Assembly: GCA_051362555.1 (NCBI GenBank)
Contig: CM120640.1
Coordinates: forward strand, 46,106,788 to 46,170,787
Direction of reading: 5' to 3'
Length of the DNA: 64,000 nt
From: Lingula anatina
Taxonomy: Eukaryota; Animalia; Brachiopoda
The position numbers and the translations under genes were made by a program. Under the pieces are notes generated by a model. The model was not told the DNA's origin. It was given only the letters and a program-made list of their open reading frames with translations, and searched no databases. Below, in pieces: positions 1 to 64,000 of this stretch (positions are counted from its first letter, which is position 1; every line of letters starts with the position of its first letter).

Positions 1-1111
1 CAACTCTCAAGTGAATACATTAGGCTAGTCACGACAGAAATGGCATGCTGGTGTGAAGTAAACGGATATGAGCATAGCAGTCGAAGAATTGAGTTAGTGA
101 AAATACTTCGGTCTCTGTTTATGTCCAAATAAAAGCACATGCATGGGTGAATGTAGGCCCTACATGTACTAGTAAGACGATCTATTCAGCCATGATTTAC
201 CAAAAATTATTCGACAAAATCACAGCGTATATACATAAGTGCAGTAAATTATTCCTTTTTGTCGAACCAGCATAGACCTGATGCCATGTCGAATGCTATA
301 TTTACTTGTTTAACTTCCAAAATGAAGTGCGGGGTGCACCATTACATTGGTGATGGAATTTACGGTTCGCGCTGGTGGTACCTTCAATAATTCAAAGTGT
401 TTAAGGGGCTACGAGGGTCAGACTGAACGACGTCCATTTTTACATTATCCGATACAAGATATAGCGATAATATAAAATAGGTGTTTTATGGCTGTCACCT
501 CTTTTTACCACGCGCATGATACAAAGAGAGGGAGAGTCGTGAACTCATTTTCGTGTAACCACCAAATACGTTTGTCAGAATAACCTAATGAACTACTATT
601 GAATATCTGTCTTGCATGTTTTATGGCGCTTACTGGTAGAATCGCTACCCCCTAACAATCTAGCATGATTTCACTGCCATAAGGGCTATTTGAATTGCAT
701 GTTACTATATCTTTTCAATTAAATATAGAGTTACGCGTATATGTATGCGATCTCACATTTTTGATAGCTTTATGTTCTTGGTTAACTTTCGTCATGAATA
801 AATACCAGATTTTAAAATCGACAATGGCCACTGGCACGTGATAAACGACTACAAAAACACCCAAACCACTGAACATTATAGACTAATACAGGTATTCGAC
901 TTAACTGTAATGTTAACGAGATATACATGTAGGAACCCATCCCCAATCATCAAACAGCACACTTGATTAAGGCCTATTGTCGTTACACGACGGGAATCCG
1001 TTCGACTACTGGTCAAACCCAAGGCCAAACTGCCAGACATGGCGAACATGTACTTACAAGAGTGTTGGCATTCATTCCAAAATTTCAACCTTTTCGTTTT
1101 AATCATTACAG

Positions 1112-2750
1112 GTTTGAGACAGCCATGCAACGGCATGAGCCTGGAGTGACTTTGCCATATTGGGACCCGACCATGGATGACGGTATGCCCCGCCCACAGG
1201 ACACCATTATGTGGACTCCTGAATATATGGGAAATGGTTTCGGTTACGTCACGAGCGGGCCTGCCGCCAACTGGAATACACCATTCCCCGTCGCCAACCG
1301 TACTCGCCTGTATCGCAACCTAACTGCTGGGGTATTGGAGGGGCGTGTGCCTCTTCTTCCCAACGATCTAGAAATGGGTTTCCTCTACGCCGGTGGTAGG
1401 GGTCTAAGGGATCTTTCGTTTTACGTCGACCCTTCTCTAGAGTTTGTCCACGGTCGTGTCCATGACTGGATCGGTGGCCACATGGGAGATTTAGAAAACG
1501 CACCAGCTGACCCTGTTTTCTACATGTACCATGCTTACCTTGACTGCTGGTGGGATGACTACAGGCAAAAGCAAAGAAGTCTGGGGATCAATCCCGAAAC
1601 TGATTACCCCGAAGACGCTGAAGCCCAAGGTGTTGGCGGCACAACCCCTCTCCCTGAGTGGCCCATTCCTACCCGCGTTGAAGACTCTGTTCATCTGCCG
1701 AACAAGATGATGCGACCTTTCAGAATTCGTAATATCGATGGATTGTCGGACGACTACACCAGGCTATATTACTCCTGTTCCCCACGCCCTGTCTGTCCAA
1801 GCTGCAACAACTCGCCCATTCTTTTCTGTGACAATGCCCAAAATATACCGAAGTGTCGCACTAAACTGCAATTGAACACCAACTGCACTGCTTACAAGGA
1901 CTTGAACCCTTGTCACCAGGGTGAATGTTGCGCCATTGGAGTCGGCGATCAGTACATGTGCCGTTCAAGCTGTTCTTCTTTCGGGCCAGTAAGGCCAATT
2001 CATCAACTTCCACAACGACCTCAGGTACAAGGGCCACAGCAGACAGGGTTTGATGGTCGTCTACACAGAGGGCCAAACGACCAGTTGCCCCCACAGTATG
2101 TTCCAAACCAAATACCAAACTCAGTCAATATCCGACCGGTTCAAACCCCGCCATTAAACGACCAACCTCAGTACAACGTCCCATCACAAAACCAAGGTCA
2201 AAGGCCTGGTCAGTATAACGTTCCTTCTCAGAACCAAGTTCAAAGACCCCAGACCATCTATCAACCACAGTACAACGCTCCAGCCACAAGGCAGGCTCAA
2301 CCTATCCAGTACAGACAAACTCAATACATTGGACGTCCTCAGTCTCAGCAATCCTATGCTCCATCATACAATCAACAAAATTACAATCAAGCGCCTAACT
2401 ACCGACCAAACCAATATCAGAGTTCTTCCAATGGGCAATATTACAGACCTCCTAGTACAACATACCAACGTAACAATAACAACTACGGACAGCGTTACAC
2501 TAATCCAAGAACTTCCCTATATGTGAACCCTTTCACTGGGCAGCAACAGCAGTATCGCCAGGCTACGTACAGACAACCACCGCAGACTTCACTCTACGCA
2601 CCCGTTGGCCTCAACCGAAATCCTTACGGTCAAAGGCCTCAGTACCGTGCCCAACAGGCCTCTCCCGCCTACAACCAGCGTCCCGCCTCTCAGTCCTTCA
2701 CCATTCCTGGTCAAAATTATTACAACAACAGGGCGGCGAACTACTTTTGA
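1112..2750 (+). CDS. Tyrosinase-like (type-3 copper) protein, terminal exon; upstream exons with CuA lie outside the window
   Basis: Acceptor ttacag ends at 1111. The frame then reads FETAMQRHEPGVTLPYWDPT (tyrosinase LPYWD motif) and the CuB site HGRVHDWIGGHM...ADPVFYMYHAYLD, followed by a Cys-rich module and a low-complexity Q/P/Y/N tail to TGA at 2748-2750. AATAAA lies at 3078-3083. Confidence 0.92.
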
Positions 2751-3833
2751 AGACAGAGTTTTGCTGTACAGAAGTGAATAAGTCCAACTTATTTCTGATG
2801 AAAAGTAATAACAGATGTGAATTATACCGCAGATACTTTAAGATTCATTCTACATCGTTTTTAAAGCATTAATCTCTCGACTCATTGAAAAAAATTTGAG
2901 CTTAACTACATACTTTAAAGAGCTATTGCATATGTTTGATTCCCTTTATGACATTGGATTTTTCTTAAATTTATAGAATACAGCTTCAGGGTAAATTATT
3001 GAAAGTAGTAAAGGTACATGGGTAATAATCTTACTGAGCTGTATCTGTTTTGAGGTACTTGTTACAATGGAAATGGGAATAAACTAGAAAAATTGAAAAA
3101 AATGTGTTTCAATTCAATTTCTTTATACACACACAAAAAAGGCAAACAATACTTAACATCAAGTCACAAGGGCGTAAGCAAGAGTTTCATGACGATCAGA
3201 GTCATTTTTCAACAGGAAACGTCATTTTTTTGCCACTTTACCAAAAGTAAAATCATCACCTACTCGATTAGTTTGAATTTTTATCTGACTGTCAAATTCT
3301 ATCCCATCTCATCTGACATGAAGTCTTAAAATATTTTCTCTCAATTAATGTTTCACTTAGTACTACTTTTCATAAATTGATTTTATTATTTTATAACTTT
3401 TGTCATTTTTATTATTTTCATTTATTTTCTGTGTGTGCGGATGTTCATTATAATTATGGAAATAATTGCACGCAAATATAAAAAATTTCAAACTGAGAAA
3501 CTGTAGCCAAAGTAAAGAACATGTTTATTGTTTAGTTTAGGTTATAGGAAAGAAGAGGACGATATACATTGTTCATTGAATAAGTTATAGAATGTTCCAC
3601 CATTTTATAATTTAATAAGTATTCAAGTTATAAAACAGGGAAATAGCAGTTGCATGTTTTAAAAACTTAACAATCTCTTCTTCTGCAAATTGATAACACA
3701 CATTGCAATTTTCAAAATTTTGTTCAGCTTTGATCTTGTAGTTAATCTGGTAATGACATGCTATTCCGTTAAAAAAGTCCATGGGAGGTAGTACATGTAT
3801 GTCTGCACATTTAAGCCACTTCATGCAAGCCGT

Positions 3834-6800
3834 CTAAGGGTCATTAGACAAGTTTGATGGCTGCAGCTTGCCCGTTACAAACAGCTTCCTGTGATGAATC
3901 CACCTTTCAAACATCTCGTATGATCCCCCAATTATATCTTCCAGTACAAACTGAAAATGAATTTTCAAAAAAATCAAGATTCAAATCATCAACATATTAA
4001 CAAGGCAGCAAAGCTGTCAAATGTACAGACAAAAAACAGGAAATAACTATGCACAAAATAGGCTACTGTCAATTCTGATGCAAAAGTACATTATGTTAAA
4101 CTGCACAGTCAACATCAAATTTTAATTATGCTCAACAGGTAATACCAATGTAAGTAAAATGTGTAACAAGCATAAGGCTTCAGGCCCATGGGAGTTCAAG
4201 TTCACACTTTGAAAATGTATAACTTCCAGAAAAAGAAGCCAATTAGACTGCTTTTCCAACTCAGGCTGCATTTTAGTCCTGTATTTCTTTTTTGAAAGTA
4301 TGGCAATTATAAGTAACACGGTTTTCCCATAATGGTCATCATGGCAGCAGCACCCAAAATTGTGTTTTCTTCTATTCTGATGCAATATTACATAATGGTT
4401 AACAGCATAATGACCGTCAATTTTTAATAATAAAACATATGTATCATGGATTTTCAGAAAATGTGACTACGTAGCATGGGTCTTCAAGCCCGTGGAACTT
4501 CAAAATCACACCTTGAAAATGCCAATATGTGAAAAATTAAATTTTCACAAAAAAACTGTTAACTGGCAGTAAGAATTACCAAACAGCCAAAAAGTAAAAC
4601 TGCCTTCCACTTATCCCACATACAATGAAAGTGCACAGCGCCGGCGACAGCGACTGCGATGACAGACGTAGGTGATGGCAATATGTACAGACACATCTGT
4701 ACATATTTACTGTACTATTTGAGAACAGTAAGTCACATGGTTTTTCTTAAATGGTCATCATGGGAGCAGTGCCCAAAATAGGTTTTTTTCAAATTTTGAT
4801 GCAATATTACATAATGTTTAACAGCATAATGACCATCAATTTTTAAAAATAAAATATTAGTATCATGGATATTCAGAAAATGTGACTAGCAAAGGTCTTC
4901 AGGCCCATGGAACTTCAAAGTCACAACTTGAAAATGCCAAAATGTAAGCAAGACCGCACTGTTCTGAAATGTTTTTTTCCCATTTTTAACAATTTTTAAC
5001 ATAAAACAAAATCAACAGTGTACTGCCATTTTTATATGATCAACTAAGAAAATTGATGAGATGGGAAAAATATCAATAGAGCAGTGTTAAATGTCCAATT
5101 TCTTCCATTCTGAGATTCTGAACATAGTGAATGATTGAATCTGACAAACTGCAATGATATGAGTTTATTTCCACTTTTGAAACTTTATTACACAATACAC
5201 GATAACAAGTTTACCATCATTTTAACAACATCAACTAACAATGTTGTTAAGATGCAGGAAATGTCAAACAAACACTTTCACGTATCTTATTAATTAAATA
5301 ATGAAACTGTTAACATGCCTAAGAATTGAATCTGAGGAAATGTGAAAAAACAGCATAACTTCTAAAATAATGGCCCGATTATGCTGATTTTTTAACTCAA
5401 CCTGCGTTTTAGCAGGATTGATCACTCCTGTGAGTTTAATGACAATTGGCCTATCTGTTTTTCTTATGTTGTGTTTACAGTGTTGCATATATGCTGAAAA
5501 GTGAAAAAAATAGCATAACTACTAAAATAGTGGCCCGATCATGCCGATTTTCGAACTTGACCTGCGTTTTAGTAAGATAGATTACTCTTGTGAGTTTCAT
5601 GACAACAGGCCTATCGGTTTTTCCTTGGAATGTGTTTAAAGTGTTGCATATATGCTGAAAAGTGAAAAAACAGCATAACTTCTACAATAATGGCCCGATC
5701 ATGCTGATTTTCGAACTTGACCTGCGTTTTATGAATATTCATCAGCTGTGTAAATATAAAGCCAAAAAGTAAAACTGCCTTCTACTTATCGTGTTTACAA
5801 TGAAAGTGCACGGCGCCAGCGACGACGATGATGGGGACAACAGACGTAGGTGATGGCAATATGTACAGACACATCTATATATATTTACTGTACTGTTTGA
5901 GAACAGTAAGTGACATGGTTTTTCTTAAATGGTCATCATGGGAGCAGTGCCCAAAATAGTTTTTTTTTTTAATTTTGATGCAATATTACATAATGTTTAA
6001 CAGCATGATGACCATCAATTTTTAATAATAAAATATTAGTATCATGGATATTCAGAAAATGTGACTAGCAAAGGTCTTCAGGCCCATGGAATTTAAAAGT
6101 CACAACTTGAAAATGCCAAAATGTAAACAAGACAGCACTGTTCTGAATTTTTTTTTTTTTTTCAATTTTTAACAATTTTTAACATATAACAAAATTAACA
6201 GTTTACTGCCATTTTTATATGATCAACTAAGAAAATTGATGAGATGGGAAAAATATCAACAGAGCAGTGTTAAATGTCCAATTTCTTCCATTATGAGATT
6301 CTGAACATAGTGGATGACTGAATCTGACAAACTGTAATGATATGTGTTTATTTCCATTTTTGACACTTTATTACACAATACACGATAACAAGTTTACCAT
6401 CATTTTTACAAAATCAACTAACAATGTTGTAAAGATGCAGGAAATGTCAAACAAAAACTTTTACGTATCTTATTAGTTTAATAATGAGACTGTTAACATG
6501 CCTAAGAATTGAATCTGAGGAAATGTGAAAAATATGCTGAAAAGTGAAAAAACAGCATAACTTCTACAATAATGGCCCGATCATGCTGATTTTCGAACTT
6601 GACCTGCGTTTTATGAATATTCATCAGCTCTGTAAATATAAAGCCAAAAAATAAAACTGCCCTCCACTTATCGTGTTTACAAGGAAAGTGCACGGCGCCG
6701 GCATCGCCATCGCCATCGGCATCGCCATCGCCATCGGCGACGGCGACGACAGACGCAGGTGATGGCAATATGTACAGACACATCTGTGTCTGTACATAAA

Positions 6801-7354
6801 AACTGTTGGGCTTTGAAATGAATTTTCAAATGTAAAAATATTTTCAGATAAAATCAAATCATGAATATTGCCACTTAAAAATCTACTTAACCTTTATGAA
6901 AAAGTTTAAAAATAAACATTTAAGTAATTGAAATACATGAAATCCTGATACTTAAAATAATTACACAGTTCAAAGTGAAAGTAAAGTGAATTCAAATCTT
7001 TCTCTGGCAAACAAGATTAACCTTCCATTTTTTTATCTTTATAATATCTAAGTGATCCAAGTAATCCACATACTGACCCGTATTGCCCCTTGAACTGGTG
7101 GGGAGCAAATTTCAGAAGCTTGTAAAGACATGGTCAACAAACACAGTTTTTCCTGAGGATAGAAAAAATAAACACTCACAAGAAATTATACATTTTAATC
7201 AACTAATAATAAAGACATGATATGTAACTGTTTTTTTTTTCATAACTGGCCAATATACCCAAAATATTGCCCAAAGAAATATAACAAGATTGAAAAAATT
7301 ATGATAGTGGAAAAACAAACACAAAAGGGGATTGGAATTGCCCCCTCCCCCCCC

Positions 7355-7402
<48 letters not shown>

Positions 7403-8381
7403 GGAAGGAAGTCCCTTCAGAATAATGTAATTTAGAAATGTACTGCACCTTGGTCTTTCCCACTTTGTTCCATATCTCACTGCCTGCAAACTTTGAGATC
7501 TTCTTCAGCAGTTCTTGAATCTCTGGATCCTTGGCGCAGCCTCCCAGGCTCATATATTTCTTCAGATACTCCAACCTGAATAAAAAGGCATAGACCACAT
7601 AGACCACTAAATCATATCCCTAAATTTCTTCACTTTCATTTTCAGTATTCACTGGAGACCAGAAAGCAAATATGCACCTTAGGATTCAAATGCATATTCT
7701 AAAGAATACAAATTAAATACCATTGGCCATGACTTTAAAAACTTAATGAAAAACTTATATTAAGAATTTTATAAATTATGAGTCTTTGATATCATAAGAT
7801 AAGAATCTTAACCAATGTTTCTTATGGATTTCATTTCTTTGAAGGTACTAAAATGTACACCTAATAACATTAAATAAAAATTTCAATAACCAAACTTCTA
7901 ATAATCAATAAATAACTCATCATGCTCTACTCAAACCACTTGGGCTGCTCAATTAACTTTTTAACAATCTATCTAAAAAACATCAAAATAACAATTAATC
8001 AACTGGTCAAAATAGACTTGTGTTCCTTCATACCATTTGACTGTGTTGTCTTCAGCCAAAGAGTTATTTTCTAAAATTTCTTCAAGAGAACGTAGCTTTC
8101 TGTTCACTGCTCCACGGAGCTTACCCTGGTACTCTTCATACAGAGACACAGGTGTGACCTGAACTGCTTTCAGCCTATTTCTGAAGTTATTAAGTCTCTC
8201 TCTGCAAGGCAATTGTACAAGAGAAAGAATTAAAAAAAAACTTTTGTCAGAAAAATCAGATAAAGTAGACGAGGTTTTTGGCACTGAATTTACGTGAGCT
8301 AATCACAGAAACTATCATTCAGCATGAAAAATAAAACTACATCTATGTCTATGTCTAATACAAAAAAAAAAAAAAAGAAAA

Positions 8382-8425
<44 letters not shown>

Positions 8426-11400
8426 CGTTCCTGCTATATTAAAACATAACAGAATATATTCAGATATATTACAAATTTCAACTAATATATATATATATAT
8501 ATATATATATACTGTGGGTATGTCTGATCTTCAGACAGATCATGCAACTTATGAGAAATACTTTCTAGTTTTTTAGGTACAACTGCACATTTACTAACAA
8601 CCTCAGGTGGCCTAAAATGTAATGGTTTGAATTTCTTTAGCACATTTCATTCACAAAATCAGTGCAATTAGTTTTATAAAGAATACAATGCTAAAATTGG
8701 CAAAATGGCTTCAAAATAATATCTGCATCATAAATTTGTTTTCTTGCCTCACCTTTCAATTTTTTCAACTTTGCTTTTGCAATTTTCATACAGTTCATTC
8801 CGAAGTTCAACCAACTGCCTAAAGTGGGTCTCCATTAATTTCTCTACTTTCATGTCTTTGGAATCTTCCCCTTCTTGTTCTCCTTCTTCTTTATGTAGTA
8901 AACTAGAAGTTAGAAGCCAGCAATTTCAAAACTGGGGTTCTTTTTCTAAAAAAATGGACCTTTCACCATGCAACTATCATGTACCTAGATCAAATTTTAC
9001 CCAGAAGGGACCTTTTCCCAGCAAAAAGGGCAGTTCGTTCCTGCTATATTAAAACATAACAGAATATATTCCAATATATTACAAATTTCAACTAATATAG
9101 CTTGGCATTGATGAGGCTAATGTCACCAAAGTACAGTATATACAACAAGTATTTTGTAAAAAATAATCTCATAAAGGTTTTTTTTAAACTGTGCACACAT
9201 GATGTTATCAATATTTAATAATAATTTTATTGAGCACAGAAAAGTTTTTACATCTAAAGAGTCTCTATATATATAGGATAATAGTAATGACAGTAAATAA
9301 AAAAATAAATATAGTATTATATGTTATAAAGAGATATTAATTCATATATTATAATAAATAAAATTTCATTAATATTATTGACATAAATTCATCACTTTCA
9401 TGATGCCCATGTTGCCAAGAACTGCATGTTGCATATGTAAACCTACCTTTTCCAGTATTTATCTGACAGATTTGGTTGTTGCCACAGTGGAGTGTGACTC
9501 TTCAGCAATTTGACTGCAGTTTGAAAGCTCTCTGCCACTACACCATGTCTCCTTGAAATGAGAAAGTAAAGAGAACAATCTAATATAAATATAAAAATAG
9601 TTCGATGAAAAGGTCCATTACATGTTTTATCCACTTGGTACCCGCATGGAGCTGCTGTGCATGTAATTAAAGCACATTCTGACTGAAGTTACTACAAAAG
9701 AATATGATCTATCATTTATGTTAATTATTATATACATTTGATTATCTTAAACTACTGTAAACTATTATATATGTAACTGCTAAACGCATTTGTGCACCCA
9801 CTGCCAGCAATGCTGTGGTTTTACAAAACATTAAAATAAACATTTTACTCTCAATTAAGCAGTTCTTTGTAAACATTAACCTACCTGTGCATAATGGAAG
9901 GCCTAAACTTATTTATAAAGCCTTTGAGATGACATTTTGTAAATTCCTTTTCCTTGGGGTCCACTTGCAAAAAATCATCCCAAGTTTCAAATTTTGGCTG
10001 TGTTGGAAGCAAGGGATGATTTTTACCCCCAGCAAATGTATTCAGAAATCGTCTGGATAGAAAAATGTTATGGAAATGAAAAATCCTAAATAAAAATATC
10101 TTTAACAAAATTGTATAAGTATACATGTATGCAAAACACACAGAAGTTTTTTTCAGAAATGGAACTAGATAAACAATATTCAAAGATAAATATGGAAACT
10201 CTACAGACATCTTAAAATACTCTAAAAGATAAAGTCTACAGGTAAATTATTGATAAAATACATACTTTTTCAACAGAGTTGACCCTGCTGCAGAGGAGCG
10301 CCGTAAATATGAACTTCTTCGGACCTGAGAAGGATTTTGATTTAATTCTGCAATGGTGGACAAATCTTTCAGCTTTCCTCCAGACATCAAAGAACTTTGG
10401 TGTCTTGATTCAGGAGACCTCCCTGGACTGACACAAGTTAAATTGCTAAAAGGGAGATTTCTGGAAAGGTGTAAATTGGATATGTTACATTATAATATCT
10501 AAAACAAAAAACATAAAATCGATGTTTGTATATAAAAATGGTAACATGGTTTTCATTTAGAAAGATAATTTAACAAAAGCTTTACCCTGTTGTACATGGT
10601 TGGTTTCCACTTTCTTCAAAAGGATCTTTTTTCAACTGTTTCAGAGTTTCCTGACTGAGGGGAACCTAAACAATTAATAGTATATTAATGAGTGCCATTA
10701 ATGACTGGATCAATTAATGAACAGATGGTAACTAGATGGTAAAAGTTTACAGCAATTTGACTTCTGGATCAGATGAATACCTGAGCAGGATGTAATTTTA
10801 TTTTATTTTCATGGTCATCATGATATTTTAATAATTCCACTTACTTTACTTTTCAAATGTTTTGTCCTCATGTTGGTCATGGAACAAAGCAGCATGTATA
10901 TGACCTTCAGCTCTTCCACAAAGTACTGCTTCTTTCTTTCATCCATGCGTCTGAAATTGGTGAATTATGGATAATCAGAAATGAGTGAATTTTGTTAGTC
11001 ATCCAGTAGAATAAAAATGATAAATATAAATAAGAGATCGGGTACCCAGTCCATCCAGGTCATTTACCGAGTGAAAGGTTTCAGGTTGAGACAGCAATGT
11101 TAGTCAGTTGCTAATTGTAAGTTCATATGTATCATATGAATAATCAGAGTTACATATGCAAAAGATAAAACTTAGTTCCAACATAATTATCTGTAAAATA
11201 TTTTTATTTTACATGACATAAAATTTATATACACATTTTATATTTAATTGCATTAACATGCTTTAATACACAACGTGAAAGGGCACATCATATATATAAT
11301 GGAAATTACAAGACATCAGTATGATTAGGCCAAGCCAGAAATTTATCAATACCTTTCATTATCTGTTTTCATTCTATCAGAAACTCTAAGAAGGAAAGCA

Positions 11401-12391
11401 TTAGCCATGAGAGGTTTCCGAACTAAAATGCTACGTAGTTTGCTTGTTTCTGTCTGTGATAAACTAAGCATAGTATTTTTATCATCTTTGCCACATTTTG
11501 CCTTGTGCTTTGAAATTGCCTGTTAGAAAAATCATAGAAATAAAATAAAAGTTGAGAAACAGAAACTTTTTGTAAATACAGTATTGGAGAATTAGCGTTC
11601 AACGAAAAGGTAAAAAATTAAGAAAGACACCAAATATGTAAGAAAGAGAACAAAAAATTTTACACGAAAAAAGGTGCATATAAAAGGGAATTATATCTAA
11701 GAGTAAAACATAAATAATATCAGTAGTGGCATTTCATGACAATCTTCCCAATACCCTCCCCATGTCCCATAATCATTGCAAACACAGTGTACATAAGGAG
11801 GCTGACCCAAGCTTTGCCATTACCTGCATTTTAGCTGAAAATTGTTCATAGCCCTGCCCACACCGTACAGCCTTGACACGCTGCTTGGACTCTTTCAACT
11901 TGTTGTGCAGTTCTCCAAATCCGACATGATTTTCGATTTTTTTCTGAATCTGAAATGTTTTCTTTTTAGCACTTTCCTTTCCCTGTAAAGTACAAATAAC
12001 ACACTTTCAATAAATTAGCCGAAGAATGGCATACTAAAAAAATGAAATGAATCGTGTCACTTAGTACTCATGTTCTCATATATTTTTGGAGATTTTGTTT
12101 TTTTTCAAAAATGTTCTCAGAGTGAACAGTTGTGTTGTTACCGTCAAAGTCCTCAGATTCAGAACCACATAAACTTTACAAAAATATATATCTACATGTA
12201 GTAGTCTAGTTTTATTACCTGAATTTTTTCTCGATTGACTTTCTGCACACCATGTTTTTCTTCATGAGAATGTGTCCTTTTATTTTCTGTCTAAAACGGA
12301 TGTGAAATAAAATAAGAAACTGTGGCAACTCATTTTTTCACCACTCACAAGCTGTACTAGTACGTACCTGGGTTGGATAGGATCCAATTTT

Positions 12392-12433
<42 letters not shown>

Positions 12434-13178
12434 ATAATTCACAATAAATAGCTGTTCAATCTATCATTTCTAGAGAAATTAAAAAAAAAAAAAAAAAACA
12501 AATAAATAAAAATGGACATTTTCTCTCTAGTTATCATGGATTTCAATAAGTTGAAAGATTTTGATAAAATTTGGTCATTTCATTCATTATTAAAAAAATT
12601 AATCTTTGCAAGAATGAATTAATTTAAAGATACCTGAGATGTGACAACTACAGGCGGAATAGACCCAAACTTTTTTAACTCCTCACACACCAAGTCCTTG
12701 TAATGTGCAGCACTGTCCCCTCCCACAGGAACATATGGCTGGTGACAGGGTGTGAAAAATCCTTTAGAGAAATTTTCCTTGTGTCTGCTGTATCGTTGGG
12801 TGATGTGGTTAGAGTCCTTTTCAGTATTATAAATATGACTGGTCCTTCTGGTTACTTTTGTCGGGATGTATACTTTTTCTGCAGATCAAAATTATATAAG
12901 TCTGCAAACTGACAACATTTATAAACATTGCGACAATTTTTCTTTTATGCTGAAAGAAAGCGGATTTACATAAATTTATTCAGGGTACTAGTAAGCTGCC
13001 AAATCATCAACCAATAGAAAATAATCTTGTTTTGATATCATAATTCCATGTTAAAGTAAATAAGTAATATAATGTATCTACCTGGGGGTACCTGGTGCAC
13101 TCTTCTTATAACTTTACAAAACTCCTCTGCTGCATGGGTGTCCCCTTCTTTTCCATGATGCTTGCCTCCAGCAAACAT
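3834..13178 (-). CDS. Uncharacterised 14-exon protein (~651 aa), K/E-rich with a probably helical C-terminal half
   Basis: Exons in 5'->3' order: 13178-13082, 12878-12634, 12290-12219, 11982-11824, 11519-11353, 10950-10845, 10665-10586, 10460-10266, 10052-9885, 9551-9447, 8902-8753, 8201-8034, 7575-7449, 3950-3834. All are GT-AG with compatible phases, totalling 1956 nt open from ATG (MFAGGKHHGKEG...) to TAG (...GKLQPSNLSNDP*). A probable non-coding first exon has its donor near 14143. Confidence 0.85.
3999..6802 (-). mobile_element. Non-autonomous Helentron-type (HINE/DINE-1-like) element, concatemeric copy A, in the last intron of the 14-exon gene
   Basis: On the - strand the element begins TTTTT plus hairpin ATGTACAGACAC-AGAT-GTGTCTGTACAT, followed by a GTC/GCC/GAT microsatellite and ~160-bp tandem core repeats. 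It ends with subterminal TGTCTGTACAT, stem-loop GACAGC-TTT-GCTGCC and TTGTT. Its reverse complement is at 46994-49650. Confidence 0.8.
8391..8511. repeat. (TA)n microsatellite split by a ~68-bp segment that is duplicated at 9032-9099
   Basis: agttcgttcctgctatattaaaacataacagaatatatt...acaaatttcaactaatata occurs at 8422-8489 and 9032-9099. Confidence 0.85.
8912..9040 (-). mobile_element. Partial copy of the short TIR element (MITE) at 60780-60953
   Basis: Reverse-complement similarity to 60820-60940, e.g. ctagatcaaattttacccagaa versus ttctgggtaaaatttgatctag, and aaaatggacctt versus aaggtccatttt. Confidence 0.7.
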
Positions 13179-14238
13179 CTTTAAATTCAGAAAGTGACAG
13201 CTTAAGTCATGGAATTTACTATTTTTTCTTTAAAAGGAATATTATTAAAGAAGATTAACTTTAAGGAAATGACACTGGTATTCTAAGCAGAAAAGCCAAC
13301 TCTGTGCATTGATGTAATCTTAACACACATTAATATGTTAATACAGTAGCAGATCCATACATAAAAAATGATGTGAAACTACATTCACTTTAACAGTTGA
13401 CTCTTATTTTCATAAACATCATAATTTTAATTAAAATAATTTTTCACTTGAGCACATTTTCACTGCGTATCCTCTCTTATGCTAGCATATGCTAAAATTT
13501 ATTGCTTTCGTTTTTAATATTAATGTTCTACTTTAATATTATCCCTCCCTAATTTCATATGTGAGGCAATTACATTACATGTTTCCAAGTGTTCTAATGA
13601 ATTAAGTGTACATAACTGCAAGTATCCCCAAATATCCCCCTGTTCATGTACCCAGTTATACCAAGGAGTTATACGGATTGATAGGTTTGACACTGTCCAT
13701 ACCCCAGAAATACAGCAGTGCCATACTTTATGGAAAGATAAAAATTAAATCAACAATAATTGGGATGGTTTTGCTGCTATTTCATGTACTTTGAAAGTAT
13801 ATAGCAGTTATACATACTTATACCAGCTAGTAAGCTACAGATTGGTCATGACAAAAAGAGATTTGAGAAAATGCAAATTTTGCTTATATCCACTGGGTAC
13901 AGGTTGACGTTGGCTTTGTCTAAGTATTTGGCGTTATATGCTTGGTACTCACCGCAGGTAAGCATGTAAGACCAAAAAATGAGGCAAATTTTGCTTAACT
14001 TACTAAGCCGCTCCACAAACCAATATTACGGAGTACGTTCTCGTTGTGGAAATATGTACCTATATTAATATTAATATTAGTATTATTATACAATACCTAT
14101 CGCAACTAATTTTTTTAAGTGCTGTTAGCAATAATTCTCTTACCTTTCAATGCTTCTTTGTTTTAAAATCAAATTTTGCTAAAGAAAAAAATAAATATTA
14201 TCCGTAAAACAAACACAAGACCATGCTTCTTCCTTTAC

Positions 14239-14270
14239 GTTTCCATAGTAATCACATGATTGTCACATGA
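14239..14270. promoter_or_regulatory. Putative promoter of the 14-exon gene: X-box-like motif plus two TCACATGA E-boxes in a CpG-rich patch
   Basis: GTTTCCATAGTAAT at 14239-14252 resembles the RFX X-box. TCACATGA occurs twice in 14252-14270. CpG density is visibly higher at ~13900-14760. Confidence 0.4.
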
Positions 14271-16206
14271 TAACAATCACCTCCCGTCACAATCGACGTT
14301 ATTAGCGTGTACGTTTTTGCAAAATTGCTTCTTCTCAACAAACGCATTTACAGCATTGCCGATAAATCAGCGGTGCAAACAATCGCTTAAATTGCGCAAT
14401 TTGATAACTAATTATTGTATCACAGATTGCCTGGTGTTGACTATTGTTTAATTATTGAAGGGTCAACAAGACAGAAAGGCCTGCAAAATTCAAGGCAATT
14501 TTTTAAATAGCTTGGTGGGGGTTTTTTCGGGCTAATGGGACAATTTTGGCTGGTGAAAACCTTGAAAATCGTTTTAAAATTTGACCACTGCCTCGATACA
14601 TGTACATTGTTCACATGCAGATACTGATCCTTAAAAAAAAAAAAAAAAAAAAAAAAAATCACAGAAATCGGCCAAAAGAATGAAAGTCCTGATTCGTCAA
14701 TGGAAAAACATGTTCTTTTATTATGGCTAGTTTAGAGCTACAGTATTTACACTGTACGCCGATTACCGTACAAACAAAATGTTTTATAGATTTCAAGAAA
14801 AAAATGATTTTTTTTTTCAAAATAAATATTTTATTTAAAATTTCACATCCCAACACCAATTTGACACATCATGTTCACTGAAGCTTATATTTTTCAATCT
14901 CAGCTATTCTAATAAAGAATTATAACAGTGGAAAGTCTATTTTGCTAATAACAACAATATATGACACTCCATAATATCAGAAATGACTTATATAGACAAA
15001 AGAGGAAATAAATATGATAAATGGCAAGATAAAACATACAATATAAGCTAGTCTTGTTCTCATCTCAGTAATTAACAAGGCAATGGCAATGAAAGTTAAT
15101 TGTTTTTGATTTCACACATATTTTCATCAGAAAAATTATCACCAAAACTGTCATGGCCATAGTTTGCAAATGAACTGCAAATTACTGGTATCATAATCTG
15201 AGCTTGTTACAGTATTTGAATATTATGTGTACATTTTCTCAAGCTGTACATGTGAGGTTACAATAATGAAAATCATATAAACAACAGTGTTTACAACGAA
15301 CTGGCAATCAGATGAAAAACAAGATACATGAATGTCTAATTATACAATGTAAAGTAATATCATAATTAATACCAGTGTTAAGGTATTATTTCAAACATGG
15401 AATGCATTGTGAAGACAAATCAGTATAATACATGCTCTGTAATAACGCATTATTCTCACAATGCCATCATCAACAATAAAGAGACTGTAGTCATAACACA
15501 AGAAAAAAGTCTGGTTTACAGAAAATCCTTTTTAATCTAGTCATAGCTAGGATGACACTTGGCTACAATTCCATCTTATCATTTAAAACAATCTATAGGC
15601 TTAACACTAAAATATTATTTAATGATTAACTGCCATAGAATTTCAGAAGATAAGAGATATCTTTAAATTAATAGTATAGTTCACAGATCATACACATATC
15701 ACACATATTGCACTGAAAAAGTTATTTTTCAATCAAGAGTATTGACAAAACTAATCTGATAGAAAATTTACTAATAAATAAATATAACAGAATTACATAT
15801 CATGCAAGCAGAAATTCCCAAATATAATGCAAACTTCACAGCCCCTGAGATAAAATTACAATAATATTTTGACCCATTCTTCAAATTGCAAAATGGCACA
15901 AAAACTGGAATGTTAAAAGTGCAACAAGTCATCCAAATATTATCAAGATCACACAAAAAAGTAGGAATGCAAGCTCTGGAAAGAATGGCAGTAAATTTGG
16001 CTCAATGGAAGAAGACTCCACACTTTATATATGTATAAATTTATGTAAAAGCAGCAGATGGCAATAAAATGGCAAAAGAATGATAAAGGGGTAACAGTTC
16101 ACTGGAAAAAAATATTTTTTTAATCTTTGAAAATTTAAATTTTAAAAATACTTAAAAGAATTTAATGCTGTTACATTAGCATCTTTTCCTGTAAAAGAGT
16201 CATCTT

Positions 16207-19200
16207 TCACCTGTCACTATCACTTCCAGGTGAGCTTAAATCAGGGCAAGGAGGGCAAGTATCCGATGGCAATACAATGCTACTGTGGTCCTGTGATGGA
16301 CTTCTTGGCTCAAGAGACGTGGCTGGACTGGCTCTTGCTGTAGCATTGGCATCACAATCAACATTATCATTATGCATATTTTGGAGAGCAAGAGGATCAG
16401 AACCAGAACCAGGAAGTCCCTCCCTCTCCCCGGGACTTGAGGGCATCAATTCTGGCATTTCAGTCAGTTCCTGATTGGACCCTGTGAAATCTGAATCAGA
16501 GACCCCAAATTCAGCTGGAACATCACCATGAAGAAGATGGAAATTTTCAATAGGAGTTTCTGGTGGTAGGCAGTTACTTGTTTTCCAATGCGTTTTCAGG
16601 CCACTAGCACTGATGTATTTTCTATTACATTTGGGGCATTCATAGGGGCGCTCATTTGTATGCAACCTTTTGTGGAGTTTTAAATGGACAAACTGAGTGA
16701 ATTTTGCAGGGCAGAGTTTGCACTGAAAAGGTTTCTCACCACTGTGGAGTCTCATGTGAGTTTTCAAATTACTGGTGCTACTGAAACGTTTTTTACAGAC
16801 AGTACACTCATGTGGTTTTTCTCCTGTGTGGACAAGATAGTGCTTTTGAAGATGAGCAAGTTGGGTGAAACCTTTACTGCAAGTCTTACACACAAAAGGG
16901 CGTTCACCAGTGTGAGTACGTAAATGCACTTTTAGATTGGAAAGCTGACCAAAAGTTTTGGAGCACACATTACATTCATAGTGCATTTTTCCATCTTTCT
17001 TTTTCAGTGGAAATGGCAAGGAACGATAACCCCTCATGTTGTTTGCATTCAAGCTATTCAGCTGAAGGTCCATCTTTGGCTTGCTGAGGTTCAGAGCTTG
17101 GTCATGATGGGGGTGACTGGTCGTTGGGCTAACTTGCTGTATATTTTGGCTCAGGTAAGCATTTTGCATGGCTTGATAAGCAGGGTACAAATGATGCCAA
17201 GGCAAAGCTGCTGCATATTGATTCATAGGAAACATTCCGTTCATTGAATACAAATGGGCAAAGCCTGGGTGTTGGTAGAAAGGATAGAGTGGGCTACTGG
17301 CTGTAAGGCCAAATGGATGAAAGGGCGTGGGTGGGACTTTCCCCAGTAATCCTGGTCTCAGATCCGGTTTTAGATAACCTGGGAAGTCTAATTTTGGTGG
17401 GCCATGGGGAAAACTGGCAGGAGCATTGGGCAATGGTGGCAATAATTTGGCAGGCATTGGTGTTGAGCAATTTGGCAAATTTGGATGACTTGGTTCTGGT
17501 TTGATAGGCATCACGCCGTCTTTCCTCTCCTTTTTAATATCCTTTGTCATTGCTACAGTTTCTCCATCTTTTTCTTTTTCCTCATTTTTGATTTTCAATG
17601 CATCTAAGGACTGTTCATCCACTGTTTCTCCACTTTCTTTCATCTTCTTGATTAATAAATTCTCAATCATGACAGCACCTGGGCGTTTACTGGGTATCTT
17701 GTATCCATTTTTTGTGGGGAATCTTTCAAATGCACTGTCACTTTCATCTTGACTTTTTTCCGACCCTGGACTGCTGCATGGAAAGGGATCATGTTTGGGT
17801 AGTGGACTGGGGCATTGTTTTTTTAACATGTCGAATACCTCTTCCTTTTCTGGACTCTGTTTGGGCTGGACCTTTGGACCAACAGAACTGGGAACTGTCT
17901 GGGCAGTTGGCGCTGGATTTTGTTCTTCTTGTTCTTTCTCTGAAGTTGTCTCTAAATGATGTATTTTGGGCATTTTCTTTAGACTGAAGTCTATGACACC
18001 ATTTGGATCCTTTTCGAGTCTTGTCTGGCTGGTTCTGCTGTTGTTGCAGTAGTTTGGCATGGCAGGTACCCTGTGATTTGGAAGTTCTGCAGGGAGTGGG
18101 CTGAGTTGTTCTTCTAAATGAAAAAAATTAAGTTGAAAGGATTAAAGACTAAAATAAGCACTTTAGAATGTTAGTACAAATTTCATGATTTGAAGCAATT
18201 CATTCTGGTCTTACTGGAAGACTTCTTACTGTATCAAATTCCATGATCAATAATGACATGGAATTTGTAAAACCTTTTTTTTTTCCAAAATAATGTGCAG
18301 TTTCAAAGGAAATAAGTTTCTTATATGCTACTGCTAATTAAGAAAAATATTATTTTATGTAATGCATGTTACAAGTCTGAACATTTACAAAGTTTTTGTA
18401 AATTCATGCATTACTTTCTAAGCAAAAAAGATATAAAACATATATTAAACTTCCAAATGTTGAAAAGGTACAAAAAAAATAAATAAACATTTATCATTTA
18501 TTTCAGCAAGAATTTTCCAAACTGACAACTTTGTTCAACTGGCCATATAAAATATCATCAAAACTTACTCATTTTATACTTGTAAATCTCCTCAGCTGGG
18601 GGAATGTTCAGACGCTCAGCAAACTCCTGACAGTACCAGAACAAGAGCTCGGAGTCTGGAGGGATGGGCCTTACAGTGTAGAAATATATAGCATGGTCCA
18701 CCTGACAAACTACTATGTTCTGGGCCTGCTTGGAGGGGGCGCTATTCACATACCGAAGCCAGTTGCTTTTCTTGGGATCAAATATATTGACATACAGGTA
18801 CAGGTCATGGTTGTGGTGGACCTGAAAAATAAATCAAGTAATAATACAGCTGTAACATAAAGGAATGAAAAAAACTGCATACTTCTTTAAAAGGAAGAAA
18901 TGAATGAATGATAAAATTAATAAATAAATCAATTAAAATACCTTTTTATTATTCAGGTATTCTTTTGCCCCCCCCCCCCCCCCCCCCCCCAAATTAGACC
19001 CTTAATAGACAAAATAATGGCGACTGTAAACCCATACTCTGAGTGCATTTGGTGTTACTAGCTCATTGTGACAGTTGAGCCAAAGGGACATCCAAGTACA
19101 TTTGCATATTCCACCATTTATTATGTACAACTTTGGTAAAAATGTTTTTTTACAAGATTAGAAAACAGTGAACTGGAGATATAATCCTTTTTGGTTTTAA

Positions 19201-19922
19201 TCCATGAGTTTGTTTGATTCTTAAAGCAGTCCCTATGTTCATTTAAAATTACTAATAATTGGTAGTGCTTCATATTTTTAATAAGCTGAAAAGGTTAACT
19301 TTTTCTTGCTGACAATTAAAATAAATTCGCAATACCTTCCCTCTTAATATAAAAATAGTTCACAATGGGCACTTGACCAAAAAAAGGACAAATCAGGAAA
19401 AAATGAGAAGAAACATTAGCAAACAAGGGAAAAATGAGACCCTGCTTTATCCTGCTGTTTTATGTCATAACATTTCCTTCTTCCTTGTTCAGAACCATCT
19501 TACACCACAATGACCCAATTCGTGATTTTCTTCCTTTTCCTTTTTTGATTAAATTGGCTGAACTAACCAGGCCACTAAAACCACATAGGCCATAAAATGT
19601 AAATAAATACACTTTCAAGGGTAAACAACATTGCCTTGTCAAAATACCAAAGAAAAAAGTCAGACATCATTCCTGTGACATAAAATTACTCATTGATGTT
19701 ACAATTATTTTTGGAAGGAGAGGTGGAAAGGAGAGGGGATTTGAAATTTTCTAAGAAATGGAGTACAAACTAACATTGAAATAGTACTGAAAATAATTGC
19801 TTGAAAAAAATGCTCTTAGGGCTCATTCCCAATGGAATACCAATTCTACCTGGATCTCTCCAACTCCATGGGGGTTCTTGCTGAATGTATTTCAGATTAA
19901 TGCCTATATATTGCTGAATATT

Positions 19923-19953
<31 letters not shown>

Positions 19954-22900
19954 CTTTTGTGAAGTACTTCATCTGTTTTTTTTTTTCAAAATGTGTTCTC
20001 ACAAGTCACATCAATTTTGTGTATAAAATGCAGGTGAAATTAGAATTTAGTGAAAAGATCAAAGTGTTATCAGCTATGAAAGTGATGGGGGTTAAAACTA
20101 TACTAATACCCTTATTGCAGGTCATATATGGCTTCAAATCCCTCCTGAGTGCAGATTTACACTAAAAAGATAATATTTCACACCAGTATTTTAAACAAAA
20201 AGATCAGAAGATTAAGAAAGATTGTTTTTTGTCACAGCTGCATCTGCCTTGTATTATCCATGGTGTTCTTATGCAATTTTTTTGTTTGTTTTTTTTAATA
20301 CATAAGGTGTTAAAATATAAAGAGTTTAGCAAGTATTTGTTAAAACAGGAGTGTGTTTTACATTTTTGAAATAAAATAATTTCTACAGTTGCAAACAGTT
20401 TTTATCTCCTTCATAGTATTATCTATTATTCTCCAGAGCAAATATTAAACTAATATAAATATTTTCTCCCCCCAAAATCTCTCTGCTCTTATAGACATAT
20501 ATTATGGCCTAATAAATCTATCCTAGTAAATCTGTCTGCAATCATAAAGAATTTGAGATTTCATTTGTATGGCTTTTTGTCACCTTCATCAGTCTTACTG
20601 AATTACCTGTTATATGGCAATTAAGCAACCAATACCGCATATGTTCCATTTCTTTGTTCTCACAATTAAAAGTGTTGGTAGTGCTTAAACATAAAAATGC
20701 CCATTAAAATGGGCCCTTGTCAAATAATAGGAATATACCTTGTTGCATGCAAACAAAACTTGCATAATCTTTTGGGATGAAGTTATCAAGGGGAAGCAAA
20801 GTAATAAAATCTAGAGTCTTTACAAGAGATAGACACACAATCTTATCTCTGTTGAAAGTGATTGCAGCTTTCGGTGAAAGACAAGTGCCTAACCACGCTA
20901 GTGCAATAAAACAATCTGCAGTAAATGGCAATCTACTGAGTTTCAATTGATAAGTTTAATTGGAGGATTTTAGGTTCACTAAATAGCCTACCCTCCAGAA
21001 TTCTGGTCTTAATAATCAAGAATTTCAATTTTCATTAATGACATCATCAATAAGCCAAGTAGTTACTGTGCAAAATTTTCTAAGAAATCCTAATGTCATA
21101 ATTGTTCAATAAAATACTACTAATACTAATACCCTCGAGATTTAACATAAGTTCCGTGGCAAATTAAATTAGATAGGTATTCTAAGTAAATGCACCTCTC
21201 ACTGAATGGCAAATTGTATGATACTAGGAAAGATGGCCATTGTAATATAAATCAAGCCTAATGAGTCAAGATAAGTACCCTTAACCTACAGCTGTATTAA
21301 CGAAATGTAGACTAGTCACCTACCAATGATAATAGTGAAAAATGAGAGAAATTGAAACCCATGGCAGTTGAAAGTATTGCATGCATTTATCCCACACAAC
21401 AACACTTTAACCCAAAATTTCATTTAAATTCATCTAAATTGCAAAATTCAGTAAAAATAAGTAAATGAGTAAATGGACAAGAGAACAAATCAATGGACAA
21501 ACAAACAATAAAACTAAGACCCCATTCCCAGAGATTAGATCGATCTACTTTAGATCGACTTAACTCCCTAGAGGTTCACGCTAAATAGCCGAGCAGGCAC
21601 GAAAGTTAATTACCCCCTTACAGCTTATAGTAGGCGGGACGGACATTTAAGCCAGATTATCTGACAGTAATCTAGTGAGACTCCCCGCAGGGATAGATCG
21701 ATCTAAAAGCTCTGGGAATGCACCCTAAGCAATAGAGGAATGAAAGACAAATGAATGTATAAAATAGTAAATCCATTCATTGGAAATTTCTTACTCTTTT
21801 CCAAGTGATCACTTGTTTGATAATCAGTAGAAGCAATATTTTAGATATATCTCAATACACACCTGCCACAAGAACTTCTTCTCAGCAGTTCTAGGAATAG
21901 AATCCTTGGTGAAGATCTCTCCTACCAGGGGACCAAATCTTGTTCCTTTTGGTATGTAGTCTGTGCTCCATACACCAACAACCTATCAATATCAATAAAT
22001 AAAAAAATCAGATTATTTAAAAGAAGTACCACAAAAACATCCTTTCAGTGCAAAGAAAGTTCTTCCCCGTTATATTGCAGAGAGCAAATCATAAAAGCTG
22101 TCCTTTCTCATTTCGGTCTGTCATTTCACTTTTATGGCAGAATTTGCCATCCTCACCCCAGTTTCCCTTCTTCCATGCTTGAGAAAATTGAGAAAATTCA
22201 ATTAAAAACCTATATTGTTGAAAACCATAGCTTTTTCAGGGTTTTTAATCATCAGGTGTATATAGGCTATCCACCCTGGCTTTTTTAAATAGCTGATGCC
22301 AAAATTTCACATCCCAAAGCAAGCCAGAAAACACATACCAGCTGCCTGCTTGTATAGGGATCCCATTAAAAAAAGGGAACTTTAAGAATGTAATTTTCAA
22401 GCAATGAAAATTGTATCTTCAAAGTTGGACCATGCTTCTGCCTGATAGATAAAGAGTTAGCTCATATGAGAAGTTATTAAAAATGACTGAACCCGACCTG
22501 AAAGGCTTCCAACTCCTGCTCTAACTCATGACAATCATATTCTGCTTTTCTTAGTCCGTAACTGTCTGTTTAAGAAATGAAAACTGAAGAGCAGAGTTTG
22601 GTCTTACCTTATCTTTTCCAAACTCTCAATTTATTGATTAACAAGTCTTTTCACTTTCTTCTATTTTGATACAATCTCAAGAGTTGGAGATAAAAAAAAG
22701 CATGGCCAGTATGGCCTTTCTACTGATTTCTACTGAGACTGTATTTACATATTGAGATTCTTAACTGACTCCAGTTTGCCTTCTCCATTACTTTGTTGAT
22801 ATGTGACATTTCAACTATGTTCTGATACTCTGCTTCTTTTCTTGTGGTTCAATAAACCAGTAATATGTGACCATATTGTAGGTGATGTGTACTCAGTCAT

Positions 22901-23322
22901 GTTTACTGTCCACTAACTTCAACTTTCTAGTGCACGAACCAGCCATTTAGGTGTTCTTATTGAAAAGGTAATAACATTAATGAAAGCCAGACTTTTGCAT
23001 GAACAAGGAGAATTAGGCTGCATACCATACAATATCTTAAATGCCTGGTAGTATTTAGAAAGACTTCTTTTATTGCATTTCATATTTCAAAATTAATGGT
23101 CAGCAATGACCACCTGATACATGTGACTGCTCATGATTAAATATTGATTAAAAGGGAAAAAAATGTGTGATGAAAAGGAAACGTGGATTTAAATGATATT
23201 CAATTCTGATTAAAGAAAAAGACAAGTAAATGAAAAAAAAGCAGCTGACCAATCTGTAACAAGCTGATGCAATCAAAATATATATCTGACAGCAAAGACT
23301 GATTGAGAATCTTTTTATTAAG

Positions 23323-23356
<34 letters not shown>

Positions 23357-26300
23357 GGAGGGGGGGGGATTTCATAACAAGACATCGCAAACAATGGGCA
23401 TAATTACACAACTTGTCATCTCTATAAGTTACAACTTTTATCCTTTCTATAATCATTTTATCATTGCACCTTTTTGACAGCTTTCGTCAGGTGCTATTAA
23501 ACTATTCACAAAGCCACCCCTGCCTTAATCTCTCTACAGATTATTGTTCTACATTTTGATAAAGTGAGGGTCTTAATTGCCCGGATTAAGTCATCGTCCA
23601 TCACGCACCTTGTCTCAAGCGGGGATTTACTATCGCTTACAGAGAGTGAACTATTTGGTCATGATAGCAGACTGCTGGCAAGTTTCACACGTTGTCAGGT
23701 GGCCAGAAACACAAGGCACAAATCCAAATATGTGATGAGTGTTGAGTAATAGAAGCAGAATATATCTCAAATACTGTGACAGTAATATTAAAAGAGGAGT
23801 GGTGAGGCACAGTGTGAAAGCAACAGCTTGTGTTTTAGGGGGATAGGGAAACCTTTCAAGTTTTCCTGATGTGGAGATAACCTTGATAAGTCTTTCAATT
23901 TTTTTTTAACAAAAGTTCACACAAAGACTCCCTTAAGTAAAAATTTTAAAAGTAATTTCCAAATTGTCACAAAAGAACCAAAAAATTATTTGAAGAAAAA
24001 AATCCCAGTTCATTTTTCCCATACTACAGAACCACAAAGACAAAAATCAATCTTTAATCAAAGTTCATAAAAGGAAATTACTTTCTGTCAGCCTGATCAA
24101 TCTTGCACATGTAAGCGTCATTGTCCACTTGCTTTGGTGTGTTCAGATGATGGTAGGCTAGCATGCAACGGTACCAGCATACAATTATAAAAAACATGAG
24201 CTCTCTCTCTTAGAATGCGGGACTTTAGAATGCTTGGCATGTCTTTTCTTTATTTCTCAAGCTCACCATTTGGCCATACAGCTTTCTATAGAAATAATAT
24301 TTTTGTCAAATGACCGCTTCCATGTTTTAATTAACTTCTATCTTCAGGTCACCACTATGCTTTTTACCCCAAAGGATATTTAGCATCTCACCTTAATCGC
24401 AATTAAAATATAGCCTCAACAAAAGCATATGACATACTCTATTTTCACATTACAATTGGGTGCTTTCATATTTTTTTATTGGTAGAAGACGATGCTACTG
24501 GTACATATCTTTTCAACTAGAAAATTGGCATGATGCTGTGTGAAAATCTCAGAGTCCATGTTAATCAGAACGTGAGGAGGAAGTCATGAAAAATAAAACA
24601 GTATCCATTTCTTTCAGTTTGAGTGAAGGCTGATTGAGGCTACATTGGCAAGAATTATTTACCCAAGTGAAAATATAACAAAACTTCACTGGTCTGATCA
24701 ATGGCTTCTGTCCTCTTGTAGATTTTGACAGCCTTTGGGATTTAGCTTGGCGTGAATGATAAATTGTCATTTAATCATTTGATCCCTTTTCCAATTACTA
24801 ATATCCCTTTCTCTCGCCTGCTGTGCACCCCTCTGCTAGATCATATGAGCTGGGAGAGAAAAGCACCTTGATTTGTAAGGGAAACAATTGCAGACCTTTG
24901 ATTATGTAGTCAACATTTTTGCCAGCAAACAATTAACTTCTCCTGATGACAAAGCTAATGACTTTGGCTTTCTAATCTTTCACCATCAAATTACTCCCAA
25001 ACTGTGTGAAACACTATATAGCCCCCGGTCCACTTCAAGGGTCCACTTTCATTTTAATCGACCATTTTTTGAAAAAGAGCAAGAATTTAGGAATGACAGG
25101 TATTTATGGCAGTAACAGAAAGTTGCATCTGGAAGTCTAAATTGCACCAAATGTGAGAAAAGTATGGTGTTTTCCATTGGGTCTGGCCCTCTTTACTATG
25201 TGATGCACAGTTTGTAAATCTTTGATTAGTAGACACTGTAAGTAATTCAATATCATCCAATATCTTCACATGGAATCATTAATACCAAGTTGATTTTTTT
25301 TTTCAATTTCAAAATGTCATGAATTCTGGTAACTGCATAACACGGAGAAGATGGAACAGGGAAGATGAGCTGAAACCCTTTGTCAATCCAAGGCCTCTGT
25401 CATCTGACACTTGAAATAGCATTTCCATCACTATTTTCTCTTATCACTTTCCAATCTTTTTTTCTTTCATTGTTAAAAACATCATATGTGAATGTTTTCT
25501 TTTTTCCTTCAAAAAAAGATGGACTTCCCTTGTCCCGATACAAAAGTCGCATCCCTCTAGTCTGCTGATCATTATCAATGTGTTTTAAAAGTTTATTTAA
25601 AACGAAATTCAATCGGTACTAAAGAAACACATCAATTATGGGAAAATGAAGTCGATTTGACTTTTACTGTGATAAAAAGTCAACTGCTGTTTTTACCTTG
25701 GCACCACCCAGGAGTTTGCTTTCAAAAGCATGTTGCTATTAATTTGCATCTGATACAGTCTGATAGTGTGTACACATTGTAAGTTATAGATGGTATCTAA
25801 ATCACCATCGAAATATAAAATTTCACTTCAGCCATACCTTGAAGAGCAAGTAACCCTAAGACAGGAAGAGGACAGGCAGGAGACATGAGGAATAAACATG
25901 GCAAAATTACTACAGACTTAAAAATCTATCAAATAACAATTTTGTTGATGAAAAAAAAAATCAATATTAAGTTTGATGTTCTGATTGTGCATGATCTGTT
26001 GTCTTCTTATTTTCATATATATATGTTAAGGTTTCCAAAACAGTTATATTTTATCAAATACCTTGACACAAGACAAATGAAAAATGAGTAGCTACAGGTA
26101 CATACTTTATATGCATAAACAATTCTTTTGAATGTGAAGCCATTCAAATTTACAAAAAACATTCTTGGTATATTGCATCTATATCAAATGATCTACAAAA
26201 CATGCTGAAGACATGAGAAATGTAAAAATAACAATAATCAGGTAAATGGAGAATACAAAAAATGATATTTTGACACTACATCTATTCGATAGGTCTTAAG

Positions 26301-28766
26301 TATAAAAACAAAGACAAAGCAGCTTACATCAGTGAATATCTGTGAAGGTTTGAGCACCAGGTTCCTGGGTAAAGAGGCCTCTGCTCTGTTAGGTAGGTCT
26401 CTGTCACAGGGTTGGTCAGGTACTATGTAGACACATCTTTTTTCATACTCTTCCTCAGGCAGACTCAGCAAGTCAAGATCTTCTCCCATTGTTTCTGAAG
26501 AAAAAAATTAATTAAATTTTAAAAAAAAGGTATAATCCTACCAATATTAATGTGACTATGTGTGCATTAACTGGCCAGACCTACAACCTTTCTTTTTCAA
26601 GATTTTCTCTGGTTTTTACAGCAGCTACAAATCCATTTGACTGCTTCATTTTTAGCTAAGCAGCAATGATGGCATGAATCCTTATTTTTGTCAACAATCA
26701 TGATAAATATTTTTCATAAACCTCATTAATTTTTTTCTTGCTTGTGGAGTTTCACAGGTGAATGGTTCAGGAAGGCCAATACTGAATGTAGAACAACTTA
26801 CAACTCCAAGAAGAAGGACAACTCTGTTCCAAATGCAAATAAAAGTTCAAAGCTTAGTCATAAACCTCACAGAAACTCCCTTCTTACTTTCATCTCCATC
26901 AAATTCTGAATAAATTCAAAAAAATGATGTAATCCTTAATAGTTTTTAACAACAACCAACCAGTTTCACTATTGGTTCTAAATTTCAATCCTAGCTCTGA
27001 CAACTTATTATGCTGTTGGCCAATTAAGTTATCAACTGAATGGCGTAACCAAAAATTTTAAATGTACCTCTTCAAAGTACCAAAGCTCTTCCACTTTTAC
27101 TTTAAAGTTCGTTTTTTTGCATCTAAGTTTCTATCTGTAAAAAAGCCCCTGCCACAATTCATATGCAGTACATGTGAAAAACATCACAAGTTAAGTCATT
27201 TTATTGTATTTTCAAAACACGGACACAAACCAAGGGCAGAAAATAGATGTAAACATCATGGCTTCAGACCACAAATAAGTTTCCCTTCTTGGGTGGTTTA
27301 GATAAAAGTTTAGGAATGTAACTTGTCTGTTACTTTGGTTGGATTAAATGTTAACTAAAGAGTGTGGACTTTCACACATCACAAGGAGTTATATCACCCT
27401 ACCTCTCAGATTGGAGAAGCCTGGCATGATAACTCCTTTCACCTTAGGATTAGGGGAACAATGACTGGGTAGGCCAGCAAGAGGGGGGTGGAGGAGGGGG
27501 GGGGGAGGAAGGATATGTACAAGTATATAAACTATTTTCAGGACTTAATTTATGGTGTACTTTGATAACTGTACTTTGTGAAGGTGATATCTGCATGATG
27601 TTTTGGTAAATGCAGCTAATTATTTAATAAATGCACATTTCCACAATCACTAACCTGATGTGACTCTCTGTGTAATAAACAAACACTTTTTATTCAGTTT
27701 TACTGCATTAAGTACTGCAGCCTTTTACCTTTCATCTTAAAACAATTTTTTCAGGCTGCCCTCATTCTTAGAATATCAGGTCAAAAAAAGGGCCATCAAT
27801 CTTCAAGACCACCGCTTGACATCTATAACTGATAAGAGATGACACCAGATCACAAGATGTTGTGAAATAAACAACAAAATCATTCTACGCCCCTTTATAT
27901 TGATTTTGCTTCAATGGTGATACAGATAGCCTATCACTTATTGTGCTTGGCACTTTCAGCTCCATACAAAACTGGGCACAAATTTGGGGGGTGGGGGGTG
28001 GGGGGATGGGGGGTGGTGATGACCAAGGTATAATTGGTCATTTTGCTAATTTTTTCCTTTGAATATGAACCCAAAGGTAAGTATATCATATGCTCAGCTG
28101 ATTATCACCTATTTGTTCAGAACAATAAAAATACAACATTAAGCTGTTCAATGAAATTAAAACATATTGATGAAAACATGAACTGTTGATGTATTCTGAG
28201 GGCAATCAAAGGGTTTGGGTACACACCAGACTGGCCAAATAATAAGATCACTTGATTTAAACTTTCATACTATCTGTGCACTTTTTCAGAAGGAAATGTG
28301 TTTCAAGTATGATTACATCCTGATGTCAAAATGAGATGGGGGTCTTGAAAAATGAAAAATAAAAATAAGATAAACATCTAAAATGAAAGAAAAAGTGACA
28401 CATGGCAGTAACAAACACCAATTAGATTACATTTGGTGAATTCAAGGAAGTTAGCCTCAATTCCTCATCTTTATACATAACAATATTGCAAAGATTAAAA
28501 AACACACCATGAGTGTGTTCTATAAATAGTAAAAATGAAAGTGAAAGTAAACAACATGGCAGATAAATAATAGTAGCAGTTGTTTACAGTTCAAACTCAG
28601 TTAACTTAGCGTGACTGTTTCCTTTACTTTTTTAATCATCTGCTGACTCCTGATAAGAATTGAAATCTGAATCAGGCGACGTTAAAACACATAGTTTCAA
28701 AAATAAATACTTTCACTTCTGTTATGTCAACAAATGTAGCTTGGAGATATGGAATCAAGCTTTAAG

Positions 28767-28806
<40 letters not shown>

Positions 28807-29366
28807 TTTAAAGCAAAAAATATTTGACTATTTCAATGGCAAGGAAAAAAACTTCTCATTGCGGTGACACACATCCTGCTGTAGCTAGCTGTTAAAGAAT
28901 ATTTCATCCAAATAGCCTTATGTAACTCACAGGTTAACAATACATGTTGAGGTTGACTCACTTTATTCATACAGCAACATTAACTACCTTTATATCATTT
29001 ATCATTTCCATAACTTTAACCTATAGGTTTACCTGCTCCATCCCCACCCATCCAAGTGAATGCTCAAAAAAAAAAAAAAAAAAAAAAAAATTACTTAAGC
29101 CTTTCAGAATGTCTCTGAAGAGCATTTGGTGTTAAGATTTATAATCAATCACTTGATTCGAGTTTACTATCTAAATAATCAATGACAGAAAAATAAAAAA
29201 ACTGAATTAGGAAAAAACACTTAAGATGTAAATGATGAATGAATACAAAACTTGATTTTCCATACCTTTGATATTTATGTTAGTGTATACCTGGTTGGGG
29301 TATCCTGTTCCGAATACACACAGAACACTACACTGTTTACACTAACCAGACTGCACGTGTGTGTGT

Positions 29367-29410
<44 letters not shown>

Positions 29411-32400
29411 GTTCAGTTGTTGCTTTCTGCAAATGTTTTTTTTTTTTCTCAGTGGTTATTGAAATTCCTTGCAAAAAATCAATGTTTTGGCAATGTCACA
29501 AGTAAAATGTTTATAATTCTATTTCTTTGTTGTGGTTGAGTAAAGAAAAGTTTTCTTATATAATCCTTCTCAATGACAAGTAAAATGACTTAAACATTCT
29601 TATGACAAGTATTTATATTATATTACTAGAAAATAAAATGTCATAATTCTTTAATTAATTAATTCTTTAATTAAAATTTTTTTCACCCATTATATTTCTG
29701 TATAGCCTTTTTCAAGGTGGAGATGAAATAACAATCTTCATCACAGTTAAAATTTCTTCAAGCTGATCTATAGGTGCTTAAAAAACTAAAATCAATCATT
29801 AAATGCATTCTAAATATGACACTGCCTGAAACTGTTGACTTTTTCAGTAAAATACAGCCACCCATCTCTCACCCCCCCCACACACACACACACACAACCC
29901 CACCCCCAGTCAAAAATGTTTATTTCAAATTCATCAACTTTCTCTTTCTCCTACCACCATGCACCGACCCATAATGAAACCTTATCAATTTCTTTTCTAA
30001 TTTTTTAGGAAAACCTTACCTTTTCTAGCAAGCAGTCATCAGAAAAAAAAGCAAACTGGGTATTACATAGTGCTCCACACCCCTAATTGGTCTCAGTCTC
30101 CTTTTTCATTTGCTGGGTCTACTCTCACTACCTCACTGTCAGCAGACAAGCAAGCAGGCAAGCAAAAGCCAGTGAATGTCTCACCTCTTTGGTCAGCAGC
30201 CACCTGTCAGCCAACAGTTATCAGGTAAGACTGAGGTTGTCTCATACTCTCACTGAAGATTAGGAGGCAAGTGTGGGAGAGAAAGAGGAGGTGGCGCAGC
30301 TAAGATGCAAGTAAGATGCAGTTTATCACTTAAACAAATAAAGACTTTGCTCTAGCAGCCTGGAACTTCGGGGGGAGTACACAAACTTGCCCATTGTTTT
30401 CACTGCAAGGAGCAACAGGTCTTTGAGTTTGTGTTGGTTTTAGCCAATCAAATACAAGTTAGGTGATTGAGATTATGATGTCAAGTGACCACTCCCACTG
30501 CTGATTTCTCAGTCTTTGCTCCATAATTGGTTCTCCAGAATTCAGATAAGGAGGTGAAAAATTCACAATTTTTCAGAAATAATGAATAATTACCTCTAAA
30601 TTAATGAATTTTAGGAGGGGTACACCTTTTTATGTGGTATAATTTTACTTTTATTTAATTTTTCCCTTTCTTATTATTTTAAATGGTGTTACTTGACGTA
30701 CTCTCATTAAACTTATTCCTTTAAAATGTAGCGTTACATAAAATATTTCAAGAAACAGATGGCAAAGAAAAGACAAACATGTAAACAATTGAAAACAATG
30801 GGACTGAATCACATATCATAAATACCTTGAGCCAAGAATCCATTGACAGTATTTAACTGTTATTGCCTCCCCCCCTTTTCACCTGGGCTATTAGCTTTTA
30901 TGACAGGTATAAATCTGTGCACTAATCCGCCGCTCTTTTCACTGCAATTCTTTGCGATATCTCTATTCAAATTCACTTTTACCACTGCGGATCCACCTTA
31001 TCTGTTCTTGGGTCACTCCCATTCCTCACACACCTGTGCTACACAGCATTCTGACCAATGTAACTTGGAGAAAAATGAACGTGAACGGAATTTTGCTTTT
31101 GTCAAACAACAGCTAGGATATTAAGGTCTTATTCCACAGTTTCTCTGTTATCACAAGTTACCATGACAACCTGGTTCTGATAAAGCAGTTTTCATACATT
31201 CATTATGAATTTTTCCAGTGATGGTCATTAATCGAGAAATGTTTTGAGCTGCTTGAATATCAAAGTGACAAAGATATTTACTAACATATGAGAAGATTTA
31301 GTTTAGTTTTTAAAGTGCAAGAAGTTCAAAAAATGAACTTTAGATCTTTGGTTAAAAAAAAAAACAATTTGAGTGATAAACTTTGCTTCTTATGTATACC
31401 CAGCACAAAGTCTAAACTGCTGTCTCCTATTCAATGTGTAAGATAACTGAACTTTAATATTGAATTATTGCAAAGACTTTTTCTTATCTGATAAAAATGA
31501 AAATGGATCGTGGGATAAGCAACAACTTAGCACAAGAAGCATTGAGATGTTTGTCAAATTTTCTATAAAGATAAGTTTAAACATTAACAAAAGGTTAAGA
31601 CCTCGATTGAGGTGGCTTATCAGAAAATGACACTGGTAAACAGAATGTAACCCCACAAACAAACTTAAGAAGTTTAAAGTATTTTGTATTGAGAGAAGAG
31701 GTGTAGGTACACTGTAGTTCAAACTTTGTGCAAATGTTTAAAACTTTTAGGGCCAAGTCTTTACCATTCCTTTTCAGAGTATTTGTACAAATTGCTCAGT
31801 AATCCAATTACAGATTTATAAGATAAAAGTGTCAACCGCATGTCAAGCTCAAGTACCTGTGAATTCAGTCTGAGAAATCCAACATGACTGTTCAAATTAA
31901 GACCATAAATAAAGCCTTAGCCTTCAGATAATTACTTAAATGACAGTTAAAATTAAAAGTGCCACAGAAACTAATTTATATTCAATTTTTCTTAATTCCC
32001 ACTTACCTATATTTTAATTCTAGTTTAGAGGGTAAATTTTATTTCATTCTGTAAGTAAATAATCTAATTATTATTAATGCCAGTATTAGTTGTAAATGAA
32101 ATGATACATGCAAGTTTCTAACAGGCTTGATTCATCATCCACTAATTCAGCCACAATCAGTCAGCTTATTTTGGTAAAATTTGCATTTTATTGATTTATT
32201 TTTGTGAGGGAGGGGGGGAGGTAACCTAATCCCATTTAATATCTTTAGAAAAATAGTCTAAATTATGTTCAAATGGACCTCTGACAATGTCTTGCTTTTT
32301 TGGTCTCTCCAATTTTCTAACTCAATAGAAAATATGACCAACACCTTACATTGAAAAAAAAAAATCAGTCGCTGTGTGATTCAAATAAACACTTCCTAGA

Positions 32401-35400
32401 GGGATATATTCCATACAACACAACATTAATTCACTAATCTGTTAATCATATCAAATCACCTGTGTATTTTCAAAACAGCACGTCAAAACATCTTGTTCTT
32501 ATTCTAGCATTTAAGGACATATACTAAGTACACAAGTTAACCTCATATAACATTAGTGTTGTTACAGTATCAACATGGCAGATAGTATTCCACATTTGGG
32601 TGGCTCAACTTGGTCACATTATGGTCACATTATTTCAGGTATCTGTTTCACAAACTTAACGTGTAAAGGTTGATCTCTTTAAGTAAAAACTCTCAAACCG
32701 AAACTTTTGGTCTCCTTTAATAATGGATAAATCTTTGGTAATCTCAAACACTTAAATAAATTTACCATTGAGCTTTTTTTTCAGTTTTTATACAGATCCA
32801 CAATATTTTATTTCAGTGGACTACTAATGAATTTTCTTGAATTAAGTAATTTTTTAACAAATTGGTCTAAAAGGCCACTGCGTAATTTCCCGTATCTAAC
32901 CAGTCCTGTCATCTGGGTATGGCTTGCCACTTTACTCACTGTCTGTGGCAATGGATGGCTACAGCTAAATAGACATCAGAATGCTTTTTTTCTTTTGGTT
33001 AAAAAAATCATATCAGGCTGAGACAGTGTACAACTCAGTCATTGCAAATGCACCCCTCCCTTATTAGATTAGACTTACATGTACATGTAACCTGAGTATA
33101 TGATGTGTTAGATTGCATCAGTTGCATATAAAAATAATAAAACCACAATGGCAAATTCACATTTTCCGCTTACAATTATACTAGCATATGTTGACAATAT
33201 TCCATAATGTCAATTAGCAGCAAATCCTTCATGACCTCAAAAATCTTTATTTAAAAAAAGAAGAAAAGATGATATAATATATTATTCCAAATGGGTGACA
33301 TGTAACTGCACACATCAAAAGTGTTAAAAGATTTACTCTGCATCTCTGCATTCAAGCAAATTTTTAGCACATTATACTAGTATGTATTGAGAAGTGAGGA
33401 TAAAGTAAATCTTGAACTTGTCATATATGACTTTTTAACTTTATTAATGCATTACAATACAATGTAAATATAATTAGACAATTAGAATTCATTTGTGCTG
33501 GTTAAAAGTTTGTTTCAATAACAGATTTTATCAACTGATATAAGTCCTTTTTCTACGTGATCATTGTAAATTTCAAGCTAAGCTATATATTTATCTGCAC
33601 TGTCGTCCCTTATATATTGAACAAATGTGGCATCTTCTTTGAACTTTGCTGCTATAAAGTCAGCTTTATTCAGTCAAGTGGACCAACACAAAGGGATCTC
33701 CTCATGTCAGAGAACTTATTGTGAGTTTTTCACTTTCAAGACCCATCCTGGTGAAATAAAATATCTACAAAAACAAGTTTTCTTGAGAGAAGAAACTCAG
33801 GCACCCATTAAAAGAAGGTGAAATCTGAAATTCAAGTCACCTGAATATGTAAAAAAAAAAGTTTCTTTGATATCAAAGGTGGTAAGGAGACAACTATTGT
33901 CATGGGTTCAGATGCACTGGTAAGACAAAATTGCATGCAAACTAAAGAAGGTGAAATGGAAATTTAAGCCGAAAGTGCAAATAAAGACCAGGGAATGGTA
34001 CGCTGGTCACAACAGATCACTGCTTTTACAGGGCACCGCCTTGTACCCTGGGCGTGTGCCTTCGTGAGGAAAAAAAATTGAACAAAATCTTTGATGGGAG
34101 TAAATAAAGAATTCACTCTCTGAAAGAATGGACAAATGCACCTTAAAAGATAGATGAAAATAAAAACTTTTACAATATAAAAGAATTCATTCTGCTAAAG
34201 AATGATCGAGTGCATGCATACACCTTTCATCATGATGAAAATACATCTTGAAATGAAAAAGATGCCAGATACATTTTCGGCAAATCTTTTTTTTTTTTAC
34301 CTTGGATTTCACAGCTTCAATTCTTGTAGGTTTTGATGTTCTTTATGTTTCAGCAAATTACAGTTATTTTTTTAAGTAGGAAAATAATTCCTTTAAGACG
34401 ACATATGGATTAAATACCATAATAGCTGTAAATGTTTCCCATCTTCTTTCTCAAAATAATTATCATGACAATAAAAGAAGTCATGTAACAGAATTGAAAA
34501 TGAAGAAAAAAACCTGTATTACATGGTATCAAATGTCATAAAATTCTTGAAAAATGTGATGTGCCCACGAACTTTACTGACTAAAATTCATAGAGCCAGA
34601 CATATGTTATATCAAATTCAGCCACCAATCCCTTTTATGCTTTTGTTTCCTTTTTCTTCAAGCTTTCTCTAAAGTTAGGGAAATCTGAAAACTGACACTA
34701 CAGCCAGACTAGAAATGCCTAGACATGAATGCCCTTGCTTCAAATGGCATAAGAAAGTGGCAGTATTTTATTACTGACATTTGATTTTCGCTTTGCATGA
34801 CAGAGTTTCAGTCAATTATAGAAAGGGGGAAACAAGACTTCTGATAAACAGCCTACCTGTAAAAAGCCATAATATATATCTTGAACTTTCCATCAGATTC
34901 TACTGTTCAATAGGTACATTCAGACAAGAAATAATTTGGACCGAAAAATAAACAAACTTTTCCTGCATCATACAACCAGAAATTGGTTTGAAATATGTTA
35001 TTTGAAATGAGGAAGTGCTATGTGCCTCATGTGAATACACCTTTACACAAGTATATCCCGTTTGCACTTCAGGCATCTACATCTACATGCTTTTCATGAC
35101 AAAAGTTGGACATCTTTAAGGTTTACTTAGTTCTTGTCTGAACTGTCTGTCTGTCTCCTCTTTTACCAGGCCATAAAAACACACTATTGTCTCCAGTGTC
35201 ATTTGAAACAGGTAGATAAGTGAAAAGTAAACTAAAGACTTCGTGGGAGATAGTAAATGAGAAAAACACTTTTGAAATTTTGACAACACGGTTCTGAAGA
35301 AACATGAAGGGGAAAGTTGCTGGGTTGGAACTAATAGCCTCCCTTTTTTGTTGTTCACAGAGGTTTGTAACAATTCACTGATCAAAGTCTGCTTTGACTA

Positions 35401-38400
35401 CAGTATGATGTATCTTATAAATATTTGTGTGTTTTCTACACAGAGAGTAATAAAAAAAATTAAACAAAAAAAGGAGAATCTCTCTTAAAAACATGCATGC
35501 ATTATGTTTGACTAAATAGACCCCCCAAAATAGATAATAAATTTAACAAATAAAACCAGGCAATTGCTTTAAAGTCATAGTTAGGTGAGTATCAATATTA
35601 TGATTGGTTTTGGTATTGAATCAATAAAAGGTGTATTGTTTCAGCATAAGGATTGTAATAAGCATGTTGTATTGTTTTTACACATATCTGTACATACAAT
35701 TGAGACATGGGCAGCTTTCAACTCATTTCAAATATTATAATTTTCTTTTTTTTTTCACTTTTTGTACCCTTACATACACATCCTATTCCATATACATGTA
35801 AAGTTCACTTATGAATAACCATTTCCCATTTCCATGTTCAGAATCCTTATGTGCCGAGTCTGGTACTTGGGTAGGCCTGATGTTGCATCTTTTTCTCACA
35901 ATTTACAAATGATAAACCCCCAAATTAATTTTGAAACTTTAAGAAGAAAATGACATGCTACTAACTTTCTTTTCTTTAAATCATTGAGGAAAATCAGGAA
36001 AATGCAATTTTATTCACCACTAATAGCTAAAAGTCCATTTGACACATGAACTAAGCCAAAGCAGTTCATTTACTTAATCCAAATGGCAATTTATTGAACT
36101 CTTCAAACAACTGAATTTCTGTCTAAAAGGAATTTCCTCATTCAATTTGACCAATCTGAAAACTTCAAAAAGTTATGATTTTAATTTATCAAACACATGC
36201 TGTCACCAGTATGAGTACAGTCAAGTTAATTGTTAACGTATAAAAAATGTGACCTTGTTTGACCACTGTCACACTGAGCTGAACATTCTTCCTGGTTAAA
36301 ACTGTTCAACAGCTACAGGCACTTAAAAACTTTATTAAGAATAGTTCTCACAAATGTACTTAAAGTATGGCTTTTTTGCTTTTCAACTGCTGCATACATA
36401 TACAATACATGGTTTGCTATCTGATCATTGTACATATTAAGATATTTGATGCTTTTCTGTTTCAAAAAGTTGAAGAATCTCAGAGTTTCTTTTTTTTTTT
36501 TTATTGTTGAAATGCCAGCTTCACAAATGGGAAACTCTTAACACTCAATTGTACCTTAATCAATTTTTATTCCAATTTGGGTTAGTACTACTAGTTGTGC
36601 ATTTTGAATATATGTTACATGCTGTATCTTTTGAGTTTGGATACCATATGTTTTAGATATCTACCATATGTAACCCATACAGATTTATTTTTAAAAAGAA
36701 GCAAAAAAAATCATACCCCCTGGATGCTATTTATGCTGTATACTTCTCATAACAGTTAAAATTACCATTATTAATTGAGTAAAGATGCCAAGCCCCCACT
36801 TCTATAAAAAAATACAAAGAAACATCATTCATCCATAAAATTAAAAAGGAGGAAAAAAGCAGTTAAGCAAAATCTACCTTACTTCTGCTGGTGTCCTTTC
36901 ACTAATTTATATCCTATAAACTGTAATTCAGCATGCAAAGTTTAACCCTGTCAATCAATGTCTTCTGAAACTCACAATTGGACTCTGGCACATCCACCCT
37001 CTCCACCAAAATTTACTTTTGTATCTTCTGCAATCTGAGCTAGCTGTGAAAATTAAAAGTCATTAACCGAAATAGGGGCAAAAAAAGTTGCCTGAAATTT
37101 ATCCGCCCGGTAAAATTTTGTTACAATAGTGTGAACAACCATTATGCTCCCAGCCATTGAAAAATTTCTGCTTTGATCTGAAAGCCAGGCACAGCAGACG
37201 CTTTCAATGGTGGTTGTTACATTAAATGGTCTGTTTCTTATCCCAAATTCATGCAGTGAAATGAAATGTCAGTCTTGGTTTTTGGACTGTGTTTAACAAT
37301 GATGTATGATGTGTCAAATTCTTGATTCGATTAGTTTATTTGATATTGCAATTTAATGCACAATGTTAAAAAAGTTTAAGAAAAGCTCTAACGCTGTTTC
37401 CCGACTAGCCGCAAGATGAACAATAAACAAGGCGTCAAGTAGAGCATAAGGACACAGCTTTCATTTCATTTAACAATAAAAAATATAACATCACGAATAA
37501 ACTAGATTTCATAAAATTGTGAATTTTTGATACTGATACTATGGCTCAACTGTAAATAAAAAAACGTATCTGAAATTTTTTTAAAGCTAGATGTAAAAAT
37601 TAAAGTCATTAACCAAAACAGGGGGAGAAATAGGAGCAGCAAAAAATGCCAATGTTATAAATAAAAAAATTTTAAAAAGAAGAAAGAAAGAAAAAAGAAA
37701 AGAAAAAATTACACTACCCTTTTGCCACAAATTGAAGGGATATATTTGAAGGAGAGGAGTCAAATTTCCATTTAATGCTTCAGCTATGGATTTAGTTTTA
37801 TAGTAATTTAAAAAATCCAACGAAAACTTGCAATACTATTTCAAAAACATGAAAGACAACATGAAATATAAAATAAGCAGTCATATGTCCGCAAATTATT
37901 ACACTCTTAATTAATTTCTTTCTTTCTTAAATCCTTAAGACAACAAAATTTCAAATGTGATCAAGAATTTCATATAAAACTGCAAAACATGTCACTAGTT
38001 GATTTGCTGTTTTACATTGAGCCCATTCTGTTTAACAGTCTATCCTTTTTCATTTCTTACAATCAACCAGAAAACAATGAAAAATGGTATGATAAACTAT
38101 ACAGAAACATTGTACACAATACCCTCACACATAAAAGTTAGCAATATTATTGAAAAACCAATGGCACTACAGATCTATACATGAAACATTCCCTATCCCT
38201 CTTGATCTGCAGTTTTAAATATTAATACAAGTACTTTCCTTTTTTAGAGAAATTTCAAGAACAGAAGTGACATCATTCAAGTCAACATTAATCAAGCTTT
38301 ATACTTTTTTATTACGTAACTTCCAAATGCCATCATAAGAGTATTCAAATGCACCATAAGAAGAAATTTTAAAGAAAAAAAGGAAACCAAAAGAAACCAG

Positions 38401-39274
38401 GGAAGAAGGCTCATTACTGTGAGACAAAGCAATGAATTGCATTTCGGTTGTACAAAATTTAGACACTGATTTGAAAAAGATGTGTAAAGTCAGGTGTTTG
38501 AAGCTGGCATTCCATTGGCTTGCAGAGAAAATGCTTTTCAAACCTGTTTTTTGCAACATTTGGTGCCAATGATTTCTCTACTTTACATAAAACATATGGA
38601 TTTAAATTTTTTTGCCAATTTTGATATTAAAAATTGTATGAATAAGCTTTTTTTTCTGAATCAATTATGTGATAATAATCTTTTATTGCTAAAAACAATA
38701 ATCTCTAAGCTACTGCACAGGTCTTACTTTACATTTTCAGACCTCACAAATGAAGACCTATTGACAACTTGTTTGCTTAATCTAAGTAAAAAATAGAACA
38801 AAAGATTTTTCAATGCTCATATAGTGTATTAGTTTCCTATTTTTCTAGACTCCTGTCTGTTTCTGTTTTTACAAAATAATTTTCACTAAATTAAGCACAA
38901 AAAATCATATAATAATAATAACTTCCATTTTCTTTATAAGCTTGAGCACGCACTAAAAGAACATTTCTTCGTACTATGAAATTGAAAAAGGGAACTAAAT
39001 CTTTGTCACATTTTTAATTATCTACGAATAAAAGTTAAACCAAGTGTAGAAAAGGGTATCTTAAAAATATATATATTTACAAGGCATTACTGAGTTTAGA
39101 TCTCAATACAATGATGATCGGTAAGTAATGGAACATTAATTCCCAGGAATTTCAACAAACTTATGGAAAAATCTATTTCCTTTGTATTTTTTGCCCTTAA
39201 ATCCAAATCGTTCTCTCTTTAAATGAACAATTAAAATGAAACTCACCTTCTTCCAGATCACATATCTTCATCAT
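16207..39274 (-). CDS. PRDM1: PR domain zinc finger protein 1 (Blimp-1), ~824 aa if the distal first exon is used
   Basis: Exons: 39274-39247 (MMKICDLEE, tentative), 26494-26328 ([10 protein letters not shown]...[10 protein letters not shown]), 21982-21863 ([20 protein letters not shown]), 18821-18569 ([10 protein letters not shown]...[27 protein letters not shown]) and 18113-16207. The last exon holds a Pro-rich region, [40 protein letters not shown], four C2H2 fingers and a fifth C2HC finger. These motifs are diagnostic of Blimp-1. An in-frame ATG at 26489 is an alternative start. Confidence 0.96.
21518..21725. mobile_element. Tourist/PIF-Harbinger-like MITE in a PRDM1 intron
   Basis: Terminal inverted repeats CATTCCCAGAG..TTAGATCGATCTA and TAGATCGATCTAA..CTCTGGGAATG. 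TAA flanks both sides (21515-21517, 21726-21728). The interior is CpG-richer than the surrounding intron. Confidence 0.7.
28771..28804. repeat. (CT)n microsatellite
   Basis: Perfect TC dinucleotide run. Confidence 0.95.
29370..29409. repeat. (AAT)n microsatellite
   Basis: Perfect AAT run. Confidence 0.95.
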
Positions 39275-39491
39275 GTTCCCTACAAAATTTCCCCAAAGGG
39301 CTCTTATATGAATTTTTTCCTAAAACAGACTCTACCAACCTATATATTGAGATAGTTAGTGGCTGCTACGTAACAGATCAGCTAAGTCAATCTCACAGAC
39401 CGCACAAACAAGTCGGTGGGCTTCAAAGTAAACTTTCTATTCTTCTCCCTTCATTTTGACTGGTGAAACTGAACCTTCCCCAGACTCCTAC

Positions 39492-39522
39492 GCTTTCACT
39501 GGGGACATTCCAGCGTGAAAGC
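39492..39522. promoter_or_regulatory. kB-like site GGGGACATTCC flanked by inverted GCTTTCAC/GTGAAAGC motifs, upstream of the putative PRDM1 first coding exon
   Basis: Sequence gctttcac-t-ggggacattcc-agc-gtgaaagc. A further kB-like GGGGAAATTTTC lies on the - strand at 39706-39717. Confidence 0.4.
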
Positions 39523-41824
39523 CGTATGATCCGTCTACCGTAATTCAGCTCCATTTGTATTCAGGTGCATGGCCCCTCCTTTGTCAGAATACCACAACAA
39601 CTTTCCCTTCAACAATTGCCCCTATCTATATATGGCAATCATATCATGATTAGTTGGAAAAGCTATAAACTGGAAGATGAAATTTTCAGATACATCACCA
39701 GTATAGAAAATTTCCCCTTTTCAAATATCTGTAACTTGATAACAAGATGAGGCTTAGGCTGTATAAAGAGCCCATCAGGATTGTTGTTTGCCCCCCAAAG
39801 GTTATTTAATAGAAGAAAGTGATCCCAGATCATTAAGTGAAATTTAAACTATCCCTACTTCTCTTACAATACCTGGATGTCTGCAATTTTAACACCTTTC
39901 TAATATGTAATTGCATCACCAGATTTTATTAGATCATACCCTAAGAAATATTTGAAATTACTGCCAATTAATTTCTCATACAACCCACTCGATGACTTAG
40001 TCAGTCCTTTTAGACTTTCTAAATATCAAATTCTGAAATTGGTTCCTTAAACTTTGTAACAAAGGAGACATACATAGGTTTTCTCATGTAACAGATTTGG
40101 TGATCATTTTCTCATTTTGCTGTAGATGAGGCAAAACCATTTATCATAATCATTGGTAGATGGCATGATGTGTCCCAAATGACCAACAACAGTTGTATAA
40201 GAGAAAGGTAGCCTACCCAACCTGGTCGCTATGTCATCCAGGCCTCACTCACTCACTTTCATGTCACCGCTGGCAGTGGCTTGATGGAGGCTGAGTTCCC
40301 TGTTGTCACTTTATAGGCATCCCCGCCTCCACACATGACTGCTTCAACATAAAAACACTGATCACATTTAATGAAAATGACTGAACGTTTTGTCATGGGT
40401 TACAATCGTGTCATTCGACTAAAAAAAAAAGTGAAATTTACCAGACCATTTCATGATTGAATTTTAAATAGTGCTTGCAAAATTGTCTCCTTTTTATCTC
40501 TCCTTAATTTCAAACACTCTTAGGCTGAAAATCAGTGAAGGGCTCCAAAGTGGTTAGGTGACAGTGGTGTGCTTTTCTGTAGCATGTATTAATTACATCA
40601 AAATTCCACACCTGCCAATAATGCTCTCCCCTGCATGCAGCCCGTGTTCGAACACTTCCCAACAAGTATTTAAATAGCAATCATAGGACAGGACACAAAT
40701 GACTTAGGCTACTGAGAGAGAGACTGTCACTTGGACTCCTGTTGGCCTACGGCAAAAGACGAAAGTTTTCAATTTAATGTCAAATTAAATTCTGCTAATA
40801 GTTTTTTAATGACACATCTTACAATGGGTGGGCTAACAGGGCAGTGAAATTGCTTCCTTGCCTTTTCTTTGACTAGATTTGATTTCTAAATCAAGGTGTT
40901 GTGAAGAGGTTATAGAAGTTTTTAATCAGATTCTTTTAAGTTTTATCCCATTCTTTTTTCTCTAAAAAAGATGAAAAATATGCCAACTTTTAACAGACTA
41001 AAATATGTTGCTGATTTAAAATCAATAATCTTAGAAGTTAGCAGTGATCTAAGTAGGAGCATTTCATAAAGTTTCAATTTCTAACAAAACTGAATTTTGA
41101 AGTATTAATTTTGTCTACTATGAGGGCTTGAAGATGTAAAAATCAATCAATCAATCATCAATACTGACAAAAATGTTTTCAGGTCTTGAGACATAAAAAT
41201 CTCACTTTTCCTTCAAGCACTGGAGTTTCAATTCTTGAACTTCGGTTAACAACCCCCTAGTGCCAAGTGCAGAAAAATGATAGTAAAATTAAAAATCTGT
41301 GAATACCAGTGCCAAGGTTTACAATGATGGATGTTTGCAGTAAGAAACCACATGCAGTATCGAATGTACTGCTTTTATACTACAGTAAACCTCATTTTCA
41401 TAGCTTCAATGAGATAAAAGGACCATTCTGCTCTAAAGACTGACACTTCTTTAAAAAGTGAGATCATCAAAATATCCTTTTCAAAGCAAGTACGGTCAAT
41501 ACTTGTTTAGTGACTTTGTGCTTAGTACAATTAATCCTCACTCACCAACAGGTACAACTGTAATCTTTTTTCAAGCTAAACAATTTAAAAATAAGATAAG
41601 TAAATGTCATATTTTTAATTAATAAGAGGAAAGAATTATCTTAAGGTGAAAGAAAAACAGAAATTATTTGAAAGGTTGGAAAAAAATTTACCCGTTAATA
41701 TATGGAACAGGTATTTCAAAATTTACAAAAAAAAAAAAATAGAATGTTTGTTATTCTGCATCCAATATAAAATATGAAACAGCACTGGGTTAAATGAATT
41801 TTGCTGAATAAATTTACTTTTCAG

Positions 41825-41830
<6 letters not shown>

Positions 41831-41858
<28 letters not shown>
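41831..41858. repeat. (CT)n microsatellite
   Basis: Perfect CT run. Confidence 0.95.
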
Positions 41859-41861
<3 letters not shown>

Positions 41862-44005
41862 TGATTCAGCCCCAGCAGGAACCTCTGTCAGTAGAAACTA
41901 ATAAATGCACCTGTGGCATTGTGTAAAAATCTTTTTTCTCTATTTCTGGAATGCAATAATTTCTAAACACAAACCAGAAAGACAAAGCACCTGGGATACA
42001 ATTGAAATGCCCCACTCTACTGGCTCAAACAAGCGTAAAGTCATGATATATTAGTTAAGATGTTTTTCAATGAGTAGATAATGAGAATTGGCAGCTGGAC
42101 AACGAGTGAGGAAATGTGGTGCTTTTACTATAAGTTTATGGGCAGACAAGACTGATGAGATAATAGAAATCTTGTGACAGATATATTGTAAGAGAAAAAG
42201 CCATCGTCTACTCTTACAAGAAAGCAAAGGAGAAACTACATATAGAATCAATAAATATGTGACGCCTGCTTCTTCACAGCTTCAGTGAAAATGTGGACTG
42301 TAAAATTACTTTTTTGTGTATTGAAAAATTAATTGCTTCTAATTTTTTATGCTAAATCACTTACCTCATTTTGTATTGGAAAGTCAAAAGGTTGCTTGTT
42401 GTTGCAGTTACAGCAATATTTTCTCCTTTTCTTTCTCTTCATTTTCATTTTTTCCCTTCACAGCTGAAACAACAAAATAAAAAGCCATGAAATATTAACA
42501 TTTTTTCAGAACCAGGAAAAAAAGCACATCAAAGTCAAGATTTTTATGGATAACATGAGATTGAAGCAAAAGTCTTAATGGATTTTCTTTCACAGTAGAT
42601 GTGAAGTTAAGTGCTATACTGATACATCTGAGTATACTCCCAGCATTTCCCTTTCCTTGTTCGACAAATGTACTTCCTGAAGAAAAATGTTAACACCTGT
42701 ACCGTTGAAATTAATTCATCAGCCATAGAAACTAATGACAAGAGCTGAATGACAATATTTATTGAGAGCCTGGCAAGGAAGACTTTGTCAATTGACTTTT
42801 TAGTTTACTCATGCATGGAAATTATTGCAGTTCCAGATCCATCTTCTTTTCATTTATTGATGGATGTTTTGATGATTGTTGATGACTTTTATTGGGAATG
42901 ACCAGTTAATAATATACTCAATCATGAGAACTTTGAATATTTTGCAGACAGTACAATTTGCATGTCACAACTTCCTTTTATTCACAGCTAGAATAAATAA
43001 TTGGCAAAATTTAACTTCATATAATGAAATTGAAATCATGTATATTTGTTTCTTAGTTAATTCTTTCATTTTTCTGCTTTTGTTTTCAATTAAATGTAAG
43101 TCAATGGCAATGAAAAGAACTGTCATACAAATTGTTTTTATAGTTATAAATACTAATAGAAGAATAATTCTAGCTATAAAGTACCTTGAATTTGAACTAA
43201 ATCATGCAATGACAAAATTAAATTGGCTAAATAAGCTCAATAATTTACCCTTTTTGGTTAAATCAGAATACTTTTAGAAATAACCTTTTATGAGACTAAA
43301 AAAATGAATGAGAATCTGTATGAGATGGGGTTAACTTTTCAAAAATAAGGGTGAAACTTTTTGGGCAGGAAATGTTGTTTTACAAAAGTGGCATGCATTC
43401 AAAACATGGTGAATTTGTATAATTGTGCAACGGACTGTGATTCAGTAGCACCTACTTATAGATATAAGAGAAAACAGCCAGAAAATTTGCTATGAATAAA
43501 TTCTGTCACTTTTTATGTGTTGCCACACTGAAATTGTACATGCAAGTTTACCATATTACTTCTTATTCCACTTACACGGCTATCTCATATGATTAGGATT
43601 TGACCCTCTTAATATGGCTGTTGAGGTTCTGACACTGCCAGTCTTGTAGGTCGATCTCCATTTGATCTGAATACTAGCTGTTATGTTTGAAAAAAAAAAT
43701 GAAATAAAACACAAAAGCAAACATTGAAACATATGTTATTGTGGATGAAATGCTTCATGTATTGGCATGCAAGAAGAGTCAACTTTATTGATTTATCTGT
43801 TACATTGATAGATATATAACCAGAGAAAGGTCTCCGTTAGCCGTAAAATATTTCTGGCAATAAAGTTTGCGTTCAATTCGGCGGTTATGAAGCATGCATA
43901 ACATACATCAAAATCTTAAATACCTGGGACGAAAGACAAACACAATGAGCAGTCAGATCTTTGGCGAATTTGTATGCTGCGACAATCGCACCTGTCGCAC
44001 TTCTT

Positions 44006-44015
44006 ATGACGTCAT
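44006..44015. promoter_or_regulatory. Palindromic CRE (ATGACGTCAT) in the CpG-rich promoter of the Rab-like gene
   Basis: Perfect TGACGTCA ~150 bp upstream of ATG 44163, inside a CpG-rich patch at ~43830-44520. Confidence 0.5.
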
Positions 44016-44162
44016 CAAAAGCAGTGCACAATACCTGACAACTGTGTCAACATCCTACATTTCTCTAGTCTTTTATTTAGGCTACGAACATCGACTGACA
44101 AGGAATGTTCTATAAGTGAGCATTATGTAGTACAAGACCAACTGGTAATTAACCAAAGCACA

Positions 44163-47100
44163 ATGGGAGCTTCCTGTAGTAGCGACAAGTCTACAGGTAC
44201 TGGGATAGCGTTTTAGTTGCGAGATAAACTCTCTCTATCTCTCGTCGCCGCAGTTTTCGGCCTCACCTGTTAGCTTGTGATTTATCTCGTAATTTAGGAT
44301 ATATATTTCTTGTCTCGGTTTTTGGCCCAACAACATGTTCATACCTCACATACATGAAATGGACTACGTGTATCAAATTAACGCCTTGCATTGACAAAGC
44401 ACTGATACTATCAGTGATAGTGATCAGATAGTGCTACAGTCACGTGTAGAGTTTCATTAATATGAAATGCATTACCCTTTTTACAGAAATATCTACGCTT
44501 GAAAAGGTCCCGAAATTTAAGATAGCTTTAGTGGGTAAGTAAACAAATTTTGCTTTTGGTTATAATTAAGATACAGTATTTGCTAAATGTGCTTTGAAAA
44601 TATATGATTATGAATATTTTCTACAAATAATCATAATCAGGTATGTAGTGTAGTAAAAAATAAGGGGTAGACAAAGAATGATTTACAGGTAAATGTTAGG
44701 CTTGCCTAATACATGTTGGTACAAATAGCCAGTTCCACATTGACAAACTTGTCACCAAAATTATACTAGTCTTGTTAATTACATTACAGTAGTTATCATA
44801 TTTTTCAAATTTTTATTTGGACTTATTTTTGTGTTCCATTTGAAAATAAGCAATTTTGAGTGAAGTTTTTATTTTATTTAGCAGTTATCAGTAAAACACA
44901 CATCTGAGATGTACCTGTACATGTACATATATTTTGACTAGCATATCTAAGATCTAATAAACGGATATATTAGATTTTAGGGCATATGTACCCAGTCAGT
45001 ATGTGGCTGTTTGTTGAAATACAAGTACATATAGTGTGTTTTTTTTATCATAAGGTGACACTGAAGTAGGGAAGAGCAGCATATTCCTCAGATACTACAA
45101 AAACCAGTTTGACTACAGCTACAGACCTACAGAAAAAGTAGACATAGGTAAGCATTCCTGCAGGTGAGATGTTTAAGTCAGCAGAATCATATCATTTTCA
45201 TTTCATTCAAATTGTCATATTGGCATCATATTAAAAATTTCAATCATTTTCATGCCTCATGGAACTGATATTTTTTCAGATCACAAACCTGATGCAATTC
45301 TGGTAAATGATGAAGTTTAATTTCATTATAATTCCAATGTCAACACAAGAGGCATTGGGCTATATATTCCACTTTTGCCTTCATTTGCAGACTTTGCTGG
45401 TGTGCTGTTATTTAATTACAACCATTCACTGCTGTACTGCTCTTCTCAGTCTATTTTACAAAGCTTTTAATTTTCCTCAACCACCATATAAATATAAAAG
45501 TATAATATCTAGATTAAGAATGAATAAAACCACAGTGGTATTTTTGTTATTTTAGATAATGTAGTAAGGAAGATCAACATCCCAGAAAATGCAGTCATGT
45601 CACTCACCCTGTGGGACCTGCCTGGTAGAGAGGATATGGACATGAGGAAAACTTACTACAAAGATCTTGATGCTGCTATTGGTAAATAATTAAATTTTAT
45701 TGTATTTTTTAGGGATATACATATTTATATATCAATGTTTCTACAAGATATCACTGTGAGTTTGAGAGTCTATTGGAAATTTTATTAACAAACATGCTGA
45801 TACAGGGCGAAAAATGGATTTGCTAATGAGAGTCAGCAAAACACTTGAGTACTTTTAAGCCAGGGTGTAAAATGTACATGTAGTATGTATGTAGTTTTTC
45901 TTTATATTTGTCATTGATTTATAATTTAATCTATGTCAGTCCTTTATAATTTCAAAACTATTGTTAAATTATTCATTAGATTTGTGTGTGTGTGTGCATT
46001 TTTATAAGAGCATGCTTGGATGTGTTTACAATGTTGTTTAAGAGCTAGTTTTTATGATAACATATCCTGCCCCTGTGTTATAGTTGTGGTAGACCTCACA
46101 GACCCAGAACAAGTAGAGCTGGCACCATCATGGCGCCAGGAGATCATCAGCAATGCCACATTCACCAGAGAAAAAAAGACCAAGCTTCCTGGTGGTGAAG
46201 AGGAGATAAGTGTGGAGCTTGTCCCAGCTTTGCCTGATGACATTCCAGTCTTGCTTTTAGGGAACAAATATGATTTGGTAAGCTGTCAGAATTGGTTTGT
46301 TTGTGATTACCAGTAGTCTTTTCGGGTGTATGTACTTTCGTTATTGAATTAGAACCTCATATTTAAGTCAAGTCACATTTAGATTTTGACAGAATATCAC
46401 TTGGCTTTTGGACAATATCATTTAACAACATGTAGCTTTCTTTTTACCAGATGTCATGTAGATAGTAAGACATAAAACATAACAAAATTAAACCATGCTA
46501 GAAGTCTCCAAAGTTAAAAAGTTCCAAGTACTGGCTGGATTTCATAAATTTCAGAAAAAAAGGTGAACTTGACTTACATGATGAAGCAAACAATGGCAGT
46601 ACTGTTCACATCCACATCCACAAAAATATCAGTAAAGTTTGCCTGACTGTAGCCAGCAGAGTCAGGTGTTAATCTACATGATACTGTCACCTGCAGTTGA
46701 AATTAAACATAATGCACAGACATTAAGTTACAAACAGGGATCAGATGAAATAATAACTCGATCCCTACTGCTCTCACAAAGAAAAACTAAGCACTTTCAT
46801 TTCTATGTGACAGACAACATGTAAGATTGGCTATGATGTCACTGGAAGGTCAGGTGAAACTGGTTATCATGAAACTGCTATTTCTCCATAGTCTGCGAAA
46901 TTATGAAACAGTGAAAAAATAACAGTAAAGGACTTAAAAATGAAGAAAAAAATGTTATTTGTTCCCCAATTATTACAGAGAAAAACAAATTCATTTTTAT
47001 GTACAGACACAGATATGTCTGTACATATTGCCATCACCTGCGTCTGTCGTCGCCGTCGTCGCCGATGCCGATGGCGATGCCGTCGCCGTGCACTTTCACT

Positions 47101-50052
47101 GTAAACACGATAAGTGGAACACAGTTTTATTTTTTGGTTTTATATTTACAGAGCTGATGAATATTCATAAAACGCAGGTCAAGTTCGAAAATCAGCAAGA
47201 TCGGGCCATTATTGTAGAAGTTATGCTGTTTTATCACTTTTCAGCATATATGCAACCCTGTTAACACATTTTAAGGAAAACCGATAGGCCTGTTGTCATG
47301 AAACTCACAAAAGTAATCAAGCTTACTAAAACGCAGGTCAAGTTCCAAAATTGGCATGATCGGGCCACTATTTTACTAGTTATGCTGTTTTTATCCTTTT
47401 TTTCAGCATATGTGCAACACTGTAAACACAATATAAGAAAAACCGATAGGCCAATTGCCATTAAACTCACAGGAGTGGTCAATCTTACTAAAATGCAGGT
47501 CAAGTTCAAAAATCAGCATAATCGGGCCATTATTTTAGAAGTTATGCTGTTTTTTCACATTTCCTCAGATTCAATTCTTAGGCATGTTAACAGTCTTATT
47601 ATTTTACTAATAAGATACATTAAAGTGTTTGTTTGACATTTCCTGCATCTTTACAACATTGTTAGTTGATTATGTAAAAATGATGGTAAACTTTTTATCG
47701 TGTATTGTGTAAGAAAGTGTCAAAAATGGAAATAAACTCATATCATTGCAGTTTGTCAGATTCAATCATTCACTATGTTCAGAATCTGAGAATGGAGGAA
47801 ATTGGACATTTAACACTATTCTATTGATATTTTTCCCATCTCATCAATTATCTTAGTTGATCATAAAAAAATTTCAGTAAACTGTTTATTTTGTTTTATG
47901 TTAAAAAAAGTGTTAAAAATGGAAATAAACCCATGTCAGAACAGTGCTGTCTTGTTTCACATTTCCTCAGATTCAATTCTTAGGCATGTTAACAGTCTCA
48001 TTGTTTAACTAATAAGACATGTAAAAGTGTTTGGTTGACATTTCCTGCATCTTTACAACATTATTAGTTGATTATGTAAAACTGATGGTAAACTTGTTAT
48101 GGTGTATTGTGTAATAAAGTTTCAAAAATGGAAACAAACTCATATCATTGCAGTTTGTCAGATTCAATCATTCACTATGTTCAGAATCTCAGAATGGAGG
48201 AAATTGGACATTTAACACTGTTGTATTGATATTTTTCCCATCTCATCAATTTTCTTAGTTGATCGTATAAAAATGGCAGTAACCTGTTAATTTTGTTTTA
48301 TGTTTAAAAAATTGTTAAAAATGGAAAAAAAAAAAAAACATTTCAGAACAGTACTGTCTTGTTTACATTTTGGCATTTTCAAGTTGTGACTTTGAAGTTC
48401 CATGGGCCTGAAGACCTTTGCTAGTCACATTTTCTGAATATCCATGATGCTAATATTTTATTATTAAAAATTGATGGTCATTATGCTGTTAAACATTATG
48501 TCATATTGCATCAAAATTTGAAAAAAATCTATTTTGGACACTGCTTCCATGATGAGCATTTAAGAAAAACCATGTCACTTACTGTTCTCAAACAGTACAG
48601 TAAATATGTACAGATGTGTCTGTACATATTGCCATCACCTGCATCTGTCGTCGCCGTCACTGTCACTGGTGCCGTGCACTTTCATTGTAAACATGATAAG
48701 TGGAAGTCAATTTTACTTTTTGGCTGTATATTTACAGAGCTGATGAATATTCATAAAATGCAGGTCAAATTCGAAAATCAGCATGATCGAGCCATTATTG
48801 TAGCAGTTATGCTGTTTTTTCACTTTTCAGCATATATGCAACACTGTAAACACATTTCAAGGAAAACCGATAGGCCTGTTGTCATGAAACTCACAGGAGT
48901 AATCGATCTTACTAAAACGCAGATCAAGTTCGAAAATCGGCATGATCGGGCCACTATTTTAGTAGTTATGCTGTTTTTTCATTTTTCAGCATATATGCAA
49001 CACTGTAAACACAATATAAGAAAAACAGATGGGCCAATTGTCATGAAAGTCACAGGAGGGGTCAATTTTACTAAAATGCAGGTTGAGTTCGTAAATCAGC
49101 ATAATCGTGCCATTATTTTAGAAGGTGTGCTGTTTTTTCACATTTCCTCAGATTCAATTCTTAGGCATGTTATTAAACTAATAAGATACGTAAAAGTGTT
49201 TGTTTGACATTTCCTGCATCTTTACAACATTGTTAGTTGCTTATGTAAAAATGATGGTAAACTTTTTATCGTGTATTGTGTAATAAAGTGTCAAAAATGG
49301 AAATAAACTTATATCATTGCAGTTTGTCAGATTCAATCATCCACTATGTTCAGAATCTCAGAATGGAGGAAATTGGACATTTAACACTGTTCTATTGATA
49401 TTTTTCCAATATCATTAATTTTCTTAGTTGATCATATAAAAATGGCAGTAAACTGTTAATTTTTTTTATGTTAAAAAAGTGTTAAAAATGGAAATAGACC
49501 CATTTCAGAACAGTGCTGTCTTGTTCAAATTTGATGTTGAATTTGCAGTTTAACATTATGTACTTTTGCATCAGAATTGGCAGTAGCCTATTTTGTGCAT
49601 AGTTATTTCCTGCTTTTTGTCTGTACATTTGACAGCTTTGCTGCCTTGTTCAAAGTTAAAAATGTTAAAACAGCATTGAAAGTAAAGACAAATCCCACTC
49701 AAAAAGGAGAGCATTGAAACTGTTTGGCACATTTATCTTGGAGTTTTAGGAAATTTGGAAAGAGGTGGTGGTTTTGAAGTTATTGGAGTGCCAGGTATAG
49801 ACTTTAGAGATCTTGAAACTGTTGCAATAACAGGATATTACATTTTGGAATTGTAATGCAGGGATGGCTTGAAACTGTTAACATAACTGAGGTTTTGGGA
49901 AAAAGTAGGTCAGTTAGTTGTGAGGGATATTCTTGTGATTATTGATTTTTTTTTTTTGGGGGGGGGCGGGGGAAGTGGGGATAGTGTCAGAAGAGATGGC
50001 TTTGTAACATTTAGAGATAAAATAAAACAGAAAATGCACACAAACAGAGCAA

Positions 50053-50113
<61 letters not shown>

Positions 50114-53100
50114 GAACATGCGCATGCCTGATGACAGGTCTATGAATCCCCAAAGTTTCACCTTCTCACTCTAATGGTCTTGGAAGAGATAGCAAAAATC
50201 ACTAACACACAGACTCACTAACAGATGCATAGATGGAAGGGTTTACATGATCACTGACTTTTGTTTCAAAAGCACAGGGATAATAATGTTAGTTGAATGT
50301 GAGTTCATATGTCAGAATGGTTTGTTAATTTTATTAATAGTTTATGTTGTTCTTAGAAGTTATTGTTGAGACTTGGATATGCTGCCTTCAATGTTTATAG
50401 ATGTTTCATTTGAAGCACCATTCGACAAATAACTAAAACTAAAAAAAATATCTGCGCGTGTTTGTACTTGACTAGATCGAAGAACAGATGTCACTTGAAA
50501 AAGGAAGAAAATCTGCTGCCCAGTCTGAAATGAAACTTGCTGATCCCAGTGACAAAAATGAAGGAGAGTCCAGTGCAGATGCTACAAATGGCAATGATAA
50601 TGGTGAAGGTCAAAATGAAGGTGAAGGTCAACTTGTAGATGACCAAGAAAGTGAAGCTCGAACAGAAAGGCAGTCAAAAAGTGAAGATGACAAACCAGAG
50701 ACAAGTACAGTCAATGAAGATACACTCAACAGCAAGAACAACAAAGAAGATGAAGAAAATGATGAGGAAAAGATAGGAAAAGATGAGCAGCCTTTGGAAG
50801 ATGAAAAAGGTTAATTTGTAGCAACACAATACTGCAATTATTTCTTTTAATCACATGTGTAATTGTAGCAGTGACTTGGGTGTTCATTCATATCTGCAGC
50901 ATGGATTTAAATAGAATTAGTTTTAAGTTATAATTGTTGATGTTGTTGTTGGTAACATGCCATGCAATCTCCGTTATACTATTTATGACCACTGTATAAA
51001 ACTAGTATCATTGGCTATATCTATTTTAATATGATATATTGATTCAATTGAATAATGCCAGTTTATTTTACTATATTATTTTTTTCTGTCAAGGTGACGA
51101 AGAAGAAAATATTGACCAAAAAATGGAAAAGTGGGAAAAAGAGAGGAAGTCTGTTCCACACATAACACTTGAGGAGCTGGAGGAGATGGAGAAGCCAGAA
51201 TGTGTTAAACTACTGGAGAAAGTGGCAAGTGAGCATGGATTTGTTGGAAGGTAATTTTATTGATCACAATAGCATATCTTTTTTCAATTTTTTTTCTTTT
51301 GTTTTAATAATGCTTTTTGTAAAATCATTGCAGATCTATGTTTGACAAATGTCAGCCAATCAGATATTTTGATGTATTTTTGTCTTTATTCTTAACACTG
51401 ACATAACAATAATGTTGAGCTGTTTATTGTTTCCTGCATTATAGAGATCTGCCAGGGACACCTTTTCAGTTTTATGTTTGTATTTTGGTACAGACATATA
51501 TAATTTCAAAAGGTCTACAGTTCTACATATAAAACTTGACATTGTCTTTATTTTAGTGTGGTGGTATCAGCCAAGGATTCTGATGGCTCAGTTCATGCAG
51601 CAGTGCAGTCATTTGTTAGATACCTGTTAGTCAAGAGACTGAGAGACAAACCAAAGACAGAAGAGAAGGACAACAAAAAGAAAAACAAGAAGAAAAAAAA
51701 GAAAGGGGATAATGACTTTGAACCCCTAGCAGAGGTTGGAATCAAGGAGGTATGCATGTTTTTTTGGGCAGTGGAAGGCACACAATGTGATGTGTTTATT
51801 TAATTTGTCAAGGCAGTATCAAAAGTAGTTTGTAATTAATTTGTAAAAAGTAGCACATGTGGAGTACGTAGAGAGATGAAGTGCTGGCCAACAGGGACTG
51901 GCTGATAAGCTGAAAATTTTATGGCACAGACTGATTTTCAGACATTTGTTGGAATTCGGACCACTTAACACTCCTTTGACTGTAGTTGCAAACTGATTCA
52001 ATAACTGTTTGAAATTTTTCAGATTTTTGCCAAGAATTTAAGCTCATGCCTTGTTTACATTTGTGATCTATCTTCTATTTTTTATTATCTGATTGTTTAC
52101 CAGCAAACAGATCTGTTTTCACTCCCTTGATCTCTTAATTTTCCAGTTTGATGATCTGTTCAACAAGTGCAACATGCCCATCAAGAGGTCAGAGGACTTC
52201 AGTATCTACTATGAAGTACTTTTACATAAGTTTAAAGTGGCCTGTCTTGATGCACAGGTAATACAGGCTCTCAATGCAGACAAGCGTAGCCTGGAAGACT
52301 GTATTACTGGCCTGAAAGAAGCCATTGGAACAGGCAAAGAATTACAGGTATGGTGGATATTTATCGGCAGATCTTAGTTTTTGTTTGCATTTGCTTGACT
52401 TTGTTCCACACGCATGCATGTGAAAAAATCTTTTAACTTTCCCTGCCATAGGTTATATGCACATGAAATGTGAAGGAAAACATACAATTGTGAAATAAGT
52501 AATAAGTCACTTGCATTCCTTTACTGTCTTCGTCTTCTTTCTTGTTGTATATAAATCTTAAATTATGAACCATCTGCTATGTTTCAGATGGAGGAGGATG
52601 ATGGTTTTGTCAAACTAGTCCTGACCAACCCTAGAATGAAACTCAAAGCACAGATCAGAGACATTCTGGATGTCTTCCATAAAGATGTGAGCTGTTATTT
52701 TTTATTATATAGTAATTAATCAGTGGGGTGATTTGGTTAAGATTTCAGAATGATGAGTAGTGAGTAGAAGTCATAGTTGTGAAGTGGTACTAGAATTAAT
52801 AAATGTAGCAGTAGGAGTGCTACTAACACATATAGAAGTAATAGTGGTAATCCACAGTCTTCTTTTCATTTCAGTTTTCCGTCCTATGTAAAACTGTCCT
52901 CAAGGAGTGTCCTCGTCTAAGTGTAGCCTTGAAACATCTGGACGACAAAATAGCCACCCAGAGCGAGCAGGCCTGGGACATCATGACTGAGGCCGGCAAG
53001 TCCAAGAAAGATGTCCGAGACATTATGAACACTGTTGATAAGAATAGAGCAAGGATTGCCAGAACTCAGATGCTACTTACAGAGTGTCTGGATGCTGTCA

Positions 53101-53141
53101 GCAATTCTAGCAAAAAGATTGAGGCAGCTTTGATATGGTGA
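44163..53141 (+). CDS. Atypical Ras-superfamily (Rab-like) GTPase fused to a C-terminal helical domain, ~581 aa
   Basis: Exons: 44163-44196, 44487-44534, 45055-45147, 45556-45681, 46084-46277, 50476-50809, 51094-51250, 51557-51749, 52147-52347, 52588-52686, 52875-53141 (1746 nt, all GT-AG, in frame). Motifs: G1 FKIALVGDTEVGKSS, G2 YRPT, G3 LWDLPGRE, RabF-like YYKDLDAAIVVVDLT, G4 LLLGNKYD, G5 VSAK. AATAAA lies at 53741. Confidence 0.9.
46994..49650 (+). mobile_element. Non-autonomous Helentron-type element, concatemeric copy B, in intron 5 of the Rab-like gene
   Basis: Termini match copy A: TTTTTATGTACAGACAC-AGAT-ATGTCTGTACAT at the 5' end and TGTCTGTACATTTGACAGCTTTGCTGCCTTGTT at the 3' end. 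Core repeats start near 47172, 47331 and 47493 (period 159-162). A second internal head lies at ~48608. Confidence 0.82.
50055..50110. repeat. (AAT)n microsatellite
   Basis: Perfect AAT run. Confidence 0.95.
50112..50287 (-). mobile_element. Degenerate 5' fragment of a second HINE-like family
   Basis: On the - strand it reads ATTATCCCTGTGCTTTTGAAACAAAAG (hairpin-like head), then a degenerate tetranucleotide run (ccatctatgcatctgttagtgagtctgtgtgttagtg), then ...gaaactttgg. This layout is typical of such elements. Confidence 0.4.
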
Positions 53142-54104
53142 AAGATATGGCAAATTTCATTAAGTGCATGTACTTGTAACAAACTTGAAATTTTTTGGAA
53201 CTGGACTTTTGAATTTTGATTTTTAATCACCTGGATTATCTTTCAGGAAAGATAAAACTATTTATCTATTTTGTTGAAATGTTTTGATATAAAAGGTCCT
53301 CTTAGATAACATTATTATATTTTATTAATACAGATTTTAATACCATATTATACACAAGAAAAATTTTAATTCCGTCTAGTGCATACAATATTTAGTTTTA
53401 TCTTTGAATGGTATTCAGTATTTATCGCATTGATCTTAGCTAATTTTTTCATTGAATTCCGTCCTTTTTAATATCAGTGTTTAATCAAGAAGAGTTATGT
53501 AAGGCAGGTTTCACTCCTGCATGAATTATTTTTGTTACCATTTTTTTCTTTTAAGTTAAAATATGTGGCATGTCCTTTCCATAAGACTCTCGTACATTCA
53601 TCGGCTGTATGGAAGATGGGAGAGTGAATGTAGAATGATTTCAGAATAGCTTTAGAATCAGGTCAAAAAAGACTACGTTTTGTTTAACATTCTTTTATAT
53701 TATACGAACTTTGAATTAATTAGACTGAAGCTGGCCTTCAAATAAACAGATTTAGAAAAATAAGCTTGGTTTTTGCTCATATGTACTACCACATGATGGA
53801 ATAGGACCTCAATTTTTTTCTCTGTTCATATATTATTTTACGACGGTAAAATACCCAAATCCAAAAAGCCTCATTCAAATACATTTTTTATTTCAGTAAA
53901 ATTTGAGCGTCTGTATACAATGCACGTATGATGAGGTACTCAGTACCTCTGTATTCTGTATTAAGAATTTTTTTAGGCCTTGTTTTTGATCTGGCCCGAT
54001 TTGAAAATATCATATCAAATAACTTTTGTACTTAACAAGTACGAAACAACTAAAAAGCATTGAGCAAGTAATTTGGATATGCGTGTAGATGCTAGTTGGT
54101 AGAA

Positions 54105-55307
54105 TCACACAACCGGCAGCGTCCGTCGGAACACCCTGTTCTCTTCTTCTAATCTCAAGACCTCGCCCTCCGCGGCTGTAAGCTTGATCTTCAGTTTAGA
54201 ATTCCTTTCGCGAAGTTTATCCCGTTCGCCTTTCAAGTCCGAATTTTCGAGTATGGATTTCTGTATATTGTTGTGATAATCTACAAAATTCTCAACGTGA
54301 GCCCTAAGTTCTTCTATGCCGCGCTGTAAAGCGTCTGGGCGTTTCTCGCTGTTAATGTAACCTTTTTTGGTAATAAGTGATAACATCGTTTCAATTTCAT
54401 TCTCGGTGTCGGCAAGCGTTCTTTCCAGTTGTTTGACTTCGACGTTTCGTTTTCCCAGTTCTTTTGTTTCAACATCATGAATTTTGTTGAGCTCTTTTAT
54501 TTTCGCTTCATTTTTATCCAGTTGTTTCTGCACTGTGAATCGGAGATCGGCAAATGTTGACTTCAGAGACGCTGACTTTTCTAGTTTTTTCGTCTCTTTC
54601 TCGCCATTTCTGCTTCTTACGTGATTAGTGAGATTGATGATATCATTATTAATGAATTCAAGTAAATCGTCTGCGTCACGTAATCTCTCTGTTAATTCCA
54701 TGTTTTCATTTTCTTCTTTTGAAAGTTCTGCACTTTTGTCTTTGAGCTGTTGTTTAAGAGATTGTATTTTCTTTTCAAGCTGGGATATTTTTTCGTTTTT
54801 CTCGGCTAATTCTTCCTCGAGTGGTATAACCTCTCGCAGTTGTCTGTCTTTCAGGTAAGTCTCAAGCTGTGCTATCCGCTCTCGATGCTACAATTTAAAT
54901 TTAAATTTTAGGCTATATACTTTTTTGTAGAAATATTTCACTTTTGACTTATAAATGTGAAAAATCCATGACAATTTCCAATTATATTTTCAAATGAATG
55001 CTAGGACTAGAATTGTTTTTCTTTCGTCAGTATTTTCACATATATGAACAATTATGGTTAACATCCATCTACATGGGTACTTACATATAAATACATGTAG
55101 TAACTTATAACAAGGAAGTCGGAAGGGTCATATCTACCGCCTTGCTTATAACAACAGAGCACCTACCTCCCTATTTCTCTCCTTGAATACCTTATTCTCT
55201 CGAAGTAGCCAGGGTATATCAATCTGTGTGTGCCCGCACGCCGTGTGAGGACGGAGGTTTGGGTCTGTAGGAGAGTGAGAATGCGCGTGCCCTGTTTTCT
55301 TCAACAT
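54105..55307 (-). CDS. Uncharacterised coiled-coil protein, ~307 aa, 2 coding exons
   Basis: Exon 55307-55167 (MLKKTGHAHSHSP...ENKVFKERNRE, GT donor) splices in frame to 54887-54105 (HRERIAQLETYLK...RVFRRTLPVV*). It has an E/K/L heptad-rich composition and extends the 198-aa track ORF. Confidence 0.8.
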
Positions 55308-57892
55308 TTTGGTCTACAATTTAAAAAAAAATTAAAGCAAGTGATCAGTGAATATAACATTGTATTGATAGATTTTTTTCTTTTTGTAGTGTTCAGGTGA
55401 TTGTTCGCCTGAGAATCGACACGACTAGTAAAGTTTCATTAATTCAGCATTTTAATATCGGCTTATCAAAGGTGGGCAAAATGGTATTTTGTCATCTACA
55501 TGTAGGTGACGAAGGCGTGTTTTCTAATTGTTTTAAAGAGTCTAGGCAGTTTAGCATCCAGGGCACTTAACCATAACTGAAGACAACTATGTGGATTCTT
55601 TTGCTGAAACTTGGATTTTACGGTAGGTTAATTTTTCGAGACACGCTAAATTTAGTGTCCTTGAAGGTCAGCTTGACACGGTTGATAAAATATATTATAT
55701 GTTGCGATTGCAGATTTAACAAAAAACCAAACTTTCCATTGTATACTCAACATGAACTTATGTTGAAAATAATTATACTTCAAACCACATGCCAAAAAGT
55801 GTCGCCTGTGATAAAACAATTCTGTGATTTTATAATAGCCCCTATCTACATAGCATGCTTACATACAGGGCTACAAATCGACAGAGTGCAGAGTGTATTA
55901 GAATTAAAATACGAACTACCCTGTAAGTTAATAAACTCATACTATTGACATACATGAATGCTATGTAACACAAACGAAAACTCTTGTAGGATCCTTGTTG
56001 GATGGTACCGAGTCCTTAATTTGTACAAAATTACCCCCGAATTCGTTGGCAAAAAGGCTAACTTAAAGGCGTTCCCCTCTACCTTACCTCCACTATTCCT
56101 AATGTAACAGCCGAAACATGGCGTCTCGTAGTCAAGGAACACTGGATTAAGTTTCGCTACGTGACCTTCATAAACACGGACAAGTGCACCGCTTCAAAAG
56201 GCTGTATTTATTCTTCCATTTAAAGCAAACGGAATGGTTTATACCTTAACATAATAGACGAATCGATGGAATGTAGCTATAAAGCGGGGGTTTAATGTGA
56301 ATATCAATTATTATACTGCATTGTTTATTTCGTGTAAATTATTCCATACTATATTGGATGTTTATCATCATTTTCAAATAATATGCACACAAAACCTCTT
56401 GATGCTTTTTCAACAAAAACACAACTGAGTTGGAATTGGTCTTTATATAAATAATTCCGTTGGTATCAATACTCGTACCTTTATCATTCTCTAATGATTT
56501 CCCAGGAAAGCAAGTGAAAAATCTAATTTTCAAACGGTGTTTTTTTTTTTTTTTTTTCGTATCAAAGCGAAACAAGACAACAATAGACAATGAATGTCCT
56601 TTGTAAAGTAATAAAAGGTGTAAAATTGATATTAGTTTTGCAAAATCTTTAAAACCTCTTTTTAACCTAATGAAGAAAAAACGTGTTCATACCACGAGGA
56701 AATTTGAATAATTTTCTTTTGGTTCAATTTTAAATTTCGATTTTCTTAAGGTTGTAAGATGAGAATGGGCCTTCAAATTCTGCTTCTAAAATTTTCAAAC
56801 CCAGAGCTACGTGCAAAATTTTCATAGCACACCCCCCCCCCCCCCCCACACACACACACAAAGACACGCACGCAACACACACGTCCTTAAATACCGTCGG
56901 AGCAAGTTACATGCCAAAGATTCCTTCTACTGTGACACAGGGTGTATCAATGTCGATGAACAAGTCCATTTGTTTACCTACGAATTTCCACAGGTACTAA
57001 GGCGTGTGAACTGCCACATATAGCTGAGAAGGGAAGTCATTTGGCATTATGCCGAGCATATTAAAAAGAGTTTGAGTCAATAAAGATTTTCTTCCTTTCT
57101 TTCTTCAATCATTTAAAGACAGATATAGATAGATGGAAATATTAATTAACATGTTTGTTTATCAAGTATCATCATCATCATCATCATTATTATTTTATTA
57201 TTATTATTATTATTTTCTAAATTAAGAAAACAACAGTTTTGGCTGTATTATCCATGTCAATTGCCCTCTTAAACCACAGAAACCCCCCCCCCCCTCTCCC
57301 ACGGATCCGGCCAAGGAAAAGCCCAAGCAAGTGGAGCCTTCGTTATTTATCCAGCAGTCGACAATGATCAGTCACCCAAAGCTGACCCGGATCTGCTTAC
57401 ACCTTCCAAAGAGGGAAGAACAAAAATAGTTACATTTAGTACGGATCTAGACGTACACACACTCTACATGGCCAACTAAGAAGAGGAGACTTTTCACTGT
57501 ATTTTTAAACACAAGGAAGTTCATTATACACAAAAACGAACAGGCATAATAAGATGAATATTTGGAAAATTTTGCGATTAGGGTAACGTTCTGCGTGTAA
57601 AAACCACCAAGGAAGTCATCATCACAGGTGACGGTCGTGAATCTCGGCCACACCGTCAGGCACACGTGATGGGTCGTTAAAGATGACGCTCTAAGTTTCA
57701 CCTTCAAGTAGTAGATTATAGCCAGGCAATGTTTAGGCCAATGTGGGGACTTTTATGTCACGTAAAATGCTACCTGAGAAGTGCATCAGGCTGGCTGTGA
57801 CACGGCCAGGTAAACACAGGTACGCTAAAAGAAGCGGCAAACAAGATATCCTTGGTTCGCATTCTAAACAGTTATTGTATTGAAGGGCATGC

Positions 57893-59137
57893 ATGGAGTC
57901 CCGTGGCATTCTACTATATTACCTATGGATCACTGTATCATTGATTCCAGTGACAAAGTTAAATGGTAAGTACGTTACAACAGTAAGTAAAAGTGTTAGT
58001 GTTTTAACAGTAAATTAAAATAGTCATAATTGATTTCACATGGTATAAGCCTAACAGCGTACTATATTTCATTGGGGAAGGAATTGTTTGCCTACAGACA
58101 ACGAACAATGATACACAGTGGCGGTCCGCACAGTGGCACACACATGATGGTCAACCTGTCCGTTTATCTGTTCATTCTCGATCATGTTACTCATGCGGAC
58201 CTCAATTAGAAATGTGCGGCCCAGGAATGCCGTTTAGCATGGGAGTCTCGGGCTGTCATTGTCCTATTGTGGTGACTCAAGTCAAGTTTCTCAGTGATGG
58301 AAGTCACCTCAAATCTATATATTTCAAACAGCAAAGGAAAAAAGAGTAAAAAGACGACAATTCAATTATCGACTCAGAAATTAGCAATATCCGCGAAAGT
58401 AATCAATATAAAGCGCCTACAATTTTTTTTTACCTTTAATTCGTTTAATCGATTGGAAGATTAACCGGATTGTTAATATTTTTATCATTATCATTGTTAT
58501 GATTCGTCACCTCAGTTCTACATTCCTTAAAAGTCCGATCCCACTGACCTTCAGGGTGAATTTCGCATGAATTACGCACAAAATTAGTTGATACTCGCTA
58601 AACATCCGCAATATGCTTGTATCATTCGGCCATCATCCGCACACGTCCACTCTTTTTCCGTTCCCGAGAATTTTTAGCTGCCCCAAAATTTGATTGCGGA
58701 TGACATGCGCAATACATCCGCAAAACATACACAATACATAAGCAGTACATATGCAATACAGGCGTTTGTTTCCGCACTTCTCTGCAACTCACGGGGTAGA
58801 TTGTCTGTGCACAGTATTCCGCAATAAGAAACGGACAGTTTCTAATGAAATTTTCAGGATAGGACCGCATGGGCCAAGGAAGAAGTGATTAGAAATTGGT
58901 GATGATTAATAAGTTAATGGTTTATTATTAGTTTATTATTTGTCTTGTTTATTATTTTGTTCGATATTGCATATAGTTATAAAAACCCTTAATTATAATA
59001 CAGTCGTATATTCATTCAAACAGGACATATCACATATTAAATGGCTCGTCTTTGTGTACTTTATAATTTTGTTAAAGTATTTGGGTTAAAAAACTTATTT
59101 TGCAATTTTGCAAATATCTTTCCTCTCTGAGCAATTG

Positions 59138-59193
<56 letters not shown>

Positions 59194-61526
59194 GTGATAT
59201 TTGTAGAGTGTCCTGCTCCCTTGAGTACTCGGATCCCAGGAGATGTCGAGCTCATCGGTATGTTCAGCCTGCACCTCCCCTCCTCCCAGCGTGGGACCCT
59301 GATAGGACAACCCCACAAAGACCAGCTTACCCCAGCGCTGCTCACTGCAGAGGCCGTCATATGGGCGTTGGAGGGGCTAAATCGACACGATTTCATACCT
59401 GGTGTTCGCCTAGGTAAAGCCTGTGTTGTGATGCCTATGATTTATTAGCGCCCACACCCTACTTTAAAAACATCAATTAATGTGGTGGGGAAATAAACCT
59501 GCATTTTCATAACTACAATCATGAAATTCGTCACAGATAAGGTTAATAACACTCTGAGTATGACGTTTATATGAAGGTACGTCGGAAAATCCTCTTACAA
59601 AATTCACAGATCACTGTTTGTGGTATTTCCAAATTATGAAAATGATTATTAGTTCCCACAAGCTTTTTCACTACATTGCTAGACCAAACTTACCAAGTTT
59701 GTGTGGGTGTTGACTACATGATTTCATGCACGGATCCAAATGTCACACTCGGTCCGTGCTGGGCATTGATTAATTACTGTAGAACTTAGAGTAGTGGCAG
59801 GTGTCGGGTAAGTAACAAAGAGGAGGTGGAACGGTATTGTATGGTATGGAGAATAAACTGCAATATACGACCTTGATGAGAAAAATGATGAAATATCCGT
59901 ACTTGAATAGAAAAATATTTTATTATTTTACATTAAAAACCAATGAGGTTATTTTTATAAAGAAGAAATTCGAACAGAAAAATGCAATGTACAAACTTGG
60001 AGAAAGGCCTACGTGTAACAAAATTCCCGATCAAAACAACATAATGCCCATTCTAGTCAACGGCGCATGTCTTACGATGTCATTGGACAAACCTCCACCC
60101 TATACTTGGCCAGACTCGAGAACTAGTTAGTGTCAACAAACTTTCCTTAACCAACGAGTAACACGATTTCAGATGTACCTCCTTGCCTTGACCTTGGACC
60201 CATAACAGCAACCTAAAGTTGTTCTAATTACTCCTAGCCCAAACGCATCCACATCCACACATTCTAACACGAGGGCCTGCTTCTTGAAAGCATCGATCGT
60301 CAGCTTACGAAATGATCCGTAACGAGGACTATCCATCAGAGTGTGAAACTCAGGGTGACAAGAGAAATGCAAAAGAAAACCGTGCCAATAAATTCCGGGT
60401 TTTTGACTATGAATAAGATATGATTTACCATAAATATTGGCCCTCCTCATAGGAGCATGAATAGTTAGGACGAGATTATGCCTCCCTGTTGGGGCAACCA
60501 TAGTTGTTAGCTTTACCGTGGTGTTCCTTGGCTTTCTACCGGGGACCAAAGAAATGAGTAACCTCACAGCAAAAAGAAAAGGTCTACTTTGCACTTTCCT
60601 TTTTTTCTCCAGTTTTCCATATTATGGCTCCTGGATCATATATGTTTTATTCGACAATCTCATTGTTGTTTGGAATGCCTGCGGGCTATAGTGGTTTGGC
60701 AGCTTTTTTCAGTATTGCTTTCTTTTGATATTTGATAAATATGTGGCAAACATCTTTTGGCAAATATGAACCGGTTACCCAGGCCCGCAGCCAGAGGGCG
60801 GGTTCGGGGGGTTCAAAAGAACCGCCCATTTTGTCAGGAAAAGGTTCATTCTGGGTAAAATTTGATCTAGGTATACATAGGTTTCGTTGTAAAAGGTCCA
60901 TTTTTTTTTTCAGAAAAAGAACCCCCCTTTTGAATTTGCTAGCTACGGGTCTGCATTTTTTATCAAAATAAATAATCGTTCACGAATCATGTTATTCGAC
61001 ATTTTAATGAACAATAAACATCCCTTTACAAACTAAAGAAAGAAATCGAAAGAATAAATGACCAATAAATGAATTGACGTATTGTAAACGCCAGTATACA
61101 CTGACATAGGACATCATAAAATTTCACTAATTTTTGATTGTATTTCTTGATTAGGTATAACTGTGTACGACATTGCGGGATCACGCCAGCTGGCAGCCAG
61201 TGTTGCTTCCATCACTTACCAGAAGCTGAACAAAGACAGTGGTCCTTACCCCTGCAGAAGGCCCAGTAATGCTTCATTGATAGCAGGTAAAAATAATAAC
61301 ATTAATAATATACAGTGATGATGATTGTGAAATGCTATGGCTGAAGATTCTTTATTGCAACTAAATGCACCACTGATGTGGAGATTATGTTAATTACATA
61401 TTAATATGAATAAATACAACAGAATACAGAATATGAATGAGAGCAATGCACTTATAGATTTATTTATCTGTGAAAATATGAAGATATACATGTATTTAGT
61501 CTAACAATGAGAAGACTATGCTGTGC

Positions 61527-61572
<46 letters not shown>

Positions 61573-64000
61573 AATTTTTGAGGCAAACTTAGACTTCATA
61601 TTTACATTTTCAATTTCATAAACATCTTCGATTAAAATCTTTCGTATTTACACCAATATTTACCCATAACACTGCAGATATTTCTTGAAAATTACCTAAT
61701 GGAAGAACAAGCATTATTATGTGTTTTATTTTCTCTGTAGGTATCGTTGGACCAGGGCGAAGTAATTCAGCAGAGATTGTGAGCAACGTGTTGAAAGGCA
61801 CAGATATTCCGGTTTTATCCTACTCCAGTACATCAAATGCTTTACGAGATGTTGAAGAGCATCCTAATTTATTATTCACTGTAGAATCGGACAGACACCA
61901 AGTCCAGGTATGTTTTACTTTCATATTGATTTTAGTTTGATTTAATGTCATTGCTAAATGAAGATTTCGAATGTCAATATAAGGTGACTATAAGGTGTTT
62001 ACCATTATAAGCGACGCATTTAAATTCTAACCACCATACTACTCCATAATATCATTTTGAATATAAAACTGAGAAAGAATGGTATATATTTATTAGCAAT
62101 AATGAGATGACACAATAAATACCGATATCCATACAGTATGAAATGGTTGTCATATCATTTAGGCAATGGTTGAAATTCTGAAGGCTCTTGGATGGGACTA
62201 TGTAGCAATCGTATACACTAACGAAAACTACGGAATAAACGGATACCAAGAGCTCAAGGCGGCTGCGCAGAAAGAGGGGATATGTATTGCCACTCCCCGG
62301 ATAGGTAACTATAGCATCCCCCTGGCAACGAGCAGTGATCGTTTTGACCGAATCATATCGGATTTGGTACAGAGTGGAACGAGAGGAGTCATCTTTTTCG
62401 GCCTGCAGGAGTACGGTAAAAGACTTCTGGAAGCTAGTGCACGGCACCAAGATGCCCCTTCTCTGCTCATGTGGATATTTTCCGAGGCTTTGGCTAATAA
62501 TAATGCCTTCAGCGGTCAGACGCTATACGCCCTACAAGGAGGTCTGGCTGTAGCATCGGCCACAAAACAAATACCAACTTTTCAGAAATATTTTGTAGAC
62601 TTGTTATTCAACATTACCCGCGGTCACATTGTCACCGACCTTCGGCGCGTTTGGCTTGAAGAATACACCGTAGCTGCGTTTAGTTGTAAATTAGCAACCG
62701 CATTGGAAGCAAACAACCAACACACCAGAAACTGTTCAACGCTGTCTCGGACAGAAATACAAGATGTGGTTGAGGCAGGGTCCAGTTTGTACTTGGAAAA
62801 TGGCCTGAAAGCCGCTTACGCTTATGCTGCCTCGATAAGAAATGCGCATAGTGAGCTGTGTAACTCTCCTGGCGTATGTAGCAGCTTACGCGATATGACG
62901 CCTCTTCAGTGGATGCGGTATCTTTCTGGACTAAATATCACGCTGACAAATCATGACATTCCTTTCCTCCCGCCAGAATTAATTGGAAAACGCTTGATTT
63001 TTGAACAGCACGAGCTCACTTTCAACCCCGAGAGTCCAATTTACAAAATAAGAAATTATCAAAAGGATCGAACTATTGATGTGAGTTTATTTATCGTATA
63101 TTCTTAAAAAGGCGTTTATGTTTATAACAGCAATATCGAAGTTTCAAGATTACTTTGTTGAGTGAACTTTACAGTATTTGAAGATGTTTGTCCAAATTAT
63201 AATTAGTTGAACATTTGTTCAAATATGGAAGATCAAACCATAGTTTTATTTATAATTGAGTTGTTATAATAATTACCTAAATGATAAGTTATTTTTGTCT
63301 GCATTTTAGGTTGGCTTCTTTGATGGTCGTGAACTCGTACTGAACACTTCGAATATCATTATGTACAGATACGACTCCAACAATCAACCTGTAGAAGTTC
63401 AGGGGGAAAATTTGGACAGATCTACCTGCCCAAGAAAATGCGCAGAGTGTGTCAGGAAGAGTGAAGTGAAAGTTGCCTATAAACCGGGGCAGCATCTCAT
63501 CCTTGGGGTGTTTCCGATACATTCGTCAGATTGCACAACAATCCGACCGACTGCGAGCGTGCAATTGTTAGAGGCTTTCCTTTTTGCCATGGAGCAGATT
63601 TCTCAAAGGAAAGGAGTGATGCAAAATATATCGCAAGACTTAGATTTCGGATATCTTGCTCTTGACGACTGTTATGATGAATTCAAAGCCTTGCAAATAG
63701 CATGCGATATTTATAGCGGTAAACAGTTTGGTGACATTACCATAGACAGGAACTCATTAATTGGCTGGATAGGACCTCTATCAAGTGGAAACTGTCGACC
63801 GATTGCTTCGACTCTCCGACATGTACATGATTTACAGATCAGCTACGGATCAACCATAGAGGATTTCAATGACCGAAACCTTTATCCATATTTCATGCGG
63901 ACGGTTCCGACAGACGAACAACTGACAAGGGCCATTTTGAGTATATGTCAGCAGATGGGATGGACGTATGTCTCTATCATCCATGCAAGTCACGACTACG
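57893..64000 (+). CDS. Class C GPCR / mGluR-like receptor with tandem Venus-flytrap (ANF-receptor) domains, 5' part; truncated by the window edge
   Basis: Exons: 57893-57965 (signal peptide MESRGILLYYLWITVSLIP), 59207-59413 (IPGDVELIGMFSLH...EAVIWALEGLNRHDFIPGVRLG), 61155-61286, 61741-61907 (GIVGPGRS...PVLSYSSTS...FTVESD), 62163-63080 (LGWDYVAIVYTNENYGING...GICIA) and 63310->64000. The last exon contains a second VFT: PGQHLILGVFPIH...LDDCY...IGPLSS...QISYGST...YPYFMRTVPTD...GWTYVSII. Confidence 0.9.
59139..59191. repeat. (ATT)n microsatellite just upstream of the GPCR exon-2 acceptor
   Basis: Perfect ATT run ending ~15 nt before the AG at 59205-59206. Confidence 0.95.
60780..60953. mobile_element. 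Short TIR element (MITE) in GPCR intron 2
   Basis: Imperfect TIRs CAGGCCCGCAGCCAG ... CTAGCTACGGGTCTG. A partial second copy lies at 8912-9040. Confidence 0.7.
61530..61569. repeat. (GT)n microsatellite
   Basis: Perfect GT run. Confidence 0.95.

Follow-up and report, generated by a model that had tools for sequence, protein, structure and literature searches.

A tandem Venus-flytrap gene of Lingula anatina very probably encodes a single-pass receptor related to multi-domain class C GPCRs

The gene lying at the right-hand end of the window (the whole 64,000-nucleotide stretch of Lingula DNA analysed here) is transcribed and spliced, and encodes two Venus-flytrap domains (VFTs) in tandem. Although the original prediction had taken it for a class C GPCR, its product is very probably a single-pass (type I) cell-surface receptor, since the database record corresponding to the full-length protein (P0001, 1177 aa) has a single membrane anchor at its end, followed by a short tail. 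The explanation that we favour, with slightly better than even confidence, is that of a receptor whose disordered, tyrosine-bearing tail would signal and whose two mGluR-type VFTs, by prediction, both take L-amino acids as ligands, though not glutamate.

Six exons, all on the + strand and separated by GT..AG introns, joined into 729 codons without a stop. A transcribed 5' leader (57430..57892, start approximate) was indicated by RNA depth from ~57427 in runs X6, X8 and X9, of which X6 is stranded and fits the + strand. Coding exon 1 (57893..57965) carries the ATG and a hydrophobic signal peptide (aa 1-24), with the same start as P0001. Lobe I of VFT1 begins in exon 2 (59207..59413, aa 25-94), linked by an RNA joint to exon 3 (61155..61286, aa 94-138), which has RNA joints on both sides, and VFT1 continues in exon 4 (61741..61907; Pfam ANF_receptor E 7e-11, with RNA), where the pocket residues S145, T168 and D188 are found, and in exon 5 (62163..63080; Pfam E 6e-21, mGlu8 E 2e-19), which contributes lobe II with Y216, E301 and C234 (codon 62283-62285). 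Exon 6 (63310..64000) holds the end of VFT1, a linker and the first half of VFT2, and has no stop up to the window edge. As originally described, the frame thus runs from signal peptide and complete VFT through a linker at 63418..63450 (aa 536-546; cysteines C539, C543 and C546), likely a mini cysteine-rich domain, into a second VFT; the restart had been placed at ~63472, the sequence quoted for it begins at 63475 (aa 555), and we delimited VFT2 from aa 553 (63469..64000, running past the window; S658, T681, D701, Y729; Pfam E 6e-26, mGlu5 E 9e-17). Exon 4 matched positions 53-108 of the ANF_receptor profile and exon 5 positions 109-326, after which the profile restarted at position 2 in exon 6; Pfam found neither NCD3G nor 7tm_3 in the window model. 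VFT1 and VFT2 share 26% identity (E 8e-13).

Eight of nine RNA runs, chosen by species label, were mapped (X1, X2 and X4-X9; X3 was left out). Every exon was covered in X6-X9, with joints for introns 2-5; X4 and X5 were sparse, and X1 and X2 contained nearly no exon reads. The intron-1 joint was absent from the RNA joint list, its acceptor abutting a repeat skipped in mapping. In exon 6, RNA depth was continuous and no internal joint appeared in any of the eight runs, in agreement with the claim that the VFT1-VFT2 junction lies inside one exon. A fusion of neighbouring genes or an assembly artefact was ruled out because this junction sits in a single exon covered by reads, and 46 of 47 relatives share it.

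The window model agrees with P0001 at 727 of 729 residues. The transmembrane (TM) and tail parts of the Lingula gene are taken from this predicted record, the sole member of its cluster, and lie beyond window position 64000. Downstream of VFT2, P0001 has a second three-cysteine linker (1027-1035), then a TM helix (1050-1074) and finally a tail of 103 aa; hydropathy revealed a single hydrophobic segment after the signal peptide, and the AlphaFold model a single helix (1051-1081) followed by a disordered tail. The domain count proposed in the original prediction gave two ANF_receptor domains (E 7e-92) as the only Pfam matches. No 7tm_3 was detected by Pfam, hydropathy or the model in this database record, the corresponding DNA lying outside the window; NCD3G had no Pfam match, three cysteines being present instead of nine; and no intracellular kinase or cyclase domain was found, the tail having no Pfam family and a pLDDT <50. 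The classification of the Lingula gene as a GPCR was therefore not borne out, and the proviso that a protein with no downstream 7TM would belong to a different receptor class applies to the P0001 record. The top ESM Atlas cluster (0.96; 105 members, most commonly Mollusca), which may be the cluster of the protein itself, had ANF_receptor in 100% and no 7tm_3.

The same layout of two VFTs and one TM was found in 47 of the best 150 matches, from molluscs, brachiopod, annelid and bryozoan. Two of an initial 49 were removed: P0117 looked unrelated on visual inspection, and in P0066 the last VFT clustered with a repeat of the GPCRs. All 18 members scanned with Pfam, out of the 47, lacked 7tm_3 and NCD3G; 46 of the 47 had the three-cysteine linker pattern, with exactly three cysteines in 44 of 47 linkers, and the lobe-II cysteine (C234 in Lingula) was present in all 42 VFT1 units. 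The Lingula protein shows the structural traits of this proposed family: signal peptide, two VFTs, a three-cysteine linker after each, one TM and clade membership. The single-pass layout is also encoded by intron-free records of relatives, such as P0031, whose 1246 aa lie on a contig of 4249 nt. Homolog searches by words had low sensitivity and retrieved no single-pass relative, whereas another search gave dozens.

The multi-VFT class C GPCR architecture that had been proposed for Lingula does exist in other invertebrates. Among the best 150 matches, 15 were class C GPCRs with 2-5 VFTs and the same three-cysteine linkers, their 7TMs forming one clade, and 7tm_3 was found by Pfam in all 7 scanned; examples are XP_074641006.1 (Tubulanus, 5 VFTs), XP_002735016.2 (Saccoglossus, 4 VFTs) and XP_035696128.1 (Branchiostoma, 2 VFTs). 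An initial count of 20 was lowered to 15: the 7TM tree did not include P0094 and P0140, and three more (P0065, P0101 and P0127) lay outside the clade. Named single-pass members were all lophotrochozoan, whereas multi-VFT GPCRs also occurred in deuterostomes and Limulus (30 of the 150 matches looked up).

Per-domain phylogeny, as suggested at the outset, was carried out with a 60-unit tree (units from 26 of 150-plus proteins) and a 161-unit FastTree restricted to near-complete domains. Both Lingula domains were recovered inside single-pass clades, VFT1 within that of VFT1 units (support 93/89) and VFT2 within that of VFT2 units (99/97), and the single-pass VFT1 clade was sister to the first VFT of the 5-VFT GPCRs (99/92). 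Monophyly of all multi-VFT units as opposed to single-VFT receptors was unsupported (26/22). The single-pass family appears nested among multi-VFT class C GPCRs and is likely derived from related ones; a multi-VFT class C GPCR would have lost its 7TM in early lophotrochozoans. The likeness to TM1 of the multi-VFT GPCRs averaged 7.7 bits in the 47 real single-pass segments, 6.1 in 235 shuffled ones and 11.2 in 8 single-VFT GPCRs. A full-text search of the main text of openly accessible articles returned no description of either protein type, nor did the accessible text of PMC12716839, PMC6307864, PMC9138782 and PMC2246102, of which the first two have supplementary receptor lists that may hold them; the single-pass tandem-VFT proteins are apparently a receptor family undescribed so far.

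The AlphaFold models of P0001 and P0033 (pTM 0.71 and 0.78) suggested how the domains are arranged. The mGlu ectodomains superposed on the modelled VFTs with Z ~42 and an rmsd of 2.0-2.5 A over 420-450 residues, and the superpositions ended at C1035 in P0001 and at C505 and C987 in P0033, equivalent to mGlu3 527 / mGlu5 530. Each three-cysteine linker looks like what is left of a nine-cysteine domain that has shrunk. A disulfide is predicted to staple the third linker cysteine to lobe II (C234-C546 and C747-C1035, with C539-C543 as a further predicted pair), and VFT2 would therefore hang head-to-tail below VFT1, where the cysteine-rich domain normally lies and where it sits in both models; judging from the end points of these structural alignments of predicted models, such a stapled stack is quite probable. 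The intramolecular, mGluR-like VFT pair originally envisaged is accordingly not favoured by the two models, nor by the degenerate helix-C residues: at three sites, which we take to be the class C lobe-I dimer residues, the mean hydrophobic count was 1.5 in VFT1 and 1.8 in VFT2, compared to 2.9 in 9 single-VFT GPCRs, and another kind of dimer is possible. A complex prediction for two copies of VFT1 (aa 31-530), in which no alignment was used, scored 0.16 against a mark of 0.32, a value that counts neither for nor against such a dimer.

In both VFTs the residues that bind the amino-acid backbone, which we assigned presumptively by mGlu1 numbering, are complete: S145/T168/D188/Y216/E301 in VFT1 and S658/T681/D701/Y729/E814 in VFT2. 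The CaSR counterparts given in the available text of PMC8115157 are S147/S170/Y218/E297. At sequence level this agrees with the earlier expectation that both VFTs are likely able to bind ligand. All five residues were present in 33 of 42 VFT1 and 34 of 43 VFT2 family units, about a fifth being incomplete. The Lingula pockets, as read from the alignment, lack the residues that hold the glutamate side chain in mGluR classes I-III (Arg78 and Lys409): the Arg78 column has T in VFT1 and L in VFT2, with no Arg among the six commonest family residues, and the Lys409 column, whose placement is less sure, has Y and L. Backbone residues kept in the absence of Arg78 were read as binding a non-glutamate amino acid in the part of PMC6307864 consulted, and a ligand of the amino-acid type other than glutamate is the probable prediction for both VFTs.

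The family tails bear motifs of their own. Y-[LI]-x-P was present in 28 of 47 tails vs 2.4 expected (0 of 500 shuffles reached 28), and class I PDZ-type ends in 13 of 47 vs 1.3 expected, neither count being phylogenetically independent. Over the whole set of family tails, Y-x-N, P-x-x-P and Y-x-x-[ILV] showed no clear enrichment, the last being weakly enriched at 31 of 47 vs 26.5, and Y-[LI]-x-P was absent from the C-tails of multi-VFT GPCRs. The Lingula tail has five tyrosines but neither Y-[LI]-x-P nor a PDZ-type end, and the output proposed for it is an extrapolation from the relatives. Under the favoured explanation, ligand would close the VFT clamshells, the disulfide staples would pass the closure movement down the stack to VFT2 on its membrane stalk, and receptor clustering would change; a separate kinase would then phosphorylate tail tyrosines and SH2 adaptors would be recruited, with PDZ scaffolds joining in one subfamily. 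Output through tail tyrosines and adaptors is in itself conceivable, at somewhat less than even confidence.

We weighed this signalling receptor against three other explanations. The protein might serve in capture, clearance or adhesion without signalling: its clamshells would hold amino acids, peptides or some partner at the surface, and its tail tyrosines would serve only trafficking. Such a role has a precedent in the natriuretic peptide clearance receptor, and the third ESM Atlas feature hit was a natriuretic peptide receptor 3 cluster (0.92). The missing catalytic or folded cytoplasmic domain, the widely differing tail lengths (18 to 756 aa) and the lack of an enriched motif in the Lingula tail fit it too. 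We nevertheless consider it unlikely, given that different molluscan classes share both Y-[LI]-x-P and the PDZ-type ends, that the usual sorting pattern Y-x-x-[ILV] is only weakly enriched, and that the lobe-II cysteine and three-cysteine linkers, a coupling device in class C receptors, are almost invariant. Somewhat less probable still is a ligand-binding co-receptor of the related 4-5-VFT GPCRs, whose 7TM chain would couple to the G protein, in the manner of GABA-B1/B2, where one chain binds ligand and the other couples. Pockets were complete in ~79% of single-pass VFTs vs 2-4 of 8 at each 5-VFT GPCR position (0/4, 2/9 and 1/7 in other multi-VFT GPCR units), Saccostrea echinata carries both types, and the two are sister lineages; the differing taxon ranges (in the 30 of 150 matches looked up) and the conserved motifs of the single-pass tails speak against such a partnership.

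The remaining alternative is that the Lingula gene does encode a class C GPCR with several VFTs, P0001 being a truncated model or short isoform. The 15 relatives with the same linkers and a 7TM in one clade, the position of the downstream DNA outside the window, and the precedent of P0066, which resembles a cut-off GPCR model, all point that way, yet we regard it as very improbable: both Lingula VFTs group with single-pass clades and not with GPCR repeats, the P0001 TM is followed by a complete hydrophilic tail, word-limited protein searches spanning 404-5000 aa gave no longer form, and intron-free relatives' records such as P0031 are single-pass.

According to reviews, as far as the accessible text of PMC12716839 goes, metazoan class C receptors have one VFT per chain. 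Our results point to two conserved departures from this plan: GPCRs with several VFTs occur across the invertebrate bilaterians, and molluscs, brachiopods, annelids and bryozoans have a single-pass derivative in which both pockets appear intact. More tentatively, both could belong to an undescribed class C branch of invertebrate bilaterians built on a stackable unit of VFT plus three-cysteine staple, of which one arm would have kept the 7TM with 2-5 VFTs, and the lophotrochozoan arm would have dropped the G-protein module to become a two-site, kinase-recruiting amino-acid receptor with phosphotyrosine and PDZ docking, possibly detecting coincidence or binding ligand on behalf of the sister 5-VFT GPCR. 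This might be an instance in which a GPCR exchanged its output module. Should the pockets bind amino acids, the family would be a candidate for nutrient sensing or chemosensation in animals such as oysters and abalone; a single-pass tandem VFT offers a natural test of domain-to-domain closure relay without a dimeric 7TM.

Several known systems share parts of this design. NPR-C/NPR3 also combines an ANF_receptor-fold ectodomain with one TM and a short non-catalytic tail, but its ectodomain is a single, peptide-binding domain. The multi-VFT class C GPCRs, known as database entries, likewise repeat the VFT and three-cysteine unit without NCD3G, but terminate in 7tm_3, and most of their pockets are degenerate. 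Venus kinase receptors are, like the Lingula protein, invertebrate and composed of VFT and single TM, and are activated by L-amino acids according to the text available of PMC3703292 and PMC2680970; unlike it, they possess a tyrosine kinase inside the cell and just one VFT. SmGBP of Schistosoma mansoni, as described in the part of PMC3206071 consulted, is mGluR-derived, lacks the 7TM, binds ligand, dimerises and is located at the surface, but has 488 aa, one VFT, no cysteine-rich linker and no C-terminal TM or tail. Both Lingula VFTs were matched best, in sequence as well as structure, by metabotropic glutamate receptors, including the invertebrate class IV, in which Arg78 is likewise lost (accessible text of PMC6307864). 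The Lingula protein keeps the backbone-binding residues and VFT-to-CRD cysteine position of mGluRs, and differs from them in having two VFTs per chain, three cysteines instead of nine, one TM instead of seven and degenerate helix-C dimer residues. Its sequence matches in the PDB were mGluR, T1R and CaSR (among the best 60 of 97 and the best 60 of 78).

The tandem Venus-flytrap (VFT) gene, on the + strand from 57893 to the window edge, comprised six coding exons separated exclusively by GT..AG introns, and its joined exons formed a stop-free frame of 729 codons. The Pfam ANF_receptor profile spanned exons 4-5, and a new match from profile position 2 onward followed in exon 6, with the linker between VFT1 and VFT2 at 63418-63450 and the start of VFT2 near 63469-63475; mGluR ectodomains were the top matches for both halves. 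RNA support came from 8 mapped Lingula runs out of the 9 listed (X1-X9), matched by species label. All exons were covered in X6-X9, and the intron-5 joint, which connects lobe II of VFT1 with the linker exon, was crossed by reads in X5 (2), X6 (3), X7 (10), X8 (13) and X9 (15). RNA joints also backed introns 2-4, and the stranded run X6 agreed with the + strand. Within the 8 mapped runs, exon 6 had no internal joint and none was listed for intron 1. The uninterrupted frame, the profile restart and the intron-5 joints confirmed the tandem-VFT frame proposed in the original prediction. Low RNA depth was seen in intron 1 (58562-59242; X6, X8 and X9), which could stem from transcripts not yet spliced or from an alternative 5' exon.

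The proposal that this frame encodes a multi-VFT class C GPCR-like receptor held for the tandem VFTs but probably not for the receptor class. Its full-length database protein, P0001 (1177 aa; identical to the window gene model at 727 of 729 residues), consisted of an N-terminal signal peptide, VFT1 (aa 31-519) followed by C539/C543/C546, VFT2 (aa 553-1017) followed by C1027/C1032/C1035, a single TM (aa 1050-1074) and a tail of 103 aa containing five tyrosines. Counting domains past the window edge, Pfam found two ANF_receptor domains and no NCD3G or 7tm_3, and with both of the latter missing the protein is likely not a class C GPCR. The AlphaFold model (pLDDT 83, pTM 0.71) showed a single TM helix with a disordered tail behind it, and protein searches over 404-5000 aa, weak as negatives, found no longer form.

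With exon 6 as the phmmer query, 1877 matches were obtained, 150 of them listed, and the layouts of these 150 were scored by a purpose-built VFT profile and hydropathy. Among these 150, where counts are not prevalences because summed domain scores favour repeat proteins, 49 had two VFTs and one TM (47 kept after two drops) and 20 had at least two VFTs with at least five TMs; Pfam on 30 of them agreed. 7tm_3 and NCD3G were absent from the 18 single-pass proteins scanned in Pfam, and 7tm_3 was present in 7/7 multi-VFT 7TM proteins, NCD3G in none. The predicted multi-VFT class C GPCR architecture is thus real in relatives among the listed matches. Single-pass members included proteins of Batillaria, Bulinus, Haliotis, Patella, Solemya, Potamilus, Saccostrea, Lingula, Dimorphilus and Watersipora, and multi-VFT GPCRs those of Tubulanus, Lineus, Physella, Octopus, Pecten, Saccostrea, Limulus, Saccoglossus, Anneissia and Branchiostoma, mostly labelled uncharacterised or hypothetical. 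The top ESM Atlas cluster (105 members; ANF_receptor in 100% and no 7tm_3 shown) was consistent with the single-pass family. P0083, a 2849-aa protein of the nematode Romanomermis, had 4-5 VFTs and a 7tm_3 fragment below cutoff; the multi-VFT branch may extend to nematodes. Seven proteins (P0007, P0012, P0017, P0022, P0023, P0101 and P0127) showed long runs of partial VFTs, with NCD3G in P0007 and P0012, and P0101 was a V2R-like fish protein; unlike the three-cysteine family, they probably represent tandem vertebrate genes that were modelled as fusions. The Lingula protein P0156, named 'rabankyrin-5' at source, clustered at 90% with P0026, a 2-VFT single-pass protein, and its name is likely a misnomer.

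In per-domain phylogeny (IQ-TREE, 60 VFT units), VFT1 and VFT2 of the gene fell inside the single-pass VFT1 (93/89) and VFT2 (99/97) clades, a placement in the single-pass family that does not depend on the gene's own C-terminus. As its sister the single-pass VFT1 clade had the first VFT of 5-VFT GPCRs from lophotrochozoans (99/92); first VFTs from deuterostomes branched outside this group (97/97), and FastTree (161 units) agreed. This nesting suggests that the single-pass family arose by loss of the 7TM. Monophyly of all multi-VFT units had no support in the 60-unit tree (26/22), in which long branches met at two places. The 7TMs of 15 multi-VFT GPCRs formed one clade separate from the mGluR and CaSR/V2R rows (100/100).

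Three cysteines followed VFT1 in 46/47 single-pass members and VFT2 in 43/47, and a lobe-II cysteine was kept in 42/42 and 42/43 VFT units. Class C receptors have a bridge between one cysteine of the CRD and the VFT, located within the apical module (PMC11362167). Staple and packing were read from the end points of structural alignment ranges, which in the P0001 model lay at 1035 (mGlu3 527 and mGlu5 530) and 1036 (mGlu2 519), and in that of P0033, a second single-pass member (pTM 0.78), at C505 and C987 (mGlu5 530 / mGlu3 527). In the receptors themselves, the cysteine pairs are mGlu3 C240-C527 and mGlu2 C234-C518. Since the alignments end at the third linker cysteine, at the position of mGlu3 527 / mGlu5 530, this residue likely retains the VFT-CRD staple. 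Superposing VFT1 brought the first residues of the CRD in several mGluRs onto a VFT2 loop (P0001 881-884, P0033 844-847), and VFT2 is thus predicted to sit beneath lobe II of VFT1, a relative placement in which the high pTM values suggest confidence. Helix-C dimer sites were hydrophobic at 1.5-1.8 of 3 positions in single-pass VFTs versus 2.9 of 3 in single-VFT GPCRs. Together with the stacked placement in both models, this makes the mGluR-like intramolecular VFT pair envisaged originally unlikely.

At the backbone-binding positions, both VFTs of the gene kept Ser, Thr, Asp, Tyr and Glu; both lacked the glutamate arginine. All five backbone residues were found in 33/42 VFT1 and 34/43 VFT2 units of the single-pass family and in 7/9 single-VFT GPCRs, and in just 2-4/8 at each repeat of 5-VFT GPCRs. 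Class IV mGluRs with an equal pattern have been interpreted as binding a non-glutamate amino acid (PMC6307864), and by analogy the two pockets are candidate sites for such a ligand.

Family tails ranged from 18 to 756 aa. Y-[LI]-x-P occurred in 28/47 (shuffled mean 2.4, reached in 0/500 shuffles) and class I PDZ-type ends in 13/47 (shuffled mean 1.3, maximum 6 in 1000), the members being related and the counts therefore not independent events. YxxP is an SH2 docking pattern. P0030, P0049, P0056, P0058, P0061 and P0075 formed a long-tailed subfamily with identical last four residues and a class I PDZ-type end. The tail of the gene under study, its five tyrosines aside, contained neither motif, making output the weakest step of the explanation here. 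Judged from its sequence, the protein would behave as an ectodomain of class C type carried by a single-pass anchor, and we take NPR-C to be among the systems nearest in logic. Also among the nearest are Venus kinase receptors, apart from their kinase, which P0001 lacks (PMC3703292), and SmGBP (PMC3206071). In the main text of openly accessible papers, we found no description of multi-VFT GPCRs or of the 2-VFT single-pass family; the domain layouts of both are visible in public annotation.

Elsewhere in the window, a short repeat in intron 2 of the gene (60795-60953) had a second, 82% identical copy on the opposite strand (8915-9039). RNA reads with unlike flanks stacked on the intronic copy, pointing to a multi-copy element, likely a small non-autonomous transposon. 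A 605-codon + strand frame (933-2750) encoded a tyrosinase domain (Pfam, E 2e-17) with, after it, a Cys-rich segment and then a long tail rich in Gln, Pro and Tyr, and a 644-codon - strand frame (16207-18141) encoded five C2H2 zinc fingers, presumably resembling PRDM1/Blimp-1. All Pfam matches of a 260-codon coiled-coil frame (54105-54887, - strand) were below cutoff. Several short + strand frames at about 50476-53141 look like exons of another gene, and + strand frames of repeated units (47265-47636 and 48425-49207) are probably non-coding tandem repeat.
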